A DNA stretch of 64,000 nucleotides. Origin: Escherichia phage pEC-M719-6WT.2. The translations under genes were made by a program, and so were the position numbers. The stretch lies in sequence record OQ845958.1. One strand, given 5' to 3'. This document shows positions 1 through 64,000 of the stretch, piece by piece; positions within the stretch are counted from its first letter, which is position 1; the number at the start of each line of letters is the position of its first letter. The notes beneath the pieces were generated by a model that saw only the letters and a list, made by a program, of their open reading frames with translations, did no database searches and had not been told where the DNA came from.

Positions 1-116
1 TAACCCAGCTCTTCCTGGGAAGTCTCCGACCATGTGTTGTCGTATGGCGTTTGTTAACTCTAATCGTCTGGAAGGAAAAATTAGCACAAAAGTGATTTAT
101 ATCTAATGGGGAATTC

Positions 117-659
117 ATGAAAAAAGTAATCGCCACCTTACTATTGACAGTTAGTATGTCTGCCCATAGCGTAGAGCCTACTTTCAGTAATGAACAAATG
201 GAGAACCTCCAATATGCTTATGCGTTTGGAGAACAGTTCCAGAAAAATGGTAAGTACAAAGAAAATCCGCACCAACATAATGGTTTGGGATATATCATGG
301 CTGGTTTAACCTGGCAGGAAAGTTCTGCTGGGATTAATACTGGATTAAATAAAGATAAGCATCATGCATATGGTATATTCCAAAATTATCTTCCAACCGT
401 GCGCGAACGCGTGAAACAGGTTGGGTGGACAATGACAGATAAAGAAATAATCAAGATGATAAGCAAGAGAGAGAACAGTGCACGCTGGGCTTATATTGAG
501 CTTTCATATTGGTTGAATATTCATAAGGGGGATATAAGGAAAACACTATCATCATATAACGCAGGGTGGAATGTGAAAGCTGGTAATAAGTATGCTTCAC
601 AGGTCCTAGAAAAAGCTAACTACTTAAAATCACGAGGCCTATTAAAAACGGTGGATTAA
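117..659 (+). CDS. secreted lytic-transglycosylase-like protein
   Basis: 180 aa; N-terminal signal peptide (MKKVIATLLLTVSMSAHS); motifs TWQESSAG, YGIFQ and SSYNAG resemble family-1 lytic transglycosylase (SLT) signatures. Confidence 0.5.
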   Translation: MKKVIATLLLTVSMSAHSVEPTFSNEQMENLQYAYAFGEQFQKNGKYKENPHQHNGLGYIMAGLTWQESSAGINTGLNKDKHHAYGIFQNYLPTVRERVKQVGWTMTDKEIIKMISKRENSARWAYIELSYWLNIHKGDIRKTLSSYNAGWNVKAGNKYASQVLEKANYLKSRGLLKTVD

Positions 660-661
660 AA

Positions 662-1021
662 ATGGTAAGAGTTATCACTTTAGCCATAGGGTTAGTATTC
701 AGCATGGGAGGAATAGCTTCAGTACAGAGCGACGACAACAACAGCATCGTAGAATATGCAACGAGGACGGCTAAAGATTATTGCGCATCAAGCAATGTGG
801 ATTGTGTAATCCGGTTCAGTGCCAAGCTCACCGCGGCATATAAAGATGGTCAAAATGATGTTGAACATACGCTTTTGAAAAAGAATGTATTATCCAACAA
901 ATATGAAAAGAAATTATTTGAAATGGATTGCATTCTATCAAGTGCAAAATATAAGGCGGCCTGCACCAGTATGGTTGACAGGTTAGTGGATTCATATAAT
1001 AGAGGATTGAACTCTAAATGA
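662..1021 (+). CDS. hypothetical secreted protein
   Basis: 119 aa; hydrophobic N-terminal signal-like segment; start abuts stop of upstream gene. Confidence 0.4.
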   Translation: MVRVITLAIGLVFSMGGIASVQSDDNNSIVEYATRTAKDYCASSNVDCVIRFSAKLTAAYKDGQNDVEHTLLKKNVLSNKYEKKLFEMDCILSSAKYKAACTSMVDRLVDSYNRGLNSK

Positions 1022-1482
1022 TTACCCAGTATATTAAGGGCGATATCGTCGCCCTCTTTCTTAGCGGTAAAAACATTGCTCATGGCTGTAATTGCTTCCA
1101 TACAATGGGCTCTGGAGTAGCTGGACAATTGGCGAAGGCTTATCCAAGGATTTTAGAAATAGACAAAACCACTACTGAATATGGTTCTCGTGATAAATTA
1201 GGCGATATGTCTATTGTTTTCAAATATTCCCGTGGTCCGTCAACTTGCTTTAATCTTTACACCCAATATGAACCAGGACCAAATCTCGACTATCACGCTT
1301 TAGTAAATTGTATGGTAGAATTAAATCGAGTCCTGAGTGAAGGAACACTATTCCGACCAGTGGTTTATATCCCACGGATTGGATGTGGTATTGCAGGTGG
1401 AGATTGGGAAAAGGTCTCTATGTTAATTGATATTTTTACCCCTGACATTGATTTGATAGTGGTGGATTATGAGCCTGAATGA
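1018..1482 (+). CDS. macro domain protein (ADP-ribose binding/processing)
   Basis: 154 aa; GDIV...AHGCNC...MGSGVAGQ motifs typical of macro domains; ATGA overlap with upstream gene. Confidence 0.6.
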   Translation: MITQYIKGDIVALFLSGKNIAHGCNCFHTMGSGVAGQLAKAYPRILEIDKTTTEYGSRDKLGDMSIVFKYSRGPSTCFNLYTQYEPGPNLDYHALVNCMVELNRVLSEGTLFRPVVYIPRIGCGIAGGDWEKVSMLIDIFTPDIDLIVVDYEPE

Positions 1483-1645
1483 AGAACAAGAACGTATTGT
1501 TGAAAACTTAGATAAGCTTATTCATTTAGCTAAAAAGGTGGCAGCTTTACAACCCCACGGCAGTAAAGAAGATTATGACCAAGCTGCCGAGGCTCTCAAG
1601 GCCCAACGAAAAAGAATTTTGGCTATGGACGGAATTGAATTATGA
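1469..1645 (+). CDS. small hypothetical protein (58 aa)
   Basis: ATG-initiated ORF below the 60 aa track cutoff; stop overlaps start of next gene (ATGA); hand-translated. Confidence 0.2.
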   Translation: MSLNEEQERIVENLDKLIHLAKKVAALQPHGSKEDYDQAAEALKAQRKRILAMDGIEL

Positions 1646-1848
1646 GCCAAGCCCGAATTCTTAAAACGGCCAAATGTGAAAAATGTGAATGGCCAGTAAT
1701 CGCAGCTTTATGCAACGATGAAATGGAATGTGAATTTGATTACTGGTGGTACTGTTCCAATAAAGGGTGCATTAATCATAAGGGTGAAGGTTTTCATTCT
1801 GGTTATTGCGAACATCCTAAATTTGTGCGATATGGTGAACCGAAATGA
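1642..1848 (+). CDS. Cys-rich small protein (putative zinc binding)
   Basis: 68 aa with CxxC and multiple Cys/His; translationally coupled. Confidence 0.4.
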   Translation: MSQARILKTAKCEKCEWPVIAALCNDEMECEFDYWWYCSNKGCINHKGEGFHSGYCEHPKFVRYGEPK

Positions 1849-2030
1849 GTTTAAGTATTAGTCAGAAAAGTAGATTGTTTGAGCTTATCCATGAGCTTTT
1901 GGAAGAGCACGCAGAAGCAAACGCTTTTTACGATGAATATGGCCCGATAGACGCCGACCATCAGGAAGAATTTGCTAATCGATTTGATGCGAAAGAAAAC
2001 GAATTAATAGCTTATGTGAATACGCTTTAA
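1845..2030 (+). CDS. hypothetical protein
   Basis: 61 aa acidic ORF immediately upstream of tk; ATGA overlap. Confidence 0.4.
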   Translation: MSLSISQKSRLFELIHELLEEHAEANAFYDEYGPIDADHQEEFANRFDAKENELIAYVNTL

Positions 2031-2039
2031 GAAGGTGAT

Positions 2040-2612
2040 ATGGCGAGTTTAATTTATCATTACGCAGCAATGAATGCAGGCAAAACAGCTTCATTGCTGA
2101 CTGCAGCTTATTCCTATAAAGAGCGTGGAATGAGTGTGCTTTTGCTAAAACCTGTTATTGATAATCGGGACTCGGAATCTGAAATCAAATCACGTATTGG
2201 TATTAGCCAGGAAGCAAACCTGGTAACGGCCGACATGAACCTGTTTGAATTCTATAAATGGGCCGAGTCTCAAAAGGATATCCATTGTGTCCTGGTCGAT
2301 GAAGCTCAATTTTTGTTACCAGAGCAAATTGACCAGTTAGCTCAAGTGGTTGATAATTACAATATCCCCGTTATGTGTTACGGGTTAAGAACAGATTTTC
2401 GGGGTCAATTATTTCCCGGTTCAGCCAGACTTCTGGCTATTTCGGATAAACTGGTTGAATTAAAGGGCGTCTGTCATTGCGGCCGGAAAGCAACCATGAC
2501 CGCGAGAGTAATCGACGGTGCTGCTGTAAAGGACGGCGAGCAAGTGTTAGTCGGTGGGAATGAATCGTACGTATCTTTATGCAGAAAACATTGGCTCGAA
2601 TTAACAAGCTGA
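2040..2612 (+). CDS. tk: thymidine kinase
   Basis: 190 aa; P-loop NAGKTASLL, conserved VDEAQF and C-terminal Cys pairs typical of type II thymidine kinase; T4 tk-like. Confidence 0.9.
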   Translation: MASLIYHYAAMNAGKTASLLTAAYSYKERGMSVLLLKPVIDNRDSESEIKSRIGISQEANLVTADMNLFEFYKWAESQKDIHCVLVDEAQFLLPEQIDQLAQVVDNYNIPVMCYGLRTDFRGQLFPGSARLLAISDKLVELKGVCHCGRKATMTARVIDGAAVKDGEQVLVGGNESYVSLCRKHWLELTS

Positions 2613-2619
2613 GGTTCGC

Positions 2620-2895
2620 ATGGTATACAAGGTTTGGACGTATATCTCTATTTTTGTTATTGCTGGAATTGCATTTATTCCCACACAAACAGATAGCGAG
2701 AGATATGAAAGGGAAATTGAAATAGTAGCAAGCACGTACCATTCTGTTAATAAAGAATGCCCGAATAAAAATGGAATAAATTTACAAAAATCACATTATA
2801 TGCTGACTGTTACTAGTCCAGTGCAAAGAATATGGGTTGATAGACATTTTTCTGATTTATTTGCAATGTATTGTTTCAAATTTAAAAGATTATAA
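2620..2895 (+). CDS. hypothetical membrane-anchored protein (rI.-1 position)
   Basis: 91 aa; N-terminal hydrophobic helix; sits between tk and rI as in T4. Confidence 0.4.
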   Translation: MVYKVWTYISIFVIAGIAFIPTQTDSERYEREIEIVASTYHSVNKECPNKNGINLQKSHYMLTVTSPVQRIWVDRHFSDLFAMYCFKFKRL

Positions 2896-2898
2896 ATA
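2891..2898 (+). promoter_or_regulatory. T4-type late promoter (TATAAATA)
   Basis: exact TATAAATA octamer about 70 nt upstream of the rI-like gene. Confidence 0.4.
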
Positions 2899-2970
2899 CA
2901 GTTACTAACTAGTATTCCGCTATGTTAAGGCTGCAAAGCGTAATCATGACCAACAATAAGGAGTCCTTTT

Positions 2971-3264
2971 ATGGACCTTATTCGAGGACTTTCTCTAAGT
3001 CTATTACTAATGGGCTGTTTAGGCCCAAATATGTCCTCTGCTACAGATGGTAAATTTACCCAGTATGCAGATAGTGCGATGCAAATCTATTCGCAATTCA
3101 AAGAACCCAGCGTCGAGCAGTCCGAACAATTTTGGGCTTTTATTAAAACTGAATGGAACAATAAGAGTCAATGTGTAAATGAAATCACATGTCAAATTGA
3201 TGGCCGTGCGGCTGCAGTCGAATACGCTAAATTAATGAAGGTAAAATTGGAAGATGAAATTTGA
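2971..3264 (+). CDS. rI: lysis inhibition regulator RI-like periplasmic protein
   Basis: 97 aa (same as T4 RI); N-terminal signal-anchor segment; SVEQSEQFWAFIKT and C-terminal AKLMKVKLEDE match my recollection of T4 RI; next to tk as in T4; SD AAGGAG upstream. Confidence 0.7.
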   Translation: MDLIRGLSLSLLLMGCLGPNMSSATDGKFTQYADSAMQIYSQFKEPSVEQSEQFWAFIKTEWNNKSQCVNEITCQIDGRAAAVEYAKLMKVKLEDEI

Positions 3265-3637
3265 TGATTTCGTAACGGGTCGTGGGTCTGAGGTGGATTC
3301 ATATATTGGGTGGTTGTTAGTCTCTTTGGCTTATTTTAAATCCGCCCATCTTGAAACCAAAAGTTACGCCCGCCATAAAGCTTATGATTTCTACTTCACA
3401 GAAATCCAAGGTCCACTCGACCAGTTCAGTGAGCAATGGTTAGGTTACAGCGGGAAACAATACAAAGCTGCATTACCGTCCGCCTCGGACTTGCCGAAAG
3501 ATACAATTTTGTTTTTAGATGAAATGATTAAAAGCTCGGAAAGAGTCTATAAAGTTGTACCTAAGGCTATTCAATCGACTCTGGACGATATCGTTGGAGT
3601 TTTCTTTCAAACTAAGTATCTGTTAACACTAGAGTAA
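3254..3637 (+). CDS. hypothetical protein (rI.1 position)
   Basis: 127 aa; overlaps rI end; followed by intrinsic terminator. Confidence 0.45.
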   Translation: MKFDDFVTGRGSEVDSYIGWLLVSLAYFKSAHLETKSYARHKAYDFYFTEIQGPLDQFSEQWLGYSGKQYKAALPSASDLPKDTILFLDEMIKSSERVYKVVPKAIQSTLDDIVGVFFQTKYLLTLE

Positions 3638-3644
3638 TTCAAAA

Positions 3645-3673
3645 GGTCTGCCTTCGGGTGGACCTTTTTTTTT
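3645..3673 (+). terminator. rho-independent terminator
   Basis: GGTCTGCC-TTCG-GGTGGACC hairpin followed by a 9-T run. Confidence 0.65.
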
Positions 3674-3683
3674 CATTTAGGGG

Positions 3684-3713
3684 GTTTACATCCTCATAAA
3701 AAGGGTGTACTAT
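3684..3713 (+). promoter_or_regulatory. early promoter (GTTTACA -35, 17 nt, TACTAT -10) with conserved leader
   Basis: -35/-10 spacing of 17 nt; followed by conserved leader TATCCCATCAACTACTGAGGAG and ATG at 3742. Confidence 0.5.
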
Positions 3714-3741
3714 TATCCCATCAACTACTGAGGAGAATACA

Positions 3742-3945
3742 ATGAGAATTAAAAATATCAAGATTGATGCAGTTAATACTGGTGATGAGGTTGTTATCTA
3801 TCTTAATGATTATGCAATCTTTATGGACAGTGCCACTGATGAAGAAGTTGTTGAACTCTTACAGAAAGCTCCATTTGAACTGTGCGAAGAAGATGCTACT
3901 CATCTTTCATCAGCAATTTTCTCATTATCATATGTGGTGGAATAA
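3742..3945 (+). CDS. hypothetical protein
   Basis: 67 aa acidic ORF downstream of early promoter; SD GAGGAG. Confidence 0.45.
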   Translation: MRIKNIKIDAVNTGDEVVIYLNDYAIFMDSATDEEVVELLQKAPFELCEEDATHLSSAIFSLSYVVE

Positions 3946-4181
3946 TGAAACTTACAAATACCATGGTTTCATTGGAATATGAAACCAATAATCATATTCT
4001 TGAAATTAAGATATTTGATGACAGAAGCATATTTGCTGATTACCGCGGATATAGAATTCGCCTGGAAAAGGACGAGCTCAAAGAACCATGGCTCCTTAAA
4101 GATACCTTAAAGGGTTGTGGGTGTAAGCTGAAGACCACTCAAGCCCAAGAATTAATTTCTACCATCAACAAATACTGGTGA
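3945..4181 (+). CDS. hypothetical protein
   Basis: 78 aa; internal ATG of track ORF 3882-4181 chosen because of TAATG overlap with upstream stop. Confidence 0.4.
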   Translation: MKLTNTMVSLEYETNNHILEIKIFDDRSIFADYRGYRIRLEKDELKEPWLLKDTLKGCGCKLKTTQAQELISTINKYW

Positions 4182-4185
4182 TATT

Positions 4186-4368
4186 ATGTTAACTACTGAA
4201 CAGATTGAACAAATCCTTAAACTTGCTACTGCTATTGAACGCGATTCTTATGATATTGCAGTAGAACATTGTGAAGGCTATTCATATTCCGGAATAGAGC
4301 AGTGTAAACGAGATTTAGCGAATTCTAAAGCAGCATTGGTTGAGTATCTGAATGAGTTGAAAGAATAA
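4186..4368 (+). CDS. hypothetical protein
   Basis: 60 aa; translationally coupled. Confidence 0.4.
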   Translation: MLTTEQIEQILKLATAIERDSYDIAVEHCEGYSYSGIEQCKRDLANSKAALVEYLNELKE

Positions 4369-4625
4369 TGGCTGTTGGATTTGCAAAAGACGGAGCTGAA
4401 CAGCTAGAGATGGAAGCGGTTGTACAAGCCGCTATCACCCATGCGAGAGCACAAGTTGCAGTTGAAAGGGAGTCTGCTGAATTCTGTTTTGACTGCGACG
4501 AAAAAATTCCTGAAGCGCGGAGACAAGCGATTAGGGGTGTGATATATTGTGTTGGTTGTCAATCAATGCATGATGAAATTTTTAAACGTGAGCCACGAAA
4601 CTGTTGGCACAGGAGCATGAGATGA
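4368..4625 (+). CDS. DksA/TraR-family C4 zinc-finger protein
   Basis: 85 aa; CFDC-x17-CVGC four-Cys zinc finger at C-terminus preceded by helical region, as in TraR/DksA. Confidence 0.55.
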   Translation: MAVGFAKDGAEQLEMEAVVQAAITHARAQVAVERESAEFCFDCDEKIPEARRQAIRGVIYCVGCQSMHDEIFKREPRNCWHRSMR

Positions 4626-4716
4626 TTTACTATCTTGAACCTTGGGCTTGGTTAACAATGGCTATAGGGCCTGTTTTAATTGGTTTATTCTTTTCATGGT
4701 TAGCGAGGAAACTGTA

Positions 4717-4932
4717 ATGTTGTATGACCCAAGTGGTAATTTTGAAAATGGTGTGATTGTTCTGGAGCCTGAGCATCCAATTGGTGACGTATACCGCCCA
4801 GTTGAAGTGTGCGAATGTAATTTTGTTGCAGGTAATACTGGTGGGATTTCCATTGAGCAAGATGATGATGTTATTTACCTGGATGCAAGCCAAGTAGAAG
4901 CGCTTTATAGTATTTTAAAACATAACCGTTGA
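4717..4932 (+). CDS. hypothetical protein
   Basis: 71 aa; ATG preceded by GAGGAA; track ORF 4642 appears to begin at a non-ATG codon. Confidence 0.4.
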   Translation: MLYDPSGNFENGVIVLEPEHPIGDVYRPVEVCECNFVAGNTGGISIEQDDDVIYLDASQVEALYSILKHNR

Positions 4933-4942
4933 GGAACAGAAA

Positions 4943-5503
4943 ATGATTATTGAAACAACTGAATTGTTTGGCGAACTGACTGCTGAAGTGGTTAATAACG
5001 CAATCGAGCTTTGTCAAGAAGACGATAAAATCGTACTGACTATCCAAGATATTAAACCACTTTATAATTTAATGGTTTTGGATAGAGCTGACTATCTCAA
5101 TGGACGTAATAGTGCTCCTGTCGATATTAACGATGAGCTATACGCTTATATCTATAAAAATGAAAATGGGTTTAATCTGGAAAATGGTATAGAATGCCTG
5201 AGCATTAGCGATTCTGATAAATTCTTTGATTGTATTTTCAAACTCTTCCAGGAAGAATGTAAACCGGAAGTTGAATGGAAAGTTCCGGGACAAGATGCAC
5301 TGATTCGCTCTAGTGAAACGTTTGAAGGCGATGAAGAGGAACTAGATTATAATACTGAATTAACTGTGCATCAACATAACGGCCGTGACCTGTTATCTAT
5401 TGTCCAAAGACATGACGGCGAAAGTGAAGTGGTATTTACTAAGGACGAGCTAAAAGTTTTAGTCTCTTATCTGAACTCTGTTATCCCAACTATGAACTCT
5501 TAA
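4943..5503 (+). CDS. acidic hypothetical protein
   Basis: 186 aa, strongly acidic; SD upstream. Confidence 0.5.
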   Translation: MIIETTELFGELTAEVVNNAIELCQEDDKIVLTIQDIKPLYNLMVLDRADYLNGRNSAPVDINDELYAYIYKNENGFNLENGIECLSISDSDKFFDCIFKLFQEECKPEVEWKVPGQDALIRSSETFEGDEEELDYNTELTVHQHNGRDLLSIVQRHDGESEVVFTKDELKVLVSYLNSVIPTMNS

Positions 5504-5514
5504 GGAAAATTATT

Positions 5515-5967
5515 ATGATTATCAATACAAACTCATGGCACGCTCGTTTCCACGACCGTTTTTATGACCGTCATTCTCGTCCACACTCTTTGTGTGCTTA
5601 TTTCTGGAAAATGGTTTGGGCTTGTTTTGTTTGTGCCGTTTTTATCGGTAGTATGGTTTTTGGATTAACTGTCGCGGGTGCAGGTGTATTAGAGCATTTC
5701 TTTGTATTAAGCACCCCGGTCGGTTTAGGCTTAGGGTTTATTTTAGGACTAGCTACACTGGCTCTTATTCTGACGGTAGCATTTGGTCTAATGTATGGTC
5801 TAATGAATTTATGGGCCTGGTACGATTTACGTAAAGAAGAAAAAGAATGGGAACGCATTAAAGCTAAACGTGAAGGAAAGGAAATTAAAGAAAATGTTTT
5901 CATTCAATATATCAAAGCTCGTAAATCTAAGATGTGCCCAGTAATCCACTTCGAGGACAAAGAATGA
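5515..5967 (+). CDS. integral membrane protein
   Basis: 150 aa; two to three hydrophobic helices, basic C-terminal tail. Confidence 0.5.
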   Translation: MIINTNSWHARFHDRFYDRHSRPHSLCAYFWKMVWACFVCAVFIGSMVFGLTVAGAGVLEHFFVLSTPVGLGLGFILGLATLALILTVAFGLMYGLMNLWAWYDLRKEEKEWERIKAKREGKEIKENVFIQYIKARKSKMCPVIHFEDKE

Positions 5968-6974
5968 AAACTATTATGAAAGGCTACTTCGGTAGCCACC
6001 TTTATGGAACAAGCACCCCAGAATCTGATGTTGATTTTAAAGAAATCTTTGTTCCTCATCCGCGAGATATCCTGCTCGGAACCGCGATGAATCATACAAA
6101 CCTGAACACGAATAACACGGCTACCAAAAACACAAAAGACGATATCGATCATGAATTATTCAGTCTGAAATATTTCTTTAAACTGGCTGCCGAAGGCGAA
6201 ACCGTTGCCCTGGATATGATTCACACCCCGGCTGACCTGGTAGTCAAATCCGATTTACCAGATGTATGGAAGTTTATTCAAGACAACCGTTCGCGGTTCT
6301 ATACAACTAACATGAAAGCCTATTTGGGGTACGTCCGTAAGCAAGCTTCCAAATATGGTGTTAAAGGTTCTCGATTGGCTGCACTGCGTGGTGTACTGAC
6401 AATTGTTAACCAGATTCCTGAACAGTGTGTCGATTATCAAGAAGATGGTTCTATTAAACAACGTCGAACTAAAGTAGAAGATATTAAGCACCGGCTCCCT
6501 GAAAACGAGTTCTGTGAATGGGTATTTCATAACCATGAGAAAACAGGTCCTCAAACGTTCTATACTGTTCTTGGACGTAAGTACCAAACCACCCTGTCTT
6601 TAATCGAGCTCAAGCAATCTCTGAATAAACTTGATGCCGAATATGGTGAACGTGCTCGTAAGGCTGAAGCCAATGAAGGTATTGACTGGAAAGCATTGAG
6701 TCATGCTTACCGAGCTGGATATCAGCTGAAGGAAATCTATCAAACTGGTGACCTGGTTTATCCACTTAAAAATGCTTCTATTATTAAAGCAATAAAAGCT
6801 GGTGATATGCCTTTCAAAGTAGTTCAAGGCCTGTTGGAAAATACTGTTGATGAAGTTGAAGTCCTGGCCATCCAGGCTGCTAAGAATGGTATGCCTGCGA
6901 AGGTGGACATGAAGTTCTGGGACAAGTTTGTTGAGGAGGTATATCTTGACAACCACAATTCCTATTATCGATAA
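5964..6974 (+). CDS. Pol-beta-superfamily nucleotidyltransferase-like protein
   Basis: 337 aa from ATG at 5964; N-terminal GS-x10-DVD pattern (GSHLYGTSTPESDVDF) characteristic of minimal nucleotidyltransferase fold; ATGA overlap with upstream gene. Confidence 0.5.
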   Translation: MKTIMKGYFGSHLYGTSTPESDVDFKEIFVPHPRDILLGTAMNHTNLNTNNTATKNTKDDIDHELFSLKYFFKLAAEGETVALDMIHTPADLVVKSDLPDVWKFIQDNRSRFYTTNMKAYLGYVRKQASKYGVKGSRLAALRGVLTIVNQIPEQCVDYQEDGSIKQRRTKVEDIKHRLPENEFCEWVFHNHEKTGPQTFYTVLGRKYQTTLSLIELKQSLNKLDAEYGERARKAEANEGIDWKALSHAYRAGYQLKEIYQTGDLVYPLKNASIIKAIKAGDMPFKVVQGLLENTVDEVEVLAIQAAKNGMPAKVDMKFWDKFVEEVYLDNHNSYYR

Positions 6975-7170
6975 CCAGGAAATCAAGGTCTTCTTATCGT
7001 ATGGAAGACCTAATAAAGGTCGGCGCTGGTATCTCGAAGCAGTCTGTCGGGAAACTGGCAGACGAATCAACAATAAGTACATATGCAAACCAACTCCCAA
7101 ACAAACTCGCAGGTTTGTTAACTGGGCTATCAATACTATAAGATTCCATAATTTTTGGAGTGCAATCTAA
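6946..7170 (+). CDS. hypothetical basic protein (possible TTG start)
   Basis: track ORF 6928-7170; TTG at 6946 lies 6 nt after a GAGGAGG SD; ends just before bidirectional terminator. Confidence 0.25.
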   Translation: MTTTIPIIDNQEIKVFLSYGRPNKGRRWYLEAVCRETGRRINNKYICKPTPKQTRRFVNWAINTIRFHNFWSAI

Positions 7171-7190
7171 GGGCCATCTGGCCCTTTTTT
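7171..7190. terminator. terminator hairpin between convergent genes
   Basis: GGGCCATCTGGCCC hairpin plus T6; lies between stop of + gene (7170) and stop of - gene (7193). Confidence 0.55.
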
Positions 7191-7192
7191 GT

Positions 7193-7939
7193 TTATGAAG
7201 TCACTGTTTGTTCGGCTACTAACAATGCAGAGGTTATTGTAAAGTTGCCGCCATTTGGCATAACAGTTATCGCTGTACCATTGGTTGCCATTGCCCCATC
7301 TTTATCAATGCTAAAGAACGTTGTAAAAGACAAAATATCTGTAGCATTTTCCGGACGATTTTGTATATAAGTGTTTCCGTTGGTTCCAACGAAATTTAAT
7401 GTTATACTTCGAGCTTGCGAGCTTCCTGTAAAATTACCAATAAGGTTGAGTTTAAATAATAGGCTTCTGTCTTGGTTATATGGCCACAACTTATCATCAG
7501 TGGTTCTAAAAAACGGAGATAGAGTCCCTGCTGTCGGCGGAATCCCCTTTAAAACACTAATTATGTTTGACGTCACACCATTAGTTAATAGAACGTTTAT
7601 ACCACTCCAAAACACCTCGGATTTTTCCCTCTTTCCTGCTGTATCAGTTAAAAAATCATCAACAGTTCCTGTATTTCCCAAGTCAAGCCATATCTGATAA
7701 GAAGACTTTCCATCCCCGCCTGGGTCTCCTTTTGGTCCTGGTACACCCGGTTCTCCTTTGGGACCAGGCGGACCCGGTATCTGAGTTTCCGAGCTGGACA
7801 TAGTTTGGAAAAAACGCTCTTTGCTATCTGTAGGAGTATTCGGCAACACCATAGTAGAACCAAACAAATACCAATTATTAGCCAAGGCAGCCTGGACTTT
7901 TTCATTGAGTTCATCAACAGTTCTTCCGGATAAAATCAT
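7193..7939 (-). CDS. collagen-like repeat protein with tail-fibre-like motif
   Basis: 248 aa on minus strand; strong SD (AAGGAGA) 7 nt before ATG; eight Gly-X-Y triplets (GPPGPKGEPGVPGPKGDPGGDG) followed by KSSYQIWLDLGNTGT, resembling the SAYEIW..GF.GT motif of phage fibre proteins. Confidence 0.6.
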   Translation of the reverse strand: MILSGRTVDELNEKVQAALANNWYLFGSTMVLPNTPTDSKERFFQTMSSSETQIPGPPGPKGEPGVPGPKGDPGGDGKSSYQIWLDLGNTGTVDDFLTDTAGKREKSEVFWSGINVLLTNGVTSNIISVLKGIPPTAGTLSPFFRTTDDKLWPYNQDRSLLFKLNLIGNFTGSSQARSITLNFVGTNGNTYIQNRPENATDILSFTTFFSIDKDGAMATNGTAITVMPNGGNFTITSALLVAEQTVTS

Positions 7940-7985
7940 AAACTTTCTCCTTTATGGTTTTATTAAGTATTTTTATTTAGTATAT

Positions 7986-8015
7986 GTGTACAACCAGATG
8001 GTCATGATGCATAAT
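7986..8015 (+). promoter_or_regulatory. early promoter (GTGTACA, 17 nt, CATAAT)
   Basis: followed by conserved leader GATTCCATACTGAGTTACCAAAT...GGAGAATAAAATG. Confidence 0.5.
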
Positions 8016-8056
8016 GATTCCATACTGAGTTACCAAATAAACAAACGGAGAATAAA

Positions 8057-8263
8057 ATGTTAGAATTAATCAAAGCTGCTGGTGAAAAAGGTCTGATGGT
8101 TAACACTCGTGACCCTGAACAACGTCAAGCATTTGGTGAGTTAAAAGCCAAAGGTCTGGTTAAAGCATCCCTTGGTATTGGTAATGCTTTGCGTGTGACT
8201 TTGACCCCTGCAGGTAAAGCAATGTTCTTCCCTAAACCATTACCAAAACGTCGTCGCAAGTGA
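8057..8263 (+). CDS. hypothetical basic protein
   Basis: 68 aa; C-terminal KRRRK; own early promoter. Confidence 0.45.
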   Translation: MLELIKAAGEKGLMVNTRDPEQRQAFGELKAKGLVKASLGIGNALRVTLTPAGKAMFFPKPLPKRRRK

Positions 8264-8269
8264 GGAATT

Positions 8270-8572
8270 ATGAAAAAGTATGAACTTGACATGATTGAGG
8301 CATGTCTGAAATCTGCTGACCATTTTAAGTTGAAAATGCACAAGTTAAGAGGAATGGTCAAAACCCCAGAAGAGAAGAAGCGATATGCTCTGAAGGAGAA
8401 ATGTAAAGCTCTTATCATGATGGATAAGTTGCAAATAGTCGCCGCAGAAGCCCACAGGACACGTAAGGCTGAGGCCCTTGGTGTTTATATGGCAGAGCAG
8501 CTACATCGCGCCCAGCAAGCCGTTAAGAGCGTCTGGTTCAGTGGTGAAAATACTGAAAGAACTTTTAATTAA
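8270..8572 (+). CDS. hypothetical protein
   Basis: 100 aa; SD GAGGAA. Confidence 0.45.
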   Translation: MKKYELDMIEACLKSADHFKLKMHKLRGMVKTPEEKKRYALKEKCKALIMMDKLQIVAAEAHRTRKAEALGVYMAEQLHRAQQAVKSVWFSGENTERTFN

Positions 8573-8574
8573 AT

Positions 8575-8604
8575 GTGTACATGGTATGGGGATAGACGTA
8601 TAAT
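8575..8604 (+). promoter_or_regulatory. early promoter (GTGTACA, 17 nt, TATAAT)
   Basis: same cassette and leader as at 7986; precedes ATG 8641. Confidence 0.5.
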
Positions 8605-8640
8605 GTTCCCATACTGAGTTACCAAATACTGGAGAATAAA

Positions 8641-9165
8641 ATGGAAGCTAAATCAATCTTTAATCTGATTAATTACAATAATGGTAATTTTAAATCAGAA
8701 GCACAAAGCAAGTTCTTTAATGATGTTGCTTGTGCGGGTGAGATTACAGTATCAGGTGGTCAGACTTATAAAAATGCCTGGAACTGGATTGTGACTGTTG
8801 ATTCAGTTGGTATTGTTGATGTGTATAAAAACACCAACAAAAACCGCTCTTTGTTCTGGTCAAGAGAGACTAATGCAGAATATCAGGCGGCAAGAGCGAA
8901 GAAAAATATGCCTACTGAATCTGATGTACAAAACATCAAATCAGATATCCAATATTATGATGGTCTGATTGCTGAACAACAAGCGGTGCTTGATAAGTTC
9001 AATGAAATCAAAGCATGTAAAGAGATTCCTGAATTCATGAGGGAATCAGTTAATGAACAATACAATCTCACTTCAGAGCGTATTGAAACCTATACCAAAC
9101 AAAGAGCAGAGCGCCAGGTACTCCTTCAGAAGTTTGAAGAGCGTTTAAAGACGGTTCTCGCATAA
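8641..9165 (+). CDS. hypothetical protein with C-terminal coiled coil
   Basis: 174 aa; heptad-rich C-terminus. Confidence 0.5.
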   Translation: MEAKSIFNLINYNNGNFKSEAQSKFFNDVACAGEITVSGGQTYKNAWNWIVTVDSVGIVDVYKNTNKNRSLFWSRETNAEYQAARAKKNMPTESDVQNIKSDIQYYDGLIAEQQAVLDKFNEIKACKEIPEFMRESVNEQYNLTSERIETYTKQRAERQVLLQKFEERLKTVLA

Positions 9166-9191
9166 ACGCTTTATACCAAGGATGGTATAAT
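9164..9191 (+). promoter_or_regulatory. possible MotA-dependent middle promoter
   Basis: AAACGCTTTA (close to MotA box TGCTTtA), 12 nt, then extended -10 TGgTATAAT. Confidence 0.35.
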
Positions 9192-9228
9192 GGTTCTGAC
9201 CTTTGATTAATCTATTGAGGAAATTATT

Positions 9229-10074
9229 ATGTCACAAGCAATTAATGAAATTCGTTCTGAAGTTAAAAAAGTTGTTAAATTTGGTCGTATACCAAGCACC
9301 AAAGATGTGGTTTTAAATGTTCTATATATGATGTGGAATAAGTTCAATGTTTGTACTAATTCCGCTGAATTCACTAAAATCTTTGAAAAGACCACTGGTC
9401 TTCTTACATTAGAAGACCGAGTCATGAAATCTCTTCATCGTTCAGGTATGTTGTCTCGTGCTAATGCCAAAATTTTACTTAAAAATTATAATAAAGGTTA
9501 TGACCTTTATGGTCGTGCGATTAACACCATGACGTTTGATGAAGTGGTTAAAGACCTTTGGAAAAACCAGCGCCGTTTATTGGCATTAGGCGCTCGTTTA
9601 GCAAGCGGTCAAGATAAACAAATGACCTTTAAAACCAATAATTCTTTAGATTATAAACTATTTAATGTTATTAAAGGTCAAAAAGAAGGTGAATACAGTA
9701 TTTCTTCTTTTAGTGGATGTCAATATGATAATTGGAAATTCCATCTTCGTTTGGCATTGTCTGTACTGGAATGTCACGGTATTCTTACCTTTTATGATGT
9801 TAAAACTGGAGGCGTCCAGCGTATTAAATTATGCCAAATTAAAGACCAATTTGAAGTCAGCCCTTCAGAACAAGCTCCTAAAATGGAACCTGTTCCAGTG
9901 CGAAGCAATGAAAAATATTCAGAGCAAATTGAGCTTTTCACTAAACAGATTGAAGAGCTTAACATCACCATCCAGCAGCAAGATGATGAAATTTTCCGTC
10001 TGTCAGGACTGAATAACGCGGCGAAAGCCGAACGTCAGAAACTGATGAACGTTATTGAATTGCTTAAGGATTAA
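9229..10074 (+). CDS. hypothetical protein with C-terminal coiled coil
   Basis: 281 aa; heptad-rich C-terminal 70 aa. Confidence 0.5.
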   Translation: MSQAINEIRSEVKKVVKFGRIPSTKDVVLNVLYMMWNKFNVCTNSAEFTKIFEKTTGLLTLEDRVMKSLHRSGMLSRANAKILLKNYNKGYDLYGRAINTMTFDEVVKDLWKNQRRLLALGARLASGQDKQMTFKTNNSLDYKLFNVIKGQKEGEYSISSFSGCQYDNWKFHLRLALSVLECHGILTFYDVKTGGVQRIKLCQIKDQFEVSPSEQAPKMEPVPVRSNEKYSEQIELFTKQIEELNITIQQQDDEIFRLSGLNNAAKAERQKLMNVIELLKD

Positions 10075-10075
10075 T

Positions 10076-10291
10076 ATGACTATTTTGATTATCAGCATTA
10101 TTTTTGGTTATCTTGTGATAGGTTTTATTACTACCCTGTTGCTCCACAAGTTTGATAGTCCCTACGAAAGTGGGGACGAGTATGATGCGGTGTTCACAAC
10201 ATTTTGCTGGCCTATATTCTGGGTAGTCGCTGTTATAATGTGTGTGGCCTGGCCTTTTGCTAAACTCTATAAAAAATTATTTGGATTATGA
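10076..10291 (+). CDS. small membrane protein
   Basis: 71 aa; two hydrophobic helices; ATG 1 nt after upstream stop. Confidence 0.4.
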   Translation: MTILIISIIFGYLVIGFITTLLLHKFDSPYESGDEYDAVFTTFCWPIFWVVAVIMCVAWPFAKLYKKLFGL

Positions 10292-10292
10292 T

Positions 10293-11174
10293 ATGAACAT
10301 TAAAACACGTAAAGAATATTCTCGATTTGAACAGCGTGAAGGTCGTGCAACCCGTCTTATCGCGATGAATTCTCTGGTTAACTTTGGTAAAATCAAATCA
10401 GGTTCTGCCACCCAGGGGTATGGACAACGTATTGTAAGAATTAACTCTCTGAATGATTACTGCCGCCGCCCTGCGTTTTTGTTTGGTGCCACAGTTCGTA
10501 AGAGCATTAAGGAAATCCTGGCTGCAGGGCTTCGTATTCGCAAGGCTCCGGTTAACATCAAGAACTATAATTTTAACTCCAGTAACTTGATTATCAATAT
10601 CAAGAATGATGGTATACAGATTAAGTTCAAACCAACCACCAAGGGCGACGTTGCTCTTTGTGATACCTTTAAAGAGGTTATGGGTATCGCACTGTTTTAT
10701 ATGCGCCATGCTGTTGAAGCATACACGTTTGAAGAAGATACAAATTATATCCACCAAACGGAAAAATTCCTTAAAACTATAGTCATTGATATTAAATTAA
10801 CTAAAGAATATCTTTTGTCTTATGCACCTTATCAAGAGAAAAAGGAACCAGAAATGGCAGAACATATCCCTACTGCGACATATAACCCAGCAGTTACAGG
10901 TCAGTTTAAATCTTACGACCAGGCTAAAATTTCACCACTGGAAGTTAAAAATATGTATCAATGGAAAATCCAGCCAAACAGCTCTCTTGAAATCTTTAAC
11001 CCACCAATGAAGCCTATTGAGAGCTATCATGCTGATGCTATCCAGGAATCAGTCAACCGCTTAAACGGTCTGATTGAAGATGAGAAAAAGGGTATCCAGG
11101 ATGTTCTGAATCGCATCAAGAACATGGAAAAACAACGCAATAAATTGCAGGCGGCGATTTTAGCATTAAAATAA
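10293..11174 (+). CDS. hypothetical protein with C-terminal coiled coil
   Basis: 293 aa from ATG 10293 (track ORF 10242 begins at non-ATG codon). Confidence 0.45.
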   Translation: MNIKTRKEYSRFEQREGRATRLIAMNSLVNFGKIKSGSATQGYGQRIVRINSLNDYCRRPAFLFGATVRKSIKEILAAGLRIRKAPVNIKNYNFNSSNLIINIKNDGIQIKFKPTTKGDVALCDTFKEVMGIALFYMRHAVEAYTFEEDTNYIHQTEKFLKTIVIDIKLTKEYLLSYAPYQEKKEPEMAEHIPTATYNPAVTGQFKSYDQAKISPLEVKNMYQWKIQPNSSLEIFNPPMKPIESYHADAIQESVNRLNGLIEDEKKGIQDVLNRIKNMEKQRNKLQAAILALK

Positions 11175-11175
11175 T

Positions 11176-11205
11176 GTTTACTTCCAAGGATGGAGGGGGT
11201 ATAAT
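11176..11205 (+). promoter_or_regulatory. sigma70-like promoter (GTTTAC, 18 nt, TATAAT)
   Basis: upstream of ATG 11233 with SD GAGGAG. Confidence 0.4.
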
Positions 11206-11232
11206 GAATTCCTACTTTATGAGGAGAACACT

Positions 11233-12222
11233 ATGACACGTAATGAATATATCCAGGCCTTTAACACCACTATCGATGCAAAAGTAAAACCATTAATAGG
11301 TGAATCGGCTATCCTTTTAATTATCAATTACTGGTTAAATCAGATTGACTCGACGATTGTTGCATCCGGTCGCTTCAAGAAAGACATTGCGACTATTGCG
11401 AGTCGTGCCGGTAAAGATGATATCAAGAAAACTTTTAAAGGTTCCCGAGTCCTGGCATACCTAGTTAATAAAGACCTTCTTAATAAGTTTGGTGTTGAAT
11501 CCAGACGTGGTAAAGGTACAATTGGATATCATTGGTTTGGTGATGTTGAAAAATACTACCTTGATAAACAAGGCTATACTGTTTCTGAATTCGCAAATTG
11601 TTGGGCTCGTGAATTCAGAGATAACAAAATGTCTATCATAAAATCAGCGACAAAATTGATGGGCAGCGATTATCGCACTATCTCCCATTTGGCTGAGCAC
11701 ATGATAAATGTTAAAGAGTCTGGTGAAAACCAGGTAATTATTACAGTTAAGTATGAATTCTTTACGCCGGTGGCTACTCCAGAAAATGTCAAAAAGTATC
11801 TTGATGCCGCGAGCACGCTTACTTCACAGCTGCAGTGTGCCCTTAATTATATGCGCACTGTTGAAAAAATTAAAGTAGACCCTATCACCAGTACTCATGG
11901 TTGGAAAGGTTGGAAAATTGTGGTGACATTACGCGAAGTTAAATGTGCAAAGCAACCAACTGTTGCAGAAATTTATAAAAAGAAAAGTGAGGAAATTATG
12001 AATGCTCCGCAAGAAACCACCCTTGAAGACCTGATTGATAATCTGAATAATGAGCCAGTGGAACAAAAAGCGCCTGAAATTGTTGCTCTGGAAATGGCGT
12101 ATAATAAAGCTCTTGCTGTTAATAAAAAGGCAACTGAAGACTATACCAAAGCCAAGCGACTTTGGGAAGAATCAACTAATCGTCTGGATAAACTGGAACA
12201 GGCTCTGGAGCTGCTGAAATGA
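11233..12222 (+). CDS. hypothetical protein with C-terminal coiled coil
   Basis: 329 aa. Confidence 0.5.
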   Translation: MTRNEYIQAFNTTIDAKVKPLIGESAILLIINYWLNQIDSTIVASGRFKKDIATIASRAGKDDIKKTFKGSRVLAYLVNKDLLNKFGVESRRGKGTIGYHWFGDVEKYYLDKQGYTVSEFANCWAREFRDNKMSIIKSATKLMGSDYRTISHLAEHMINVKESGENQVIITVKYEFFTPVATPENVKKYLDAASTLTSQLQCALNYMRTVEKIKVDPITSTHGWKGWKIVVTLREVKCAKQPTVAEIYKKKSEEIMNAPQETTLEDLIDNLNNEPVEQKAPEIVALEMAYNKALAVNKKATEDYTKAKRLWEESTNRLDKLEQALELLK

Positions 12223-12557
12223 AACAACGTTTAGCTGAAGATATTGCAGAAACTGCATTTCCAGAATGGACCCCCGCAGCGGGGGTTAATAAAGGTCTTT
12301 TAAAATTTATTGAAAACGCTGAGGGTGTTGACCTTGTTCAGTTAGGAAAGATTCATGGCTGTGATGATTATAGTCAGGTTCCTGATTGGGATATGGTAAT
12401 GGCTATGGTTCGTCGGCGTGAACGTGCTTCTAAACGTGTTCCAAACTGTCCAGAATGCGGAACTGAACAGGTCCAGTTAGTCCATTGGCAGACTAGTAAT
12501 CTTCGTTATAAATGCAGACATTGCAAACACAAATTTGAGCGAGAAGAAAATGAATAA
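12219..12557 (+). CDS. zinc-ribbon protein
   Basis: 112 aa; CPEC-x16-CRHC at C-terminus. Confidence 0.45.
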   Translation: MKQRLAEDIAETAFPEWTPAAGVNKGLLKFIENAEGVDLVQLGKIHGCDDYSQVPDWDMVMAMVRRRERASKRVPNCPECGTEQVQLVHWQTSNLRYKCRHCKHKFEREENE

Positions 12558-12861
12558 TTTAAACCCATTTAAAAGTCAAAATATCATTGAGACTGATGAG
12601 ATGAAAGGCTTGTTTAAAGAACTTCAGGAATTAACGACCCGAATATGTCTCCAATACGTTGAAGATTGCGGTACAACAGTTAGTATAGATTCCATCCATC
12701 GTAATATTCAATCTTCAATTGATTATGCCATTACTGTTTTTAAAATCCGGGCTAATTCGGCTTTAATAAACCAACCAAATACAAATTTACCGTTAGAAGA
12801 GTGTATTGCAATAGCGGCCTATACAGCTTATAATGAGATTGTAGATAATGACAAAGCGTAA
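12550..12861 (+). CDS. hypothetical protein
   Basis: 103 aa from ATG 12550 (track ORF starts at TTG 12535). Confidence 0.4.
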
Positions 12862-13090
12862 AGAATATCTTGAGACTGCTGATAAGGCGGTCCGTGAATT
12901 AACTCTGGCCTATTATAAAGAACACGGTAAACTTCCGGATAGTTATTCAGTATTGAAATCTGCTTTAACTCGTTCATATAATAATATGCGTTCAGAAGTT
13001 TATGGTATTATGGTCAAACATAAAGAACAAACCGGTCAATACCCCGATTATACTGAGACCTTCAAACAAGTATTAGGAATTAAGGAATAA
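12848..13090 (+). CDS. hypothetical protein
   Basis: 80 aa. Confidence 0.4.
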
Positions 13091-13091
13091 T

Positions 13092-13355
13092 ATGTTTAAA
13101 GTATATGGTTATGATTCATCTATTCATCGCTGTGTATTCTGCGATAATGCAAAACGTTTTTTGGATGTTAAAAAACAACCTTACGAGTTCATCAACGTTA
13201 TGCCAGAAAAAGGTGTGTTTGATGATGAGAAGATTGCCCAACTCCTGGCTGCACTTGGTCGCGAATCTCAAATTGGTTTGACCATGCCGCAAGTATTTGC
13301 TCCTGACGGAAGTCATATTGGCGGATTCACTGAACTGCGAGAATATTTTAAATGA
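13092..13355 (+). CDS. nrdC: glutaredoxin (NrdC-type thioredoxin)
   Basis: 87 aa (same as T4 NrdC); CVFC active site near N-terminus; glutaredoxin fold. Confidence 0.85.
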   Translation: MFKVYGYDSSIHRCVFCDNAKRFLDVKKQPYEFINVMPEKGVFDDEKIAQLLAALGRESQIGLTMPQVFAPDGSHIGGFTELREYFK

Positions 13356-13519
13356 TTGAATTATTGTTGGGTATTTTGTATCTTATCATCGGTATTGGTT
13401 ATGCTAAGACCCTAGCTAAAATAGATGATTTCGGTGCGGGTGACTTTTGTTGGTGGCTGACGTCTATGATTTGTTGGCCTTTATTTCTGGTTGGTGCTTC
13501 ATTCTGGAACTTTAAATGA
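13352..13519 (+). CDS. small membrane protein (55 aa)
   Basis: hand-translated; two hydrophobic segments; ATGA overlaps at both ends. Confidence 0.3.
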   Translation: MIELLLGILYLIIGIGYAKTLAKIDDFGAGDFCWWLTSMICWPLFLVGASFWNFK

Positions 13520-13692
13520 CCGAATTTGATATGGCCTATAAAACCTGCGCAAGAGAGTTTGATACTCCTGCGCCTAGTAAAGAAACCGTATTGGCAAATC
13601 TCCCGGATTGGTTAAAAGAAGAAGCCAACGAATGGGGTTGGACTGATACTTGTGTACGCGACCAGTTATTTGAATTTATGGTGGAATTATGA
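13516..13692 (+). CDS. small hypothetical protein (58 aa)
   Basis: hand-translated; start-stop overlaps with neighbours. Confidence 0.3.
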   Translation: MTEFDMAYKTCAREFDTPAPSKETVLANLPDWLKEEANEWGWTDTCVRDQLFEFMVEL

Positions 13693-13997
13693 GTGAATTA
13701 GACGGACAAACAATTTATCTGGGCGATGGCAACGAAGACGACCTGGAATATAAACTATACGAATACATGGTCGCCCTGGCAAAGGAAGAAGGTATTGACT
13801 TTGCTGTGGCTAACCCGTATGGTGAGAACACTGTTGTAATTGGTGGCACTGCTTATGAAGTCCAATGGCAATACGTTGGGCTTGAATCTATAGAATATGA
13901 AGAAGATAAGCATGGCGATTGGCATCCGGTGGGTCCCTGGTACTGGGACGACGGTGAGCCTGATTTTGAAGTATCAAGCTATTGGAGTGACCAATGA
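13689..13997 (+). CDS. highly acidic W/Y-rich protein
   Basis: 102 aa; about 25 percent D/E, almost no basic residues. Confidence 0.5.
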   Translation: MSELDGQTIYLGDGNEDDLEYKLYEYMVALAKEEGIDFAVANPYGENTVVIGGTAYEVQWQYVGLESIEYEEDKHGDWHPVGPWYWDDGEPDFEVSSYWSDQ

Positions 13998-14314
13998 CTA
14001 TTGAAAATGAATTAGATGTTGATGCTGTTTTAAGCGAAATCATTGAAGACCATGATGCGTTTACTGAATCATACGAGTTTGAATTTTCGGACTACCTGGT
14101 TCCGGTTGAATTAGGCGAATGGACACAATCTGGCAAATACCAATATCGCCAGGCAATTTATTTCAGCAAAAAACATAATGTACATGTGGCTGTAAACGAA
14201 ACTCGTACCGGCTCTTATCATACCGACTGGGACCATATGGTCCCGACTGTTGAACTGGTCAAGCTCCAAGAACGTGTCGTAACCCAAACTATCAGAGAAT
14301 GGATTACGCTATAA
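13994..14314 (+). CDS. acidic hypothetical protein
   Basis: 106 aa; acidic N-terminal half. Confidence 0.5.
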   Translation: MTIENELDVDAVLSEIIEDHDAFTESYEFEFSDYLVPVELGEWTQSGKYQYRQAIYFSKKHNVHVAVNETRTGSYHTDWDHMVPTVELVKLQERVVTQTIREWITL

Positions 14315-14431
14315 AACCATGGTACACCGCTCGATGGGAAACCGTCGAGCCAGAGGAACCTGTTTACAACGATTCCGAAATAGATTATAATGAACCTTCA
14401 AACAATGATTTAATCGATATGGAGTTTGGAT

Positions 14432-14605
14432 ATGAGTACCAAAATTGAAATTGGCCGTCATAAAGGCCGCCTGATTGAAAAATCACTTTATGAACTGTCG
14501 GATTCCCGTAAGTTACCCGATGAAGAATCTGCTTTAATTTTTGCCGCGGCGGATTATATCCATTGGCTTGAAGCTCAACTTCGCTTTGCTGATAAGGCCT
14601 TTTAA
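14432..14605 (+). CDS. small hypothetical protein (57 aa)
   Basis: hand-translated; stop overlaps next ATG (TAATG). Confidence 0.25.
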   Translation: MSTKIEIGRHKGRLIEKSLYELSDSRKLPDEESALIFAAADYIHWLEAQLRFADKAF

Positions 14606-14877
14606 TGTTTTTAGAAATTGTTAATATTCATGCGGCTGCTCAATCAGGTTTTATGAAAGAGCTTCAAGACGCAGGATTTAAAAATGGTGATGTTATCCAT
14701 GCGTTAAGACAACGTTTTGACCCTGACGTTGAATGTAATGTTTGGGACGTTGTTGAAACGGATGAATACCTTTTTGATACCATAGAAATTGAAGGGTCAT
14801 GGACCTGTATCACTGAGTATATGATAATTGATAATGGTAACGTTGAATGCCATTATCCTTGTTTTAGGATTGTTTAA
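14605..14877 (+). CDS. hypothetical protein
   Basis: 90 aa. Confidence 0.45.
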   Translation: MFLEIVNIHAAAQSGFMKELQDAGFKNGDVIHALRQRFDPDVECNVWDVVETDEYLFDTIEIEGSWTCITEYMIIDNGNVECHYPCFRIV

Positions 14878-15053
14878 TGAAAACTGCATTAGTCTATACC
14901 GAAAAGTTAAACGGTGACAAGGTCTGGAAACTTCTTATCAAAGGAAGCCCTACTGACCAGTTTATGGCCACCTGTGTGGGATTGTATACTCGTCCTACTA
15001 AAAAGATGATTCGTCAATTTAAACGGTTACACCGCGCGTTTTATAAGATTTAA
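14877..15053 (+). CDS. small basic protein (58 aa)
   Basis: hand-translated; TAATG overlap with upstream gene. Confidence 0.3.
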   Translation: MKTALVYTEKLNGDKVWKLLIKGSPTDQFMATCVGLYTRPTKKMIRQFKRLHRAFYKI

Positions 15054-15083
15054 TAAATACCCTTATCTAATAATGGTAAGGGT
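15051..15083 (+). promoter_or_regulatory. gene 49 control region: late-promoter-like TAATAAATA plus SD-sequestering hairpin
   Basis: ATAAATA at 15053-15059; perfect 7-bp stem ACCCTTA/TAAGGGT (15059-15065 and 15077-15083) whose 3-prime arm contains the SD AAGGG, 6 nt before ATG 15089. Confidence 0.5.
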
Positions 15084-15088
15084 TTATT

Positions 15089-15562
15089 ATGTTGTTGACT
15101 GGCAAATTATACAAAGAAGAAAAACAAAAACTTTATGATGCACAAGCTGGTAAGTGTCCAATTTGCCACCGTGATTTGGACTCCGATGTTCAGGCCAACC
15201 ATCTTGACCATGACCACGAATTGAACGGGCCAAAAGCCGGTAAGGTTCGCGGGTTACTATGCAATCTGTGCAATGGGACAGAAGGACAAATGAAGCATAA
15301 GTTCAGCCGTTCGGGTCTGAAAAGTCGCGATGTTGACTACCTGGAATGGTTAGAGAGTTTGCTTGTCTATCTGAAATCTGATTATACCGAAAACAATATT
15401 CACCCCAATTTTGTAACAGACAAAGCCAAAGAGTTCGGTCGTCTGGGGAAAGAAGAAATGATTCGGGAAATGCTTTTGAATGGTATGACTTATAATGAAT
15501 CTGACACCAAAACACAATTAATGGCTTCATTTAAGAAGCAGCTTAGAAAGAGTTTAAAATGA
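15089..15562 (+). CDS. 49: recombination endonuclease VII
   Basis: 157 aa (same as T4 gp49); CPIC...HLDHDH...CNLC zinc-binding and catalytic motifs. Confidence 0.9.
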   Translation: MLLTGKLYKEEKQKLYDAQAGKCPICHRDLDSDVQANHLDHDHELNGPKAGKVRGLLCNLCNGTEGQMKHKFSRSGLKSRDVDYLEWLESLLVYLKSDYTENNIHPNFVTDKAKEFGRLGKEEMIREMLLNGMTYNESDTKTQLMASFKKQLRKSLK

Positions 15563-17376
15563 CAATTGAAAACGAAATTGAAGGATTGATTCATAAAACT
15601 AATAAAGACCTTTTAAACGAGAATGCTAATAAAGATTCTCGTGTTTTTCCAACTCAACGGGACCTTATGGCTGGTATTGTATCTAAACACATTGCCAAAA
15701 ATATGGTTGCGCCTTTTATTATGAAAGCACATGAAAGTGGAATTATTCATTTCCATGATATTGATTATTCCCCTGCTCTTCCATTTACTAATTGCTGTTT
15801 AGTAGATTTAAAAGGAATGCTTGAGAACGGATTTAAGCTTGGTAATGCACAGATTGAAACTCCTAAATCAATCGGTGTTGCTACTGCAATTATGGCACAA
15901 ATTACTGCACAGGTTGCTTCTCACCAATATGGCGGAACGACTTTTGCTAATGTAGACAAAGTATTTTCTCCTTATGTTAAACGTACATACGCAAAACATA
16001 TTGAAGATGCAGAAAAATGGCAAATCACTGATGCATTGAATTATGCCCAATCTAAAACAGAAAAAGACGTATACGATGCATTCCAAGCTTATGAATATGA
16101 AGTAAATACTCTCTTTAGTTCAAACGGACAAACGCCTTTTGTAACCATTACATTTGGTACGGGAACTGACTGGACTGAACGAATGATTCAGAAAGCAATT
16201 CTGAAAAATCGTATCAAAGGTCTTGGTCGCGATGGGATAACTCCTATTTTCCCTAAACTTGTTATGTTCGTTGAAGAAGGTGTTAATCTTTATAAAGACG
16301 ACCCGAACTATGATATTAAGCAGCTTGCTCTAGAGTGTGCAAGCAAAAGGATGTATCCTGATATTATTTCAGCTAAGAATAATAAAGCTATCACTGGTTC
16401 ATCTATTCCTGTTTCTCCAATGGGTTGCCGTAGTTTCTTGGGCGTATGGAAAGATTCGACTGGTAATGAAATTCTTGATGGACGTAATAATCTTGGTGTT
16501 GTAACACTGAATCTTCCTCGCATTGCGTTAGATTCTTATATTGGAACACAGTTCAATGAACAGAAATTTATCGAATTGTTCAATGAGCGAATGGATTTGT
16601 GTTTTGAAGCTTTGATGTGTAGAATTAATTCCTTAAAAGGAGTTAAAGCGACTGTTGCTCCTATTCTTTACCAAGAAGGTGCATTCGGGGTTCGTCTTAA
16701 ACCTGATGATGATATAATTGAGTTATTTAAAAACGGTAGAAGTTCAGTGTCTTTGGGATACATTGGTATTCACGAATTGAATATTCTTGCCGGTCGTGAT
16801 ATTGGGCAAGAAATTTTAACTAAAATGAATGCTCGTCTTAAGCAGTGGACTGAAAGAACCGGTTTTGCTTTTAGTTTGTATTCTACACCTGCTGAAAACC
16901 TTTGTTATCGCTTCTGTAAACTTGATACTGAAAAATATGGAAGTGTAAAGGATGTTACTGATAAAGGCTGGTACACTAATAGTTTCCATGTTTCAGTAGA
17001 AGAAAATATCACCCCGTTTGAAAAGATTTCCCGCGAAGCTCCATATCATTTCATTGCGACAGGTGGTCACATTTCTTATGTTGAACTTCCTGATATGAAA
17101 AATAACTTAAAAGGTCTTGAGGCTGTATGGGATTATGCTGCGCAACATTTAGATTATTTTGGTGTTAACATGCCAGTAGATAAATGTTTTACGTGTGGAA
17201 GTACCCATGAAATGACTCCTACTGAAAACGGATTTGTTTGTTCTATTTGTGGAGAAACTGACCCTAAAAAGATGAACACAATAAGAAGAACTTGTGGTTA
17301 TTTGGGAAATCCGAACGAACGCGGATTTAATCTCGGCAAAAATAAAGAAATCATGCATAGGGTTAAACACCAATGA
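15559..17376 (+). CDS. nrdD: anaerobic ribonucleoside-triphosphate reductase
   Basis: 605 aa; C-terminal glycyl-radical motif RRTCGYLG and Cys cluster; uninterrupted ORF. Confidence 0.92.
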   Translation: MTIENEIEGLIHKTNKDLLNENANKDSRVFPTQRDLMAGIVSKHIAKNMVAPFIMKAHESGIIHFHDIDYSPALPFTNCCLVDLKGMLENGFKLGNAQIETPKSIGVATAIMAQITAQVASHQYGGTTFANVDKVFSPYVKRTYAKHIEDAEKWQITDALNYAQSKTEKDVYDAFQAYEYEVNTLFSSNGQTPFVTITFGTGTDWTERMIQKAILKNRIKGLGRDGITPIFPKLVMFVEEGVNLYKDDPNYDIKQLALECASKRMYPDIISAKNNKAITGSSIPVSPMGCRSFLGVWKDSTGNEILDGRNNLGVVTLNLPRIALDSYIGTQFNEQKFIELFNERMDLCFEALMCRINSLKGVKATVAPILYQEGAFGVRLKPDDDIIELFKNGRSSVSLGYIGIHELNILAGRDIGQEILTKMNARLKQWTERTGFAFSLYSTPAENLCYRFCKLDTEKYGSVKDVTDKGWYTNSFHVSVEENITPFEKISREAPYHFIATGGHISYVELPDMKNNLKGLEAVWDYAAQHLDYFGVNMPVDKCFTCGSTHEMTPTENGFVCSICGETDPKKMNTIRRTCGYLGNPNERGFNLGKNKEIMHRVKHQ

Positions 17377-17843
17377 ATTATGATAGAATTTATCCTTGTG
17401 ATTTTATTAATGGCCCTGGATGCAGGGTCGTTCTTTTCGTCACAGGTTGTTTGCATAAATGCGAAGGGTGTTATAATAAATCAACATGGAATGCTAGAAA
17501 TGGTGTTCCATTCACTGGTGAAACACTAGAACAATTAATTGAATGTTTGGATAATGATTATATAGAAGGATTAACTATAACTGGAGGAGACCCTCTCTAT
17601 CCTGATAACCGAGATGTTATTCAATCTGTGGTTCAAACTGTTAAAAATCTTTATCCAAATAAAAGCATTTGGATGTGGACAGGATATAAGTTTGAAGATA
17701 TTAAACAACTAGAAATGCTTAAATATGTTGATGTTATTATTGATGGGAAGTATGAGAAAAATCTTCCGACCAAAAAACTGTGGCGAGGGTCAGATAATCA
17801 GCGACTTTGGTCAAATACCGATGGGGTGTGGAAACATGATTAA
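17373..17843 (+). CDS. nrdG: anaerobic RNR activating enzyme (radical SAM)
   Basis: 156 aa; CLHKCEGC radical-SAM cluster motif; overlaps nrdD stop. Confidence 0.9.
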   Translation: MNYDRIYPCDFINGPGCRVVLFVTGCLHKCEGCYNKSTWNARNGVPFTGETLEQLIECLDNDYIEGLTITGGDPLYPDNRDVIQSVVQTVKNLYPNKSIWMWTGYKFEDIKQLEMLKYVDVIIDGKYEKNLPTKKLWRGSDNQRLWSNTDGVWKHD

Positions 17844-17957
17844 ATTTAATTATATTATGGATACTATAAATGATATGATTTTTCATTTTGGTCCAGAATT
17901 TTATTCGCAGTATAGTTTAGTGCTTATCAATGCTTGGTTAATCAATTAAGGGTAAAT

Positions 17958-18173
17958 ATGAATAAATTTCGTAATGCTGTTTCTGATATCCTGGCCAATA
18001 TTACATTTGTCCTGTTTATTGTGTGCCTTTTAATCCTGGTTATCCCATTTGGATTGCTGTTTGTGATGATTGGTGCCCTGAGTACTGAAAAGGGCCTCGA
18101 AGGGTCTGAGTTCGACAAACGAATCCAGGCTGTGCATAGTGTTATTGCTAAAATGATGAAGGTGAAAGAATGA
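17958..18173 (+). CDS. small membrane protein
   Basis: 71 aa from ATG 17958; one long hydrophobic helix. Confidence 0.4.
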   Translation: MNKFRNAVSDILANITFVLFIVCLLILVIPFGLLFVMIGALSTEKGLEGSEFDKRIQAVHSVIAKMMKVKE

Positions 18174-18469
18174 AACGTTTTGAAGAATATGTAGCTACTA
18201 ATTGGACCGCGTGGGACAAGTTCGGTGATGAATGGTACTTCCACGACTGTGACCTGGACCCGAAATTCTTTGCTGATAAAGAAGAAGACCTTAAAGATAT
18301 CTATGCTCTATCTGAGATTCATGGAATCAAACCGACGGTTTATTTCTCTTTCGATGACACAGGTTTCCTTATTCAGATTTATGTCCCGTATGCAACCGCC
18401 AGCGATGAAGAAGTTATTAAAACCTGGAACTACCAAGGAGTGATTTCCTGTGGGCCAAAACTCGACTAA
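18170..18469 (+). CDS. acidic hypothetical protein
   Basis: 99 aa. Confidence 0.45.
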   Translation: MKRFEEYVATNWTAWDKFGDEWYFHDCDLDPKFFADKEEDLKDIYALSEIHGIKPTVYFSFDDTGFLIQIYVPYATASDEEVIKTWNYQGVISCGPKLD

Positions 18470-18767
18470 GATTGAAATCTATGGTATCCCCGAAGAAGTC
18501 GGTCGATGCCCTGGTTGTATGCACGTCAGGGGCCTTCTGGGCTCCTTAAACCTTCCTTATACATTCTATTCAGTCCTTAACAAACAAGGCTCTGAAATCG
18601 CTTATGACAGGCCTTTAATCGTGTCTTTGGCTAAGCGTGGTGGATATCCTACTCTTAACATTCGTTACCCGGTGATTTTTGTCAATGATGAAAAAATGAC
18701 CAATATTCCTGCCTTTAAAACAAAACTGATATCCCTGGGGTACGACCAGGACTTAATTGAAGATTAA
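18450..18767 (+). CDS. nrdH: glutaredoxin-like protein (NrdH-like)
   Basis: 105 aa; apparent GTG start 8 nt after AAGGAG; CPGC redox motif near N-terminus. Confidence 0.55.
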   Translation: MGQNSTKIEIYGIPEEVGRCPGCMHVRGLLGSLNLPYTFYSVLNKQGSEIAYDRPLIVSLAKRGGYPTLNIRYPVIFVNDEKMTNIPAFKTKLISLGYDQDLIED

Positions 18768-18770
18768 AAA

Positions 18771-18804
18771 AGGGGTGTACAAGCCCCTTTGAACGGTGTA
18801 TCAT
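18771..18804 (+). promoter_or_regulatory. terminator-like hairpin with early promoter -35 in its loop
   Basis: AGGGG-TGTACAAG-CCCCT hairpin then TTT; GTGTACA (-35), 17 nt, TATCAT (-10), then conserved leader TATCCCATCAACTACTGA. Confidence 0.5.
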
Positions 18805-18835
18805 TATCCCATCAACTACTGATGAGGAAAACAAA

Positions 18836-19012
18836 ATGGTTATTGAAGATAAAGAAATTAAAGTCAACCAGTATTATTCAATCAACGGCAAAGCTGTTTT
18901 AGTAACTGAAATATCTAGCCTGGATGTGTGGTATACCATAATTGACCTTGGTATTAAAATGATTTGTGACCGTGGAGTGTTTTGTTCGATAGCTAAGGAA
19001 ATTAAATTATGA
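18836..19012 (+). CDS. small hypothetical protein (58 aa)
   Basis: hand-translated; follows conserved leader; ATGA overlap with next gene. Confidence 0.3.
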   Translation: MVIEDKEIKVNQYYSINGKAVLVTEISSLDVWYTIIDLGIKMICDRGVFCSIAKEIKL

Positions 19013-19263
19013 GCCTGAAATTACACTCAATGAAAAATATCATTACCCTTAATCTGGATGATGAGCGCCTAATTTTTCTCACCGTCACTGATAAGAATAT
19101 TGAAATTGCAAATGGTCCTAAGACTTATTGCTGCCCAGTGAAGAATTGGAAGCATGTAACCTTTTTGACCCTGTGCGACCGTCTGAAAGACCTTAAGTTG
19201 GATTTGGATGTCAAAGATATCCAGTACATTAAAAATCTTATTGGATACAAACTGTTGAGGTAA
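19009..19263 (+). CDS. hypothetical protein
   Basis: 84 aa. Confidence 0.45.
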   Translation: MSLKLHSMKNIITLNLDDERLIFLTVTDKNIEIANGPKTYCCPVKNWKHVTFLTLCDRLKDLKLDLDVKDIQYIKNLIGYKLLR

Positions 19264-19265
19264 CT

Positions 19266-19559
19266 ATGGGTAAAACTATCCGTCGTAAAGAATTGTCTTC
19301 TAAAGATTTTAATTGCATAGCTAGACGTAAAGCACCTGACGGTGTATCAGAAGAAACTTTGAATAAAAATATCTTCCGTTCGGACAAATGGAAACGTTTT
19401 TGTGGTGTTGATTCTGAAGTCAAGAATGAGATGAATCGTCAACTGCGCAAAGAAGTTCGTCAGTTGAAAAAAGATGTATACGTTGAGGATGATTTGGATT
19501 ATAATACTTCTCACCGTGTTGCAAAACGTAAATCAAACGAATGCTATCGTTACAGCTGA
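19266..19559 (+). CDS. hypothetical basic protein
   Basis: 97 aa, K/R-rich. Confidence 0.45.
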   Translation: MGKTIRRKELSSKDFNCIARRKAPDGVSEETLNKNIFRSDKWKRFCGVDSEVKNEMNRQLRKEVRQLKKDVYVEDDLDYNTSHRVAKRKSNECYRYS

Positions 19560-19566
19560 GGAAAAT

Positions 19567-19698
19567 ATGAATATCAAACGTATGCTTTTTAAACAAGGGT
19601 TATACACTTTAAATTCTGCTCCAAAAGGCGATACAACCAAGTGGTCAGTAAATGACTGGATTGAATTTATTGATGAAAACGGTAACTGGAAAATTTAA
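19567..19698 (+). CDS. small hypothetical protein (43 aa)
   Basis: internal ATG of track ORF 19474-19698, placed after stop of upstream gene with SD GAGGA. Confidence 0.3.
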   Translation: MNIKRMLFKQGLYTLNSAPKGDTTKWSVNDWIEFIDENGNWKI

Positions 19699-19896
19699 AT
19701 GAACCCTGAATCTAAATTATCACAACGAATTGCTGAAGCCCGTCGCCAGTTCTTTGAAAATATGATAGCTCAAGGCATTGATGACGAAGTTTTTCTGAAC
19801 TGGTTTTGGAATCACAAATATTCAAGTTGCTCAGGAGCAATATTGATATCAGCCGCAATGATGTATGAAGGCTGGAAAGCGGCTAAAGCGCAATAA
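19699..19896 (+). CDS. hypothetical protein
   Basis: 65 aa; TAAATG junction. Confidence 0.4.
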   Translation: MNPESKLSQRIAEARRQFFENMIAQGIDDEVFLNWFWNHKYSSCSGAILISAAMMYEGWKAAKAQ

Positions 19897-19904
19897 AAAT
19901 CAAC

Positions 19905-19926
19905 GGGGTCATGGTATAATGACCCC
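19905..19926 (+). promoter_or_regulatory. promoter -10 embedded in palindrome GGGGTCA...TGACCCC
   Basis: GGGGTCA tgg TATAAT GACCCC; same palindrome type as at 48758-48779 and 59968-59989. Confidence 0.4.
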
Positions 19927-19968
19927 AGGATAATAAAATTTTAATTTAATGAGACTGAGGAATATATC

Positions 19969-20295
19969 ATGACTGCATCTATCACTAACATCATCGCTAA
20001 TTTCGCATTTGCTAAAGTTAACACTCTGATGAAATCTGGTTTTGTTACCCCTGAGATTCTGGACCAGTGGGAAGGCGATGTACAGAAACTGATTATTGCA
20101 GAAGGTCAGACAATGGGTAAAGCGCGTATTCGTGAAAGCCTTGTCCAGTATATCCTGAATGAATTTGATGTAGCAGCGTTTGGTCTGCCGCTTCTGCGCG
20201 AAAACAAAGAAGTTTCTGATAAAGCTATCAAGCGTATGAAGTCCCAGCGCAAGAAAGGTTTTGTTGACCTGAAAATTGTTAAGGGTGCAAAATGA
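19969..20295 (+). CDS. hypothetical protein
   Basis: 108 aa. Confidence 0.45.
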   Translation: MTASITNIIANFAFAKVNTLMKSGFVTPEILDQWEGDVQKLIIAEGQTMGKARIRESLVQYILNEFDVAAFGLPLLRENKEVSDKAIKRMKSQRKKGFVDLKIVKGAK

Positions 20296-20555
20296 TGTGC
20301 CCTGCTATTGAATTACCTGAAGGTGTTGCGGTAATAGTATCTTACAAACATACGTATGCTAATGGAATTCGCCGAGCTCATAAAATTAGTCACGGTTACT
20401 ATTTACAAAGGACTTTAAATTATTTCATTTCAATGGGATATGAATTCAGAATCTATCCTATGTGTACTAAAACCAAGTACACTAAAATCGATGCTTGGGA
20501 AGCTTGGGCGGAAGGCATGACATTAGACGAATTCCTGGACTACTTAAATGATTAA
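20292..20555 (+). CDS. hypothetical protein
   Basis: 87 aa. Confidence 0.4.
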   Translation: MMCPAIELPEGVAVIVSYKHTYANGIRRAHKISHGYYLQRTLNYFISMGYEFRIYPMCTKTKYTKIDAWEAWAEGMTLDEFLDYLND

Positions 20556-20814
20556 AATAAAACTCTCTAATTACGATAAAAACCTGGAAATGATTACTAT
20601 GAAAGAAGAACTCCTGAATGATGTACGTCTGGCGGGTTATGCAGTTCAATTTAATGATGTTGGTGTTCTCCAGATTGAAGGTGACCACTTTATTATTGAA
20701 TATGAATTCCATCAGTATTGGTTGTATGCCAAAGATGAAGTAGGTGGGATTGATTATGTTGACCAGTTTGATAAGCTTGACGATGTTTTAGAAGCTGCTC
20801 AGATGGTGTACTGA
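20548..20814 (+). CDS. acidic hypothetical protein
   Basis: 88 aa. Confidence 0.4.
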   Translation: MIKIKLSNYDKNLEMITMKEELLNDVRLAGYAVQFNDVGVLQIEGDHFIIEYEFHQYWLYAKDEVGGIDYVDQFDKLDDVLEAAQMVY

Positions 20815-21080
20815 TGCACATCAATCATACAATGATATCCGTCCAGGACCTGGGAACGTTTTGGGTGGATGAATTTATGAAAATAACATTCTTCCCGCAC
20901 GCAGAAGGGTATGGCTCTTGGGAGTCCCATATTAGTATGCTGAATGAAGGGCAATACCGCAACAAACATGACCGCCTGATGGAATTCATTAGCGATGCCG
21001 AGGTTATCCCTTATATTGACATTCATGAATTTAAGGCAATTATGGAGAAGGTCTTTCAGGCTTACTGTTTACTTCGCTAA
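20814..21080 (+). CDS. hypothetical protein
   Basis: 88 aa. Confidence 0.4.
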   Translation: MHINHTMISVQDLGTFWVDEFMKITFFPHAEGYGSWESHISMLNEGQYRNKHDRLMEFISDAEVIPYIDIHEFKAIMEKVFQAYCLLR

Positions 21081-21105
21081 TGCTTTGTATTAAGGATGAT
21101 ATAAT
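21079..21105 (+). promoter_or_regulatory. possible MotA-box middle promoter upstream of gene 55
   Basis: AATGCTTTG (MotA-box-like), 12 nt, TGaTATAAT extended -10. Confidence 0.35.
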
Positions 21106-21128
21106 ATTCATATACTAAGCGAGGCGAT

Positions 21129-21686
21129 ATGAACGAAATTAAATTAACCAAGAATAACTATGTAAATAATAAAGAGCTTCTGAAAGCTATTTCGGAGTGG
21201 AAACAGAAGCTGAATGCGAACACCGACCCGAATAAAATTATTCGCCAGAACGATGTTATTGGTCTGGCAATTATGCTTATAGCCGAAGGTCTTAGCAAAC
21301 GTTTCAACTTCTCCGGATATACCCAATCCTGGAAGCAAGAAATGATTGCAGACGGAATTGAGGCCGCAATAAAAGGTCTTCATAACTTCGACGAAACAAA
21401 ATACGATAATCCACATGCTTACATAACAATGGCTTGCTTCAATGCTTTCGTTCAGCGTATCAAAAAAGAACGTAAAGAAATGGCAAAGAAATATAGCTAC
21501 TTCGTTCATAACGTGTATGATTCACGTGACGACGATATGGTGGCTCTGGCTGATGAAACATTTATCCAGGACATCTATGACAAAATGACACAGTACGAAT
21601 CCTCTTTAGTTAAAGCGCCAGGGTCTGATAAGAGCGCCAAAGATAAAGAAGGTGATTTGGATTTTTTATATGGAACATCAATTTGA
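21129..21686 (+). CDS. 55: late-transcription sigma factor gp55
   Basis: 185 aa (same as T4 gp55); long stretches matching remembered T4 gp55 ([35 protein letters not shown]). Confidence 0.92.
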
Positions 21687-21903
21687 TATTACCGATTTTT
21701 TAGATAAAATCGAGGAAGACTTTACTGCGCTCCCATATTTCATTAAACTTTATCTGCGAGACATAAAAGGTCTTCCAATTGATATCGACCCTTTAAACGT
21801 CCGGAATCTGGAATTTACTTCGCCGGATAATAACGTTGATTACCGTTATCATGTGGATAATGCTAATCTATATTTTACAATTGAGTTAACTCCCAAGGAT
21901 TAA
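21670..21903 (+). CDS. hypothetical protein
   Basis: 77 aa from ATG 21670; overlaps 55 stop. Confidence 0.35.
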
Positions 21904-21904
21904 T

Positions 21905-22216
21905 ATGCAAGCTCCAGATATTTCTCAACTGACCGATAAGCAGATTGAAGAAGCACAGGAACGTCTCGAAGAAGCGAACGCGCTCGAAGCACAGAGTCAA
22001 GCGGCAAAGATTCTGAAAAAGAATGCTCGTGAAATTGCACGACTGAATAAGCATGCTCAAGGGGCAGTGCTGGAAAACAATTTTGAAGCATACAAATATG
22101 CTTTAGTTAAACTGCGTGGAATTTACCGCCAACCAGTTACGGAAGACCTGATTAAGTTGATGTGGGAAACTACTCGCAAACAAATTTGGGAAATCGTAAA
22201 TGGCATTAGTAAATAA
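21905..22216 (+). CDS. hypothetical coiled-coil protein
   Basis: 103 aa. Confidence 0.45.
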   Translation: MQAPDISQLTDKQIEEAQERLEEANALEAQSQAAKILKKNAREIARLNKHAQGAVLENNFEAYKYALVKLRGIYRQPVTEDLIKLMWETTRKQIWEIVNGISK

Positions 22217-22400
22217 ACCTTTTAAACGGCTTCTTGTTGGAGCCGCTTTCAGACTTCGCTCATATGGTAATATCTGTATCAAGCAGACTGAAACCGAATA
22301 TAAAATGGTTGGGCAGTATTCCGATGAAATTTTTCGGATTGAGCCTGTAGCCAAGGTTTGGGTGGATTCACATCAACTTAAGAAGTGGTGGCAACGATGA
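22200..22400 (+). CDS. hypothetical protein
   Basis: 66 aa. Confidence 0.35.
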   Translation: MALVNKPFKRLLVGAAFRLRSYGNICIKQTETEYKMVGQYSDEIFRIEPVAKVWVDSHQLKKWWQR

Positions 22401-22555
22401 TAACATGGACTGCTGGTTAATGAATGACGAATACGAAAAAGTTTAAGAGGTGTATTATGACTATTGATGATGTAGATATTCTTACTTCCGACGAATTAAA
22501 ACGATTGGGTAATATATTTCAAGACGAACATCCTGATTTTTAAGAGGTCATATGA

Positions 22556-22729
22556 ATGACGAATTCGACGGATTTTGATAAGATTAAATCTGATAAAAAT
22601 GAGATGATACTTCAATTTGAAGCCGCTCGTATTAAAGCAGAAAATGAAGGTACTATTAAATATAAGCCTATCAAGTTCAGGTCTTCTCATGAACCTCTGT
22701 ATGGTGTATTAATTGGAAAGGAAGCCTAG
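22556..22729 (+). CDS. small hypothetical protein (57 aa)
   Basis: hand-translated from ATG 22556; SD AAGAGG upstream; followed by terminator. Confidence 0.3.
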   Translation: MTNSTDFDKIKSDKNEMILQFEAARIKAENEGTIKYKPIKFRSSHEPLYGVLIGKEA

Positions 22730-22743
22730 TGCTTCCTTTTTTG
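22717..22743 (+). terminator. rho-independent terminator
   Basis: AAGGAAGC-CTAGT-GCTTCCTT hairpin followed by T-run. Confidence 0.55.
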
Positions 22744-22786
22744 CTTTATATTCGGGATGATAAAATGAACCAACTGAGGAGAGTAT

Positions 22787-22930
22787 ATGGTATTATTTTT
22801 AGGATATGTCGTGTTATTCATGGCATTCTACACATTCACACGAGCTTGTTGGATAGGATTCTTTTCTACTCCCGACGGGTTCATTTCAATAATTTTATTT
22901 TGCACTGCGATAACGGCGCTTGGCTTATGA
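22787..22930 (+). CDS. small hydrophobic protein (47 aa)
   Basis: hand-translated; SD GAGGAG; stop overlaps gene 47 ATG (ATGA). Confidence 0.3.
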   Translation: MVLFLGYVVLFMAFYTFTRACWIGFFSTPDGFISIILFCTAITALGL

Positions 22931-23946
22931 AAATTTTAAATTTAGGCGATTGGCACTTGGGTGTCAAAGCTGACGACCCATGGGCTCAAAACATTCAACG
23001 TGATGGTATTTTACAGGCGATTGCATATTCCAAAGCGAATGGAATTAAAGTCTGGATTCAATATGGTGATATTTTTGACGTCCGTAAGGCCGTAACGCAT
23101 AAGACAATGGAATTCAGCCGCGAGATTATGGAACTCCTTCGTGAAGCAGGAATTACTATGCACACGATAGTCGGGAACCATGACATGAATCTGAAGAATA
23201 AGATTCATCCTAATGCTATCACTGAACTCCTGAATAAGTATGACCATGTTAAAATCTACGACAAGCCAACGACTGTTGATTTTGACGGTTGTCAGATTGA
23301 TATGATTCCATGGATGTGTGACGAGAACGCGACTGACATTCATCAACACATCAAAACTTCTGGTGCCGAATATTGCATCGGTCACTGGGAATTAACCGGG
23401 TTTTATTTCTATAAAGGATTGAAATCCCATGGGCTTGAGCCCGATTTCCTTAAGAAGTACAAGCAAGTTTGGTCTGGGCACTTCCATACCATTTCGGAAG
23501 CTGCGAACGTTAAGTACATAGGGACACCATGGACATTAACAGCAGGTGATGAGAATGACCCGCGCGGATTCTGGGAATTTGATACAGAAACCGAAGAGAT
23601 GAAATTTATTCCGAATGAAACCACCTGGCATCGGAAGATTTTTTATCCAAACGAAACTATTAACTACGACGACTTCAAAGACTTATCAGTCCGTGTTATT
23701 GTAGAAAAAGTCGATAAAGACCTGACCAAGTTCGAATCTGAATTAGAAAAGCGTGTACATGAATTGCGTGTTGTCAATAAGGTTGATAACAGTGTTGATA
23801 CGACTGACTCCGAAGAAGAGTTAGACATAAAACGCTTAACTGATATGATGGCAGAATATATTGATGCATTACCTGACACCAATGAGAAAGAATCAAAAGC
23901 TCTTAAAGCATTGGCCAACAAATTATATCTTGAGGTGCAACCGTGA
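22927..23946 (+). CDS. 47: recombination endonuclease subunit gp47 (Mre11-like)
   Basis: 339 aa from internal ATG of track ORF 22729-23946 (same length as T4 gp47); phosphoesterase motifs LGDWHLG and GNHD. Confidence 0.9.
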   Translation: MKILNLGDWHLGVKADDPWAQNIQRDGILQAIAYSKANGIKVWIQYGDIFDVRKAVTHKTMEFSREIMELLREAGITMHTIVGNHDMNLKNKIHPNAITELLNKYDHVKIYDKPTTVDFDGCQIDMIPWMCDENATDIHQHIKTSGAEYCIGHWELTGFYFYKGLKSHGLEPDFLKKYKQVWSGHFHTISEAANVKYIGTPWTLTAGDENDPRGFWEFDTETEEMKFIPNETTWHRKIFYPNETINYDDFKDLSVRVIVEKVDKDLTKFESELEKRVHELRVVNKVDNSVDTTDSEEELDIKRLTDMMAEYIDALPDTNEKESKALKALANKLYLEVQP

Positions 23947-24206
23947 AACTTTATGATTTTAATGAAGCGGGTCTTGAACATATCCGCGAATGTGATGTGG
24001 TCGACGACGATAATCAACCGAATACTATTAAGTATTGGTTTGAAGCTATCACTGACCGGGAAACCGGTCAACTTATCAAAGTCTATGTAGTCACCGATTG
24101 GGCCGTGGAATTTAGCTTTAATGTAATGGTAGATGATACTCCAGAAACATTAATTCATATGGCTGAATCATGCATCAAGGATGCTTATAATGATGAAAAT
24201 GTATAA
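23943..24206 (+). CDS. hypothetical protein
   Basis: 87 aa; GTG start overlapping gene 47 stop, SD GAGGTG. Confidence 0.4.
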   Translation: MKLYDFNEAGLEHIRECDVVDDDNQPNTIKYWFEAITDRETGQLIKVYVVTDWAVEFSFNVMVDDTPETLIHMAESCIKDAYNDENV

Positions 24207-24405
24207 ACATGATTTTCATATTGGCGATGGCTGGTTCGGTAATGTAGAATGGGACGTGGATGGTTCTTGGTATACCGGAACTATGTATGTCACTTCTGAA
24301 TATTCTGAAGGTGTTTCATGGGCCATGGAACTTGACGACGTGTTTGCTTCTTCCGAAGAAATGCTAGAATATGCTGAACAAACAATTCGTGAGAACAATA
24401 CATGA
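24190..24405 (+). CDS. acidic hypothetical protein
   Basis: 71 aa from ATG 24190 (alternative ATG at 24181). Confidence 0.4.
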   Translation: MMKMYKHDFHIGDGWFGNVEWDVDGSWYTGTMYVTSEYSEGVSWAMELDDVFASSEEMLEYAEQTIRENNT

Positions 24406-26084
24406 AAACGTTTAAGCTAAAGAAAGTCATCTACAAAAATATTATGTCGGTTGGTGCTCAACCGATTACTGTTGAACTGGATAAAGTCCAAAAAACTCTG
24501 GTCACCGGCAAGAATGGTGCGGGTAAATCTACGTTCCTTGAAGCGGTTACCTTTGCTATGTTCGGTAAGCCTTTCCGTGATGTAAAGAAAGGCCAGTTGA
24601 TTAACTCGAGCAACAAAAAAGATATGCTCGTTGAATTGTGGATGGAATATGATGGAAAAGAATACTATATCAAACGCGGGCAAAAACCCAATGTTTTTGA
24701 AATCTCTTGTGGCGGTAAACGTCTTGATGAATCTGCCAGCAGTAAAGACTTCCAAGCGGAATTTGAACAGCTTATCGGAATGTCATACGCCAGTTTCAAA
24801 CAAATTGTCGTACTCGGCACAGCTGGATATACCCCTTTTATGGGCCTATCCACTCCTGCCAGAAGAAAGCTTGTCGAAGACCTTTTAGAGGTTTCTGTAC
24901 TGGCCGATATGGATAAGCTGAACAAATCTCTTATCCGCGAAGTCAATAGCCAAATCCAGGTAATGGATGTGCAGCATGATGGTATCGTTCAACAGATTAA
25001 AATCTATCAGGACAACGAAGACCGTCAAAGAAAATTGTCAGGTGATAATCTGTTGCGACTGCAAACGATGTATGATGAACTTGCTACAGAAGCACGTGGA
25101 ATCAAGGCAACTATCGAAGAAGCAACAACAAGACTGACCGAGATAATTTTGGGAGAAGACCCCGAGCACGAACTCACAAAGTTAAAGCAGGAATCATTCC
25201 TGATTAAATCGAAGATTGACGATTACCGAAAGGTTGTTGGTCTGTACGAGAAGGGCGGTTGTTGTCAGACTTGTGCCAGTCAGTTACATCCAGGAGACCC
25301 TATTGTCGCCAGGATTGAGTCAAAGATTGAAGAATGTAATGCATCAGCTGATAAGCATAAAGCTCGCCAGAATGCTGTTCAAGAGCAATTTGATGCGTAT
25401 ACCAAGGCAAGACAAAACCAGCGTACAATAGCTCAAGACATTCAAACTAAGAAACAAACCTTAGTCCAGACTGTCGAAAAAGCTAAAAAGGTTAAAGCAT
25501 TAATTGAGCAGGCCAAGTCAGAATTCATTGACCACGCAGCAGACATTAAAATGCTTCAAGACCAGCTTGATAAAATAGTCAAACAGAAATCTGACCTTGT
25601 GATGGAAAAATATCAACGTGGTATCCTAACGGATATGTTGAAAGATTCTGGTATCAAGGGCGCGATTATTAAGAAATATATTCCCATCTTTAATAAGCAG
25701 ATAAACGCTTATCTTAAAGTTATGGAAGCTGATTATAGCTTTACGTTAGATGAAGAGTTCAACGAAACGATTAAATCTCGTGGGCGTGAAGACTTTAGCT
25801 ATGCATCATTTAGCCAGGGTGAAAAAGCTCGTATAGATATTGCATTGCTGTTTACATGGCGCGATATTGCGGCAAAAGTATCTGGTGTTAATATTAACAC
25901 ATTGATTCTGGATGAAGTTTTTGACTCGGCCACAGATGTAGAGGGTGTTAAAGCAATTGCTACCATCCTGAACAAATTGGAAGACACCAACATCTTTATC
26001 ATCAGTCACCGAGACCATGACCCGGAAGCATACGGACAACATCTCCAGATGAAAAAAGTTGGTCGATTCACTGTTATGGAATAA
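24402..26084 (+). CDS. 46: recombination endonuclease subunit gp46 (Rad50-like ATPase)
   Basis: 560 aa (same as T4 gp46); Walker A GKNGAGKST, long coiled-coil middle with CxxC hook, signature and D-loop motifs. Confidence 0.92.
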   Translation: MKTFKLKKVIYKNIMSVGAQPITVELDKVQKTLVTGKNGAGKSTFLEAVTFAMFGKPFRDVKKGQLINSSNKKDMLVELWMEYDGKEYYIKRGQKPNVFEISCGGKRLDESASSKDFQAEFEQLIGMSYASFKQIVVLGTAGYTPFMGLSTPARRKLVEDLLEVSVLADMDKLNKSLIREVNSQIQVMDVQHDGIVQQIKIYQDNEDRQRKLSGDNLLRLQTMYDELATEARGIKATIEEATTRLTEIILGEDPEHELTKLKQESFLIKSKIDDYRKVVGLYEKGGCCQTCASQLHPGDPIVARIESKIEECNASADKHKARQNAVQEQFDAYTKARQNQRTIAQDIQTKKQTLVQTVEKAKKVKALIEQAKSEFIDHAADIKMLQDQLDKIVKQKSDLVMEKYQRGILTDMLKDSGIKGAIIKKYIPIFNKQINAYLKVMEADYSFTLDEEFNETIKSRGREDFSYASFSQGEKARIDIALLFTWRDIAAKVSGVNINTLILDEVFDSATDVEGVKAIATILNKLEDTNIFIISHRDHDPEAYGQHLQMKKVGRFTVME

Positions 26085-26109
26085 TGTTTTAAAACAAGGA
26101 TGTTATAAT
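26085..26109 (+). promoter_or_regulatory. possible promoter (extended -10 TGtTATAAT)
   Basis: AAGGATGTTATAAT box shared with promoters at 9181 and 21092. Confidence 0.3.
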
Positions 26110-26119
26110 AGAGGCTATT

Positions 26120-26311
26120 ATGGCTGACTTCTTAACCGGGCAGCATTTATTGGCTGTCCCTGAAATTAAACGGTATGTGTTAGTTAATACCTTTTCGAAA
26201 GATGAACACCTTGTCACTGAACGTGACTTGCAAAACGCTTTCGGTGAAGAATATGTTAAAATAATCGCGAACAGACACAATGCCTGGTTCGCATATGAAT
26301 ACTTTGATTAA
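26120..26311 (+). CDS. hypothetical protein
   Basis: 63 aa. Confidence 0.4.
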   Translation: MADFLTGQHLLAVPEIKRYVLVNTFSKDEHLVTERDLQNAFGEEYVKIIANRHNAWFAYEYFD

Positions 26312-26335
26312 TTGATAATGAATAGAGAGAATATT

Positions 26336-26743
26336 ATGAACAACGTAACTGCTAAAGATATCCAAGTTAAAACCATCCGCACCGACGCTAACCCGCATAA
26401 CCAAAACCGTGTTCGTAAATCCTGGGTTCTGGCCTGTGATGAAGCATCTGCTACCCGTCTGCAGTCTCTGCCGCAAGAAATTAAATTTATGCTGTATGGT
26501 GTGATTGATACTGATGTATCTGATAAGTGGATTGAACTGATGCGTAATCACTATAACGATTCACTGGCTGCTGGTGCTAAACTGGTTATCGACCGTGACG
26601 GTTCCGAACGTCTTGAAGATGATTATTGCGTTAACTCTGATGACCATCTGGTGCAAGCTGGTTCTATTATTGCTGCACAACTTCCAGAGTATATTGAATC
26701 TCTTCCGGAAGCTATCCGCAAACAAATGGCAGTTGTTGCTTAA
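26336..26743 (+). CDS. rpbA: RNA polymerase binding protein RpbA-like
   Basis: 135 aa; position between 46 and 45 as T4 rpbA; alternative start ATG 26318. Confidence 0.6.
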   Translation: MNNVTAKDIQVKTIRTDANPHNQNRVRKSWVLACDEASATRLQSLPQEIKFMLYGVIDTDVSDKWIELMRNHYNDSLAAGAKLVIDRDGSERLEDDYCVNSDDHLVQAGSIIAAQLPEYIESLPEAIRKQMAVVA

Positions 26744-26770
26744 TTTTTGATTTGAATAAAAGGTAATTAA

Positions 26771-27466
26771 ATGAAATTCTCTAAAGACACTATCGCAGTT
26801 CTGAAAAACTTCACTTCCATTTACTCTGGCATTATGCTTAAGCCAGGTAATACCATCCTGACTCGTTCCGTAACTGGAGCGTCATATGGCGAAGCCGAAA
26901 TCAATGATACAATTGACTTTGAAGCTGCAATTTATGACCTAAACGGCTTCTTAAGTATCCTGGGCCTGGTAACTGACCAAGCTGAAGTATCTCTGGCTGA
27001 AGATGCATCAAACATCATTATCAAAGACCAACGTTCAACGATTCACTGGCCTGCTGCAGACCCGAGCACTATCGTGTTCCCTGCTAAGAAGATTCCTTTC
27101 CCGGTAGCTAAGGTTATTTTCGACCTGAAAGGTAGTGACCTGCAACAGCTTCTGCGTGTGGCTGGTGGTTTGTCTCTGGATACTTTTGCAATCACCAACA
27201 AAGACGGTAAGATTGTTATCCATGGTTATAATCAGCTCGAAGATAAAGAGTTAGCGCGTCCATTGTATTCCCTGGTGTGTGGCGATTACGAAGGTGATGC
27301 AGCGTTTAAATTTATCATTAACAAACTGAACATGAAAATGATTCCGGCTGATTATCGTGTTATGCTTTGGGCAAAAGATGATAAATTTGCTACGAAGTTT
27401 GAAGGCACACAAGCAAGCTATGTGATTGCAATGGAACAAGGCTCTAGCCACGAATTCCAAGATTAA
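26771..27466 (+). CDS. 45: sliding clamp gp45
   Basis: 231 aa; N-terminus MKFSKDTIAVLKNFTSIYSGIMLK close to remembered T4 gp45. Confidence 0.92.
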   Translation: MKFSKDTIAVLKNFTSIYSGIMLKPGNTILTRSVTGASYGEAEINDTIDFEAAIYDLNGFLSILGLVTDQAEVSLAEDASNIIIKDQRSTIHWPAADPSTIVFPAKKIPFPVAKVIFDLKGSDLQQLLRVAGGLSLDTFAITNKDGKIVIHGYNQLEDKELARPLYSLVCGDYEGDAAFKFIINKLNMKMIPADYRVMLWAKDDKFATKFEGTQASYVIAMEQGSSHEFQD

Positions 27467-27470
27467 TAAA

Positions 27471-27486
27471 TGGGGCTTCGGCCCCA
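27471..27486 (+). other. RNA hairpin (UUCG tetraloop) without T-tract
   Basis: TGGGGC-TTCG-GCCCCA immediately after gene 45 stop. Confidence 0.4.
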
Positions 27487-27522
27487 TGGAGTACAAAGTA
27501 GAAACTAATATGAGGAAAATAT

Positions 27523-37067: not shown

Positions 37068-37307
37068 ATGAATATCACATTAATGAAACCTACCCCTAGT
37101 TCTTTTTGGAATAAATCTTTTGGTAAGCATAATATGTTTATCCAACGCACCGTAAGCAGCTGGGAACTAGTTCTTTCAGTCGGCCACAATGATTATGAAC
37201 AAGAATACGTAGAGTTCTTCGAATTTCCTGTGAAACCTACCAAGCGTCAGATTCGTCAGACAAAACGCAAATTCCGCAAAATTTATCTGGAAGATGCATT
37301 AAAATAG
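37068..37307 (+). CDS. hypothetical basic protein
   Basis: 79 aa. Confidence 0.4.
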   Translation: MNITLMKPTPSSFWNKSFGKHNMFIQRTVSSWELVLSVGHNDYEQEYVEFFEFPVKPTKRQIRQTKRKFRKIYLEDALK

Positions 37308-37336
37308 TGTACAACAAAGGGATAATGCTGTATATT
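37307..37336 (+). promoter_or_regulatory. early promoter (GTGTACA, 17 nt, TATATT)
   Basis: followed by conserved leader ATCCCTATCAACTACTGAGGAG. Confidence 0.5.
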
Positions 37337-37364
37337 ATCCCTATCAACTACTGAGGAGATTGAA

Positions 37365-37658
37365 ATGAAAAAGTTATTAATCGCGGCAATTCTTACCGTA
37401 GCATCATGTGGTACAGCTCCAGTTACTGCTGGACTTGATAAAGACCTTTGTGAGTGGTCTATGACTGCTGACCAGACTGATGTTGAACATCAGATTTATG
37501 CTGATATTATGAACATAACTAAACGTGACCGCCCTGATATGGTTAAAGAAGTATCTGACAAATTGACTTCTGGTGACGTTATGCAGTATAACTATGTTCT
37601 GTATTGCGATGCTTCATTTGACAATAGCAAAATTGTTCAATGGGTTACAGGTGAATAA
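37365..37658 (+). CDS. sp: Spackle (periplasmic superinfection exclusion protein)
   Basis: 97 aa (same as T4 Sp); signal peptide; DKDLCEWSMTADQT and QYNYVLYCD match remembered T4 Sp; located between 41 and 61. Confidence 0.75.
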   Translation: MKKLLIAAILTVASCGTAPVTAGLDKDLCEWSMTADQTDVEHQIYADIMNITKRDRPDMVKEVSDKLTSGDVMQYNYVLYCDASFDNSKIVQWVTGE

Positions 37659-37659
37659 A

Positions 37660-38097
37660 ATGATTAACAGAAATTTAGTTATCAAAAAACTTCGCTGTAA
37701 AAATCCAAATGCACAGGCATACCGGGTGTTTTGGAGCGACGAAATTCAATACCTGGGTTATTTTCTTGTTGATAGTGATGATAGAATTACGTTTGCTCAT
37801 AAGCTTCTTAACAAAGAATTAAACCATTGGCAAGAACTTATTGCAGTCAAGTCTAAATTATTTTCGCGCAATACAATGCACCAATTGGTTTATTTTTTCG
37901 CTGATGGTATTCCTGACAAGGTTGAGTTTGATGGGTTTGAATTTAAAGACATCAATCCTAACAATGAATTGAATGACAGTATTGTTAATATGGGTATTCC
38001 TGGTAAGTACATCAAAAACAGTCTTTTGAAAATTCTGGAAACCCCTGTATATTCAGTTGACGACCAAATTTTTAATGCCTTTATGAAGCGAGATTAA
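37660..38097 (+). CDS. hypothetical protein, paralog A (C-terminal DDQIFNAFMKRD)
   Basis: 145 aa from ATG 37660; C-terminal 11 aa nearly identical to next gene. Confidence 0.45.
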   Translation: MINRNLVIKKLRCKNPNAQAYRVFWSDEIQYLGYFLVDSDDRITFAHKLLNKELNHWQELIAVKSKLFSRNTMHQLVYFFADGIPDKVEFDGFEFKDINPNNELNDSIVNMGIPGKYIKNSLLKILETPVYSVDDQIFNAFMKRD

Positions 38098-38098
38098 T

Positions 38099-38467
38099 AT
38101 GTATATTCAAAGCGATTTGTCTTATCTGAATTTTGAATTAGTTAAAAATAATGATGGTAATGCTCATTATGAATTCCGCGAGCCTCGTTATAATCAGGCG
38201 ATTGGTTATATTATTGTTAAAGATGGCGTTATCATAAAGGCTCGCTCATTTATGGTAATGAATGGGCCTTATGAAGATACTCGTGGCTATCCATTTGATA
38301 AAAAGAATGTACGCGATTGTGCAGCGTGGATAACCGGAAATCCTGAAATTGGGGTCATGCTATCTACTGAAGCAAATGACATTCTGGATGCTGGCTGGGT
38401 TAAATCTCAAGAACCGCCTACTGATATTGATGACCAGATTTTTAATGCTTTCATGAAGCGAGGTTAA
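38099..38467 (+). CDS. hypothetical protein, paralog B (C-terminal DDQIFNAFMKRG)
   Basis: 122 aa. Confidence 0.45.
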   Translation: MYIQSDLSYLNFELVKNNDGNAHYEFREPRYNQAIGYIIVKDGVIIKARSFMVMNGPYEDTRGYPFDKKNVRDCAAWITGNPEIGVMLSTEANDILDAGWVKSQEPPTDIDDQIFNAFMKRG

Positions 38468-38468
38468 T

Positions 38469-38660
38469 ATGACTGCAATGTGTACGGGCTCTAAGATTTC
38501 GGTCTTCCAGATTTTTGAAGAATATGAAATCGTGTCGCAAGACCAAGAAGCAATCCATGTTATCGCTGATGATGGTGTTACCTGGATTATTCCGTTGTAT
38601 CATGAAGACACCTATGAAGTGACTGATGCAAATGGCGATAAAGCTATCTTCGTTGTATAA
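38469..38660 (+). CDS. hypothetical protein
   Basis: 63 aa. Confidence 0.4.
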   Translation: MTAMCTGSKISVFQIFEEYEIVSQDQEAIHVIADDGVTWIIPLYHEDTYEVTDANGDKAIFVV

Positions 38661-38663
38661 ATA
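38656..38663 (+). promoter_or_regulatory. T4-type late promoter (TATAAATA)
   Basis: exact octamer overlapping stop of upstream gene, 18 nt before SD/ATG of 38681. Confidence 0.5.
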
Positions 38664-38680
38664 GCGGAAAGGGGGGTGTT

Positions 38681-38848
38681 ATGAAAACATTCAAAGATTT
38701 TATCAATGAAGATATGGTTGCCGGTGATGCAGGTGGAAACCCAACTAATATCGCAACAGGTACCACTTCCGGGGCAGTTGTCAATAAAGGTCCTGAACAA
38801 ATCCCATCAAAAAAGCGTAAGAATAAAGACGATAAACCTACAGTATAA
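38681..38848 (+). CDS. small late protein with capsid-targeting-sequence-like N-terminus (candidate internal/injected peptide)
   Basis: 55 aa, hand-translated; N-terminus MKTFKDFINE resembles T4 internal-protein CTS MKTYQEFIAE with I-x-E prohead-protease site; late promoter; basic C-terminus. Confidence 0.45.
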   Translation: MKTFKDFINEDMVAGDAGGNPTNIATGTTSGAVVNKGPEQIPSKKRKNKDDKPTV

Positions 38849-38880
38849 TGGTCCTCCGGGACCATTGAAATGAGGAAACT

Positions 38881-39909
38881 ATGTCATATATTGATAGAGA
38901 ATTTGCAGTCAAAGCTTTATCGTATCAACCACGTTACAGAGAAGTCACCGGGAGCACATTTAAGGCAAACTGTCGTTGTAAGGTTTGTGGTGACTCCCAG
39001 AAAGATTCGCACAAGGCTCGATTCTGGGCGTATACCAATCCATCTGATGGTGCGGTTTACGTGAAATGTTTTAACTGTGACTACTCCACGCATATAAGCA
39101 AATACATAAAAGAGTTTGAGCCGGATTTGCACCGGGAATATATGGTTGAGAAGTACAAGGAAAACGCCTTCGGTCGACAACGTAATGAAGTTGCAGAAGC
39201 TCCGAAAGAACCAGAAAAAACTCCGGTTATTGAAGAGCTTGCTTTTTGTGAAAGAATTGATACTTTACCAGAAGAGCATCCGATAGTTAAGTATGTAAAA
39301 AGTCGGTGTATTCCGAGCAATGTTTGGAACCGGTTATGGTTTACAAACAAATGGCCTGCATTAGTTAACTCCGTTAATCCTGGGACGTATAAGAATGAAA
39401 CGAATGAACCACGCTTGGTTATTCCTATCTTCAACGGCAAAAAAGAAATCGAATCTTTCCAAGGACGAGCTCTTCGCAAAGATGCACCACAAAAATATAT
39501 CACAATCAAAGCTCACCCAGAAGCTTCCAAAGTCTATGGCGTAGACAAGATTGATGAGCGCAAGCGCGTGTGGGTAATGGAAGGTCCGATTGATAGTTTG
39601 TTTATCCCTAACAGCATTGCGATAACTGGTGGAACATTAGCATTGGAAGCCGTTCCTTATGCTGAAACCCGAGTATGGGTAATGGACAACGAGCCAAGAC
39701 ATCCGGATACGATTAAACGTATGAAGAAGCTCGTTGAAGCGGGTGAAGCCGTTATGTTCTGGGACAATGCACCATGGCATACGAAAGACATAAATGAGAT
39801 GGTTAAATCGGAGGGCGCAACCCCTGAACAAATCGAATCATATATGGCCGATAACATTGCTCAAGGGTTGATGGCGAGAATGCGACTTTCGAAGTACGCA
39901 AAAGTTTAG
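38881..39909 (+). CDS. 61: DNA primase gp61
   Basis: 342 aa (same as T4 gp61); N-terminal zinc ribbon CRCKVCG...CFNCDY; toprim-like core. Confidence 0.9.
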   Translation: MSYIDREFAVKALSYQPRYREVTGSTFKANCRCKVCGDSQKDSHKARFWAYTNPSDGAVYVKCFNCDYSTHISKYIKEFEPDLHREYMVEKYKENAFGRQRNEVAEAPKEPEKTPVIEELAFCERIDTLPEEHPIVKYVKSRCIPSNVWNRLWFTNKWPALVNSVNPGTYKNETNEPRLVIPIFNGKKEIESFQGRALRKDAPQKYITIKAHPEASKVYGVDKIDERKRVWVMEGPIDSLFIPNSIAITGGTLALEAVPYAETRVWVMDNEPRHPDTIKRMKKLVEAGEAVMFWDNAPWHTKDINEMVKSEGATPEQIESYMADNIAQGLMARMRLSKYAKV

Positions 39910-40027
39910 GAAGGAATTCCGGTAAGTTCCGCAGAAAAACATCAAGAGCTAAAAAGCCCATGATGTTTCTTGTCTTTCTTACTGGTTAATTTCCAAATCC
40001 GATGGAATAATATTCACATTATTCCAT

Positions 40028-40225
40028 CTATATAAGGCCGATTAATGCCAGTAAAATATCTACAACTGATTCGAGTGCAATGACTGGTAATATAACACCA
40101 TGTGTCAATGCAACAGGGGCAACAACGAAGTTCCATAGTAGAACTAAACAGAGTATCGAAAGGACCAGAATCGTTCGCTTACGACTGCCTTTGATGGCTT
40201 GAATTAGACTAGATAGTTTGAGCAT
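40028..40225 (-). CDS. small two-helix membrane protein (minus strand)
   Basis: 65 aa from ATG preceded by strong SD GGAAGGAGGA; two hydrophobic helices; ATAAATA late-promoter-like element about 20 nt upstream on minus strand. Confidence 0.45.
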   Translation of the reverse strand: MLKLSSLIQAIKGSRKRTILVLSILCLVLLWNFVVAPVALTHGVILPVIALESVVDILLALIGLI

Positions 40226-40310
40226 ATATCCTCCTTCCGTGTATTTATGCTTCAAACCAATATGATATAATTAACATACAAAATAACATGAATTGATAAG
40301 GAAAAATATA

Positions 40311-40829
40311 ATGGCTCATTTTAATGAATGTTCACAACTGATTGCCGGTGTTGATAAAGCTGCTCTGGCTTATGACAATGCAATTACAAAAGGTACTGAC
40401 CCGCTGCAGATTATGCTTGATATGCAGAAATCATTGCAAGTTCGTCTGGCTACTGAAAAACCAGAATATAACTCACATCCAGATGAATTGGCTACTGCAG
40501 GTGATGTTGTTGCATGGCTTCGTAACCAGAAAGATTATATCGACGACGAATTCCGTGAACTTCTGACTTCTCTCGGTGGTATGTCTAATGGCGAGAAAGC
40601 TGCATCTAGTGTATGGAAACCATGGAAAGTCCAACATGCTGAATTCCGTAATCGTCGTATTGATGAGTTGTCTCCCGAAGACCAGCTCGAAATTAAATTT
40701 GAGATGATTGATATCCTGCACTTTGTTCTGAACATGTTCCATGGCCTTGGACTGACTGCAGAAGAAATCTTTAAATTGTATTACCTGAAAAACGCTGAGA
40801 ACTTTGCTCGTCAGGACCGGGGTTATTAA
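40311..40829 (+). CDS. 56: dCTP pyrophosphatase gp56-like (MazG-type)
   Basis: 172 aa from ATG 40311; N-terminus MAHFNEC and C-terminal EEIFKLYYLKNAENFARQDRGY match remembered T4 gp56. Confidence 0.8.
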   Translation: MAHFNECSQLIAGVDKAALAYDNAITKGTDPLQIMLDMQKSLQVRLATEKPEYNSHPDELATAGDVVAWLRNQKDYIDDEFRELLTSLGGMSNGEKAASSVWKPWKVQHAEFRNRRIDELSPEDQLEIKFEMIDILHFVLNMFHGLGLTAEEIFKLYYLKNAENFARQDRGY

Positions 40830-40831
40830 GT

Positions 40832-40839
40832 TATAAATA
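40832..40839 (+). promoter_or_regulatory. T4-type late promoter (TATAAATA) for soc
   Basis: exact octamer about 30 nt upstream of soc ATG. Confidence 0.55.
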
Positions 40840-40870
40840 CACCCGTAATTAAACAACAAAGGAGTTAATT

Positions 40871-41104
40871 ATGGGTGGTTTCGTTAATATCAAAACCTTT
40901 ACGCATCCAGCTGGTGAAGGTAAAGAAGTTAAAGGTGTTGAAGTATCTGTTCCGTTTGAAATCTATTCAAATGAGCATCGTATTGCGAATGCACACTATC
41001 AGACTTTTCCTTCCGAAAAGGCCGCTTATGTCACCGTAGCGTCTAGTGCAGCTGATTGGCGAACTAAGAACGCGGCGATGTTTACGCCTACCCCAGTAGT
41101 TTAA
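40871..41104 (+). CDS. soc: small outer capsid protein Soc
   Basis: 77 aa; YVNIKTF and AHYQTFPSEKAAY match remembered T4 Soc; late promoter; next to 56. Confidence 0.85.
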   Translation: MGGFVNIKTFTHPAGEGKEVKGVEVSVPFEIYSNEHRIANAHYQTFPSEKAAYVTVASSAADWRTKNAAMFTPTPVV

Positions 41105-41109
41105 TTATA

Positions 41110-41133
41110 GGGAACCTTCGGGTTCCCTTTTTG
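41110..41133 (+). terminator. rho-independent terminator
   Basis: GGGAACC-TTCG-GGTTCCC hairpin plus T5. Confidence 0.65.
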
Positions 41134-41180
41134 CTTTTAATAGAAGCGGTATAATTATTTCAATTACAGAGGAGAATACT

Positions 41181-41378
41181 ATGTTAAACCGTTGGATTAA
41201 ACCAAACAAAGCTTTAGATGAAATTATTGCTCATGATGTCCATTTTAAGTATGGCCTGGGTGTGTTTGATGAAGTCATCGTACATTCATTCATGATGCAT
41301 GACGATGACTCTTTAGAATTCAATATTGAAATCCGTTATGATGATGGTCAAGTTGAATTTAAACGAGGTTTCCTATGA
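41181..41378 (+). CDS. hypothetical protein
   Basis: 65 aa; SD GAGGAG. Confidence 0.4.
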   Translation: MLNRWIKPNKALDEIIAHDVHFKYGLGVFDEVIVHSFMMHDDDSLEFNIEIRYDDGQVEFKRGFL

Positions 41379-41728
41379 TTAGTTGGCTCAAGAATTTGTT
41401 CAAGACCAAACCAAACGAGGGTGTGGTTCCGGTTAGCCTGCCGGATGTTAAGCTAAGAGAATATGTTTACATGGGTGACGGCATGATGGAAGAAGTGGTC
41501 AAATCGAAATCAAAAGACCTATATTCTACAATGTCAGAAGAAGACTTACAAAAACGTTTAACTCGACTGCAAGAACAAAGAGCTCAAGCTCAAGCCCAAG
41601 CGCAAAGTAGTATCGATACTACTTCGATTGTGGTCACCGCCGCCGCAGTTAGTTCGTGGACCGGTGATTCGTCTTATTCCTCCTATGATTCGGGAAGCTG
41701 TGATTCGTCTTCCAGCTCGTGTGATTAA
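41375..41728 (+). CDS. hypothetical protein with Ser/Tyr-rich C-terminal tail
   Basis: 117 aa; QAQAQAQ linker then SSYSSYDSGSCDSSSSSCD. Confidence 0.45.
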   Translation: MISWLKNLFKTKPNEGVVPVSLPDVKLREYVYMGDGMMEEVVKSKSKDLYSTMSEEDLQKRLTRLQEQRAQAQAQAQSSIDTTSIVVTAAAVSSWTGDSSYSSYDSGSCDSSSSSCD

Positions 41729-41923
41729 ATGAGAATTACAAGTTGGCTTAAAGATTGGTTGGTTACTCCAGGGATTGATGATTCCTGGGTAGCCAGGGCC
41801 GAGGAAGAAATGCAACGTGAAGCCGAAGAATGGGCCGTTAACGGGCTTAAAGCCATGCAGGAAAAGAAGACTGAACGAGCAGCGCTTAAACTGATGCGTG
41901 ATATCTACGGAGATAAATCATGA
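41729..41923 (+). CDS. hypothetical protein
   Basis: 64 aa. Confidence 0.4.
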
Positions 41924-42069
41924 CACAAGAAGATGCTGAACGCCGAGCAAAAGAAGCACTGGATTTGCTTTTGAAAATTGGCAGTAAAATGATGGAAGAA
42001 AACGAAAAGTACATCAAGGAAAATAAAGTTCCTGATGGTCCATTAGTCGGTAAGAGGAAATCATTATGA
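41920..42069 (+). CDS. small hypothetical protein (49 aa)
   Basis: hand-translated; ATGA overlaps both sides. Confidence 0.25.
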
Positions 42070-42548
42070 AAGTATATGAATTAGAATTCTATGTCCGTGA
42101 TTCCGCTGGACAGACACGTCCTTACGATGCAACAGCCTGTCTTATCTTGCCATATAATGGCATGGATTCAGTTACTGAGTTGGAAACAAAATTAATGAAC
42201 CTGACGATGCCAGAAAACGTTATGCTGAAGGTATTTCATAGAAAAAACGTTGATGTTGCCGAAGGGTGTCCGTTTACTGTTTCTGAAGCTCTGCACATCA
42301 AAGGCTATCGCCACCCGGACCTTTATGGCGAAGATACCATTTTCTATAAAGATAGAGATAAAATGGCCACTGAACGACTTAAAGGTCGCACATATCTGAT
42401 TTCTGCACCTGAAGACCTTGCTGAAGTTGAACGTCAGATTTGGAAGCACTTTGATATTGGCCTACGCTTTACTTTAACAGAAGAAGCTATGCACGATACT
42501 AAAGTCCGAGCTCGTATGTATGGTTACGGCCCTATCGGTGGTTACTAA
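42066..42548 (+). CDS. hypothetical protein
   Basis: 160 aa. Confidence 0.5.
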
Positions 42549-42727
42549 TGGATTTATTTGAACTTTTTGAAGAGCCTAAAGCTCCTACGGAAGCCCGTGT
42601 GGACCTAGTTGACGAACTTGATGCGATTATACAGAAGCACGGTTTTAGCCTCCCAATGGAAGTTCTACGCGACCTGGCCTCATATTACGACGACCCACCT
42701 CCATGGGCACCATGGGTGAAACAATGA
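42548..42727 (+). CDS. small acidic protein (59 aa)
   Basis: hand-translated; TAATG and ATGA overlaps. Confidence 0.3.
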   Translation: MDLFELFEEPKAPTEARVDLVDELDAIIQKHGFSLPMEVLRDLASYYDDPPPWAPWVKQ

Positions 42728-42972
42728 ACTGGTTAACAAATATTCCCACATCGGCGCTGGATATCGACCGTAAACATGCTCATAAGGAAATCGAGCAACA
42801 AAAAATTAATCGTTTACAAAGGCTTAAGACTGAATCCGAGACAATTAAAGTCGAAACCCCGATAAAATCGAAAAGTTCTTACTCATCATATCAATCTCCA
42901 TCATATCAATCTCCGATTGGTATGGCCGTAGACATTGCAGTCTTTGGCGTTCCACTTGGAGTGTTTAAGTAG
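42724..42972 (+). CDS. hypothetical protein with SSYSSYQSPSYQSP segment and C-terminal hydrophobic helix
   Basis: 82 aa from ATG 42724. Confidence 0.4.
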   Translation: MNWLTNIPTSALDIDRKHAHKEIEQQKINRLQRLKTESETIKVETPIKSKSSYSSYQSPSYQSPIGMAVDIAVFGVPLGVFK

Positions 42973-43028
42973 TTTACTTACTCCCCTCCTAATGACATAA
43001 TGGTCTTTCTTACAACAGAGAGACCATT

Positions 43029-43589
43029 ATGAACATCATCAAATCTGATACCGAACCCAACCAGTTAAAATTTAGTGAAATGGAGATAGCTTCATTATTT
43101 GAATGCCGTACATCAAAGGTTGATAAGACCTTGCATTCAAATGTCAACTCAATCATCAAGTCAAGGTTGTCTATACCCGATACAGTCTTGTGGCGCGGGG
43201 TAACCCAGCAAGAGATTGATTTATTAGATGAAGCAAAAGAATCAATGCAACCTTTTGAATTTGGACGGGTAACCTCCTTTACAGAAGACTATGGTATTGC
43301 CAGGGATTTTGCTGCAATGGAATATGTGACAAGGACTATCGTCAGATTGAATCAGACCAAAGCTTTTTGTTACCATGATGCGATGCGCAAAATCGCACTT
43401 GATGTTCCACTTGAATTCTTCAATACAGCTTCTGGTTCCGCCCAGGCAGCTACATTAAGGCGTGAAGAATACATGGACATGATTGATTCTGAGCTTGAAT
43501 GGTTTGTTCCAGTTGACCAGAAATTCGTGGTAGTTGATGCTGGATTTATTGATGATTATTATGTTCTTGACTGTGTACAAGAGCAATAA
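43029..43589 (+). CDS. ADP-ribosyltransferase (ModA/ModB family)
   Basis: 186 aa; R-S-E triad elements: LWRG, TSFT, ELEW; located between soc and dda as T4 modA/modB. Confidence 0.65.
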   Translation: MNIIKSDTEPNQLKFSEMEIASLFECRTSKVDKTLHSNVNSIIKSRLSIPDTVLWRGVTQQEIDLLDEAKESMQPFEFGRVTSFTEDYGIARDFAAMEYVTRTIVRLNQTKAFCYHDAMRKIALDVPLEFFNTASGSAQAATLRREEYMDMIDSELEWFVPVDQKFVVVDAGFIDDYYVLDCVQEQ

Positions 43590-43602
43590 GACACGTTAAG
43601 AT
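43573..43602 (+). promoter_or_regulatory. early promoter inside 3-prime end of upstream gene (GTGTACA, 17 nt, TAAGAT)
   Basis: followed by conserved leader GTTCCTATCAACTACTGATGAGG; supports ATG 43634 as true start. Confidence 0.45.
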
Positions 43603-43633
43603 GTTCCTATCAACTACTGATGAGGATAATAAA

Positions 43634-44248
43634 ATGCTGTACACTGATGACGTTTTGAATGGAATTATTAACACTGCCGCTTCTAGTGAGTCTTTTCGTA
43701 ACCAATGTCAAGCGGAGATTGATGCTCTTTATACAGATAATGAGCAATCAGTACTCTGGCAGTGTATGGAAAATAAACCTGACCTGATTCAAGAAGACTT
43801 GTCCAGGATTATCCGCAACAATCTGAATACTGCACCGCCGGCAGCATTGTTCCGTGGTATATCAAAGAAAACCATGGAATACCTGGAAGATTTAAGATAT
43901 GTTGGTGCAACAATTGAATTCAATCGTGTAATGAGTTTTTCCAGGGACTGGCAGGTTGCAAGAAATTTCGCATCATACAGTTTCTATGGAACAAGGAACA
44001 TTTTCTGTATAAACAATGCACCATATGCGTATAACTATCAGGAAGCAATCTTCAAAATGATTTGTGGTGCTCCTCCTGAAGAGTTCAATGGTGCATATCC
44101 AGAAGCAACCAGGAAGTCAAACTTGCACCTGGTTAATGATGAAGATGAGTTTATGTTTCCCGCTGGGACTACGCTCCGCGTAGACTTGATTGAAACACAC
44201 CCATTGAATAACCTGTATACTGTTTGGCATTTAACTGTTTTGAACTAA
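43634..44248 (+). CDS. ADP-ribosyltransferase (ModA/ModB family)
   Basis: 204 aa; LFRG, MSFS, EDEF motifs; paralogous to upstream gene. Confidence 0.65.
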   Translation: MLYTDDVLNGIINTAASSESFRNQCQAEIDALYTDNEQSVLWQCMENKPDLIQEDLSRIIRNNLNTAPPAALFRGISKKTMEYLEDLRYVGATIEFNRVMSFSRDWQVARNFASYSFYGTRNIFCINNAPYAYNYQEAIFKMICGAPPEEFNGAYPEATRKSNLHLVNDEDEFMFPAGTTLRVDLIETHPLNNLYTVWHLTVLN

Positions 44249-44307
44249 CCAAAGACCTTAGAACCATTATACACAATAAAAATAAAAGCGTTAAAGGTGA
44301 AAAAGTA

Positions 44308-44336
44308 GTGTACATAAAAGATGAATAGTATATAAT
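44308..44336 (+). promoter_or_regulatory. early promoter (GTGTACA, 16 nt, TATAAT)
   Basis: AAAAGTAGTGTACA upstream box shared with promoters at 47666, 58201 and 62381. Confidence 0.45.
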
Positions 44337-44381
44337 GATTCCGTACTGAGTTATTCACGTCCGTAAGATGAGAAAAATATC

Positions 44382-45125
44382 ATGAATATGTCAAAAGAAG
44401 AGTTTGAATTAAAAGTTTACAAACGTCGCGAGCATACCAAAACGTCTGCAAAACGTCGTAACAAGGATTTCAATCTGTCTAGTAAGTATATTGCCAATCT
44501 TTTGAAACAAGAATTCTGTGCGTATTCTGGTGAACGTTTTGATGAAAATTCAACTCAAGATAAAGTTTCCTTTGAACGCTTTAACAATGATATAGGTTAT
44601 ATTGAAGGCAATGTTATCCCTGTCAAAACTAAGTACAACGGTTTACGTGCTGATTTATCTCTTGATGAACTTAAACGTGCACAGACTCGTTTGGCGGTGC
44701 GTATTAATGGCGGTTCTAAGATGCCCAATAGTTTTAAAGTAACTCCCGCTGACTATTATAAAATTCGCAAAATTGTTAAAAATATTAAAGATACCGAACG
44801 TGGAATCAAGAAGCGTCAAAAACATTTAAAAGAGCTTTATAAAAGTGGCGCTAAAGATACCACCCCTTCTGTGATTGCAGTCAAGGCTCGTATCCATGGA
44901 CAAATGGCTTCCATCGGAACTAGTCAACGTGGGCTGAAAATGGTTATGGGTGGTCCTGACTGGCGTCTGAAAATGAAATCATCTGACGCTGAAACGCGTT
45001 ACGATATGTATGATAAAATTATTCAAGGTCTGGAGCGTTTAGATAAGTTGTCATTCATTGACCGCCTTAAACTGAAACGTGGTCTGCCTTTGAACGCGTC
45101 AATTTTTAAACTGATTAGAGGTTAA
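44382..45125 (+). CDS. Srd-position protein (assignment by synteny and size only)
   Basis: 247 aa; lies between mod genes and dda like T4 srd (about 250 aa); basic N-terminus; contains an HNH-reminiscent stretch. Confidence 0.35.
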   Translation: MNMSKEEFELKVYKRREHTKTSAKRRNKDFNLSSKYIANLLKQEFCAYSGERFDENSTQDKVSFERFNNDIGYIEGNVIPVKTKYNGLRADLSLDELKRAQTRLAVRINGGSKMPNSFKVTPADYYKIRKIVKNIKDTERGIKKRQKHLKELYKSGAKDTTPSVIAVKARIHGQMASIGTSQRGLKMVMGGPDWRLKMKSSDAETRYDMYDKIIQGLERLDKLSFIDRLKLKRGLPLNASIFKLIRG

Positions 45126-45129
45126 TGTG

Positions 45130-45426
45130 ATGTACTACGCATATGTGCTGGTCCACAAAGATAAAGATGGTTTTGAACACCCATTGGAGTATGATGGAAA
45201 GGTTACCTTATACACCACAAAAGTGGGCGCAGAATATGAACTTGCCAACTATTCATATACTACAAGCCGCTATTTACGCATGGGACGTATTGAAACAGTA
45301 TGCACACCTAGAAAATGGTGGTTTGATAAGTGGGAAACAAAAACTGTTTTTCCTACTGAAGAACACGCACGAGAATTGAAATTAATTTTAGATACTTTAT
45401 ATGTTAAGCGAGTAAAATTGGCATGA
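45130..45426 (+). CDS. hypothetical protein (dda.1 position)
   Basis: 98 aa from ATG 45130. Confidence 0.4.
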   Translation: MYYAYVLVHKDKDGFEHPLEYDGKVTLYTTKVGAEYELANYSYTTSRYLRMGRIETVCTPRKWWFDKWETKTVFPTEEHARELKLILDTLYVKRVKLA

Positions 45427-46751
45427 TTAAATTTGAAGACTTGAACACAGGACAAAAAGAAGCTTTTGATTATATTACTGAAGCTATTCAGCGACGTTCA
45501 GGGGAATGTATCACTCTGAATGGTCCAGCTGGCACAGGTAAGACCACTCTGACAAAATTTGTCATTGACCACTTAGTGCGTAATGGAGTTATGGGAATTG
45601 TGCTTGCTGCACCAACTCACCAGGCGAAAAAAGTTTTATCTAAATTGTCTGGTCAAACAGCGAATACAATCCATAGTATCTTGAAGATTAACCCAACGAC
45701 ATATGAAGACCAAAACGTTTTTGAACAGCGCGAAATGCCTGACATGTCAAAATGCAATGTTCTGGTTTGTGATGAAGCAAGTATGTATGACGGGTCTCTG
45801 TTTAAGATTATTCTTAACTCTGTTCCTGAATGGTGCACTATTCTTGGAATTGGTGATATGCACCAGCTGCAGCCGGTTGACCCAGGAAGCACACAGCAAA
45901 AGATAAGCCCGTTCTTTACGCATCCTAAGTTCAAACAGATTCATCTGACTGAGGTCATGCGAAGCAATGCTCCTATCATTGAAGTGGCGACAGAAATTCG
46001 CAATGGCGGCTGGTTTCGCGACTGTATGTATGAAGGCCATGGTGTGCAAGGTTTCACCTCACAAACCGCTTTAAAGGATTTCATGGTAAACTATTTCAGT
46101 ATTGTAAAAGATGCTGATATGTTGATGGAAAACAGGATGTATGCATACACGAATAAATCAGTTGAAAAACTGAACAATATTATTCGTCGCAAGCTCTATG
46201 AAACGGATAAAGCATTTTTACCGTATGAAGTCCTGGTTATGCAAGAGCCGCACATGAAAGAGTTGGAATTTGAAGGTAAGAAATTCAGCGAAACCATTTT
46301 TAATAATGGTCAGTTGGTTCGCATCAAGGATTGCAAATACACTTCCACCATTCTCCGTTGTAAAGGCGAATCGCACCAGTTAGTGATTAATTACTGGGAC
46401 CTGGAAGTTGAGTCAATTGATGAAGATGAAGAATATCAGGTTGACCGCATCAAAGTTTTACCAGAAGACCAGCAACCAAAATTCCAGGCATATCTGGCGA
46501 AAGTTGCTGACACATACAAACAGATGAAAGCCGCTGGTAAACGTCCAGAGTGGAAAGACTTCTGGAAAGCGCGCAGGACCTTCTTGAAAGTCCGTGCTCT
46601 TCCGGTCAGTACAATCCACAAGGCCCAAGGCGTTTCAGTGGACAAAGCATTCATCTATACTCCATGCATCCATATGGCCGAAGCTTCATTAGCGAGCCAG
46701 TTGGCTTATGTAGGAATCACACGAGCGAGGTACGACGCATATTATGTATAA
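45423..46751 (+). CDS. dda: DNA helicase Dda (SF1B)
   Basis: 442 aa; Walker A GPAGTGKTT; C-terminal motifs of SF1B helicases. Confidence 0.9.
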   Translation: MIKFEDLNTGQKEAFDYITEAIQRRSGECITLNGPAGTGKTTLTKFVIDHLVRNGVMGIVLAAPTHQAKKVLSKLSGQTANTIHSILKINPTTYEDQNVFEQREMPDMSKCNVLVCDEASMYDGSLFKIILNSVPEWCTILGIGDMHQLQPVDPGSTQQKISPFFTHPKFKQIHLTEVMRSNAPIIEVATEIRNGGWFRDCMYEGHGVQGFTSQTALKDFMVNYFSIVKDADMLMENRMYAYTNKSVEKLNNIIRRKLYETDKAFLPYEVLVMQEPHMKELEFEGKKFSETIFNNGQLVRIKDCKYTSTILRCKGESHQLVINYWDLEVESIDEDEEYQVDRIKVLPEDQQPKFQAYLAKVADTYKQMKAAGKRPEWKDFWKARRTFLKVRALPVSTIHKAQGVSVDKAFIYTPCIHMAEASLASQLAYVGITRARYDAYYV

Positions 46752-46983
46752 AGTACATAAAGAAGATTTAGATAATCTTATCTATGGTATTCAGGACGCG
46801 GTTGAATTTTTCGAAGATAATCCGACTATCGTCGTGCAGGGTAATTACGTTTTGCTGGAACTGAATCTTATTCGGAAACGTATGGCCGCGATTGAATATT
46901 TTAACAATGAAGAGCCAGGGATTTTTATCTCCGACTATGTTGCTGGTGAAATTCAAAAATTAAAAGAGATGTGCGATGATTGA
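46744..46983 (+). CDS. hypothetical protein
   Basis: 79 aa. Confidence 0.4.
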   Translation: MYKVHKEDLDNLIYGIQDAVEFFEDNPTIVVQGNYVLLELNLIRKRMAAIEYFNNEEPGIFISDYVAGEIQKLKEMCDD

Positions 46984-47659
46984 TGCTATTATTGACTTTG
47001 AAACTCTGGGAAACGGCTCGAAGGGAGCCGTTATTGACCTGGCTCTGATTACATTCGAATCTGACCCTGCTATTGTGGAATCATTCGAAACCCTGGTTAA
47101 TCGCGGCAAACGTATCAAGTTTAGCCTTGAATACCAAAAAGGTAAGCGTCTGTTCGATACAACAACCATGGGTTGGTGGAAAAAGCAATCAGCAGAAGCC
47201 CGTGTTAACTTGGCTCCTTCTGCGCAAGATGTTGATACTCTGACCGGTATCCAACAGGCAATTGATTATCTGAATGGTAATGGAATTAACAAATACGAAA
47301 GCCTTATGTGGTGTCGTGGAATGTCTTTTGACTTCCCGTTGTTTGTTGACCTTATCCGTGACCTACAGCGCAATGAGGGTATTCCCGAGCGTGAATTGAA
47401 TACCTATGGCCTGGAGCCAGTTGTATTCTGGAACCAGCGAGATATCAGGACAGCAATCGAAGCCCTATCACTCGTCCGTAAGATGTGTGAAACTCCATTA
47501 CCAAAGGGGACTTTAGATGGATTTGTGGCGCATGATTCGGTGCATGACTGCGCGAAAGATATTTTGATGCTTAAGTATGCCCAGCGCTATGCTCTTGGTT
47601 TGGATGAAGTTCCTTCCGAAGAAGATGCAGACCCGTTATCTTTACCGAAAAAACGATAA
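46976..47659 (+). CDS. dexA: exonuclease A (DEDDh 3-prime to 5-prime exonuclease)
   Basis: 227 aa (same as T4 DexA); DFETLG Exo I motif and HDSVHDCAKD Exo III motif. Confidence 0.85.
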   Translation: MIDAIIDFETLGNGSKGAVIDLALITFESDPAIVESFETLVNRGKRIKFSLEYQKGKRLFDTTTMGWWKKQSAEARVNLAPSAQDVDTLTGIQQAIDYLNGNGINKYESLMWCRGMSFDFPLFVDLIRDLQRNEGIPERELNTYGLEPVVFWNQRDIRTAIEALSLVRKMCETPLPKGTLDGFVAHDSVHDCAKDILMLKYAQRYALGLDEVPSEEDADPLSLPKKR

Positions 47660-47665
47660 AAAGTA

Positions 47666-47695
47666 GTGTACAAGGCCAATGGAAAGAGACATAAT
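47666..47695 (+). promoter_or_regulatory. early promoter (GTGTACA, 17 nt, CATAAT)
   Basis: followed by conserved leader CATCTCATCAACTACTGATGAGG. Confidence 0.5.
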
Positions 47696-47726
47696 CATCT
47701 CATCAACTACTGATGAGGATAACAAA

Positions 47727-47984
47727 ATGATTACTTCTTTTGAAATTGGCCAACAATATGAAATGTCTGCTCTTCAAGCTGCTGAAGCAGGTCTGACTGA
47801 AGCGTTTGAATGTGCATTTACAAATATTCGTGGTAAAATCTTTACTGTCAATAAAATTGCGGTATATGATAAAGAAACAGACATGAACAAAGGCATCTAC
47901 TTGAACGTGTCAAACGCAAAAGGCCGTCGTGAAATTATGGTTGTACAACCTAACCAACTGGCGATGTTCAATAAGGTTACATAA
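47727..47984 (+). CDS. hypothetical protein
   Basis: 85 aa from ATG 47727. Confidence 0.4.
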   Translation: MITSFEIGQQYEMSALQAAEAGLTEAFECAFTNIRGKIFTVNKIAVYDKETDMNKGIYLNVSNAKGRREIMVVQPNQLAMFNKVT

Positions 47985-48736
47985 TGAAACCAGAATTTAT
48001 TGACTTTGATGTTGTAAGCATGTATGTTCGCCCAATTAAACCATTAAAACTTGAGAAACAAAATATGACTATTGAAATTAACAAAACTTATCAACTGATT
48101 GAACCTATTATTCAAAACGCAGCTATGGTTTCTGGGTATAATACTCTGACTGATGCTTTAGGCGAAGGTGAATTTATTGTTGAAACTTTTGTAAAAAGTA
48201 ACTGGTTTGATAAAGCATATATTTTGCATGCACGTCGCCTTGATACAAATGAAGTAGAAAAAATTATGGTTTATGAAGCTGAGATTGAACTCTTCAAAGA
48301 AGTTGAAGAAACTCCTATCAAAGTTGACAAAACCTATCAACTTGTTGGATATGGTGATTTTGATAATACTAATGCATTGAATGCCGGTTGGCGCGTACTG
48401 AAAGGTATTTTTGGATTTGCTCCATTTACCGTTAAAACAGTTAAGTACCACAATCACCAAAGCATCTTTGAATTTACTGCGGTCAATGAATCAGGTGACA
48501 ATCTTGAAGCCATCCTTTATCCGCGTGAATCTGTACTGCTGGAAGAAGTTAGCGAACTGGGTGACCCTATTGACTTGTTATGCAAACCAGTTCAAATCAA
48601 ACGCCCATTTAACAGTTCCATTTGTGGTTGGGTAACAGACCAGTGGATTGAAGATGGTGTTGAACTCCTGAACGTTGTCCATGCTGGTGAATTTACTGTT
48701 GTACCACGTTCTATGGTTGTTGAAATTTTTAATTAA
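47984..48736 (+). CDS. hypothetical protein with internal repeat and conserved C-terminal domain
   Basis: 250 aa; C-terminal 40 aa homologous to the next gene. Confidence 0.5.
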   Translation: MKPEFIDFDVVSMYVRPIKPLKLEKQNMTIEINKTYQLIEPIIQNAAMVSGYNTLTDALGEGEFIVETFVKSNWFDKAYILHARRLDTNEVEKIMVYEAEIELFKEVEETPIKVDKTYQLVGYGDFDNTNALNAGWRVLKGIFGFAPFTVKTVKYHNHQSIFEFTAVNESGDNLEAILYPRESVLLEEVSELGDPIDLLCKPVQIKRPFNSSICGWVTDQWIEDGVELLNVVHAGEFTVVPRSMVVEIFN

Positions 48737-48743
48737 ATTTAAA

Positions 48744-48779
48744 GTGTACAAACTCTTGGGGTCAGAGTATAATGACCCC
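48744..48779 (+). promoter_or_regulatory. early promoter with -10 inside palindrome (44-bp exact copy of 59953-59996)
   Basis: GTGTACA, 17 nt, TATAAT; GGGGTCA/TGACCCC arms flank the -10. Confidence 0.5.
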
Positions 48780-48815
48780 ACTGGAGAATAAACTTATTAA
48801 CCAAGAGAGAAAATT

Positions 48816-49370
48816 ATGAAAGTTGAAGCTGGTGATATTGTACGTGTTTCTAAAGAATCTCGTTCTAAAGCTGCTGGTCGTTTTGTTGAGGTTGCGGGTC
48901 TTCGCACTAATTTAGTAGGTGGAATTAAAGAAGTTAAAGTGCGTATCATTCCTAAAAATGGTCAGACTGAAACTCAATTGGCTTATGTGCATCCTAAATT
49001 CCTGGAATCAACCGAATTTACTGGATATATCGCTCCTGTGTCTGAGGAAGTTGAATCCCATGATGGATATGTGTGCGAAAGCAATGATATCCGTGGTGTA
49101 ATTGCTCAAGACGTTGAAACCATTGACCAGTCTCATGTTGGGGTTGATTTTAAATGGAAATTGGGCAAAGGTGTCTTTTTTGTTTCACCTAAACCGTTTG
49201 AATACAATTGCATGTACGGTCCGACTTATGAAACCACTAGCATGTCTGGTTACATCACAGACCAGTGGGTTGAAGAAGGTGTCAAACTGTATAATATCGT
49301 ATTCCTTGGAACCTTTAAGGTTGTTCCTGAGAGCTTTATCGTTGAGTATGCCGATATTCATTTTGCCTAA
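48816..49370 (+). CDS. hypothetical protein, paralog of 47984-48736 C-terminal domain
   Basis: 184 aa; ...SGYITDQWVEEGVKLYNIVFLGTFKVVPESFIVE. Confidence 0.5.
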   Translation: MKVEAGDIVRVSKESRSKAAGRFVEVAGLRTNLVGGIKEVKVRIIPKNGQTETQLAYVHPKFLESTEFTGYIAPVSEEVESHDGYVCESNDIRGVIAQDVETIDQSHVGVDFKWKLGKGVFFVSPKPFEYNCMYGPTYETTSMSGYITDQWVEEGVKLYNIVFLGTFKVVPESFIVEYADIHFA

Positions 49371-49418
49371 ATTATAAAAATGATAGGGTAATTTTGCCCT
49401 ATCAATGAGGAGAATATT

Positions 49419-49643
49419 ATGTTTAATGAAGATTGTGTGACCACTTCCCTGACTGCTGAAGAGTTTTGGGACACTGCCGAAAGTGATAAAGTGATTGTGA
49501 AGAAAAACATCAATGAATTTCTTTGCACCACTGATATCATTTATGTGTATGCAGACAAAGACGCAGAACTACCTAGCTATGCGCTGTTCCGCGAAGAATC
49601 AGAAGATGGTACAGATTTTTGGAAGGAGATTTATAATGTCTAA
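49419..49643 (+). CDS. acidic hypothetical protein
   Basis: 74 aa. Confidence 0.4.
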   Translation: MFNEDCVTTSLTAEEFWDTAESDKVIVKKNINEFLCTTDIIYVYADKDAELPSYALFREESEDGTDFWKEIYNV

Positions 49644-50007
49644 ATTTGAAACTGATAAGTGGTATTATTTTAAAGATAATGTTGCTGAAAGCAGATTCCG
49701 TTTGTTATGCACAGATAATGATAATATAGCCAATGCTATAATCAATGGCGAGGGATTTAGACCAGTCAGAATTGAAGATGGTGATGTGTATAAAATGGAA
49801 TTATCAACTGGTGAATTTGTGAGCCTATTCATAAAGGAAGACGAATTCCGTTTCTTTGAAGAAGAAAAAGATGACGATACTGAAGATGAATGCGAAGACG
49901 CAGCTCCATCTGAGCCAAGCGAATTCCCTTTGACTAAAATCACCATCTCTAATAACTCCGAAGCCTGGACCGTTTACCAGATGTTGAAAGCACACTTTAA
50001 GGAATAA
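49636..50007 (+). CDS. acidic hypothetical protein
   Basis: 123 aa from ATG 49636 (SD GGAGAT); D/E-rich C-terminal half. Confidence 0.4.
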   Translation: MSKFETDKWYYFKDNVAESRFRLLCTDNDNIANAIINGEGFRPVRIEDGDVYKMELSTGEFVSLFIKEDEFRFFEEEKDDDTEDECEDAAPSEPSEFPLTKITISNNSEAWTVYQMLKAHFKE

Positions 50008-50008
50008 C

Positions 50009-50185
50009 ATGCCACTTTATGATTACAAATGTCAATCCAATGACTGCGCGAAAGAATACGAAAAAATCAAGAAAATCTCTGAAAGAGATAATGATGTTTG
50101 TCCTGATTGCCATCGGCTGGCTGTTCGGTTAGTCTCGGCCCCTAAACATGTTAATGGCGGTTTTTACGACCTGCTGACTAAGTGA
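50009..50185 (+). CDS. FmdB-type zinc-ribbon protein (58 aa)
   Basis: hand-translated MPLYDYKCQSNDCAKEYE...CPDCHRL: N-terminal YxCxxC plus second CxxC as in FmdB-family regulators; below the track size cutoff. Confidence 0.45.
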   Translation: MPLYDYKCQSNDCAKEYEKIKKISERDNDVCPDCHRLAVRLVSAPKHVNGGFYDLLTK

Positions 50186-50191
50186 GAAATT

Positions 50192-50452
50192 ATGAAATAC
50201 ATTAATCGTTCTATTGCAGCGCTGGTGCTGGCGGTTTCATTAGCTGGTTGTACTGATGCAGATAACGCCATTCGTGTATTAGATGCAAACGGCTATGAGC
50301 AAATCCAAATCACCGGATATAATTGGTTCTCTTGTGGTAAAGATGATTTCCAACACACAGGCTTTACGGCCGTGGGTCCAACTGGTAAGAAAGTTGAAGG
50401 AACTGTTTGTTCTGGTTTGTTGTTCAAGAATTCAACCATCCGATTTGAATGA
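50192..50452 (+). CDS. lipoprotein
   Basis: 86 aa; signal peptide with lipobox LAGC. Confidence 0.5.
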   Translation: MKYINRSIAALVLAVSLAGCTDADNAIRVLDANGYEQIQITGYNWFSCGKDDFQHTGFTAVGPTGKKVEGTVCSGLLFKNSTIRFE

Positions 50453-50459
50453 GGATATT

Positions 50460-50861
50460 ATGTTTAAAATTGGAAAGAGTTATTGCATTAAAGATTTAGA
50501 TGGCTTCCTTAAACATGTCGGTATGCCCGGTTGCATTTTGAACCAGCAAGGAACCTCTATCATTGATTTGATTACTACCAAAGAGTTTTCAGTCACCAAG
50601 ATGGAAGCAAATGTTGTGACGGAATTTAGTACTATCGATGGAACTGGATTTTCTTTCCATAGTCGTAATGGAACCGGTCTTATTTTTGGTGATGAATTTA
50701 AATATTTTGAAGAAACCCCAAAGGAATGTGATTCTGAAATAACCGAACAGGAATCAAAAGAGGATATTGTTGTTACCGGTGGCGATGTTATTATTACGGT
50801 TAAAACTGAAGCCGGGCGCCTACAAGCTATTAAAATGTTAGAGCAGCTTCGATTCAAATAA
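50460..50861 (+). CDS. hypothetical protein
   Basis: 133 aa from ATG 50460 (SD GAGGA). Confidence 0.45.
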   Translation: MFKIGKSYCIKDLDGFLKHVGMPGCILNQQGTSIIDLITTKEFSVTKMEANVVTEFSTIDGTGFSFHSRNGTGLIFGDEFKYFEETPKECDSEITEQESKEDIVVTGGDVIITVKTEAGRLQAIKMLEQLRFK

Positions 50862-50881
50862 AAGGCCTTCGGGCCTTTTTG
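50861..50881 (+). terminator. rho-independent terminator
   Basis: GGCC-TTCG-GGCC hairpin plus T5. Confidence 0.6.
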
Positions 50882-50926
50882 CTTTAAAATATGTGACTTA
50901 TAATACCTCCATACACAAGAGGAAAG

Positions 50927-52759
50927 ATGATGATTAATAATGAAATTAAAGTACTCTCGGACGTCGAGCATATCAAAAAACGTTCCGGGATGTATATTGG
51001 TTCCAGTTCAAATGAAGCGCATGAGCGATTCTTGTTTGGTGAATATAAGTCCGTAAGCTATGTTCCTGGTATTGTAAAACTGATTGATGAAATTATCGAT
51101 AACTCTGTTGATGAAGCAATTCGCACCAGTTTTAAATTTGCCAATAAAATTGATGTCCAAATTAAAGATAATCAGATTTCGGTTTCCGATAATGGCCGTG
51201 GTATTCCACAAGCAATGGTTACAGACCAAAACGGTGAACAAATCCCTGGCCCGGTTGCAGCATGGACTATTCCAAAAGCAGGTGGTAACTTCGGTGATGA
51301 TGCTGAACGTAAAACTGGTGGGATGAATGGCGTCGGGTCTTCTCTGACCAATATTTTCTCTGTATTGTTCACCGGGATTACTGCCGACGGCACAAATGAA
51401 ATCACCGTTAACTGCTCCAATGGTATGGAAAACAAAGGTTGGTCTACCAAGAAATCTAAGGGTAAAGGTACAACTGTTATTTTTGTTCCGGACTTCAGTC
51501 ACTTTGAAGAAAATAGCCTGTCCCAGATTTATCTGGATATTACATTGGACCGTCTGCAGACTCTTGCGGTTGTTTATCCGGATATTCAGTTTACCTTTAA
51601 TGGTAAAAAGGTTGATGGCAATTTCAAGAAGTTCGCCAAGCAATTCGGAACCGAAGTTGTTATCCAGGAAACTGATACAGTATCGATGGCCTTTACGACT
51701 AGCCCGGATGGTTTCCGCCAGTTGACTTATGTCAACAACATTCATACAAAGAATGGTGGGCACCACGTTGAATGTGTTATGGATGATATCTGTGAACATC
51801 TTCAGCCAGCCATTAAACGCAAATATAAAGGCATTGAGGTGACAAAGGCACGAGTTAAAGAATGCCTCACCATGCTTATGTTCATTCGCGATATGAGCAA
51901 CATGCGATTTGATTCCCAGACTAAGGAGCGATTGACTTCTCCGGCTGGTGAAATTCGAAATCACATTAAGATTGATGCCAAGAAAATCGCACAAGCTATT
52001 CTGAAAAATGAACCACTGATTATGCCGATTGTTGAAGCTGCATTAGCCCGTAAATTGGCTGCAGAGAAAGCAGCAGAGACCAAGGCGAATAAGAAAGCTT
52101 CAAAGGCCAAGGTGCAAAAGCATATCAAGGCCAACGAATGGGGCAATGATAAGCTGGAAACGACTCTATTCCTGACCGAAGGTGATTCTGCAACCGGTCC
52201 ATTTATCAAGGTCCGCGACCGTGAATTACAAGGTGCTTATCCGTTACGTGGTAAGTTCAAAAACACATGGGGTCTGAAAGCTGTTGACGTTATGAAGAAC
52301 GCCGAAGCCTTTGATGTGTGTGCGATTACTGGTTTAACGATTGGACAACCGGCCGAGAATATGAATTACCGAAACATTGCTATCATGACAGATGCGGATG
52401 TGGATGGTGTCGGTAGTATCTATCCATCGTTATTGGCGTTTTTCAGTAACTGGCCAGAGCTGTTCCATGAAGGACGAATTCGCTTTGTGAAAACTCCTGT
52501 TATTATTGCGCAGCTCAAAGATAAACAAGAATGGTTCTATTCTCTTCCTGACTATGAAGAAGCTAAGGATAAACTTCCGAAGCACACCATCCGATATATC
52601 AAGGGGCTTGGTTCTCTGGAAGATGCCGAGTACAAACGCGTATTGCTCGAACCAGTATTCGAAGTTGTTCAATTGCCCGACAACTGGAAAGAACTGTTCG
52701 AAATGCTCTTCGGTAAAGATTCCCAGCAGCGTAAAGATTGGATGAATGCGACACTATAA
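50927..52759 (+). CDS. 39: DNA topoisomerase II large (ATPase) subunit, fused gp39+gp60 form
   Basis: 610 aa; GyrB-like ATPase N-domain and toprim region; length about T4 gp39 (about 519) plus gp60 (about 160). Confidence 0.88.
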   Translation: MMINNEIKVLSDVEHIKKRSGMYIGSSSNEAHERFLFGEYKSVSYVPGIVKLIDEIIDNSVDEAIRTSFKFANKIDVQIKDNQISVSDNGRGIPQAMVTDQNGEQIPGPVAAWTIPKAGGNFGDDAERKTGGMNGVGSSLTNIFSVLFTGITADGTNEITVNCSNGMENKGWSTKKSKGKGTTVIFVPDFSHFEENSLSQIYLDITLDRLQTLAVVYPDIQFTFNGKKVDGNFKKFAKQFGTEVVIQETDTVSMAFTTSPDGFRQLTYVNNIHTKNGGHHVECVMDDICEHLQPAIKRKYKGIEVTKARVKECLTMLMFIRDMSNMRFDSQTKERLTSPAGEIRNHIKIDAKKIAQAILKNEPLIMPIVEAALARKLAAEKAAETKANKKASKAKVQKHIKANEWGNDKLETTLFLTEGDSATGPFIKVRDRELQGAYPLRGKFKNTWGLKAVDVMKNAEAFDVCAITGLTIGQPAENMNYRNIAIMTDADVDGVGSIYPSLLAFFSNWPELFHEGRIRFVKTPVIIAQLKDKQEWFYSLPDYEEAKDKLPKHTIRYIKGLGSLEDAEYKRVLLEPVFEVVQLPDNWKELFEMLFGKDSQQRKDWMNATL

Positions 52760-52762
52760 ATA
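52755..52762 (+). promoter_or_regulatory. T4-type late promoter (TATAAATA)
   Basis: exact octamer overlapping gene 39 stop; followed by hairpin CGGGAGAATATTCTCCCG and SD AGGAGA. Confidence 0.45.
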
Positions 52763-52801
52763 GATACGGGAGAATATTCTCCCGTCTTATAGGAGAAGTC
52801 C

Positions 52802-52954
52802 ATGAAAAAGTGGTGGGTTACGTTGTCAAATGGCGAATACGGTTATCTGTGGGCCGATACTAAACCTCTGTTTGCATCCTTTGTCACCATTATGTGCGAG
52901 ACTTGGGATGGCGAATACTATACCGCATATGGGCAAGTCTATAAAGTTGAGTAG
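52802..52954 (+). CDS. small W/Y-rich protein (50 aa)
   Basis: hand-translated; late promoter and SD upstream, terminator downstream. Confidence 0.35.
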   Translation: MKKWWVTLSNGEYGYLWADTKPLFASFVTIMCETWDGEYYTAYGQVYKVE

Positions 52955-52956
52955 CC

Positions 52957-52982
52957 AAAAGGACCTTCGGGTCCTTTTTTAT
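52957..52982 (+). terminator. rho-independent terminator
   Basis: GGACC-TTCG-GGTCC hairpin plus T6. Confidence 0.6.
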
Positions 52983-52983
52983 T

Positions 52984-53013
52984 ATGTACAAGCCACAAAA
53001 ATTGCGTTAAGAT
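52984..53013 (+). promoter_or_regulatory. early promoter (ATGTACA, 17 nt, TAAGAT)
   Basis: upstream of ATG 53031. Confidence 0.4.
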
Positions 53014-53030
53014 ATCCTTGAGGTGAACAT

Positions 53031-53315
53031 ATGATTATGTCTGACGGAAGTTTAGTTAATCTGCAGAATGTTGCACGTTGTATTATGGAAGCAGGTCTGA
53101 GGAAGGTACAGGAGCTCCCAGATAGCGACAGGAAGCGAAGTTACTTGTTGGCTGTAAGAGCATCAGCCATGAGCATTAAGGCTGGCCAGAAGGTTCCTGA
53201 GGAGCGAATTGAAGCACTCCTTGCATTGATATACCATGGCCAAGAACATAAAGCTACCATGCGTAGTATGAGAAAAATATTGCAGGAGATTGGAAATGAC
53301 AAACTTCAAAGTTAA
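53031..53315 (+). CDS. hypothetical protein
   Basis: 94 aa. Confidence 0.45.
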   Translation: MIMSDGSLVNLQNVARCIMEAGLRKVQELPDSDRKRSYLLAVRASAMSIKAGQKVPEERIEALLALIYHGQEHKATMRSMRKILQEIGNDKLQS

Positions 53316-53499
53316 TATGGAACTGTTTGATAAAGCTGTCCATAAAGAATACCGTGTTATCCAACGATTTTTTGATATAAGAGAAGCTGAAGAGTTTAAA
53401 GAACGCTTCAAAGAAATCCGTATTAAAATAGCTTCAGACACCGCAACAAAGGATGAACTTCTTGAAGTTGCAGAATTAATCAAACGTAACATAAAGTGA
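53296..53499 (+). CDS. hypothetical protein
   Basis: 67 aa from ATG 53296. Confidence 0.4.
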   Translation: MTNFKVNMELFDKAVHKEYRVIQRFFDIREAEEFKERFKEIRIKIASDTATKDELLEVAELIKRNIK

Positions 53500-53506
53500 G
53501 AAAAAC

Positions 53507-55741
53507 ATGATTTTAGAAACTGAAAAGGAAACAATCCTTGGTAATGGTGCCAAGGCATCAGCATTCACAATCCAGGCATCTCCAAAGGTGTTTAAGATTC
53601 TGACCAGCGACCTTTACACAAATAAGGTGCGTGCAGTTGTTCGTGAGCTGATTACCAATATGATTGATGCTCATATGCTCAATGGTTGTCAGGATAAATT
53701 CATTGTTCAAGCTCCTGGTGAACTGGACCCACGCTTTGTGTGTCGTGACTTTGGTCCAGGTATGAGTGATTTCCAGATTCGTGGTGATGAAAATACCCCA
53801 GGTCTGTATAACAGTTTCTTTGCATCATCCAAGGCTGAATCCAATGATTTTATTGGTGGCTTTGGTCTGGGTTCTAAATCTCCGTTCAGTTATACAGAGA
53901 CGTTTAGCCTGATTTCGTATCATGATGGTCAAGTTAATGGTTATGTCGCTTATATGGATGGTGATGGTCCACAGATTAAGCCAACCTTTAGCGAACCAAT
54001 GAAACCTGGCGACCGCACAGGGATTGAAGTTGTTGTCCCGGTTGATAGTAATGATTTTGGTAAGTTCCGCCACGAGATTGCATATATCATGCGTCCATTT
54101 GCTGGACTGGCTGAAGTACAAGGCGTAGGCGAAATTAATTATTTCCCGGAATTTGATGATTATTATGCTCCAGAGCGTATTAATTATAGCAGCCCAGAAC
54201 GTTATGGTCTTTATGCAATTTACGGTGGAATTGTTTATCCAATTGCCGACGGTTATACAAAGAAAACCTGGATGACTGCCAAAAATGATGTTGTCTTTAT
54301 TAAGTTCCCGATGGGTTCGTTGGATATTGCACCTTCTCGCGAAGCATTATCACTGGACAAACGTACGGTCGCAAATATCGTTGAACGTATCGAATCCCTT
54401 GATAAGAAAGTCATGGAAGATGATTGTAAGAAATGGCAGGAATCAGAATGTATCCGCCACACGTATCGCGAATTACAGAGTCTGAGTTATGAAGCTCGTA
54501 ATTTTCTGAAAGCTCGTAATGCTGAAACGAAATTTACGAAATCGCAATTGACCTTTAACCAGATGTATGAAATGTTCGAGCTGGACAAAGACCTTATTAA
54601 TGCCGGGGTTGTCTATGATATCTATAGCACTACCCGTCTGAAACGTCTGCGTAACTCAAGCTCGAACACGAATACTGCAAGCCTGACGAGCATGTTTGGT
54701 ATTCAGAATAATACCTTGAACATTGTTATTGACGATGCTAAAGGGCGAATTGCGATGATTCGGGGCATCAGTTCAATGCTGTATGACACCAGCGCGAAAG
54801 CCAAAAAGCTCAAAGCATCTGGTAAAGTCCCGACTGTACAAGGTAGTAGTCTATTGTTCGTTGACCCAACCAGCGAAATTCAAACACGTCTGATGGTTCA
54901 ACTTCAAGAACGATTTAAAGGCGATACAGTTAATATCTATCGTACGTCTGAACTGACCGCCCTTGTAAAAGACTGGATTCCGGTTGCTGACCCGAAAGCG
55001 CGCGTTAAGTCAAAGACTCCATCATTGATTCGTTGGACTAAAACCAATGGCAAATGGCAGTCTGTTGAAGAATTTACATGTGCAGCTGATGCAGAGGAAA
55101 TCGATGGTTATGCTGTATTCATTAACCGCAGTAGCATTTCCCCGTTGAATCAGGATTATGGCGTCACGAACTTCGGGACCCAGACATTGTGTAAACTGGC
55201 AAACCTGTTGGAAATCAATGAATTCTGTGTTATTCGTCCACAGCTTCAGAAAAAGATTACCAAGCTGGCGCAGTGTGATTGTCTGATTGAAGCTGCAGTC
55301 AATCGTTATGTGGAATTGATTGATGCGGTTGATGCGGACCAGTACATTGCCGCTTCAAGCCGTTCGCGTTATTATATTCCTATCCTGTCTGAATATGCAG
55401 AACTGAATTTTATGTTCAAGTATTTTTATGCAAAAGATGTTCAGAAAGATGTGAATACTGACTATGCCGAATTAATGCAGTTCAATAAGTTCTTTGCTTA
55501 TAACGCATATAACAGTGGAACAGTTGATAAGACCATGCAGGAAACTCTGGTCCTTTGTAATAAGATTTATGACGACCTGACCAAAAACGCTTCGGTAACA
55601 AGCGATAAAATGGTTTTTGAATTTGAAAAGAATCACCCGATTGTTTCACACTTTTTATATAACCGTAACGCCATGTCAACTGAACAAGTACAGAACGTTG
55701 CTCAAATCATGAAGGCCGTGGAAGCGGCCAATAAGGAATAA
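53507..55741 (+). CDS. rIIA: rIIA protein (membrane-associated, GHKL ATPase-like)
   Basis: 744 aa; N-terminal HATPase-like motifs (ITNMIDAH, GGFGLGSKS); followed by rIIB. Confidence 0.88.
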   Translation: MILETEKETILGNGAKASAFTIQASPKVFKILTSDLYTNKVRAVVRELITNMIDAHMLNGCQDKFIVQAPGELDPRFVCRDFGPGMSDFQIRGDENTPGLYNSFFASSKAESNDFIGGFGLGSKSPFSYTETFSLISYHDGQVNGYVAYMDGDGPQIKPTFSEPMKPGDRTGIEVVVPVDSNDFGKFRHEIAYIMRPFAGLAEVQGVGEINYFPEFDDYYAPERINYSSPERYGLYAIYGGIVYPIADGYTKKTWMTAKNDVVFIKFPMGSLDIAPSREALSLDKRTVANIVERIESLDKKVMEDDCKKWQESECIRHTYRELQSLSYEARNFLKARNAETKFTKSQLTFNQMYEMFELDKDLINAGVVYDIYSTTRLKRLRNSSSNTNTASLTSMFGIQNNTLNIVIDDAKGRIAMIRGISSMLYDTSAKAKKLKASGKVPTVQGSSLLFVDPTSEIQTRLMVQLQERFKGDTVNIYRTSELTALVKDWIPVADPKARVKSKTPSLIRWTKTNGKWQSVEEFTCAADAEEIDGYAVFINRSSISPLNQDYGVTNFGTQTLCKLANLLEINEFCVIRPQLQKKITKLAQCDCLIEAAVNRYVELIDAVDADQYIAASSRSRYYIPILSEYAELNFMFKYFYAKDVQKDVNTDYAELMQFNKFFAYNAYNSGTVDKTMQETLVLCNKIYDDLTKNASVTSDKMVFEFEKNHPIVSHFLYNRNAMSTEQVQNVAQIMKAVEAANKE

Positions 55742-55742
55742 T

Positions 55743-56714
55743 ATGTTTAATATCAAATGTATGTCTAAAGCCGAACAAGCTGATGTGGTCCAGATGTATT
55801 CAACGGGCAATTATACCCAGCCTGAATTGGCAGAATATTTTGCTGTGTCCGTTGACACCATTCGCCGCGTTTTGAAAAATGATAAAGAATCAAAATTAGC
55901 TAAAACCATTTCTGCATCACTGAAAGCAGCTGTTGGTGTGGCGATTAATGCTCCGGTGACAGTAACGGTTGAAGTCCCGGTTGCTGATACAATCGGCGGT
56001 AGCCGCCCGGAAATCGTATGGAACGCATCAAGCAAATTCGTTTCCATCACCGAAGGTCGCACGGTCTGGAACGCAACAAAAGACCATAAACACTTTAATG
56101 ATATTATTCAGGCACTCAAAGAATCTCGTTTTGACGATGCTATCGAGTTTATCTCAATCAAAGCTGCGGTGCAAAAATATGTGAAAGGTGATGTGCGTAT
56201 TGAAGGTGGTAGTCTGTTCTATCAGGGAATTGAACTGCGCTCTGGTTTGGTTACTCGTATCATTGATTCAATGCAAAATGGTGAAGATTTTGAATTCTAT
56301 CTGCCGTTCCTTGAGAATCTCCTTGAGAACCCGAGTGAAAAAGCAGTACAGCGTTTGTTTGACTTCCTGGTTGCTAACGATATCGAAATCACCGAAGATG
56401 GTCATTTCATCGCCTGGAAAATGGTTCGTTCAACCTACAAAGATTGTCACTCAAACACATTCGACAACAGCCCTGGCCAATATGTTAAAATGCCACGCTC
56501 TCGTGTGAATGACAATGACGAACAAACCTGTTCAACTGGGCTGCACGTTTGTTCTAAAGGTTATATCGGAAGTGGCTTTGGTCATGGTGATGGGCGCATC
56601 GTATCCTGTAAAGTTCACCCGCGCGATGTTGTAAGTATCCCGGTGGATTATAATGATTCAAAAATGAGGGTTTGTGGTTACCTGGTTCTTGATGATGTAA
56701 CTGAACAATTCTAA
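55743..56714 (+). CDS. rIIB: rIIB protein
   Basis: 323 aa (T4 rIIB 312 aa); immediately downstream of rIIA. Confidence 0.85.
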   Translation: MFNIKCMSKAEQADVVQMYSTGNYTQPELAEYFAVSVDTIRRVLKNDKESKLAKTISASLKAAVGVAINAPVTVTVEVPVADTIGGSRPEIVWNASSKFVSITEGRTVWNATKDHKHFNDIIQALKESRFDDAIEFISIKAAVQKYVKGDVRIEGGSLFYQGIELRSGLVTRIIDSMQNGEDFEFYLPFLENLLENPSEKAVQRLFDFLVANDIEITEDGHFIAWKMVRSTYKDCHSNTFDNSPGQYVKMPRSRVNDNDEQTCSTGLHVCSKGYIGSGFGHGDGRIVSCKVHPRDVVSIPVDYNDSKMRVCGYLVLDDVTEQF

Positions 56715-56721
56715 ATTAATC

Positions 56722-56735
56722 GGGGCTTCGGCCCC
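56722..56735 (+). other. RNA hairpin (UUCG tetraloop) without T-tract
   Basis: GGGGC-TTCG-GCCCC right after rIIB stop. Confidence 0.4.
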
Positions 56736-56747
56736 TAATGAGGCTTT

Positions 56748-56945
56748 ATGTTAGGTTTCCAAGCACGTGTAGTTGAAGAATATGACCAGCTGGTTTTGAA
56801 AATCAATGCTCTTGAAGAGTTTATTAAGGGTGGTGTTTTTGAAACTCTTGATATCCGTCAACAAGGTCTTTTGATTGCCCAACTGGATGCGATGGGCGCA
56901 TATGCTCATGTACTGGCAATCCGTATCTCTTATTTTGGTGAATAA
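56748..56945 (+). CDS. hypothetical protein
   Basis: 65 aa. Confidence 0.4.
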   Translation: MLGFQARVVEEYDQLVLKINALEEFIKGGVFETLDIRQQGLLIAQLDAMGAYAHVLAIRISYFGE

Positions 56946-56948
56946 ATT

Positions 56949-57269
56949 ATGATTAACTATATGAACGTTGGCGATGAATCTATTAACGAAATCCGGTTGC
57001 ATGGTAATCATGTTGCGGATATTGTTTATTGTGTGGATTGTCATTATGCTTCTACAAAGTCAACTGGGCGGTTATATGCGAGGGACATCATTCTTGCAAC
57101 GAAAGAAGAACTTCGTAGTCTGGACCATTCTACACTAGCCGAAAGTGCCAGAATTTATTATGGCGTCGTTCATGTGGACAAAGTTTATATTGGCAGCGAT
57201 TATCAAGAGCAAGCTGAGCAAAATTCTTTAGATATTGTCGAAAAATCCGATATGTATTTTAAAGGATGA
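56949..57269 (+). CDS. hypothetical protein
   Basis: 106 aa. Confidence 0.45.
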   Translation: MINYMNVGDESINEIRLHGNHVADIVYCVDCHYASTKSTGRLYARDIILATKEELRSLDHSTLAESARIYYGVVHVDKVYIGSDYQEQAEQNSLDIVEKSDMYFKG

Positions 57270-57273
57270 CATT

Positions 57274-57867
57274 ATGATTCAGAAGAGTAAAACATGGGAG
57301 CATCTGAAAAAGATGCCCTCCTTTCTTTATACAAAAGAAGACTTAACCCCCGAATCCCTGCAAAAGATTGTAGACACTGCCAGGTATTCATTGCGTAAAG
57401 ACCCTGGTCAGGACCGTGAGCAAGTCATGCAAAGATGTATGGTGGCTACAATGGCTGAACAAGCTATTGCTAAATGGACCTCCGGTTTTTTATGTGGTGG
57501 CGATGAAGATTACGATAATCCTTATTCCTTTGCATTTGATGTAGTTTCGAAGGAAGGGGTAAGAATCGAAGTCAAGACCCATCAGTCTGGTTCCAAATGG
57601 ATATCCGTGCACACTGGCAGCCATGGCGATTACCCACACGGTTACGGAGTTAATCTTGGCCCTTTTATGCAGCACAAGCTTGCTGACCTTATGATTATGT
57701 TTAATGTAAAAGAGACTATCAAAGGTTATAGATTTAAACCAAAATTCCTTGCTGGGCCGGGTGCTTTCGTTCCTGAGTCTGGTCTTGTGCAGAAGTCACA
57801 AGGGGATGGCTGGTACCTCCGTTCTTGTTCAGAAGAAAAATTTCCCTATCACCGGTTTACAAGCTGA
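57274..57867 (+). CDS. hypothetical protein with possible PD-(D/E)xK nuclease motif
   Basis: 197 aa from ATG 57274; FAFDVVSKEGVRIEVK fits D...E-x-K pattern. Confidence 0.35.
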   Translation: MIQKSKTWEHLKKMPSFLYTKEDLTPESLQKIVDTARYSLRKDPGQDREQVMQRCMVATMAEQAIAKWTSGFLCGGDEDYDNPYSFAFDVVSKEGVRIEVKTHQSGSKWISVHTGSHGDYPHGYGVNLGPFMQHKLADLMIMFNVKETIKGYRFKPKFLAGPGAFVPESGLVQKSQGDGWYLRSCSEEKFPYHRFTS

Positions 57868-57914
57868 ACCAACCATGTAATAATGTCCTCACACCAACAA
57901 ATGAGGACATTATC

Positions 57915-58190
57915 ATGGAACACGTTACTACTAATAACATCAAACAAATTCTTATTCAAGCACTCAAAAACAACAACATCAATTTTCCAACCCATGAAAT
58001 TTTTGATGTAGTATTCAACGAAGTCCAGGGACAAGTTGCCTATTATGACGTTATCATTTATCTTTCAGAATTTGAAGTCTACCACCTGACTGAAATCGCT
58101 TTCTATCTCTATCGTGGAACAGCAGATTTTACTGGGGTCGTGAATGCAGTTGGTGCATATAAAGAAGTTAAAGAACAAATGCACAATTAA
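57915..58190 (+). CDS. hypothetical protein
   Basis: 91 aa from ATG 57915 (SD GAGGA). Confidence 0.4.
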   Translation: MEHVTTNNIKQILIQALKNNNINFPTHEIFDVVFNEVQGQVAYYDVIIYLSEFEVYHLTEIAFYLYRGTADFTGVVNAVGAYKEVKEQMHN

Positions 58191-58200
58191 TCAAAAAGTA

Positions 58201-58230
58201 GTGTACATCAGTATGGAGTCTATGTATAAT
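58201..58230 (+). promoter_or_regulatory. early promoter (GTGTACA, 17 nt, TATAAT) flanked by inverted repeat
   Basis: CAGTATGGA (58209-58217) and TCCATACTG (58234-58242) flank the -10. Confidence 0.5.
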
Positions 58231-58266
58231 GATTCCATACTGAGTTACCAAATACTGGAGAATAAA

Positions 58267-58422
58267 ATGAAACCTGCTCAATATGCAATGACTTTATACC
58301 TTGAAGTTAATGGCGATATTACTGAATTTTTTAAATTAATGCAACAGCGTGGAAAAAGTTTTGCAGTTACTGAGCGTCAATTTTACGCATGTCGCAAAAA
58401 TACATACAATCGTTATGCATGA
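58267..58422 (+). CDS. small hypothetical protein (51 aa)
   Basis: internal ATG of track ORF 58144-58422 following conserved leader. Confidence 0.35.
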   Translation: MKPAQYAMTLYLEVNGDITEFFKLMQQRGKSFAVTERQFYACRKNTYNRYA

Positions 58423-58432
58423 GGAAAATAAA

Positions 58433-58699
58433 ATGGATATTAAATTATACTACGCCAAACACAAAGTTACAGGTATGGTTGTTGCTGCTATGTATGATGC
58501 ATCAGGTGATGGTGATGATGTTACCACAGAATTGTCTCTTTCTGATTGTAAATTTCTTCGTCCATTGATTGCATCAAAGGAAGATTTAAAAAAGCTTATT
58601 GATGGAAAACTGGATAATGTTGATGGCATAGATATTCTTTATGACCTTCGCACTGCATTGTACAGAGGATTGATTGAAATCAAAGAGGTGATATTTTGA
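58433..58699 (+). CDS. hypothetical protein
   Basis: 88 aa from ATG 58433. Confidence 0.4.
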   Translation: MDIKLYYAKHKVTGMVVAAMYDASGDGDDVTTELSLSDCKFLRPLIASKEDLKKLIDGKLDNVDGIDILYDLRTALYRGLIEIKEVIF

Positions 58700-58789
58700 G
58701 CAGCAAAACCTGGTGCCTTATCTGGATGCTGTGTATCCCAGTAATTTGCGTTTGTTTTAGTTTATTATTAATGAAACTTGCATAAAAGA

Positions 58790-58818
58790 GTGTACATCTC
58801 CAGTGGTTGTAGTATAAT
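58790..58818 (+). promoter_or_regulatory. early promoter (GTGTACA, 16 nt, TATAAT)
   Basis: followed by leader GAACCTATCAACTACTGGAG. Confidence 0.45.
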
Positions 58819-58844
58819 GAACCTATCAACTACTGGAGATGATT

Positions 58845-58961
58845 ATGAAAAAGTTACTTAAAGCCATTTGGAACATGTTTGTACTGTTTGTTGTCCTGAG
58901 CATTTTCCCAATTGTTTTTATGATTGACCATGTGCGTGTTTACTTTAACTATTTCTTTTGA
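58845..58961 (+). CDS. small membrane peptide (38 aa)
   Basis: hand-translated; one TM helix. Confidence 0.25.
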   Translation: MKKLLKAIWNMFVLFVVLSIFPIVFMIDHVRVYFNYFF

Positions 58962-58971
58962 GGATAATATT

Positions 58972-59178
58972 ATGAATTACAATTCACAATTTCAGAAATC
59001 CAATCGTCGCTTTGACTTTATGTTCAAGTTTATTGTGGCGATGATTATCCTGATTTTCATTGGTGCCATTGCAATGATTGGTTTCCAGCTCTGGATTGCT
59101 GCTGAAGTGTTCACACAAATCCAGGATAATGGTTTGAAGTCTGTTGTTGATGTAATTTGGAATGGAGCTAAGCAATGA
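58972..59178 (+). CDS. small membrane protein
   Basis: 68 aa from ATG 58972 (SD GAGGA); long hydrophobic helix. Confidence 0.4.
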   Translation: MNYNSQFQKSNRRFDFMFKFIVAMIILIFIGAIAMIGFQLWIAAEVFTQIQDNGLKSVVDVIWNGAKQ

Positions 59179-59420
59179 AACTTTTTAAAGACATTGCAGT
59201 TGGTGAAAAATTTGTCCTTGGTAATGGTCAACAACTGATTCGCATTTCGCCTTTAATGGATAACAGCGAGCGCCCTGTGCGCACTGAAAACTGTTTGGAT
59301 TATCCTTTTTATCAGAAGCGTTTTGCAATTGAAAATAATACTGAGTGCTTCACGGTTGATGAACTGATGGAATCATCAGAAGAAGTTGACTTGTGGGATG
59401 GCGCGGTAGACCCTGAATAA
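59175..59420 (+). CDS. hypothetical protein
   Basis: 81 aa; ATGA overlap. Confidence 0.4.
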   Translation: MKLFKDIAVGEKFVLGNGQQLIRISPLMDNSERPVRTENCLDYPFYQKRFAIENNTECFTVDELMESSEEVDLWDGAVDPE

Positions 59421-59435
59421 ACTGAGGAAAATATT

Positions 59436-59582
59436 ATGGACAATAGAATTTATAAAGTAAAGCTTCATGGTAAAGTGATTAAAACTCTTAGTTTTAATGC
59501 GTATATTAGCGCAAATTGTGCGCGGGATATCCTCATTGAGGAAGGTTACAGCAAGTACATTCAGATTGAAGAAGTTCTTTAA
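59436..59582 (+). CDS. small hypothetical protein (48 aa)
   Basis: hand-translated; SD GAGGAA. Confidence 0.25.
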   Translation: MDNRIYKVKLHGKVIKTLSFNAYISANCARDILIEEGYSKYIQIEEVL

Positions 59583-59609
59583 AAAGGTTTACTTACTGGG
59601 GAAAATATT

Positions 59610-59954
59610 ATGTCTAAAGTATTTTTTGGTAATGCTAAAGTTATGTTCTTTAAACAGATTAGCCTTCAGGAGGCGTCGGAGGCATTCAATCAAAGTATGA
59701 TTCCTGACGTACATCCAAAAGTTATGACGAGTGCTGATTTCGTTTTCGTCCAAGACCCGGAAACAGGCTTTTATCGGTTCATTAAATTTCGTATGAGTAT
59801 GGAGCCAGGTTATCATAGTGCTTACTACGTGAGTTATGAAAATGTTATCAAAGAATTGCGTAATACCTATAAGCGCGCTTTGACCCCGCTGAATAAGGTG
59901 TATAATGCTTCCTTTTATACGAGCGGATTTATTTTAGAACAGCTTCAAAAATAG
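59610..59954 (+). CDS. hypothetical protein
   Basis: 114 aa. Confidence 0.45.
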   Translation: MSKVFFGNAKVMFFKQISLQEASEAFNQSMIPDVHPKVMTSADFVFVQDPETGFYRFIKFRMSMEPGYHSAYYVSYENVIKELRNTYKRALTPLNKVYNASFYTSGFILEQLQK

Positions 59955-59989
59955 TGTACAAACTCTTGGGGTCAGAGTATAATGACCCC
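59954..59989 (+). promoter_or_regulatory. early promoter with -10 inside palindrome (44-bp exact copy of 48743-48786)
   Basis: GTGTACA, 17 nt, TATAAT flanked by GGGGTCA/TGACCCC. Confidence 0.5.
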
Positions 59990-60027
59990 ACTGGAGCAAA
60001 AAACTTTAACTTACTGAGGAAATTAAT

Positions 60028-60477
60028 ATGACTACTTACATGACCCGTCGTGACGTACTGAATGCTGGTGCTACCACTGTTGCTTATATCCATAATGGTA
60101 ATTATGTTGCCGGTCGCCCAACTAAAGAAGCTATCACTCAACCAGGTTTTTATTTCGTGGTTAAAGGTGAAGGTGAATCGCGTATTGTTGCCGCACGTTT
60201 TTATGTTGGTAACCAACGTTCACAACAAGGGTTTGACACTGTATTAAGTCACATCCGCAAACAGCGTTCTCAACTGTCTCGCACAATGGCGAACAATGGG
60301 GTTATCTATGAAGTCCTGTTTGTCCCAGTTTCTAAAATGAAACCTCTGACAACTGGTTATGGTAAAGGTCAAATTGCAATGGCGTTCACTCGCTCGCATA
60401 GTTCTGATTGCCAGACCCTTTCAGAAATGAATCGCATGCTTGCTGATAACTTTAAATTCATTCTGCAGAGCTATTAA
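60028..60477 (+). CDS. hypothetical protein
   Basis: 149 aa. Confidence 0.5.
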
Positions 60478-60566
60478 TATGAGTAATTTCCATAATGAAC
60501 ACGTGATGCAATGGCATCGTCATAATCTGAAATTAACTGGCGTCTTTGGACGCCCTTGAGGAAAAT

Positions 60567-60719
60567 ATGAAATTTGTTCATGGCGTAGCTTTTTTCTGTT
60601 GGTCATTTTTATTTGTTGGAACATTAATAACTGGAGAAACTTCAGTATTTCTGCAGTCAACAGCTCAAGGTGTATTAGCGACTTTAACACTATTTAAATT
60701 ATTGGATAAAAATGATTAA
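60567..60719 (+). CDS. small membrane protein (50 aa)
   Basis: hand-translated; hydrophobic. Confidence 0.25.
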   Translation: MKFVHGVAFFCWSFLFVGTLITGETSVFLQSTAQGVLATLTLFKLLDKND

Positions 60720-60852
60720 GAAAATCTTGGGCTACTCGTTAGCCCTTGCTACTTTGTTGGTGGCGCTGTATTACGGAGTTGTGTTTGCATTAGTGCAGGT
60801 TGTGCTTTTTATTTCTGATGCTATAATGGCAGTACATTCGTTAATTTGGTAA
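60712..60852 (+). CDS. small membrane protein (46 aa)
   Basis: hand-translated; hydrophobic. Confidence 0.25.
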   Translation: MIKKILGYSLALATLLVALYYGVVFALVQVVLFISDAIMAVHSLIW

Positions 60853-60860
60853 GGTGATAT

Positions 60861-62240
60861 ATGTCTGACGTTTTAAGTATGATGTCCAAACAGTTCAGTG
60901 ATTCCATGGGGACCCTTAACCCACGCAGTCTAAAAGACATTATTGATGTGGAAGCATTGTCATATGCTATCTACACTGTGGAAGGTCGTGCCATCCCAAA
61001 CATGATTGATGGTTTTAAACCAGTTCACAGATTTGTTATGGCGAGAGCATTAGACCTGGCACGTGGTGATAAGAATAAATTCCATAAGGTTGCATCCATT
61101 GCAGGTGGCGTAGCTGATTATGGTTATCACCATGGTGAAGCATCAGCTGAAGAAGCAACTTCTGGGTTGGTCGCAACATATAAAAATGAATATCCCATGT
61201 TTGATGGGCAAGGTAACTTTGGTTCCAGAATGGTGCCAGAAGCATCATCGGCTCGTTATGTATTCGCAAGGGTTTCAAAGAACTTTTACAACTTGTTTAA
61301 GGATACAGAATATGCTCCGGTCCATCCTGATGAAGAACATAAGCCTCCTGCTTTTTATCTTCCTGTTATTCCTACTGTATTACTTAACGCCACTTCTGGG
61401 ATTGCTGTTGGCTTTGCTACTGATATCCTTCCTCATTCGTTCCAGGACGTCAAGGAAGCTGTTAAAGCTATCGTGGAAGGTCGTGAGCCGGTTGCTCCGA
61501 AAGTAAAATATCCAGAATTCCGTGGTAAAGTTGTTGAGCTGGAAGAGCCTGGTAAGTATGAGCTTCACGGCACATACAAAATGACCTCAAGGACTCAAAT
61601 GGAAATTACTGAAATCCCGGTCCAATGGAACCTGGAAAAATATACAAGTAAAATCCTGGACCCACTGGAAGAGAAAGGTTTTATCACCTGGAAAGATAAC
61701 TGCGGCGAGCATGGTTTTGGGTTTAAGATTAAATTCCGCAAAGAATACAAGTTGGATGGCACTGAAGAAGAGAATCATGAGAAAATCATGAAAGACTTTG
61801 GTCTGATTGAGAAACTCTCCCAGAACTTAACTGTGCTTAATCACAAAGGCAAATTAGCTGAATACACCAACACGCTTGACCTGATTCGCGATTTCGTTGA
61901 TGTCCGTAAGACTTATGTTCAAGTGCGAATTGACAGTAAGATTAAAGAAACTGAAGCGGCATTTAAACTGGCCCGGGCAAAAGTCTTCTTTATTAAAGAA
62001 GTGATTGATGGTAAGGTTGTTATCCAGGGGAAACCTCGTAAGAAGTTGATTGAGGAGCTCCAGGCGAGTGAAATATATGGCGATTATGCAGAGAAGTTAG
62101 TGGCGATGAACATCTACCATATGACCTCTGATGAAGCTAAGAAGCTTGCGGACGAAGCTAAGGCTAAGAAAGCTGAGCATGAGTACTGGAAGACAACTGA
62201 CGTTAAAACTGAGTACCTTAATGATTTGGAGGCTCTATGA
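60861..62240 (+). CDS. 52: DNA topoisomerase II medium subunit gp52 (GyrA-like cleavage subunit)
   Basis: 459 aa (T4 gp52 442 aa); N-terminal region aligns with remembered T4 gp52 / GyrA breakage-reunion domain. Confidence 0.88.
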   Translation: MSDVLSMMSKQFSDSMGTLNPRSLKDIIDVEALSYAIYTVEGRAIPNMIDGFKPVHRFVMARALDLARGDKNKFHKVASIAGGVADYGYHHGEASAEEATSGLVATYKNEYPMFDGQGNFGSRMVPEASSARYVFARVSKNFYNLFKDTEYAPVHPDEEHKPPAFYLPVIPTVLLNATSGIAVGFATDILPHSFQDVKEAVKAIVEGREPVAPKVKYPEFRGKVVELEEPGKYELHGTYKMTSRTQMEITEIPVQWNLEKYTSKILDPLEEKGFITWKDNCGEHGFGFKIKFRKEYKLDGTEEENHEKIMKDFGLIEKLSQNLTVLNHKGKLAEYTNTLDLIRDFVDVRKTYVQVRIDSKIKETEAAFKLARAKVFFIKEVIDGKVVIQGKPRKKLIEELQASEIYGDYAEKLVAMNIYHMTSDEAKKLADEAKAKKAEHEYWKTTDVKTEYLNDLEAL

Positions 62241-62335
62241 GTTTTGGAGTTGAGTTTGCATTGCTTTGTATTTTCGCGGCAATCGCAGGTGTGATTGTTG
62301 GTATGTTTATTGGTAATAAGATAGATAAAGACTAG
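62237..62335 (+). CDS. small membrane peptide (32 aa)
   Basis: hand-translated; ATGA overlap with gene 52 stop. Confidence 0.2.
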   Translation: MSFGVEFALLCIFAAIAGVIVGMFIGNKIDKD

Positions 62336-62357
62336 GACCCTTCGGGGTCCTTTTTTA
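62335..62357 (+). terminator. rho-independent terminator
   Basis: GGACCC-TTCG-GGGTCC hairpin plus T6. Confidence 0.65.
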
Positions 62358-62380
62358 TTTTAAAATATTTTAAAAAAGTA

Positions 62381-62410
62381 GTGTACATGACCCTTGACCT
62401 GATGCATAAT
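62381..62410 (+). promoter_or_regulatory. early promoter (GTGTACA, 17 nt, CATAAT)
   Basis: AAAAGTAGTGTACA box and GATTCCATACTGAGTTAC leader. Confidence 0.5.
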
Positions 62411-62459
62411 GATTCCATACTGAGTTACAAACTGAATCACAAAAACTTTGGAGAATAAA

Positions 62460-62675
62460 ATGTTTACTGCACAACAGAATGAAGGTCAAGAATACATTAA
62501 CGCTAAATTCAAATCTAATAAAGAAGCTTGCTATTATTACTTTGACATGTTCAAACTGGCGAATTCTAAAGAAGAACGTAAACAAGCGATTGATGTTATT
62601 GTTTCTACTTCCCATATGAAACGTACTGTGGTACAATCATATGCATCAAATTACATGAAATCTATTAAGGGATAA
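62460..62675 (+). CDS. hypothetical protein
   Basis: 71 aa from ATG 62460 (SD GGAGAA). Confidence 0.4.
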   Translation: MFTAQQNEGQEYINAKFKSNKEACYYYFDMFKLANSKEERKQAIDVIVSTSHMKRTVVQSYASNYMKSIKG

Positions 62676-62677
62676 TT

Positions 62678-64000: not shown

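Follow-up and report, generated by a model that had tools for sequence, protein, structure and literature searches.

The window, by which we mean the whole 64,000-nucleotide stretch of DNA analysed here, comes from a Gaprivervirus of the SP18/VR7 group, a T4-type coliphage of the T4 subfamily. Its segment 14600–15700 is 99.5% identical to phage ECML-359 and 98% identical to SP18. The gene of interest is the ortholog of T4 gene 49, as indicated by its Pfam domains, by the T4-type loci, which are 83% identical, and by synteny, in that it is followed by nrdD (15559–17376) and then nrdG as in T4. The gene 49 product matches both endonuclease VII domains above the Pfam cut-off (PF02945, 6e-20, and PF09124, 2e-25), which bears out the original prediction that the gene behind the hairpin described below encodes endonuclease VII. 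At the 3' end of gene 49, immediately ahead of nrdD, there is a sigma-70-like match (TTAAGA-18-TAAAAT, 15531–15560); in T4, a middle promoter for nrdD lies within gene 49, in the corresponding region (PMC2988021 Table 1).

Gene 49 is preceded by a block of genes on the same strand (nrdC ... pin fragment, DUF7279), the final member of which is a short ORF with a DUF7279 domain. The stop codon of this ORF, TAA (15051–15053), overlaps the late-promoter motif of gene 49, and matches to a sigma-70-like consensus are found further upstream at 12953–12982 and 14363–14391. The immediate upstream neighbour of gene 49 is thus the DUF7279 ORF, whereas in T4 it is pin, whose 3' end resembles the end of that ORF. 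An intact pin is absent from the window (14426–15053). A 59-residue ORF (14426–14605) matches only the C-terminal part of PinA, corresponding to residues 102–146 of T4 Pin (PF10465), and is followed by a 90-residue ORF and then by the 58-residue DUF7279 ORF. In T4 (locus L001, 4898–5383, minus strand) the C-terminal 17 residues of Pin match the C-terminal end of the DUF7279 ORF, giving T4 pin the look of a gene fused to the 3' end of a DUF7279-type gene. The tail of the DUF7279-type ORF and the gene 49 leader travel together.

The sequence between the two genes is arranged in the order TTT-AATAAATA-CCCTTATC-TAATAAT-GGTAAGGGT-TTATT-ATG, and the features of the locus are as follows.

14877–15053, plus strand: upstream ORF of 58 residues, DUF7279 (PF23945, 3e-16)
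15052–15059, plus strand: late-promoter motif AATAAATA, the A(-13) variant of TATAAATA, spanning -13 to -6; identical in T4
15059–15067, plus strand: 5' arm of the hairpin, ACCCUUAUC
15065, plus strand: predicted late transcription start, from the position rule (PMC1524935), 6 nt past the last A of the motif
15068–15074, plus strand: hairpin loop, UAAUAAU, the sole part that differs from T4
15075–15083, plus strand: 3' arm of the hairpin, GGUAAGGGU, containing the Shine-Dalgarno (SD) sequence UAAGGG (15077–15082)
15084–15091, plus strand: spacer UUAUU and start codon AUG (15089–15091)
15089–15562, plus strand: gene 49, endonuclease VII, 157 residues (Pfam)

The hairpin (15059–15083) consists of 9 bp and a 7-nt loop, with a predicted folding energy of -11.6 kcal/mol. 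The original prediction described a 7-bp stem that pairs the SD, and the complementarity of ACCCTTA (15059–15065) and TAAGGGT (15077–15083) is indeed perfect, but the stem is longer than proposed: the pairs T15066.G15076 and C15067–G15075 extend it to 9 bp, and in a long RNA an outer AU helix (15051–15056 with 15084–15089) is added across a 2-nt bulge and reaches up to the A of the AUG. The SD lies entirely within the 3' arm, 6 nt 5' of the ATG at 15089, and is paired at eight of eight positions. ATAAATA, which had been noted as ending at the 5' arm, occupies 15053–15059 within the 8-mer AATAAATA and does so by overlap rather than by mere contact, the last A of AATAAATA being the first base of the arm, with 1 nt shared by motif and stem. 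Applied to this geometry, the -13 to -6 rule sets +1 at 15065, inside the arm (15059–15067), and an RNA beginning at 15065 is without six of the nine bases of the 5' arm.

Folding of RNAs with different 5' ends gives two clearly different predictions for the ribosome binding site. With starts at 14950, 15000 or 15040, the mean probability that the SD (15078–15083) is unpaired is 0.012, and with starts at 15063 to 15068 it is 0.65–0.71. The minimum free energy (MFE) of the late-type RNA falls to -2.9 kcal/mol, and the helix on the SD is gone. The late-type RNA is thus predicted on thermodynamic grounds to keep its SD accessible, and two earlier proposals, that the hairpin masks the SD in RNA initiated upstream and that a late start within the hairpin frees it, both agree with these predictions.

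The motif is a credible T4-type late promoter. The sequence TATAAATA is placed at -13 to -6, and many T4 relatives have A or T at -13 (PMC1524935). A list of 50 T4 late promoters contains 32 that are perfect and nine that have A at -13 (PMC2988020), which makes AATAAATA the commonest late-promoter variant. An AT-rich segment just downstream is typical of T4 late promoters (PMC2988020); CCCTT, immediately 3' of AATAAATA, is richer in G+C than this, so the late promoter of gene 49 may be weak, and the departure may be what a stable stem costs. No promoter is annotated at the gene 49 leader in the GenBank and RefSeq records of T4, and we found no usable genome-wide T4 map of transcription start sites or terminators in the literature.

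Within the window, the hairpin exceeds chance through its position and its conservation, and not by stability alone. It ranks in the top ∼0.3% of 25-nt windows and is one of 38 comparable plus-strand sites in the 64 kb, the 101-nt region around it has a z-score of -2.0, and counts of TAAATA-type words in the window do not rise above shuffled expectation. Of the 26 TAAATA sites on both strands, that of gene 49 alone has behind it a hairpin closing on the last A at a ΔG of -7 or lower. Other late-promoter-like sites with hairpins (52755–52785 and 27464) were rejected, as they proved on inspection to have different designs. At 52755–52804, a perfect TATAAATA overlaps the stop codon of a 610-residue topoisomerase-like ORF; next come an 8-bp hairpin (52766–52785), an SD, GGAG, that is free, and the ATG (52802) belonging to a 50-residue ORF. 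This site combines a late promoter with a hairpin but leaves the SD unsequestered. Elsewhere on the plus strand there are hairpins, rich in G+C, whose loop contains TATAAT (TGGGGTCAGAGTATAATGACCCCAC), identical at 48757–48781 and 59967–59991 and present also at 19905–19926. These repeated hairpins presumably resemble the promoter-early stem-loop (PeSL) cassettes of T4-type phages.

We scanned IMG/VR with gp49 and recovered ∼70 loci, ranging from 99% down to ∼40% identity and lying in genomes of 160–233 kb, among them RB69-, JS98-, RB49-, RB43-, Acinetobacter- and Aeh1-type genomes. The exceptions, or loci left out, are L078 (no TAAATA), L069 (no stable stem), and L062 and L068 (ambiguous start codon). 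In 39 of the 43 distinct leaders running from TAAATA to ATG the MFE stem begins exactly at the last A of TAAATA; it begins 2–3 nt further in for three others, and L069 is the leader without a stable stem. In every one of the 42 leaders folded, half or more of the SD, or some of the AUG, falls within the stem. For this count the SD was located by its duplex with the anti-SD, in place of a fixed -13 to -5 window, which is a poor measure of accessibility where the SD lies partly in the loop. Transcripts starting 6 nt past the motif would lose six of the 6–12 pairs in 38 of the 42 leaders, and 3–4 pairs in the other four.

The stems themselves vary greatly in sequence. There are 27 distinct ones (for example ACCCUUAUC, AGUUCAUCU, ACACUUAUC, ACUCUUAUC, ACCUCUAUA, AGAGUCAU, AAUGACACC and AUACUAAAC), and 95.5% of their pairs are canonical, compared with 62% (maximum 74%) in 2000 permutations of the 3' arms, in a table that is registered by each sequence's own fold. 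A test based on a MAFFT alignment, which is not fitted to structure, is free of that bias: RNAalifold finds five pairs on it, all five with double compensatory changes. On the same alignment 93% of the cells are paired as against 62% when shuffled (0 of 500 shuffles reach 93%), and only 34–54% are paired when the partners are slid by 1–3 columns; because the leaders are related by descent, the shuffle statistics overstate independence, and these counts are not to be read as probabilities. The stem cells include 18 G.U and no A.C combinations, which points to selection on the sense-strand RNA rather than on an antisense RNA or on a cruciform in the DNA. Taken with the compensatory changes among relatives, this strong covariation argues that the helix is under selection.

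The promoter part of the module is kept along with the stem. All four Aeh1-type loci have CTAAATA at the motif position, which is that lineage's own late-promoter consensus, in keeping with the use of CTAAATA by Aeh1 late promoters (PMC1524935). The flanks upstream of the motif are non-homologous between groups, and the module is retained nonetheless. In SP18 (L002, 1953–2046) and several relatives, an insertion of ∼94 bp, absent from the window, lies between the DUF7279 ORF and an intact module; it encodes a hydrophobic peptide of ∼30 residues. Rfam holds no family for the gene 49 leader, all matches falling far below the gathering scores.

Several other explanations of the hairpin deserve consideration, of which the most substantial is that it is mainly an intrinsic (rho-independent) terminator of the upstream unit, with gene 49 being expressed late by virtue of its late promoter alone. 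A consensus scan scores 15059–15083 and its tail TTATTATGTT as terminator-like, albeit weakly, with a stem that qualifies and five U among the eight tail positions, and RefSeq labels the orthologous hairpin of OE5505 (L082, 494–516) 'putative transcriptional terminator, ARNOLD -10.7'. The separate middle promoter of T4 nrdD inside gene 49 (PMC2988021 Table 1) also fits with termination upstream. We nevertheless regard this explanation as unlikely, since the U-tract is interrupted (UUAUUAUG), and among the 42 leaders only 20 have tails with at least five U of eight, two have at least six, and several have only 1–3. Moreover, a terminator needs neither to cover the SD or AUG (42 of 42 leaders) nor to abut TAAATA (39 of 43), and both of these features are near-universal. 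The product of the internal start of T4 gene 49 is, in the 1988 work of Barth and colleagues, said to be translated from early read-through RNA. An internal start in gene 49 is noted as demonstrated in the T4 GenBank record, which also speaks against termination at the hairpin. The annotation in OE5505 is probably a misreading of an RBS-masking hairpin, and automatic 'terminator' calls at the gene 49 hairpin are probably misleading in general. It is possible that partial termination is an additional function beside SD masking, mostly in an accessory role, and some termination of upstream transcription would reinforce late-only expression.

The inverted repeat also overlaps the promoter from -6 to +3, and I-TevI is known to bind an operator that shares sequence with the late promoter of its own gene (PMC2988022). 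The element could accordingly be imagined to act at the level of DNA, either as an inverted repeat bound by a protein as its operator across the late promoter, or as a cruciform on which endonuclease VII itself would act. We consider this very unlikely, because the 27 distinct stems keep complementarity without conservation of sequence, the signature of a nucleic-acid helix and not of a protein site, and because the G.U combinations would, as G.T, be mismatches in a cruciform. It is harder still to credit that the hairpin arose by chance, or is a generic RNA-stability or processing hairpin with a fortuitously adjoining TAAATA. Although the 38 plus-strand sites are equally stable and TAAATA-type words are common in AT-rich DNA, chance would have to account for covariation and a fixed register over more than 40 distinct leaders, for a lineage-specific promoter variant at the same position, and for maintenance of the module despite non-homologous upstream flanks, for example across the SP18 ORF insertion. 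On the evidence of covariation and of the G.U pairs we rejected both the DNA-level and the chance explanations.

We therefore favour the reading that the element is an orthologous copy of the T4 gene 49 translational switch, and we put its probability at about 85%. The anatomy, the identity with T4, the predicted thermodynamic switch and the covariation across the family come from the present analysis. Promoter activity, the start site, read-through and the effect on translation are taken from the T4 literature and from homology, and on that footing the switch would operate as follows. Because an early/middle block on the same strand runs directly up to gene 49, transcripts started upstream would be expected to continue into the gene. 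Between 15051 and 15089 such an RNA would form the 9-bp stem and the outer AU helix, burying the SD and reaching the AUG; with the SD masked, ribosomes would be barred and full-length endonuclease VII would not be made early. Late in infection, gp55-RNA polymerase would recognise AATAAATA and start ∼6 nt downstream, at about 15065 and inside the 5' arm. The late RNA, lacking ACCCUU, would form no stem, its SD would be free, and gene 49 would be translated. Endonuclease VII cuts branched DNA, and the full-length enzyme is needed late, for the resolution of junctions before packaging; late-only translation of endonuclease VII is a textbook example of how T4-type phages set the timing of a late gene situated inside an early transcription unit.

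The switch is already known from T4, and the copy in the window is an instance in a close relative and not a novel one. What the present analysis adds is the evidence from covariation and register, the observation that the internal GUG is not general, and a caution on terminator annotation. T4 is the only phage in which the mechanism was established by experiment, and the covariation found across the family lends it good support from an independent side; annotation of the window gains a late promoter, a regulated ribosome binding site and a predicted transcript start. A wider reading would join three proposals, namely that endonuclease VII is controlled throughout the family by this module as an ancient riboregulator, that gp49' is a recent addition in the T4 lineage, and that the register is itself constrained; as a whole we find it doubtful. 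The idea of an ancient riboregulator draws on the fact that phages from T4 to the Aeh1, RB43 and Acinetobacter types retain the module and hold its stem in register with promoter position -6. That 39 of 43 leaders keep the exact register may point to a further, undescribed constraint, such as promoter opening or partial termination being coupled to the RNA fold.

Comparison with T4 itself is the most direct. The T4 sequence upstream of gene 49 is AATAAATACCCTTATCTATTTAAGGTAAGGGTTTATTATG, and it shares with the window AATAAATA, the 9-bp stem ACCCUUAUC/GGUAAGGGU, the SD and the spacer before the AUG. It differs in the loop, which is UAUUUAA in T4 and UAAUAAU in the window. Since motif, arms, SD and spacer are identical, the element in the window is the same element, the ortholog of the T4 gene 49 leader. 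In T4, according to Barth, Powell, Trupin and Mosig (1988, Genetics 120:329), long early transcripts reportedly sequester the first ribosome binding site, the late promoter is said to lie within the hairpin, and an internal GUG is said to give rise to a 12-kDa product.

The internal start is where the likeness ends. The T4 records annotate the start of gp49' at a GTG, codon 53 of gene 49, and the GenBank record describes the start as demonstrated. In the window, as in most relatives, codon 53 (15245–15247) is GTT, and GTG is found at this codon only in some T4-type loci, one other locus and three Aeh1-type loci. The nested-protein scheme of T4 (gp49/gp49') therefore cannot operate there in the window, and the nested 12-kDa product appears to be specific to T4 and a few other lineages; judged from the sequences, the conserved and presumably ancestral part of the T4 scheme is the hairpin-promoter module and not the internal start. 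The suggestion that the T4 gene 49 mechanism is conserved here consequently stands for the promoter, the stem and their covariation, with function assigned by homology, but does not extend to the internal GUG and gp49', which are absent. In T4 the internal GUG is the sign that early RNAs cross gene 49, and we have counted its absence from the window against the switch.

The same logic is found at other T4 genes. [quoted passage not shown] The design with a late promoter in a hairpin has also been described for homing endonuclease genes (PMC2988022); that article cites Barth et al. 1988 for T4 late genes under this kind of control and prints '39', although the reference is the gene 49 paper. 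The leaders of genes e, soc and I-TevI resemble that of gene 49 in that read-through RNAs mask the ribosome binding site and late RNAs start within the 5' strand, and differ from it in that their sequences and genes are unrelated to gene 49; I-TevI differs further in the additional autorepression by the protein at its promoter. T4-type intrinsic terminators likewise have a short, G+C-containing stem followed by U-rich sequence, and terminator predictors flag the gene 49 hairpin. In contrast to those terminators, the gene 49 hairpin has a U-tract that is interrupted and not conserved, and a stem that is tied to the promoter motif on one side and to the SD and AUG on the other.

Follow-up and report, generated by a model that had tools for sequence, protein, structure and literature searches.

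Anti-DarT factor A, or AdfA (gp61.2 of phage T4; LeRoux et al. 2022; Johannesman et al. 2025), is the closest described relative of the genes considered here. It comprises two modules in 208–216 amino acids (aa) and is one of the few characterized phage inhibitors of DarTG defence. In the bacterial two-hybrid assay AdfA binds DarT1, and in RB69 AdfA the substitution R164H switches this binding on (PMC11825919). Binding and neutralization of DarT1, for which His164 is required, are known only for AdfA of RB69 (R164H) and of T4, and a T4 ΔadfA mutant shows no DarTG1 phenotype (PMC11825919), which leaves some doubt as to what the family targets in nature. In published work T2, a phage that carries only the B type described below, is listed as lacking an adfA homolog. 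Two further inhibitors, Dmd and TifA (T4 61.5 and 61.4), are small early proteins that neutralize host toxins, RnlA/LsoA and ToxN, by binding to them directly, and the dmd/tifA/sp region has been called a possible anti-TA island (PMC9391042).

The window analyzed here is a stretch of 64,000 nucleotides from Escherichia phage pEC-M719-6WT.2 (OQ845958.1), a Gaprivervirus (SP18/VR7-like). Two of its genes, A and B, both lie between sp and 61.1/primase gene 61, which is the position of the AdfA superfamily:

36864–37067, + strand: dmd, a known anti-toxin gene (Pfam Dmd, E = 1.6e-20)
37068–37307, + strand: tifA/61.4 ortholog (DUF7279, E = 9e-20; 45% identity to T4 gp61.4, E = 1e-16)
37365–37658, + strand: sp (spackle; Pfam T4_Spackle, E = 4e-43), the genomic anchor of the 61.2 locus
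37660–38097, + strand: gene A, ORF call of 145 aa, JS98 ORF030c / phrog_8539 type
38056–38094, + strand: gene A tail peptide VDDQIFNAFMKRD, predicted helix at residues 133–142
38057–38101, + strand: DNA repeat copy 1, with tail codons, TAA, and the Shine–Dalgarno sequence (SD, GAGA) and ATG of gene B
38099–38467, + strand: gene B, ORF call of 122 aa, RB32 ORF033c / T2 'gp61.2' / phrog_4122 type
38426–38464, + strand: gene B tail peptide IDDQIFNAFMKRG, predicted helix at residues 111–119 after a low-confidence linker (102–110)
38427–38471, + strand: DNA repeat copy 2, with tail codons, TAA, and the SD (GAGG) and ATG of the 63-aa gene
38469–38660, + strand: 63-aa gene (RB69 ORF033c type), directly downstream of gene B
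38681–38848, + strand: 61.1, downstream of the 63-aa gene
38881–39909: primase gene 61, after 61.1

The genes sp, A, B and the 63-aa gene form a tightly coupled run that begins with sp and has TAA-A-ATG as its sp/A junction. A preliminary description had linked this neighbourhood to exclusion and anti-toxin functions in T4, and the dmd gene, tifA/61.4 ortholog and sp identified there mark it as the T-even anti-toxin island (PMC9391042). It had also reported both ORFs, their near-identical C-termini and a DNA repeat, all of which we recover: The proteins A and B share the C-terminus (V/I)DDQIFNAFMKR(D/G), and the underlying repeat stands, although its length and identity (43 bp, about 85%) had been put slightly low, as the repeat search yields a direct repeat of 45 nt with 40/45 (89%) identical positions. 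Of the five positions that differ, four are synonymous and one produces the D/G difference in the last codon; the repeat also takes in the stop codon, the GAGA/GAGG Shine–Dalgarno sequence and the start codon (ATG) of the gene that follows, with TAA-T-ATG junctions. In a BLASTP comparison of A and B the tail alone matches (12/18 identical, E = 3e-6), and the back-translated tail core has exactly two matches with at most three mismatches in the 64-kb window as compared to none in 100 shuffles. An apparent third repeat copy within sp (37483–37527, 60% identical) was treated as a chance match; BLASTP of Sp against A finds no match there.

The preliminary description had not noticed that this tail characterizes an already described family, that of AdfA (T4 gp61.2). 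The same tail ends T4 gp61.2/AdfA, T2 gp61.2 and the A and B proteins of the window, and every full-length member recovered ends with the motif (V/I)DDQIFNAFM(K/N)(R/K)(G/D) immediately before its stop codon. Word-indexed searches that started from A or B alone returned close relatives only, and an alignment query combined with an exhaustive search reached further: The exhaustive profile search against 1.84e9 representatives gave 10 clusters, all of them A, B or AdfA, of which the seven full-length clusters all have the tail and the remaining three are fragments; a full-length family member without the tail was not found among these clusters from 1.84 billion proteins. A superfamily alignment of 36 sequences contains nine invariant columns, seven of which are Q-I-F-N-A-F-M, and the tail is unchanged in the proteins P0068 and P0036, the bodies of which are 28–37% identical to the window proteins. 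Each of the 12 loci returned by a metagenome scan belongs to one of the known types A, B and AdfA, and an IMG/VR scan with the shorter pattern QIFNAFM returned 27 loci, about one third of which are chance matches in unrelated ORFs. In these chance matches (tape-measure-like proteins and others) the motif is internal and not C-terminal. DNA encoding DDQIFNAFM has no match across 185,579 bacterial and archaeal genomes, which excludes that the tail is a simple mimic of an identical host motif, and neither the family profile nor the tail peptide matched any sequence in the PDB. The shared C-terminal peptide is conserved and present in all orthologs; because it is, the opposite case of a translational-coupling constraint with a peptide unconserved in orthologs does not hold. 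The almost invariant tail peptide DDQIFNAFM most likely has a function, and the docking peptide suggested in the preliminary description would be a reasonable way to read it.

Regarding the bodies, the claim that A and B are paralogs is upheld by remote similarity without the tails, by agreeing predicted folds and by the common locus. With tails removed, hhalign aligns B with the C-terminal half of AdfA at E = 4e-5 (score 31.7 vs 11.9 ± 3.0 for column shuffles, 60 of which were made per pair and none of which reached the observed score), with whole AdfA at E = 9e-5 and with the N-terminal half at E = 3.5e-4, while the two AdfA halves align with each other at E = 0.003. A aligns with B at E = 0.0065 (0/60 column shuffles reach the score) and with AdfA at E = 0.009–0.018 (0.009 for the C-terminal half, where 1/60 column shuffles reach the score). 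All of these tail-less alignments are colinear, and the similarity of the A body is weak, with hhalign probabilities of 2–6%; homology of the body to an AdfA module is thus evident without the tail for B, more weakly for A. The Pfam AdfA model (PF23813), to which T4-type AdfA matches with 444 bits, has a gathering score of 27 bits, and both window proteins fall below it: Window B reaches 20.7 bits by its tail only (residues 109–122 on HMM positions 198–211), window A has no match to this HMM, and relatives of A reach 14–16 bits, again by the tail only. T2-type B orthologs, to which window B is 45–47% identical over the full length, pass the threshold with 31–32 bits (one with 32.4), residues 21–118 covering HMM positions 112–211. 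A matches phrog_8539 with E = 2e-93. Judged from these profile comparisons, B is a single-module homolog of the C-terminal half of AdfA, and A appears to be a single-module, distant paralog within the AdfA superfamily, in which the body is followed by a conserved helix KYIKNSLLKILE, then by a linker and the tail. AdfA, in turn, would be a fusion or internal duplication of two A/B-like modules with one tail.

In our view A and B are probably old, strongly diverged single-module members of the AdfA superfamily, which occupy a variable cassette slot between sp and 61.1 and combine a variable recognition body with a constant functional peptide. Each protein would comprise a fast-evolving globular body, a linker of variable length and the almost invariant C-terminal helix (V/I)DDQIFNAFM(K/N)R(G/D). 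Like AdfA, A and B may act as stoichiometric binding inhibitors of host toxins, with DarT-type ADP-ribosyltransferases or variants thereof as probable targets. The body would confer target specificity, for which the body residue R164H of AdfA is the precedent. At the column of AdfA position 164 in the superfamily alignment, window B has D and window A has Q, and an H stands in the preceding column; this placement may be off by one column. The constant tail would provide a common function, either by contacting an invariant site of the toxin or by docking to an invariant host or phage partner. A bolder version of this proposal, which we put forward as a tentative possibility, describes the AdfA superfamily as modular anti-toxin cassettes, in which a hypervariable body for recognition carries, on a tether, a 'warhead' or docking helix of 9–13 residues, DDQIFNAFM, common to all members. 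This helix would insert into a site that is constant among ADP-ribosyltransferase toxins, namely their catalytic or DNA cleft, or would bring the inhibitor to an invariant hub of the host or the replisome, and the tail DNA would serve as portable homology for the addition, removal and exchange of cassettes between T-even genera. If this is true, the peptide alone could be a transferable inhibitor or affinity handle.

AF2 models, computed from shallow alignments of 15 and 23 sequences, have an identical order of strands and helices in A and B: five β-strands, a helix, a strand and a helix form the body, followed by a linker of variable length and the C-terminal helix. The A model has a body pLDDT of 80–90 and values below 50 for residues 103–132; the B model has an overall pLDDT of 79 and about 90 in its body. 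Foldseek searches against BFVD connect the B model to the A ortholog of VR25 (E = 1.8e-5, TM 0.60) and to a 212-aa protein of AdfA length (E = 2e-4), and the A model to the B type (E = 8e-5); A and B thus share the predicted fold of the superfamily by AF2 and Foldseek, in alignments that include the shared tail. According to the alternative that fares best, the tail is an integral element of this fold, that is, a C-terminal helix packed on the sheet or a dimerization helix, and contacts no other macromolecule. Its predicted helicity in both models and its universality in the family fit this idea, as does a second invariant helix just upstream of the tail in family A. However, the linkers between body and tail differ greatly in sequence and in length (indels of up to about 25 residues, pLDDT < 50), the pLDDT of linker plus tail is about 40–50 as compared to about 90 for the body, and the tail is unchanged while bodies diverge down to 20–30% identity, a pattern that intramolecular contacts do not usually show. 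As modelled by AlphaFold, the tail appears tethered and not buried, where low pLDDT could also mean unplaced rather than flexible. We consider a purely structural role unlikely. The tail helix does not stand out by its hydrophobic moment, a value that 32% of shuffles reach.

A second alternative concerns the DNA and assumes concerted evolution as the main cause: Gene conversion or unequal crossing-over would keep the 3′ ends alike without any special constraint on the peptide. Several observations are in line with such exchange. The tail of T4 AdfA matches that of T2 B at 45/45 positions, the cores of A and B in VR20 are identical, codons 12–13 are lineage-specific (AAG CGA in A and B of Gaprivervirus, AAT AGA in AdfA and B of Tequatrovirus), and deletions and duplications are bounded by tails. 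Under conversion alone, however, amino-acid changes could still spread, whereas the core codons for DDQIFNAFM in 19 tail DNAs, which cover three families and several genera, exhibit 335 synonymous and 0 non-synonymous pairwise differences. Moreover, the two window copies differ at four of nine core codons, all synonymously, as independent codon draws predict (4.1 expected), and the A–B tail distance within genomes equals that between genomes (2.0 vs 2.0). The differences in the core together with the random expectation for the window copies show that the peptide is under selection at the protein level. The earlier proposal that gene conversion maintains the peptide therefore fails on these distances and codon counts, and we regard concerted evolution as an improbable main cause. 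Occasional DNA exchange between tails does occur, as the concordance of codons 12–13 and the identical Tequatrovirus tails demonstrate, and contributes to their similarity.

It is also very improbable that the tail reflects a constraint at the DNA or RNA level only, be it a translational-coupling signal, a promoter (MotA-box-like TGCTT plus a TAATAT −10) or an RNA structure. The last 14 nt of the repeat do hold the SD, the stop codon and the ATG of the next gene, and the T4 tail DNA AATGCTTTT, 12 nt, TAATAT resembles a middle promoter by eye. The SD, however, accounts for the last two to three codons only, and the Ala codon in the putative MotA box varies (GCT/GCC/GCA), because of which we rejected a MotA box on the tail; other third positions vary freely as well. 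A promoter scan found no sigma-70-like site on the tails, neither the two window tails nor the T4 tail has a stable RNA fold (z = +2.07, −0.16 and −0.95), and the downstream gene changes between copies while the peptide does not. The alignments show a tail that is universal in the family and under purifying selection on its amino-acid sequence, not under DNA homogenization or a DNA/RNA signal. We give next to no credence to the remaining alternative, also raised in the preliminary description, that a recent tandem duplication is diversifying and has left the tail and the 45-bp repeat as the last remnant of a young pair: The genes are adjacent, on the same strand and have a common 3′ end including the junction sequence, but their bodies have no BLAST-detectable similarity and resemble each other only remotely in profile comparisons, A and B each form a family with a distribution of its own, conserved in other genera, and the tails have already reached the saturation level at synonymous sites.

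The distribution of the three types agrees with a slot of variable content. A type occurs in 85 phage records, exclusively from Gaprivervirus and JS98-like phages, and in 36 protein clusters, and B type occurs in 332 phage records; JS98-like phages have A without B, T2 has only B, RB32-like phages combine AdfA with B, and VR26 lacks B. In T2, 13 nt remain as a relic of an AdfA tail, and a tail duplication of 59 bp is present in vB_Eco_CP. An apparent array of AdfA, B, a fragment and B in phiD1 contains many ambiguous bases and was left out of the evidence. The gene that follows the tail varies (B, the 63-aa gene, a 73-aa gene or 61.1), the peptide being constant. These cases show that the conserved tail DNA is the homology where cassettes are deleted, duplicated and joined.

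The AdfA family is larger than in the literature: Single-module relatives occupy the same slot in T2 and in all Gapriverviruses and JS98-like phages, and the only near-unaltered part of this family is a tethered C-terminal peptide that is under strong protein-level selection. Cassettes are gained and lost at the DNA of this peptide. These findings account in part for the differences in gene content between lineages in the T-even anti-toxin island, and the conserved tail offers a direct and cheap experimental handle.

How do A and B relate to known systems? PeSL-type cassettes, which consist of a promoter plus a stem-loop, mediate modular shuffling in T4-type genomes. The tails are not cassettes of this type: There is no promoter-like or terminator-like site on either tail, and no stable fold. 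A different parallel is provided by gp43, gp55 and gp33 of T4-type phages, which bind the gp45 clamp by C-terminal docking peptides. By analogy, the tail of A and B may be compared to these peptides in being short, conserved, at the extreme C-terminus and on a flexible tether. Gp43 of the window ends in KKASLFDMFDF, with which the tail has in common only I/L-F-D/N-x-F, a five-residue pattern picked post hoc, and the 10-residue end of window gp55, with its motif DLDFLYG, does not match the tail; furthermore, T4 and RB69-type phages have different clamp-binding peptides but one constant A/B/AdfA tail. Dmd and TifA resemble A and B in belonging to the same island, as neighbouring genes with lineage-variable content (PMC9391042), but have no sequence or fold relation to them and lack the shared C-terminal peptide.

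AdfA itself comes closest. Like AdfA, A and B are encoded directly after sp and before 61.1/61, end in the same C-terminal peptide and have a homologous body module with a VKDxxI hairpin followed by an F-x-x-N helix; they are also small, contain no enzymatic motif and belong to the same anti-toxin island. Unlike AdfA with its two modules, A and B have one module in 122–145 aa, and A additionally has one more conserved helix as well as a long insertion ahead of its tail. Where B of Tequatrovirus has an upstream neighbour, this is AdfA and not A, and B of Gaprivervirus has diverged from the T2 type far enough that the Pfam match of the body is lost. T2 'gp61.2' and RB32 ORF033c (118 aa; phrog_4122) are nevertheless orthologs of gene B, with the same tail in the same position.

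Genes A and B are the first two genes after sp and belong to a T-even-type replication and early-gene block in which all listed genes lie on the + strand:

35035-36474, + strand, gp41 helicase
36546-36863, + strand, ORF of 105 aa (phrog_2110, function unknown), annotated as similar to RB69 ORF040c
36864-37067, + strand, dmd
37068-37307, + strand, 61.4/tifA ortholog (45% identity with T4 gp61.4, E = 1e-16)
37365-37658, + strand, sp
37660-38097, + strand, gene A, 145 aa
38099-38467, + strand, gene B, 122 aa
38469-38660, + strand, 63-aa gene
38681-38848, + strand, 61.1
38881-39909, + strand, primase gp61

TAA-N-ATG junctions couple sp, A, B and the 63-aa gene, and the nearest relatives of the window are Gapriverviruses (EAWsc9 and ECML-359, 99%; SP18, 94%; VR7, 86%). 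The 105-aa ORF between gene 41 and dmd contains a YHGSS motif and has no match in Pfam; it is a further uncharacterised gene of the anti-toxin island. Directly 3' of gene 41, an 11-bp G+C-rich stem-loop, AAAAAGGGGCTTACAGCCCCTTTTT, at 36482-36519 overlaps a good sigma-70-like promoter (CTTACA, 17 nt, TG-TATAAT), a unit that resembles the early-promoter stem-loop cassettes of T4-type genomes.

The preliminary description had regarded A and B as tandem paralogs that are otherwise divergent and share a near-identical C-terminal peptide, encoded by a 43-bp DNA repeat of about 85% identity. The repeat is real and spans 45 nt (38057-38101 and 38427-38471), 40 of which are identical, and the divergence is borne out by BLASTP, which aligns solely the ending ...(V/I)DDQIFNAFMKR(D/G) (E = 3e-6). 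The back-translated motif of this ending, hereafter the tail, occurs twice in the window and in 0 of 100 shuffles. A repeat search also returned a third, 60% identical in-frame "copy" within sp (37483-37527), which encodes the Spackle stretch VEHQIYADIMNITKR, set against VDDQIFNAFMKRD; because BLASTP gives it no support, this resemblance is probably due to chance.

The tail proved to be the signature of a family. The Pfam family AdfA (PF23813; anti-DarT factor A, T4 gp61.2) matches B at residues 109-122 only, corresponding to HMM positions 198-211 of 211, and T4 gp61.2 ends in SIDDQIFNAFMNRG. T2 "gp61.2" (118 aa, 45-47% identity with B) has the same ending, and RB69 AdfA, as read off a published cloning primer, also bears the tail. 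Tail-bearing proteins are of three types, and the gene for each lies between sp and 61.1.

Types of tail-bearing proteins and their arrangements
AdfA type: 208-216 aa; 487 phage records
Type B: 116-125 aa; 332 records
Type A: about 145 aa; 85 records, confined to Gaprivervirus and JS98-like phages
AdfA only: T4, RB69-like contigs
B only: T2
AdfA + B: vB_Eco_CP; metagenome contigs L035, L036, L043
A + B: window, SP18, VR7
A only: JS98-like phages, VR26

No Gaprivervirus is found among the 487 phage records listed for the AdfA type. Copy number in related phages was checked by a search with the tail DNA alone, which found 753 places in 556 phage genomes, with one to three copies per genome; in all true cases the motif is exactly C-terminal, Q and nine further codons being followed by the stop. 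When 1.84 billion representative proteins were searched with a profile of AdfA, A and B and no word index (E <= 0.001), 10 clusters were retrieved, every one A, B, AdfA or a fragment thereof, and the tail is present in 7/7 full-length clusters. One B-type protein (P0040, a cluster of 30 sequences), labelled by NCBI as coming from a Limosilactobacillus reuteri metagenome-assembled genome (MAG), almost certainly owes this label to the binning of T-even phage DNA with that genome.

The relationship extends to the bodies of the proteins, which were compared by profile-profile alignment (hhalign) with the last 14 residues removed from all sequences beforehand.

hhalign comparisons with tails removed; where given, scores are set against column shuffles (mean +/- sd), followed by the fraction of shuffles reaching the observed score
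B vs AdfA: E = 9e-5
B vs AdfA C-half: E = 4e-5; 31.7 vs 11.9 +/- 3.0; 0/60
B vs AdfA N-half: E = 3.5e-4
AdfA N-half vs C-half: E = 0.003
A vs B: E = 0.0065; 21.0 vs 12.0 +/- 2.6; 0/60
A vs AdfA C-half: E = 0.009; 20.4 vs 12.4 +/- 2.5; 1/60

The same two elements are paired in constant order in every alignment: a G-x-[IF]-x-V-[KD]-D-x-x-I hairpin, then the F-[DTS]-x-x-N-[VIM] segment with which the main helix begins. T2-type B proteins exceed the Pfam AdfA threshold (32.4 bits vs 27, HMM positions 112-211). AlphaFold2 predicts the same order of elements for A (mean pLDDT 71, body 80-90) and B (mean 79, body about 90): five strands, helix, strand, helix, linker and tail helix. With Foldseek against BFVD, the B model retrieves the VR25 ortholog of A (E = 1.8e-5, TM 0.60) and a 212-aa protein of AdfA length (2e-4), and the A model retrieves a B-type protein (8e-5). 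Within the T4 gp61.2/AdfA family (P0045 and others), residues of about 35-80 and 125-172 resemble each other (VIVKDNEIVAWADF...PFTYYNIMDLAY vs IFVKDNRIIRINY...DFTENNINHIAS), and both halves match B; AdfA seems to have arisen by duplication of one module within the protein.

B is clearly a single-module homolog of the AdfA C-terminal half, and A is a more distant member, for which the evidence is individually weak but consistent over sequence, fold, synteny and tail. AdfA is the two-module version of a unit found singly in A and B. These two genes are new to a known anti-defence family with which they had not been connected before. Neither the invariance of the tail across the family nor the single-/two-module relationship was found to be mentioned in the accessible literature, and the published statement that T2 is without an adfA homolog applies to the two-module form alone.

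To see what keeps the tail constant, 19 tail DNAs were compared, representing three protein types and four lineages. Among their nine core codons (DDQIFNAFM), pairwise differences amount to 335 synonymous and 0 non-synonymous, with variation in the codons for both D, Q, I, A and the second F. Variants of the peptide are rare (D-to-Q in cluster P0035, D-to-E in P0011; in fragments, M-to-L in P0044 and D-to-V in P0072), and the tail is unaltered in P0068 and P0036 although their bodies are only 28-37% identical to the window proteins. Judging by these comparisons, the constancy of the tail is a matter of purifying selection on the peptide. Gene conversion, which had been put forward as one of two alternatives, does not account for the data: the two window tails differ in 4/9 core codons, all synonymously, vs 4.1 expected for independent draws from the codon usage of the genome, and the A-B tail distance in four Gapriverviruses is 2.0 both within and between genomes. 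Explanations at the DNA level, including translational coupling alone, fail because the SD and stop-start overlap reach the last codons only, the Ala codon within the MotA-box-like TGCTT varies, a promoter scan found no promoter-like site on the tails, and their RNA is predicted to be unstructured (z = +2.07, -0.16, -0.95); moreover, the peptide is kept in orthologs. A recent duplication is contradicted by the A and B bodies, whose similarity is remote; the duplication is old. Hence, of the original interpretation, the paralogy and a presumably functional C-terminal peptide stand, and recent duplication and maintenance by conversion do not.

The tail DNA nevertheless takes part in exchange. 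At codons 12-13, A and B share AAG CGA in Gaprivervirus, and AdfA and B share AAT AGA in Tequatrovirus; the tails of T4 AdfA and T2 B are identical at 45/45 nt, and in VR20 the cores of A and B are identical to each other. In VR26 (L029, 2309-2365; compare SP18, L002, 2269-2670) gene B is absent and the D-type tail of A directly joins a 73-aa gene (next after B in SP18 and VR7), consistent with loss of B by recombination at or beside the two tails. In T2 (L005, MH751506), TTAGAGGTTAGTATG at 2483-2497 lies directly 3' of the sp stop and before the start of the 118-aa gene, and AGAGGTTAGTATG is what remains there, over 13 nt and with 2 mismatches, of an AdfA-type tail's 3' end, SD and ATG, a relic that suggests descent from an AdfA+B ancestor by almost precise loss of AdfA. 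vB_Eco_CP (L046, OZ034683) carries at 2428-2546 a 59-bp tandem duplication of B tail and junction, with TGCTGCACCTTCTATTGATGACCAAATTTTTAATGCTTTTATGAATAAAGGTTAATATG occurring twice; it creates an orphan third tail, whose upstream ATG gives MCCTFY* and leaves the tail frame untranslated. Rearrangement of the 61.2 region via short homologies is known from T4 (PMC9391042). Through these exchanges, losses and duplications, the conserved tail DNA acts as a recombination substrate that shapes cassette content; in our reading, this role follows from the constraint on the peptide and does not give rise to it.

An apparent array of AdfA, B, a 33-aa fragment and B in phiD1 (L006, NC_027353, 2860-3000) has 19 ambiguous bases, concentrated at the borders of the repeats, and may reflect an assembly artefact or population heterogeneity at a recombination-prone locus. 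In most Gapriverviruses the 73-aa gene separates B from the 63-aa gene (SP18, L002, 2664-2885; VR7, L003, 2639-2860). It is absent from EAWsc9, ECML-359, MN01 and the window (between 38467 and 38469), which explains the ~180-bp length difference of the latter from other Gapriverviruses. Since this gene is annotated as 61.4-like, its carriers have two TifA-like genes; RPTKRQIRK is present in the 73-aa protein and in TifA.

AdfA is devoid of an enzymatic domain; a bacterial two-hybrid assay shows its association with DarT1, and the single body substitution R164H turns on DarT1 binding and phage rescue (PMC11825919). The weak binding of T4 AdfA and its dispensability against DarTG1 led the authors of that study to suggest other DarT variants as its real targets (PMC11825919). 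In our superfamily alignment, residue 164 falls on the main body helix (68-79 in B, 70-81 in A). The linkers before the tail are rich in P, E and K and differ in length by up to about 25 residues, and the tail is predicted to be helical (pLDDT about 40-50, beside bodies at about 90). Recognition of host toxins would accordingly fall to the variable body, and the tail would be a constant functional peptide, which could contact an invariant toxin site, dock to an invariant host or phage partner, or mediate self-association.

Among the C-termini of window proteins (gp55, 21660-21686; gp41, 36440-36474, SDLDDLAAQMKF), that of the polymerase gp43 (32200-32226) ends in KKASLFDMFDF, the RB69-type clamp-binding peptide. 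The IFNAF of the tail loosely resembles the LFDMF within SLFDMFDF, a short match chosen post hoc. T4 and RB69-type phages have different clamp-binding motifs, whereas the tail is constant, which argues for a more conserved partner of the tail.

Follow-up and report, generated by a model that had tools for sequence, protein, structure and literature searches.

A conserved small protein encoded beside the T4-type primase gene resembles the maturation junction and N-arm of the major capsid protein

INTRODUCTION

T4 head assembly is among the best-studied morphogenetic pathways. [quoted passage not shown] Residues 66 to 105 of gp23 are disordered in unexpanded heads, and the N-arm and N-fist form only after expansion (PMC9546572, PMC9958956). 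The prohead core proteins gp22, gp67, and gp68 are cleaved to small peptides, while other cleavage fragments are thought to leave via capsomer pores (PMC9958956). In the capsid-targeting sequence (CTS) of the internal proteins (IPs), positions 4 and 7 function in targeting and positions 8 and 10 in processing (review, PMC9026906).

Here, we examine gene 61.1, which is kept beside the primase gene across the T4 superfamily and whose function is discussed in no paper found by our literature search; a CRISPRi phage-genomics preprint likewise holds no data on it. The analysis was performed on a window of 64,000 nucleotides from Escherichia phage pEC-M719-6WT.2 (OQ845958.1), for which an original prediction had proposed a late-expressed, packaged 55-residue peptide of the internal-protein type.

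RESULTS

The ORF upstream of the primase gene is gene 61.1

The plus-strand ORF at 38681-38848 encodes 55 amino acids, MKTFKDFINEDMVAGDAGGNPTNIATGTTSGAVVNKGPEQIPSKKRKNKDDKPTV. Its product is 100% identical to VR7 gp61.1 and 72% identical to T4 gp61.1, and residues 1 to 52 match PHROG 1823 (E 1e-32), which comprises the short forms of the T4 gene 61.1 orthologous group, the long forms being in PHROG 2086. These matches identify it as the T4 gene 61.1 ortholog. The ORF of the original prediction is a real gene. Gene 61.1 is annotated in T4, VR7, and SP18, so the ORF was not overlooked by annotators. The features of the locus are as follows.

38469-38660, plus strand: upstream 63-aa ORF of the RB69 ORF033c / VR7ORF036c type, whose last sense codon and TAA stop overlap TATAAATA
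38656-38663, plus strand: T4-type late promoter motif TATAAATA, gp55 type, spanning -13 to -6; predicted RNA start near 38669
38669-38677, plus strand: good Shine-Dalgarno (SD) sequence, AAGGGGGGT, with which the predicted 12-nt late leader begins
38681-38848, plus strand: gene 61.1 ortholog, 55 aa, pN/pS about 0.1
38681-38710, plus strand: CTS-like propeptide MKTFKDFINE (codons 1-10), ending I-N-E; predicted gp21 cut after Glu10
38711-38794, plus strand: core (codons 11-38), homolog of the gp23* N-fist (residues 66-93) and the best-conserved region in the family
38807-38836, plus strand: tail SKKRKNKDDK (codons 43-52), in which a conserved KK(R/K)K patch precedes charged residues that vary
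38846-38867, plus strand: hairpin UAAUGGUCC-UCCG-GGACCAUUG, 9 bp, UNCG-type loop, beginning at the stop codon (dG -18.4 kcal/mol, z -3.85)
38881-39909, plus strand: gene 61, DNA primase, the invariant downstream neighbour

The gene lies between sp and 61 and away from the ip loci, which are found elsewhere, both as originally placed; the flanking products share 65% identity with T4 Sp on the 5' side and 60% with the T4 primase gp61 on the 3' side. Gene 61.1 also borders an anti-toxin island with dmd, tifA, and adfA, which is compatible with an anti-defence role. Neither the Pfam nor the NCBIfam libraries returned a match for the short or long forms, and in the PHROGs libraries only families of "unknown function" were matched.

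Present in more than a thousand phage genomes, 61.1 spans T4 to KVP40-type vibriophages and is strictly syntenic, with orthologs always directly upstream of primase in 42 IMG/VR loci. A primase-like ORF (..[VI]D.E[FY]A.[RK]A..) starts within 2-47 nt in the window and in 40 of 43 loci; two loci, L011 and L015, have an inserted ORF. The pN/pS of the ORF is 0.09-0.22, with differences at 60-72% of synonymous sites, and 13-18 residues are invariant across the short forms. The ORF is under strong purifying selection, and the hypervariable class to which it had been assigned does not fit a gene conserved and syntenic from T4 to KVP40-type phages.

The leader resembles the capsid-targeting sequences of internal proteins

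The N-terminal MKTFKDFINE shares 6 of 10 residues with MKTYQEFIAE of T4 IPII and IPIII and 7 of 10 with MKTYQEFINE of VR7 Ip6. The latter leader is also that of VR7 ORF153c, and Ip9 has MKTFNELFNE. In T4, the gp61.1 leader MKTFKEFIKE has its first seven residues in common with IPI and matches IPII/III at 7 of 10 positions. All four functional CTS positions are retained in the window leader (F4 as Y/F, F7, I8, and E10). When the 820 frames in the window that open with ATG and span 40 aa or more were scanned, only MKTFKDFINE reached 6/9 identity to a CTS, the next best frame having 4/9. These comparisons support the leader as a genuine match to the CTS of the window lineage's own internal proteins, bearing out the likeness first noticed, and the I-x-E site is present at the sequence level as I8-N9-E10, of the type cut by gp21. 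A profile search against internal-protein families had been proposed as a check, and hhalign of the 61.1 family against IPI, IPII, and IPIII found nothing.

The predicted mature part aligns with the gp23 junction and N-arm

Residues 2-46 of the window ORF align without gaps to residues 57-101 of gp23, with 44-46% identity over 37-45 residues. Ungapped BLASTP to T4 gp23 57-93/101 gave E values of 6e-9 and 2e-10, and hhalign of the 61.1 family with gp23 gave a probability of 96% (E 1e-9). When the family profile was compared to all PDB sequences, gp23 was the sole match at E <= 0.001 (best E 2e-5), the next lying near E 1. In the alignment, Glu10 falls on Glu65, where gp23 is cleaved during maturation, and the Gly/Thr-rich part coincides with the N-fist of gp23*. 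Common to both proteins are the cleavage Glu and the Gly/Pro turn residues (GD, G, NIA, G, T/S-G-A-V, and GP), and the invariant core residues of 61.1 are A14, G15, D16, G19, I24, G27, T28, G31, V34, N35, K36, G37, and P38. The Gol/Lit region of gp23 lies just downstream of the copied segment. The head-length (ptg) mutations A66D, A94V, and G97S fall inside that segment (PMC9546572).

A low-complexity artefact was considered and rejected, as the composition-adjusted BLASTP E value is 2e-10, the alignment is gap-free, the shared residues include others than Gly, and no PDB match besides gp23 is significant.

Further downstream, the KK(R/K)K patch aligns with V99-R100-R101 of gp23. The Gly/Thr-rich remainder and basic tail of the original prediction are both present, but the former is a gp23 homolog and the latter is not net basic in T4, where the tail KKKKEESKEKEE is net acidic. 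By sequence comparison, 61.1 is made of three pieces: a 10-residue IP-type leader, a copy of gp23 from the junction to the N-fist, and a Lys-rich patch.

None of the other T4 head proteins compared matched 61.1. No similarity to 61.1 was seen for gp24, and hhalign against gp20, gp21, gp22, gp24, gp67, and gp68 found nothing. The Pfam Gp23 model (PF07068) covers residues 88-517 of T4 gp23, and the 55-aa ORF has no Pfam or NCBIfam match to an HK97-fold body. Because the Gp23 model begins at residue 88 and goes unmatched, leaving 61.1 with no HK97-fold body, the database label "major capsid domain-containing protein" is misleading. The AlphaFold2 (AF2) model of the short form has low confidence throughout. 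In the long form, a helical N domain is modeled with a pLDDT of 77-88 and the core is low-confidence and disordered; a Foldseek search of this model against the PDB returned nothing below E 4.

In place of the gp23 propeptide upstream of residue ~48, the short forms carry a CTS and the long forms, of about 154 aa, an unrelated helical domain of about 100 aa. In the wider family of this N domain (contexts L128-L179), no T4 primase or head-gene homolog was found within 4 kb, and the surroundings offered no hint of function.

The predicted cleavage site and capsid-type cores are conserved across the family

A Glu directly precedes the MVAGD core in 115 of 116 nonredundant family contexts, and P3 is L, I, F, M, or V in 87% of them, usually giving [LIFMV]-x-E. 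This pattern holds for the short and the ~154-aa long forms alike. Cleavage of 61.1 by gp21 after Glu10 is predicted from these positions; a T4 virion mass-spectrometry study confirming gp21 sites makes no mention of gp61.1.

Marine-type phage members have a different core (E|PTN..IDxFDPxL..RR). Marine cores best match the N-arms of marine-type T4-like capsid proteins and enteric cores match enteric N-arms, with 29 of 29 significant matches concordant, at the level of clades rather than same-genome gene pairs. For marine-type members, one locus (L180) was found in looking for a capsid gene on the same contig, and its capsid gene was absent from the 80 loci listed. Among enteric phages, the same-genome comparison of 61.1 core and gp23 N-arm is uninformative, the gp23 segment being almost invariant there. 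The marine/enteric concordance suggests selection for capsid mimicry.

A late promoter motif precedes gene 61.1 in many lineages

The exact late promoter and good SD of the original prediction were both found where described. At 38656-38663 on the plus strand, TATAAATA shares bases with the TAA stop codon (38658-38660) that ends the upstream 63-aa ORF and lies close to the gene, although at 17 nt from the ATG rather than the 18 first counted. From the published promoter geometry (PMC2988020), the RNA is predicted to start near 38669, giving a 12-nt late leader that contains the SD. The latter, AAGGGGGGT, ends 3-4 nt before the ATG at 38681, and an SD-like GGAG/GGGG is kept in relatives.

Across the whole window, TATAAATA occurs 4 times versus 4.6 expected, indicating no enrichment. 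Across representatives of 17 lineages (53 kb on the gene strand), ATAAATA occurs 10 times in total, with 9 of these located 19-34 nt upstream of a 61.1 homolog. The exact TATAAATA is upstream of 61.1 in six lineages and N-ATAAATA in three; TTAAATA replaces the motif in 6 of the 17, and neither is seen in the T4 group or in one further group. Among the known T4 variants of the late promoter motif is AATAAATA (PMC2988020). A chance promoter was also considered; though the window count is at expectation, this was rejected given the concentration of ATAAATA at one position in related loci.

The motif does not extend to every relative. It is kept in many, but (T)ATAAATA is absent upstream of 61.1 in T4 and its closest relatives, and the T4 61.1 transcript is classed as early, with gp61.1 undetected in the time-resolved infected-cell proteome (PMC9697503 Table S2).

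The hairpin at 38846-38867 is not followed by a T-run in the window lineage. Single-sequence folds gave equivalent hairpins in most lineages, their stems differing yet complementary, and four of these are then followed by T-runs. The hairpin probably forms a 3' boundary or stabiliser of the late transcript. A conserved TA(T/A)(A/G)ATGG motif lies between 61.1 and gene 61. In T4, a distance of 2 nt separates the stop codon of 61.1 from the ATG of gene 61; most lineages have the two genes set apart by a hairpin or terminator and a spacer of 23-47 nt.

DISCUSSION

The reading that we favour, and to which we give about an even chance, is that 61.1 is a prohead-targeted, gp21-trimmed peptide imitating the gp23 maturation junction and N-arm; we infer its packaging and cleavage from sequence. 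Gene 61.1 would be transcribed early by read-through and receive a late boost from its own TATAAATA, with the hairpin marking the 3' end of the late unit. The leader and junction would bring 61.1 into the assembling prohead beside the scaffolding core, as for the IPs and gp23, where gp21 would cut I-N-E|D after Glu10, the equivalent of Glu65|Ala66 in gp23. This would leave a 45-residue peptide starting DMVAGD, presumably disordered alone, whose N-fist-like segment may contact the partners of the gp23 N-arm, either the scaffolding core before expansion or neighbouring gp23* afterwards, while the KKRK patch may touch DNA. Because of the proposed prohead entry, gp21 trimming, and N-fist-like contacts, its role would be morphogenetic or structural, that of a minor head component or assembly modulator, and not that of a host-specific injected effector. 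The analysis gives a precise hypothesis: a gp21 substrate with a known leader and a predicted cut and product. We count the marine/enteric concordance in its favour.

Counting against this reading are the early T4 transcript with its undetected protein (PMC9697503), the silence of the T4 virion mass-spectrometry study on gp61.1, the lack of (T)ATAAATA in T4 and its closest relatives and the TTAAATA of six further lineages, the adjoining anti-toxin island, the clade-level scope of the concordance, and the chance that the 45-residue product might simply exit by the capsomer pores. A further point against it is that, in papers on the T4 head at 3.3-3.4 Å, unassigned density is mentioned only under gp24 (PMC9546572).

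It is also conceivable, if rather unlikely, that 61.1 stays unpackaged in the cytoplasm, where it would present the gp23 maturation junction in free form, serving as a competing substrate or brake for gp21, as a decoy for host sensors of gp21 activity or capsid protein, or as a competitor in the gp23-scaffold contacts that set head length. The exact positional copy of the cleavage junction is consistent with such a decoy or regulator, as are the ptg mutations within the copied segment, the early T4 transcript without a late promoter, and the adjoining anti-defence island. Furthermore, gp21 activity alone triggers a CBASS CD-NTase through an I/LxE loop (PMC12991175). However, the IP-type leader is a packaging signal, needless in the cytoplasm, the late promoter is kept in many lineages, and the long and cargo-bearing forms resemble propeptide-cargo proteins.

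An injected effector of the IP type would be packaged by its CTS, trimmed, bound to DNA through the basic tail, and injected, countering a first-line host defence as IPI does GmrSD. The best-conserved part of 61.1 copies a capsid protein and not a defence target, the T4 tail is net acidic, the ip loci lie elsewhere, and 61.1 keeps its sequence and position between T4 and KVP40-type phages, unlike the lineage-specific, hypervariable IPs; we therefore consider this quite improbable, despite the IP-type leader and I-x-E site, the Lys-rich patch, the neighbouring dmd, tifA (61.4), and adfA (61.2), and the recent demonstration of IPIII as a host-range factor. For an IPI-like anti-restriction role, we find no support beyond the leader.

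A function linked to the primase, whether as an upstream element controlling gene 61 through coupling or transcript boundaries or as a replication peptide, appears very improbable. The constant position upstream of gene 61 throughout the 43 loci, the 2-nt gap in T4, and the conserved motif and hairpin between the genes all point in this direction. Yet the amino acid sequence itself is strongly conserved, not just the frame, and its relatives are head proteins and not replication proteins; coupling to gene 61 is also less likely because of the hairpin or terminator and 23-47-nt spacer in most lineages. Finally, a functionless relic, left by the decay of a duplicated capsid gene, is hardly credible, although the protein is short, predicted to be disordered, and undetected in the T4 proteome. 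The selection signal (pN/pS about 0.1 with heavy synonymous divergence) comes close to refuting it, and the 13-18 residues invariant across the short forms, the retention of the gene in more than a thousand phage genomes, and the conserved promoter, SD, and hairpin also speak against it.

Returning to prohead targeting and capsid imitation, a wider and distinctly unlikely generalization is that the 61.1 family copies the capsid junction and N-arm from a separate gene, co-evolves with them, and acts as a general capsid-docking tag. Its parts would be the propeptide, protease site, N-arm mimic, basic patch, and sometimes a cargo domain. If so, T4-like heads would hold a so far unseen component, 61.1 could fill N-fist sites that lack a gp23 neighbour at vertices, and the internal proteins would have derived their 10-residue CTS from the junction of the capsid protein itself. 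Alternatively, the copy could act as a decoy, either for the prohead protease or for immunity sensing that protease. One junction motif links the capsid propeptide junction, the CTS used in T4 protein-packaging technology, and a conserved orphan gene. Docking by N-fist imitation would show how accessory proteins attach to an HK97-type lattice, which could matter for capsid engineering or for how phages handle a protease apparently sensed by host CBASS.

Among known systems, the T4 internal proteins IPI, IPII, and IPIII and Ip6/7/9/10 share with 61.1 a leader of about 10 residues, MKT[FY]xEF[IL]xE, the I/L-x-E end for gp21, and small size, and T4 internal proteins likewise have early as well as late expression signals. 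In contrast to 61.1, which is conserved, lies next to primase, and has a mature part copying gp23, the IPs are products of hypervariable genes at the ip loci, and their mature parts are unrelated; their packaging and injection, and the anti-restriction activity of IPI, are demonstrated, whereas packaging of 61.1 is a prediction. With gp23, 61.1 shares a segment disordered when unassembled (for 61.1, by AF2), but gp23 has an HK97-fold body and 61.1 has none. A further likeness is to gp22, gp67, and gp68, proteins assembled in the prohead and trimmed by gp21 to short peptides, as predicted for 61.1, and some gp21-trimmed core peptides stay in the T4 head. These proteins have no sequence relationship to 61.1 (hhalign probabilities <=1.3%), and 61.1 lies outside the 20-24 head gene cluster, which is ~85 kb away in T4. 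The soc unit (window 40832-41128) offers a parallel in organization: like 61.1, it is a small head-related gene (for 61.1, by inference) that shares the early strand with early genes, is preceded by a TATAAATA of its own, and is followed by a tetraloop hairpin. The soc hairpin is a full terminator with a T-run, while that of 61.1 has none, and Soc has been shown to decorate the outer capsid and, unlike what is predicted for 61.1, undergoes no proteolytic processing.

Gene 61.1 is a conserved gene between sp and the primase gene

The phage is T4-type and belongs to the VR7/SP18 group (Gaprivervirus), whose members share 96-99% identity with the window over 500 bases around the finding. The locus reads as follows.

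38656-38663, + strand: late promoter motif TATAAATA, overlapping the TAA stop of the upstream 63-aa ORF
38669-38677: good ribosome-binding site AAGGGGGGT
38681 (ATG)-38848, + strand: gene 61.1 ORF, 55 codons

Motif, Shine-Dalgarno sequence and ORF all lie where the original prediction described them. The ORF was there described as missed by a 60-aa track cutoff; it is already annotated as gene 61.1 in T4 and VR7. Its identity to VR7 gp61.1 (100%) and T4 gp61.1 (72%) makes it the T4 61.1 ortholog. Its predicted placement also holds: sp, 65% identical to T4 Sp, lies on one side and primase gene 61, 60% identical to its T4 counterpart, on the other. The family, PHROG 1823, is labeled as of unknown function, and no published function for gene 61.1 was found in the literature searched. 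Set against T4 and other relatives, the ORF has pN/pS values of 0.09-0.22 despite differences at 60-72% of synonymous sites, which indicates a selected protein-coding gene.

Two adjacent ORFs, 37573-38097 and 38099-38467 (+), both end in ..DDQIFNAFMKR[DG], a C-terminal tail also present in the anti-DarT factor of T4, gp61.2/AdfA (IDDQIFNAFMNRG). Outside the tail, the 122-aa ORF shows no alignment to gp61.2. Otherwise different proteins of the anti-toxin island thus seem to carry a common modular tail.

The predicted mature part of 61.1 resembles the gp23 N-fist

When 50,697 phage genomes were searched in translation, each genome gave two matching sites, one at gene 61.1 and one at the major capsid gene. 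T4 gp61.1 aligns without gaps to residues 57-93 of T4 gp23, the major capsid protein (46% identity, E 6e-9), and the window peptide aligns to gp23 57-101 (44%, E 2e-10). When the family profile was run against every PDB sequence, gp23 was the sole significant match (E 2e-5 or 7e-4, gp23 entries), with the next matches near E 1, and profile-profile comparison of the 61.1 family with gp23 gave 96% probability. Other T4 head proteins compared with 61.1 gave no match.

Glu10 of the window peptide aligns exactly with gp23 Glu65, after which the prohead protease gp21 cuts to remove a 65-residue propeptide (PMC9546572). Residues 11-38 align with residues 66-93 of the mature form, gp23*, which comprise the 25-residue N-fist and the start of the N-arm (PMC9958956). 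In the unexpanded head this gp23 segment is disordered, lies inside and is presumed to contact the scaffolding core, and the head-length mutations A66D, A94V, and G97S map to it; after expansion it goes outside, where it binds four neighboring subunits and contributes to the Soc site (PMC9546572, PMC9958956). The gp23-like part is the best-conserved part of the 61.1 family. There is no Pfam match for 61.1 because the Pfam Gp23 model begins at gp23 residue 88, and the database name "major capsid domain-containing protein," which these peptides owe to the gp23 relationship, is misleading.

The leader is of the internal-protein type

The T4 record has IPII and IPIII starting MKTYQEFIAE/A and IPI starting MKTFKEFTST...ITE/A (junctions marked by a slash); T4 gp61.1 starts MKTFKEFIKE/D, its first seven residues being those of IPI. 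In VR7, of the window's own lineage, eight ip-locus ORFs start MKTYQEFITE, MKTYQEFINE, MKTFNELFNE, and similar. The window leader, MKTFKDFINE, matches Ip6 at 7/10 positions. Positions 4 and 7 of the capsid-targeting sequence (CTS) carry targeting, and 8 and 10 processing (review of Black's work, PMC9026906); the window leader keeps all four, F taking the place of Y at position 4. The window has 820 frames that start with ATG and span at least 40 aa; of their N-termini this one alone has 6/9 identity to any CTS, the next best reaching 4/9. Because the functional positions are kept and the match is unique, the CTS resemblance is real and specific. The original prediction thus stands as to the leader, and it overlooked the gp23 homology of the mature part. 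The literature searchable here mentions neither the CTS match nor the exact register of 61.1 with the site where gp23 is cleaved.

The eight VR7 ORFs (locus L127) form two clusters, at 56.7-57.6 kb and 67.9-69.5 kb, and ORF127c, 153c, 154c, and 156c are annotated as hypothetical only. Only ip9 is preceded by TATAAATA; this promoter is doubtful, since the motif arises from the Tyr-Lys-stop with which the preceding ORF ends, and the leader is only ~4 nt.

The end of the gp23 propeptide, AQAFGSFLTE (residues 56-65), has the pattern [FY]-x-x-F-[IL]-x-E in common with IP CTSs and 61.1 residues 1-10, and the segment ..KEIFKELPLFE of longer 61.1 relatives resembles MKTFKEFIKE. From these likenesses, the CTS may descend from the capsid protein's own junction via a 61.1-like intermediate.

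A protease-type site is retained across the family

At the same place before primase, many T4-like phages (CC31, S16-type, RB43-type, Acinetobacter, and KVP40-type) carry a long form of ~154-164 aa (PHROG 2086), built as follows.

Part 1: conserved ~100-residue helical N domain, no recognizable fold
Part 2: [L/M/I]-x-E, after the N domain
Part 3: core MVAGD...NIASGTTxG...GP, as in the short form
Part 4: KRKR patch, after the core

In the long form, gp23 similarity reaches about ten residues further upstream, to gp23 residue 48. A Glu lies no more than 3 residues ahead of the core in 115 of 116 non-redundant family contexts, the exception being a fragment that begins at the core, and P3 is L/I/F/M/V in 87%. 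As read from these residues, a gp21-type site is kept whether a 10-residue CTS or a 100-residue domain precedes the core, the strongest indirect argument that 61.1 would be cut at this Glu.

Searching 1.8 billion representative proteins with a profile brought up 1,861 relatives, mostly via the N domain. Some, on marine-type phage contigs, have a different core (e.g., ..INEE/PTNVIGDSGENDNIDTFDPIMKGMRRR), which best matches the marine T4-like capsid N-arm (..LFEAA/PTNNISASGGIDKYDPIMIGLVRR; E 9e-8), while enteric-type cores best match enteric capsid N-arms. This concordance holds in 29/29 significant matches, and weaker cases behave alike, suggesting that the core is kept similar to its cognate capsid N-arm, the tracking being at clade level.

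The N domain itself (~100 aa; PHROG 2086/18642) is a very large family, with 1,861 representatives at 50% identity. Its members (proteins P0022-P0140 and P0141-P0289; loci L128-L180) often carry other C-terminal parts, varied and up to 490 aa, mostly on marine-type contigs. One contig (L180) divides the protein between two genes: the N domain is encoded at 1468-2037, and a second ORF, of CTS-like/N-arm-like/cargo type (MKEFNTFKQELTE/T..AGYDPVMGF..), at 2216-2599.

Gene 61.1 resembles a self-contained late unit

TATAAATA is found four times in the 64-kb window against 4.6 expected, with no excess; each copy lies on the gene strand where a gene ends, and one precedes soc. We compared 42 loci with 61.1 relatives, sorted into 17 lineages by upstream sequence. 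Exact TATAAATA lies 19-34 nt ahead of the start codon in six lineages, N-ATAAATA is upstream in three, and TTAAATA in six; the T4 group and one other lineage have no such motif. AATAAATA is a recognized T4 late-promoter variant (PMC2988020). The predicted late-promoter motif is present in exact form, and ATAAATA recurs at its position in 9/17 lineages. The gene strands of these loci, 53 kb in all, contain only ten ATAAATA, nine of which fall at the 61.1-upstream position, formal probabilities for this being overstated because the lineages are related. The motif persists although the upstream genes vary. Given the motif at -13 to -6, late RNA would start near 38669, with a 12-nt leader opening with the Shine-Dalgarno sequence.

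The 61.1 stop is directly followed by a hairpin of 9 bp whose loop is UCCG (dG -18.4 kcal/mol, z -3.85). A hairpin occupies the equivalent site in nearly all non-T4 lineages, with differing stems, each fully complementary, and in four lineages a T-run follows. With its positionally conserved motif and this hairpin, 61.1 looks like a self-contained late unit set among early genes, like soc about 2 kb downstream, its fully canonical counterpart.

40832-40839, + strand: soc late promoter, followed by a 26-nt leader
40871-41104, + strand: Soc ORF, 77 aa
41109-41128, + strand: soc terminator hairpin C(UUCG)G with T-run

Each TATAAATA (2891, 38656, 40832, and 52755, +) lies at the end of one ORF, just ahead of a small one. 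For the first this is a 43- or 97-aa ORF at 2922/2971; for the second, gene 61.1; for the third, soc (40871); and for the fourth, a 50-aa ORF located at 52802, beyond topoisomerase gene 39. The pattern points to several small late units within the early region. In 12/12 aligned lineages, TA(T/A)(A/G)ATGG is found overlapping the stop codon of 61.1 or following it (window 38842-38849; equivalents in loci L007-L044). The hairpin comes directly after this motif and the primase ATG about 30-45 nt downstream; the motif might serve as the -10 element of a gene 61 promoter.

T4 is the exception. There the 61.2 stop abuts 61.1, 2 nt lie between the 61.1 stop and gene 61, and no ATAAATA occurs on the gene strand within the 5 kb examined. 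The T4 61.1 transcript is classed as early by RNA-seq (PMC9697503, Table S2), which is no argument against a head role because ipII and ipIII transcripts are classed likewise (same table).

Proposed role in the head

Known until now as an annotation, 61.1 is read here as a CTS-bearing head protein, presumably processed by gp21, whose mature part copies the N-fist. It would enter the prohead together with the core and be cut by gp21 after Glu10, and the 45-residue product (DMVAGD...) would apply its N-fist-like segment to the partners of gp23's own N-arm. Since the gene is conserved and syntenic and its conserved part is a capsid mimic, we lean, with about even confidence, to a morphogenetic or structural role over an injected anti-defense one. 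Against a head role count the lack of a late promoter in T4, the failure to detect gp61.1 in a T4 proteome study (PMC9697503), its absence from mention in a T4 virion mass spectrometry study, and the possibility that a 45-residue fragment leaves through capsomer pores (PMC9958956).

We think it unlikely that 61.1 acts in the cytoplasm as a decoy or regulator, whether its target is gp21, protease-sensing immunity or the control of head length; a CBASS CD-NTase is set off by gp21 activity via an I/LxE loop (PMC12991175), and 61.1 adjoins the dmd-tifA-adfA anti-toxin island. An IP-like injected effector, as originally predicted, would account for the leader, but conservation, synteny and capsid mimicry make it distinctly improbable. 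A role tied to primase expression, the gene next to 61.1, seems to us very improbable, and a functionless relic is nearly excluded by the selection signal.

The finding ties an orphan gene of a model phage to the capsid junction and to the CTS. The original prediction had assigned 61.1 to a hypervariable class; unlike the internal proteins, it is conserved and syntenic.

Follow-up and report, generated by a model that had tools for sequence, protein, structure and literature searches.

Comparison with related phages indicates that the minus-strand open reading frame (ORF) between genes 61 and 56 of Escherichia phage pEC-M719-6WT.2 is a real, conserved gene for a membrane protein, and that almost all T4-like phages of enterobacteria appear to carry it beside the primase gene. 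The stretch analysed, referred to here as the window, comprises 64,000 nucleotides of sequence record OQ845958.1; it comes from a T4-like phage of the genus Gaprivervirus, and the 2.4 kb around the ORF are 98.9% identical to phages TH22, TH55 and UPEC07. A real accessory gene of T-even-type phages is the best explanation of the data and, in our judgment, probably the correct one. As a finding the gene is ordinary, being an already known, catalogued hypothetical: GenBank contains a protein identical to that of the window, labelled hypothetical (UPEC07, pEC-M719-6WT.2). It is made mildly notable by a gap in the annotation of T4, where the reference annotations omit an intact copy of a gene that is under selection in the relatives of that phage.

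The ORF, its family and its place beside gene 61

The gap that contains the ORF is 402 bp long and is bounded by gene 61 (primase, 38881-39909, plus strand) and gene 56 (dCTPase, from 40312). A first-pass annotation, made from the sequence alone, had described within this gap a minus-strand ORF of 65 amino acids with an unusually strong Shine-Dalgarno sequence, a late-promoter-like box and an inverted repeat, and every one of these elements is present (Table 1). The ORF begins with ATG and ends with TAG. The ORF list for the window also gives a 75 amino acid version with a TTG start, reaching 40255, but ATG is the start in all homologues and the TTG is a non-conserved start. Many antisense ORFs of such length are listed in this AT-rich window, so that length alone is not significant. 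The ribosome-binding site is more distinctive, as had been claimed: the 64 kb contain three copies of AAGGAGG, of which the one considered here is the only one that precedes an ORF, no plausible ORF being found behind either of the other two (43273 and 57317). An AGGAGG- or GGAGG-type Shine-Dalgarno sequence was found in all homologues, and the ORF, the Shine-Dalgarno sequence and the box are kept together in other genera.

Table 1. Features in and around the minus-strand gene, in window coordinates
Feature	Position	Strand	Description
Coding sequence, stop included	40028..40225	-	65-aa protein MLKLSSLIQAIKGSRKRTILVLSILCLVLLWNFVVAPVALTHGVILPVIALESVVDILLALIGLI; type-A member of the PHROG 2024 family
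Shine-Dalgarno sequence GGAAGGAGGA	40229..40238	-	4 nt before the ATG
Late-promoter-like box CATAAATA	40242..40249	-	7/8 matches to T4 TATAAATA; C at -13
Middle-promoter-like site for gene 56	40248..40271	+	TGCTTCA 40248-40254, 11-nt spacer, TATAAT 40266-40271
Hairpin 1	40001..40028	-	Perfect 12-bp stem, 4-nt loop; begins on the final base of the TAG
Decayed type-B paralogue (pseudogene)	39910..40027	-	From alignment with VR26, VR20, SP18 and TH15
Hairpin 2	39931..39972	-	Terminator-like, tail TTGATGTTTT

The protein of the window matched PHROG 2024, a family labelled as of unknown function, with an E value of 6.4e-26, residues 1-65 aligning with profile positions 1-65 of 65. A tblastn search of 50,697 phage records found homologues in 926 of them, with at least 80% of the query covered in 708, and the gene was seen in more than ten genera, which answers in the affirmative the question of conservation in related phages that the first-pass annotation had raised. 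Since a phmmer search of 1.84 billion cluster representatives returned only three clusters, the family is phage-restricted and confined to T4-like phages of enterobacteria; a scan of IMG/VR matched only three genomes that were already known. The profile search gathered 120 proteins of approximately 41-74 amino acids, none with a Pfam domain. The source names encountered for the family are "hypothetical protein", save for stray automatic labels ("Holin", "holin family protein", "putative membrane protein", "dCTP pyrophosphatase" and "DNA packaging ATPase").

Codon comparisons indicate that the gene is under purifying selection. Pairwise Nei-Gojobori estimates of dN/dS among 12 type-A genes ranged from 0.08 to 0.6 and were mostly 0.2-0.35, and the comparison of RB69 with NC-G gave 0.076, with dS saturated. 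Variable sites at codon positions 1, 2 and 3 numbered 42, 19 and 56, respectively, the second position varying least.

In every genome that was opened, representing nine genera, the gene lies opposite the early-gene strand and either adjoins the stop of gene 61 or runs over it, while its neighbor on the other side varies (dam, gene 56, homing endonucleases or unknown ORFs). The position was checked in Tequatrovirus (T4, T2), Mosigvirus (RB69, as RB69ORF029w), Gaprivervirus (EAWsc9, TH15, SP18), Dhakavirus (NC-G, IME341), Marfavirus (F48), Jiaodavirus (ATCCa), Kanagawavirus (PEi20, Kosakonia 305), Gelderlandvirus (SEA1) and Mosugukvirus (PM2), and in HMGUkp2, which has no genus in its record and is close to F48; Pu-Krd-SF4, unclassified in its record, has a T4-type ORF and gene order. 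A 4-nt stop overlap with gene 61 is annotated in Pu-Krd-SF4, RB69, HMGUkp2, T2, IME341, Kosakonia 305 and Bas37, and an equal overlap is seen for the unannotated ORF of T4 and for one of the two copies in VR26, described below as its B copy.

The T4 locus corrects one statement of the first-pass annotation, that the gene stands where T4 would carry dam. T4 has both, and its homologue lies unannotated between dam and gene 61. In T4, dam ends at 17625 and gene 61 at 17935, and the 309-bp gap is annotated as empty in NC_000866.4 and AF158101.6; nevertheless it holds an intact homologue of 66 amino acids (17738-17938, plus strand) with 49% identity to the protein of the window. The sequence upstream of this homologue is GATAAATAttaatttaAAGGAGGatatatATG, in which the box reads GATAAATA, with a 5' end predicted approximately 6 nt downstream. 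The exact T4 protein had no NCBI or UniRef accession in a collection of 15 billion proteins. Because the gene is missing from T4 gene tables, including that of a recent genome-wide screen, T4 data sets never report on it.

The late-promoter-like box

The first-pass annotation had noted a box with one mismatch to the late promoter, about 20 nt upstream of the Shine-Dalgarno sequence. The single mismatch stands, whereas the distance does not, as the box is 3 nt upstream of the Shine-Dalgarno sequence and 16 nt from the ATG. A transcript is predicted to start near A40236, with a leader of approximately 11 nt. In 15 of the 16 homologous loci compared, ATAAATA lies 12-22 nt upstream of the ATG that opens the cassette, against a background of five occurrences in 60.7 kb of the same strand of the same loci, or 0.003 expected per 45-nt interval, a result that upholds the proposed late-promoter-like element. 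The exception is SEA1, with just ATTAAATA, while the Jiaodavirus locus has a second copy of ATAAATA 33 nt upstream. In tandem pairs, the second member lacks a separate box. Conservation of the box extends to at least ten genus-level lineages, far beyond chance; between genera the flanks can no longer be aligned, so that it is the element and not the neighborhood that is conserved.

The first base of the 8-mer varies among these loci. It is C in Gaprivervirus, NC-G, PEi20 and the proximal box of ATCCa; G in T4, T2, PM2 and the second ATCCa box, 33 nt upstream; and A in Pu-Krd-SF4, RB69 and IME341. The perfect TATAAATA, with T, is found in F48, HMGUkp2 and Kosakonia 305, that is, in two lineages, the Marfavirus phages and Kosakonia phage 305. 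Nolan et al. 2006 (PMC1524935) placed the box at -13 to -6 and described the T at -13 as poorly conserved in relatives of T4. As a control, a 50-kb late region of T4 was examined, in which boxes before annotated genes have a spacing of 12-35 nt to the ATG (14 for gene 19, 17 for gene 51), so that the 16 nt of the window fall within the range of T4 late genes (genes 19, 51 and 26). The first base of the 15 gene-preceding boxes in that region was T in 12, A in two and G in one, and C in none.

Within the window itself ATAAATA is depleted 3.3-fold, with seven copies observed versus 23 +/- 4.4 expected from shuffles, and only two of these, the box of this gene included, are on the minus strand. 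The perfect TATAAATA has four copies in the window, all on the plus strand, one of them 31 nt before soc.

Taken together, these comparisons make late transcription of the gene likely, and the locus is a strong candidate for an additional late gene that would run antisense within the early replication cluster. Three points speak against late expression: the C at -13 is atypical, the leader is just about 11 nt, and the hidden Markov model of Nolan et al. (PMC1524935), which called 31 RB69 late promoters, has none at RB69ORF029w. As the C is unlike the T4 late-region boxes, the promoter may be weak. A literature search found no T4 Ribo-seq or transcription start site study covering the T4 locus.

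The C may have a local cause in some genera. On the opposite strand, TATTTATGCTTCA contains the MotA-box-like TGCTTCA, the TG of which is the complement of the CA that starts CATAAATA, and the same arrangement of TGCTT(C/T) and TATAAT is found in VR26 and NC-G. The plus-strand site has the layout of a middle promoter, a MotA-like box followed by TATAAT. In Gaprivervirus and Dhakavirus the C at -13 may accordingly be imposed by the other strand. We rejected this as a general cause, because the overlap does not occur in PEi20 or ATCCa.

Subtypes, the second copy and the hairpins

The family comprises at least four subtypes, whose common core is just W-N-[FLY]-x-[VL]-x-P-[ILV]-A-x-[AT]-[HQ]-G-x-x-[LV]-P. 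Subtype A includes the window, T4 and RB69; subtype B (MGTLFYQIWKL...) was found in 129 records from Dhaka-, Marfa-, Karam-, Gelderland- and Mosugukvirus; subtype C is that of Jiaodavirus and subtype D that of Kanagawavirus. Some Gapriverviruses (VR26, VR25 and TH15) carry an A gene followed by an intact B gene, the end of which runs over the gene 61 stop; in VR26 this B copy encodes 66 amino acids. In the window, alignment with VR26, VR20, SP18 and TH15 resolves the 118 bp between the gene and gene 61 as a remnant of a B copy, in which the second codon is TGA and two deletions have occurred, one of 2 bp and one of 85 bp between short repeats; in the closest relatives of the window (TH55, UPEC07) the remnant retains an 89.7% match to residues 4-33. 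The B copies of VR20 and SP18 bear lesions different from those of the window. Among Dhakaviruses, NC-G has a frameshifted B followed by an intact A, and IME341 has B. Evidently one copy suffices and, to judge from these patterns of loss, either subtype will do. A tblastn search of the window itself, at E values up to 100, had turned up no paralogue.

The 9-bp inverted repeat that the first-pass annotation had placed just beyond the stop codon is real and in fact longer, forming the stem of hairpin 1; as a dedicated element it does not survive, as it lies inside the decayed B paralogue. In VR26 the corresponding stem is imperfect and lies over the Shine-Dalgarno sequence and ATG of the intact B copy, and six substitutions make it perfect in the window. 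Within 39700-40500, no site other than hairpin 2 resembles a terminator. Read on the plus strand, this hairpin has a T-rich stretch behind it, and it is a candidate bidirectional terminator between the gene and gene 61. The 131-nt minus-strand RNA of this region had a predicted fold of -43.2 kcal/mol (z = -6.1).

The protein and its possible functions

The first-pass annotation had proposed a membrane protein with two hydrophobic helices. Its membrane character is borne out by the hydropathy of all subtypes, by a predicted 28-residue helix (14-41) and by the single transmembrane segment (21-41), without signal peptide, that Nolan et al. 2006 (PMC1524935) predicted for RB69ORF029w. The N terminus is amphipathic and basic, with a net charge of +5 in the protein of the window and +2 to +5 across subtypes, and the next 23 residues are of transmembrane grade in every subtype (Kyte-Doolittle means 1.4-2.5). 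Two hydrophobic segments are indeed present in the protein of the window, but only the first is of transmembrane grade family-wide: the best later 19-mer scored 1.9-2.5 in subtype A and 0.8-1.5 in B, C and D, and the tail of subtype D contains an Arg. AlphaFold2, run with an 84-sequence alignment, predicted helices at 4-10, 14-41 and 51-62 (pLDDT 76).

After its basic N terminus the protein of the window has the family motif W-N-x4-P-x5-G-x3-P. In the 84 sequences W31, N32, P37 and G43 are invariant, and P47 and G63 are kept in 90% or more; the conserved positions are concentrated where the helix is predicted to end on the periplasmic side and in the loop that follows. The C terminus, ...ESVVDILLALIGLI, has a net charge of -2 with no basic residues and ends in ...ALIGLI. 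From the positive-inside rule we infer that members of the family are single-pass proteins with the N terminus inside and a short tail in the outer leaflet or periplasm, and the subtype found in the window might re-insert its tail. A cleavable signal peptide (A-x-T/H-G after P37) was considered and rejected, given a hydrophobic core of approximately 19-23 residues and the prediction of Nolan et al., who found none for RB69ORF029w.

Data on dispensability come from Bas37, a relative of T4. In HIDEN-SEQ (bioRxiv 10.1101/2025.11.20.689424), bas37_0144 is classed as non-essential, with insertions in 20 of 24 TA sites; the gene (91945-92145, plus strand, 201 nt) overlaps the primase gene by 4 nt, and from its position, size and strand we identify it as the Tequatrovirus orthologue. 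The three host comparisons examined gave no significant change (log2FC +0.33, +0.20 and -0.28, q = 1), bas37_0144 is not among the genes that the authors highlight, and their T4 gene table has nothing between dam and 61 (10.1101/2025.11.20.689424). CRISPRi-ART targets annotated coding sequences only, and our literature search found no paper that mentions RB69ORF029w. A core morphogenetic role is excluded. The non-essential status of bas37_0144, the replacement of subtypes A-D by one another and the independent decay of tandem A and B pairs argue for the accessory nature of the gene.

In the mechanism that we propose, gp55-directed RNA polymerase would start late in infection at the NATAAATA box, approximately 16 nt upstream of the ATG, giving a short leader that bears a near-perfect Shine-Dalgarno sequence, and the mRNA would end in the hairpins left by the decayed second copy. 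The product would be an inner-membrane protein of 65 residues, with its basic amphipathic N terminus in the cytoplasm, a single transmembrane helix at about residues 18-41, the W-N-x4-P-x5-G-x3-P motif at the periplasmic end and a 12-residue C-terminal helix at or in the outer leaflet. The invariant, Asn-containing end of the helix would bind a partner helix or self-associate. As to what such a protein does, we tentatively suggest an envelope-level accessory at the periplasmic face of the inner membrane, which might fine-tune lysis inhibition or the timing of lysis, or play a part in conflicts among phages or with the host. A bolder version is unlikely, namely that the gene encodes an unrecognized late envelope component of T-even phages, which would modulate either the timing of holin or antiholin action or late superinfection and competition, working through the W-N...P...G residues, with subtypes A-D as specificity alleles; if this were true, the component would have escaped notice in T4 for decades, the dam-61 interval being annotated as empty.

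It is also possible, if somewhat doubtful, that the gene is primarily an anti-defense or inter-phage competition factor that neutralizes a membrane-bound abortive-infection effector of the host or excludes competitors, subtypes A-D being specificity variants. Subtype swapping together with the repeated decay of one tandem copy is a signature usual in conflict genes, and both are seen here, the swapping even within a genus (IME341 versus NC-G) and the decay occurring independently after tandem duplication. Among the early genes upstream of gene 61 are sp and dmd, as well as gene 61.2, reported to be an anti-DarT factor, and the orthologue is dispensable on K-12. Expression, however, appears to be late, whereas the known T4 exclusion genes and most anti-defense genes are early, and a dN/dS below 1 with invariant residues is not what this reading would favor. 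Nor did bas37_0144 have a conditional phenotype in the three host comparisons examined, or a place among the genes highlighted by the HIDEN-SEQ authors.

A role at the level of RNA, in which a late antisense transcript running into the 3' end of gene 61 would shut down or process the primase mRNA and the ORF would be secondary, is quite improbable. It would account for a gene that is invariably convergent with gene 61 although the neighbor on the other side varies, and for the 4-nt stop overlap in several phages. Yet the protein is under purifying selection and keeps its invariant residues across subtypes that share just 25-37% identity, the Shine-Dalgarno sequence is strong, and in the window two hairpins and 118 bp lie between the ORF and gene 61. 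Selection on the protein, as read from the codon comparisons, contradicts a purely RNA-level antisense role.

That the protein is a holin or pinholin is suggested by a few automatic annotations, EAWsc9 naming the identical protein "holin family protein" and one UniRef entry (OE5505) being named Holin, and a small, hydrophobic, probably late protein with at least one transmembrane domain would suit the name. Against this, no Pfam or NCBIfam holin family was matched at an E value of 10 or below, the charged C-terminal tail is absent, the adjoining genes encode primase and dCTPase and not an endolysin, the second hydrophobic segment is not of transmembrane grade in B, C and D, and the orthologue bas37_0144 is non-essential. 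T4 t mutants do not lyse, and T4 therefore has no redundant holin. Because T4 needs gene t for lysis, a lone holin or depolarizing role is unlikely, and with no charged C-terminal tail, family match or lysis cassette a stand-alone holin is very unlikely. Finally, a chance antisense ORF without a product, for which the many similar-length antisense ORFs of the AT-rich window might be cited, is effectively refuted by the comparative data, as the ORF occupies an intergenic gap, remains uninterrupted in hundreds of genomes spanning more than ten genera, has a dN/dS well below 1 and conserves its start and Shine-Dalgarno sequence.

Searches for more distant relatives of this probable accessory gene gave little. 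Pfam, NCBIfam and PADLOC returned chance-level matches only (Syndecan 0.054, REase_II 0.049), a sequence-profile search of the PDB only transmembrane segments of YejA and nAChR (E values of 0.19 or above), and Foldseek with the predicted structure, against the PDB and BFVD, only family members or hits with E values above 5. A match to Rfam SpF11 at 29 bits, versus a gathering score of 54, was taken as chance. Neither sequence-profile nor structure searches detected homology to holins, Imm, Sp or RI, and the lysis, superinfection-exclusion and membrane-depolarizing roles suggested in the first-pass annotation find no backing in homology.

Four known systems nevertheless invite comparison. The T4 antiholin RI has an N-terminal membrane segment and a periplasmic C terminus, and the present family resembles it in consisting of small T-even phage proteins with an N-terminal hydrophobic segment and a C terminus predicted to face the periplasm; in the RB69, NC-G and ATCCa members the hydrophobic helix has a high content of Gly, Ala and Ser, as a signal-anchor-release domain does. 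Unlike these, the helix of the protein of the window is Leu-rich and strongly hydrophobic, and RI differs further in having a globular periplasmic domain of approximately 70 amino acids, compared with a tail of approximately 22 in the family, and in showing no detectable similarity to it in sequence or fold. Mutants in rI give the classical r plaque type, and classical rapid-lysis genetics is not known to have mapped an r locus at the position of this gene. Imm and Sp of T4 are likewise small envelope proteins of T-even phages, and sp is located upstream of gene 61 at a distance of a few genes, but imm and sp belong to the early or middle classes and are encoded on the early strand, whereas the gene of the window lies on the other strand and follows a late-type box. 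Class II holins and the pinholin S21-68 are similar in size (approximately 65-70 amino acids), and the subtype of the window shares with them two hydrophobic segments; the family differs in having no charged C-terminal tail, lysis-cassette context or holin-family match, and also in that the second segment is not of transmembrane grade in the other subtypes and the Tequatrovirus orthologue is non-essential. T4 soc, finally, is a small gene with a TATAAATA-type box inside the early cluster, and the soc of the window has its perfect box at 40832, 31 nt before the ATG; in contrast to the gene described here, soc is on the early-gene strand and its product is a soluble capsid decoration protein.

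The closest counterparts are the members of PHROG 2024 themselves. RB69ORF029w, VR7ORF033w and bas37_0144 have the same length, position and orientation beside gene 61 as the gene of the window, and there is no difference of substance between them, the window having subtype A plus a decayed subtype B.

A T4 homologue in the dam/gene 61 gap

A 66-aa homologue of the 65-aa predicted membrane protein, with its reading frame intact, was found in T4, in the 309 bp that separate dam from gene 61, an interval left without annotation in both T4 reference records. It is preceded by the SD AAAGGAGG, with GATAAATA further upstream. No NCBI/UniRef accession was found for the exact T4 protein in a collection of 15 billion proteins.

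Coordinates of the features discussed (window positions unless stated)
Feature	Position	Strand
T4 homologue	NC_000866 17738-17938 (T4 locus extract L003 3239-3439)	+
Perfect late box TATAAATA	38656-38663	+
gp61.1 homologue ORF	38681-38848	
MotA-box-like TGCTTCA, 11-nt spacer, TATAAT, upstream of gene 56	40248-40271	+
soc	40871-41104	
soc perfect late box	40832	
Hairpin of intact B copy	VR26 locus extract L006 1695-1730	
Corresponding perfected stem	40001-40028	
Frameshifted B copy	NC-G locus extract L009 1806-2008	
SpF11 match	39933-40019	-

Late-type boxes and a middle-promoter-like site

The MotA-box-like site and the late-promoter-like box of the gene under study, CATAAATA, lie back to back on opposite strands with 2 bp in common, so that a middle and a late promoter of opposite direction may use some of the same bases here. 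The same layout, with TGCTT(C/T) and TATAAT, is also seen in VR26 and NC-G.

The box core ATAAATA occurs 7 times in the whole 64 kb versus 23 +/- 4.4 expected from dinucleotide shuffles, a depletion of approximately 3.3-fold. Such a shortage in an early region fits with selection acting to keep stray late promoters out. The T4 late region holds 30 copies of ATAAATA in 50 kb. A perfect late box is retained at soc. Another, TATAAATA, lies on the early-gene strand, 17 nt ahead of the ORF for the gp61.1 homologue that directly precedes primase gene 61, and is absent at that position in T4 and RB69. In pEC-M719-6WT.2 this box could allow 61.1 and 61 to be transcribed late.

Hairpin and decay of the type-B paralogue

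An imperfect hairpin covering the SD and ATG is a feature of phages whose B copy is intact, as in VR26, and may serve in coupling or throttling of B-copy translation. In the window's lineage the stem was perfected by six substitutions after the B copy had died. In NC-G a frameshift splits the type-B copy in the deposited sequence, reflecting either a true pseudogene or a sequencing error, and the A copy downstream is intact.

Both hairpins of the pseudogene remnant fall within a sub-threshold Rfam match to SpF11, a Streptococcus sRNA (29 bits, E = 0.026; the gathering score is 54). The structural similarity is almost certainly due to chance, and the match was set aside.

Gene order relative to T4

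T4 carries dam between 61 and 56 and segF between 56 and soc, whereas neither gene is present in the corresponding intervals of the window (39910-40311 and 40830-40870, respectively).

Follow-up and report, generated by a model that had tools for sequence, protein, structure and literature searches.

The 64,000-nucleotide stretch of Escherichia phage pEC-M719-6WT.2 analysed here (OQ845958.1; hereafter the window) very probably encodes a tandem pair of Mod-family, host-modifying ADP-ribosyltransferases (ARTs) and, as a separate function, a macro-domain gene of the Tk.4/AdfM type. On sequence grounds the window belongs to a T4-like phage of E. coli, a further isolate of the Gaprivervirus-type group. 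The region around the ART pair shares 98% identity with ECML-359 and EAWsc9, both Escherichia phages, and with Yersinia phage vB_YenM_P8; to VR7, VR20 and VR25 of Gaprivervirus the identity is approximately 90%. The same set of phages is also matched by the beginning of the window. The pair is already annotated as modA/modB in near-identical phage records, and the T4 proteins that serve as its prototypes are classic and have been characterised by experiment. The modB and modA proteins of VR7, VR20, SP18, ECML-359, EAWsc9 and vB_YenM_P8 are 94-99.5% identical to the window pair, are encoded in the same gene order, show no substantive difference from it and are already labelled ADP-ribosylases. 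Much has been published on Alt, ModA and ModB of T4 and on the occurrence of macro, NADAR and Nudix genes in T4-like phages (PMC9503650; PMC8120803), and the significance of the present pair goes little beyond its correct annotation. The points of interest are the targets of the divergent upstream ART lineage and the mechanism of an AdfM-type macrodomain in which the lysine is missing.

Table 1. Features of the window bearing on the ART pair and the macro-domain gene (positions are those of the window).
Feature	Position	Strand	Remarks
Macro-domain protein, T4 Tk.4 (AdfM) orthologue by sequence and position	1018..1482	+	154 aa; Pfam Macro, PHROG 335
modA.2 homologue	42548..42727	+	Upstream flank fixing synteny; ORF list, VR7 annotation
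Gaprivervirus-specific small ORF	42724-42972	+	Ser/Tyr-rich stretch; VR7 counterpart VR7ORF023c
Candidate early promoter, GTTTAC ... CATAAT	42973..43031	+	Promoter-like site
Mod-family ART, modB position (upstream ART)	43029..43589	+	186 aa ORF; PHROG 832, T4 ModB match
Mod-family ART, modA position (downstream ART)	43634..44248 (longest ORF from 43601)	+	204 aa (215 aa longest)
srd homologue	44382..45125	+	Downstream flank fixing synteny; PHROG 1400 Srd anti-sigma factor, E 1.9e-89

A first-pass annotation, made from the sequence without database searches, had placed two ART genes at 43029-44248, where modA and modB sit in T4. Both same-strand ORFs, at 43029-43589 and 43601-44248, were confirmed, and the position agrees with the T4 locus, with the modB position first and the modA position second. 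The early block reads mrh.2, mrh.1, srh, modA.4, modA.3, modA.2, a small ORF, the two ARTs, srd, dda.1 and dda. Within it, mrh.1 corresponds to Pfam DUF7206 and modA.3 to the T4_MRH family. The small ORF matches PHROG 14077, the match beginning at residue 8, and PhAPEC2 has a small ORF in the same slot. Both ART genes lie between modA.2 and srd, a tandem early-region slot with identical gene order in T4 and VR7; in T4 modB is transcribed first and modA second, and by position the same holds here. In VR7 and EAWsc9 the upstream gene is annotated as modB/ADP-ribosylase. The downstream gene most likely starts at 43634 and not at 43601, because a GAGGA Shine-Dalgarno sequence ends 8 nt before that ATG and its homologues are all approximately 204 aa long, beginning MLY. 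Two tandem Mod genes are found in Tequatro-, Dhaka-, Mosig- and Gaprivervirus, and one only in Jiaodavirus KP179 and Winklervirus CBH8. A tblastn search with four Mod proteins found no further ART copies in the window, Alt being too divergent to be excluded by this search.

Assignment of the two proteins to the ModA/ModB type, as originally proposed, was borne out by profile and pairwise searches and by the catalytic residues. Against PHROG 832 ("RNA polymerase ADP-ribosylase") the upstream ART gave an E value of 4e-28 and the downstream ART 5e-39. In BLASTP the upstream ART is 32% identical to T4 ModB (E 3e-23) and 29% to T4 ModA (E 2e-13), and the downstream ART is 36% identical to ModB (E 3e-28) and 34.5% to ModA (E 1e-18); the two window proteins are 28% identical to each other. 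The R-S-E motifs that had been read from the sequence are present in both and occupy homologous alignment columns: LWRG (residues 54-57), TSFT (82-85) and ELEW (155-158) in the upstream protein, and LFRG, MSFS and EDEF in the downstream one. The corresponding catalytic residues are R56, S83 and E155-x-E157 upstream, and R74, S101 and E170-x-E172 downstream (204-aa numbering). No substitution of the Arg, the Gly, the Ser or either Glu occurs in a six-sequence alignment of the window ARTs, T4 ModA and ModB and the VR7 proteins, nor across 30 Mod-family representatives, in which the other family-wide positions C26, K30, G57, F94 and Y99 are invariant as well. R56 and R74 align with R73 of T4 ModB, where an R73A change abolishes activity (PMC10468400). 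E165 of T4 ModA, whose E165A mutant is inactive (PMC11404850), aligns with E157 and E172; the catalytic Glu, checked in this way in alignment, is kept in both window ARTs.

Scans of Pfam-A and NCBIfam with both ARTs gave nothing above threshold, with weak DRAT matches at 14-16 bits. Since T4 ModA and ModB are also unmatched by these curated models, the silence reflects a gap in the libraries and is not counter-evidence. The database homologues of both ARTs all bear the precomputed Pfam label PF26816. A word-indexed protein search found 2 clusters for the upstream ART and 12 for the downstream ART, and a profile search run exhaustively over 1.84 billion cluster representatives retrieved 71 Mod-family members at E <=0.001, suggesting that the Mod family is small and fast-evolving.

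In the AlphaFold models both proteins share the ART fold of the R-S-E (cholera-toxin/C3-like) clade. When compared with the PDB using Foldseek, both matched only R-S-E ARTs at probability 1.0, with TM scores of approximately 0.5; CDTa was among the matches, together with HopU1, C3, iota Ia and VIP2 for the upstream model and Tre1, C3 and Certhrax for the downstream model. Against BFVD predicted viral structures, the upstream model matched annotated phage ModA/ModB models with TM 0.74-0.90. PDB searches by sequence gave chance-level matches only for both ARTs, and no Mod-family structure was found there; the fold matches in the PDB were bacterial toxins throughout. The bacterial R-S-E toxins C3, Tre1, HopU1, iota Ia, VIP2 and Certhrax have the same predicted fold and catalytic motif, but their sequence identity to the window ARTs is 8-15%, and they are secreted, as toxins or effectors, and act on other targets, whereas the window ARTs are predicted to be phage early proteins.

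T4 Mod enzymes ADP-ribosylate host proteins during takeover of the cell (PMC8120803; PMC10468400). By analogy, the window pair, which belongs to the T4 Mod family in the R-S-ExE clade, would act as two small mono-ADP-ribosyltransferases specific for arginine and be produced early after infection as part of the modA.2-modB-modA-srd-dda block. They would use host NAD+ as donor and place ADP-ribose on arginines of host proteins, a modification that may help the takeover of transcription and translation. Arginine specificity is suggested by the ExE motif together with the T4 biochemistry, and early expression by gene position and promoter-like sequences. An enzyme behaving like T4 ModB might also transfer NAD-capped RNA.

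How far the T4 names carry is a different matter. The upstream gene shares with T4 ModB (NP_049636; 207 aa) the slot directly after modA.2 and the same R-S-ExE residues, but its product lacks 21 aa at the N terminus by comparison; the downstream gene shares with T4 ModA (NP_049635; 200 aa) the slot directly before srd. Both window ARTs nevertheless score higher against T4 ModB than against T4 ModA in BLASTP, and ModB, the best-scoring T4 protein for both, is only about one third identical to either. In the other direction, the best matches of T4 ModA are second-position proteins (86, 72 and 69 bits, vs 0-54 for first-position proteins). A bootstrapped neighbour-joining tree was star-like with support for shallow clades alone, and the matrix of BLAST scores gave the same picture. 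In this tree the downstream ART and the second-position proteins from JS10 (65% identity) and PhAPEC2 (55%) form a clade of 100% bootstrap, which the long branch of T4 ModA does not enter, and the clade of the upstream ART stands apart from T4 ModB and from the first-position genes of Dhakavirus and Mosigvirus. Because the family diverges too fast for settled orthology, the names "modA" and "modB" in genomes outside Tequatrovirus are positional and make no statement about targets.

At approximately 30-36% identity, target specificity would not be safely transferred from T4. Modification of S1, EF-Tu and L2, and RNAylation, are established for T4 ModB alone (PMC10468400), and modification of RNA polymerase alpha at R265 for T4 ModA alone (PMC8120803). 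Trigger factor is a further target known for the T4 ModB enzyme only (PMC10468400; PMC8120803). With this in mind, the downstream ART would be the better candidate for the ModA role on RNA polymerase alpha, and the upstream ART the better candidate for a ModB-like role on S1, EF-Tu and others; this division of RNA polymerase alpha from S1, EF-Tu and RNAylation between the two enzymes is our reading by analogy.

By sequence comparison, the upstream ART is a divergent lineage, confined among sequenced phages to those of the Gaprivervirus type. Compared with all other Mod proteins examined, T4 ModB and the first-position proteins from JS10 and PhAPEC2 among them, it shows approximately 30% identity, and its clade of 100% bootstrap holds only further copies from Gaprivervirus and three representatives from metagenomes. 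Its matches in the phage collection drop from at least 90% identity in 33 records to below 60% in the remaining 898. The nearest relatives outside Gaprivervirus, P0027 and P0028, had no match of at least 60% identity among sequenced phages. It is possible, if doubtful, that the upstream ART is functionally distinct from T4 ModB, a lineage-specific enzyme acting on other host targets, for example in anti-defence. Its isolation in the tree and the sharp fall in identity are consistent with such a role, as is the upstream model, in which the two helices that open the N terminus of the downstream model are absent. T-even ARTs have moreover scored in a defence screen, and both Alt and the ModA orthologue of Bas37 have been reported to counter Mokosh type I. 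Against a distinct function, the slot, size class, fold and catalytic residues are the same as those of ModB, and divergence is fast throughout the family, so that divergence alone is no proof of a new target.

The macro-domain protein at 1018-1482, which had been reported elsewhere in the window, is real: it scores 29.3 bits on Pfam Macro (PF01661; cut-off 22, E 9e-7), a model on which T4 Tk.4 itself scores 27.7 bits, and matches PHROG 335 with an E value of 1.5e-65. It is 58% identical to T4 Tk.4 over its full length (E 1e-70), and its gene lies between vs and the tk.x/tk genes, as in T4, where the order is vs, tk.4, tk.3-tk.1, tk. By sequence and position it is the T4 Tk.4 orthologue. Its sequence matches in the PDB are BT1257, SCO6735, the Mycobacterium tuberculosis DarG macrodomain (5m3i) and TARG1; homology to 5m3i and TARG1/OARD1 covers the whole macro fold, with shared glycine-rich loops such as PRIGCG. 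The NCBIfam DarG model (NF048014) is matched over its macro part, positions 19-148 of 338 (E 1.3e-6), at 27.9 bits against a cut-off of 250, and the protein does not have the full-length DarG architecture, the C-terminal DarT-binding domain being absent. The active site also differs. The catalytic Lys of the TK motif (K80 in TaqDarG, K84 in TARG1) is replaced by Gln, the DarG sequence NFPTKKHW aligning with NLYTQYE, and T4 Tk.4 likewise has TQ. At the position of TARG1 D125, the window protein, T4 Tk.4, BT1257 and SCO6735 all have Ala.

According to a 2025 preprint, tk.4 is the single T4 gene required on a host expressing DarTG2, and its product was named AdfM (10.1101/2025.11.20.689424); the anti-DarTG2 activity is reported there for T4 alone. 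The homology of the window protein to the DarG macrodomain is in keeping with such a role. The window protein would most likely shield phage DNA from ADP-ribosylation of the DarT2 type. Its gene is thus likely to serve a separate function, probably anti-DarT2 counter-defence, and as a caution for annotation it is better read as a likely AdfM-type counter-defence gene than as a partner of the Mod enzymes. If the Gln-for-Lys replacement holds true of the Tk.4/AdfM family, DarT2 damage would be neutralised by a mechanism other than that of DarG. A combined picture, in which a separate upstream ART lineage may have new targets or an anti-defence role and a lysine-less AdfM family neutralises DarT2 damage unlike DarG, is put forward here tentatively, as conjecture more than expectation. 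T4 has another eraser, the NADAR protein AdfN, which is the product of gene 30.3 (PMC11825919).

The first-pass annotation had offered two roles for the macro protein, countering host ADP-ribosylating defences or tuning the phage's own modifications. The former fits the Tk.4/AdfM literature; the latter is unlikely. A circuit of writers and eraser, in which the Tk.4-like protein strips ADP-ribose put on by the Mod enzymes or Alt and so tunes these marks, might be suggested by the presence of both ARTs and a macro domain in one genome, and by the macro relatives SCO6735 and TARG1, which remove protein-linked ADP-ribose (PMC8120803). However, ModB attaches ADP-ribose through Arg N-glycosidic bonds, which ARH1 cleaves but hydroxylamine and ARH3 leave intact (PMC10468400). 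The Arg linkage is handled by DraG/ARH enzymes; the substrates described for macro/TARG1-like enzymes are Asp/Glu esters, O-acetyl-ADP-ribose and adducts on nucleic acids (PMC8120803). Self-erasure is improbable because the ModB marks are Arg-linked substrates of the ARH1 type. The macro gene and the ART pair are in addition separated by 42 kb and lie in different gene blocks with no genomic coupling, and the sole phenotype reported for T4 tk.4 is DarTG2 sensitivity (10.1101/2025.11.20.689424). The macro protein was rejected as an eraser of Mod marks on the linkage chemistry and this separation, leaving the separate Tk.4/AdfM-type gene described above.

Degenerate copies are frequent among tandem paralogues, and one or both ARTs might accordingly have lost catalysis after a duplication and now act as binding proteins or decoys. 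This is very improbable for the present pair. Both genes are under strong purifying selection, since dN/dS against VR7 is 0.11 for the upstream ART and 0.06 for the downstream ART; the Arg, Ser and both Glu are intact along with the five further invariant positions; and the models are confident for both proteins, with pLDDT of 90.6 and 89.5, respectively. The reading as dead paralogues was rejected on these catalytic residues, dN/dS values and model confidences, and the pair is taken as two presumably active enzymes of the Mod family.

The suggestion that the Ser/Tyr-rich small proteins just upstream are substrates of both ARTs is hardly credible and was rejected, as adjacency is all that speaks for it, the ExE motif and the T4 biochemistry point to arginine acceptors (PMC10468400; PMC8120803), the Ser/Tyr-rich stretches contain no Arg at all, and the nearer of the two ORFs, 42724-42972, is missing from T4, JS10, KP179 and CBH8, all of which have Mod genes.

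A scan of promoters and terminators gave site counts not above the shuffled expectation, and the promoter-like site before the upstream ART (Table 1) is listed as a candidate. A long hairpin is predicted between its -10 region and the translation start of the upstream ART (ribosome-binding site plus ATG), with an RNA folding energy of -21.4 kcal/mol (z -6.9). This hairpin is conserved with compensatory changes in VR7, JS10, PhAPEC2 and T4.

Directly 5' of the upstream of the two Mod-family ADP-ribosyltransferase genes, the modB-position gene, lies a T4-early-type promoter-like sequence consisting of GTTTAC, a 17-nt spacer and CATAAT. A long hairpin is predicted here, in which the -10 region of this sequence pairs with the start codon (ATG) of the modB-position gene and with the SD-like GAGAG before it; the fold has an energy of -21.4 kcal/mol and a z of -6.9, matched by 0 of 200 shuffles. 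VR7, JS10, PhAPEC2, and T4 keep the same arrangement ahead of their first Mod gene, and a comparison of these leaders gave 14 consensus pairs, three of which show compensatory double changes. This arrangement suggests that the start site of the modB-position gene is hidden in read-through transcripts and that transcripts from the proximal promoter can be translated. Such masking is known for the T4 genes e and soc, and the modB-position gene would behave in the same way.

Features discussed, with positions and basis of assignment
Feature	Position	Strand	Basis
Tk.4/AdfM-type macrodomain	window 1018-1482	+	sequence comparison
T4 tk.4	L003 (T4 locus):3426-3890		sequence comparison
Small ORF, PHROG 14077 (VR7ORF023c in VR7)	window 42703-42972	+	profile match
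Promoter-like sequence and hairpin, 5' of modB-position gene	window 42973-43031	+	sequence, RNA fold
Srd homologue	window 44382-45125	+	PHROG matches

Among the phages compared, only those of Gaprivervirus type have the small PHROG 14077 ORF, which is inserted after modA.2 and ahead of the first Mod gene. In its product, a Ser/Tyr-rich stretch precedes a hydrophobic segment at the C terminus. Since the profile match begins at residue 8, translation probably initiates further in, at 42724, with an ATG that overlaps the stop codon of modA.2 (ATGA).

In the Tevenvirinae genera of Klebsiella phage KP179 and Serratia phage CBH8, a single Mod gene occupies the same slot. At 39-43% identity, the CBH8 protein lies about equally far from T4 ModB, from the proteins in first and second position in JS10 and PhAPEC2, and from the second-position protein of the window, and shows only approximately 30% identity to T4 ModA and to the upstream protein of the window. 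Its behaviour is that of a slowly evolving proxy for the gene as it was before duplication.

Alignment of the Tk.4/AdfM macrodomains of the window and T4 placed Thr-Gln at the position where DarG and TARG1 carry the catalytic Thr-Lys, and TARG1 D125 is without an equivalent in either; the BT1257/SCO6735 subgroup resembles them at both positions. If AdfM enzymatically removes DarT2 adducts, it would do so by a mechanism without the catalytic lysine of DarG.

Over its N-terminal 100-136 residues, the Srd homologue additionally matches PHROG families labelled endonuclease, HNH endonuclease, and endonuclease VII (E 2e-15 to 2e-4), a hint that the origin of this "anti-sigma/decoy" protein is HNH/zinc-finger-like.

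Many deposited product names in Yersinia phage vB_YenM_P8 (L008, 58900-108800), which is closely related to the phage of the window, were evidently mis-transferred: for example, nrdC-region ORFs are labelled "thioredoxin" in runs, and modA.2-modA.4 "molybdenum ABC transporter", apparently through a mix-up with bacterial ModA. The latter label is also present in the UPEC01, UPEC07, and KP179 records.
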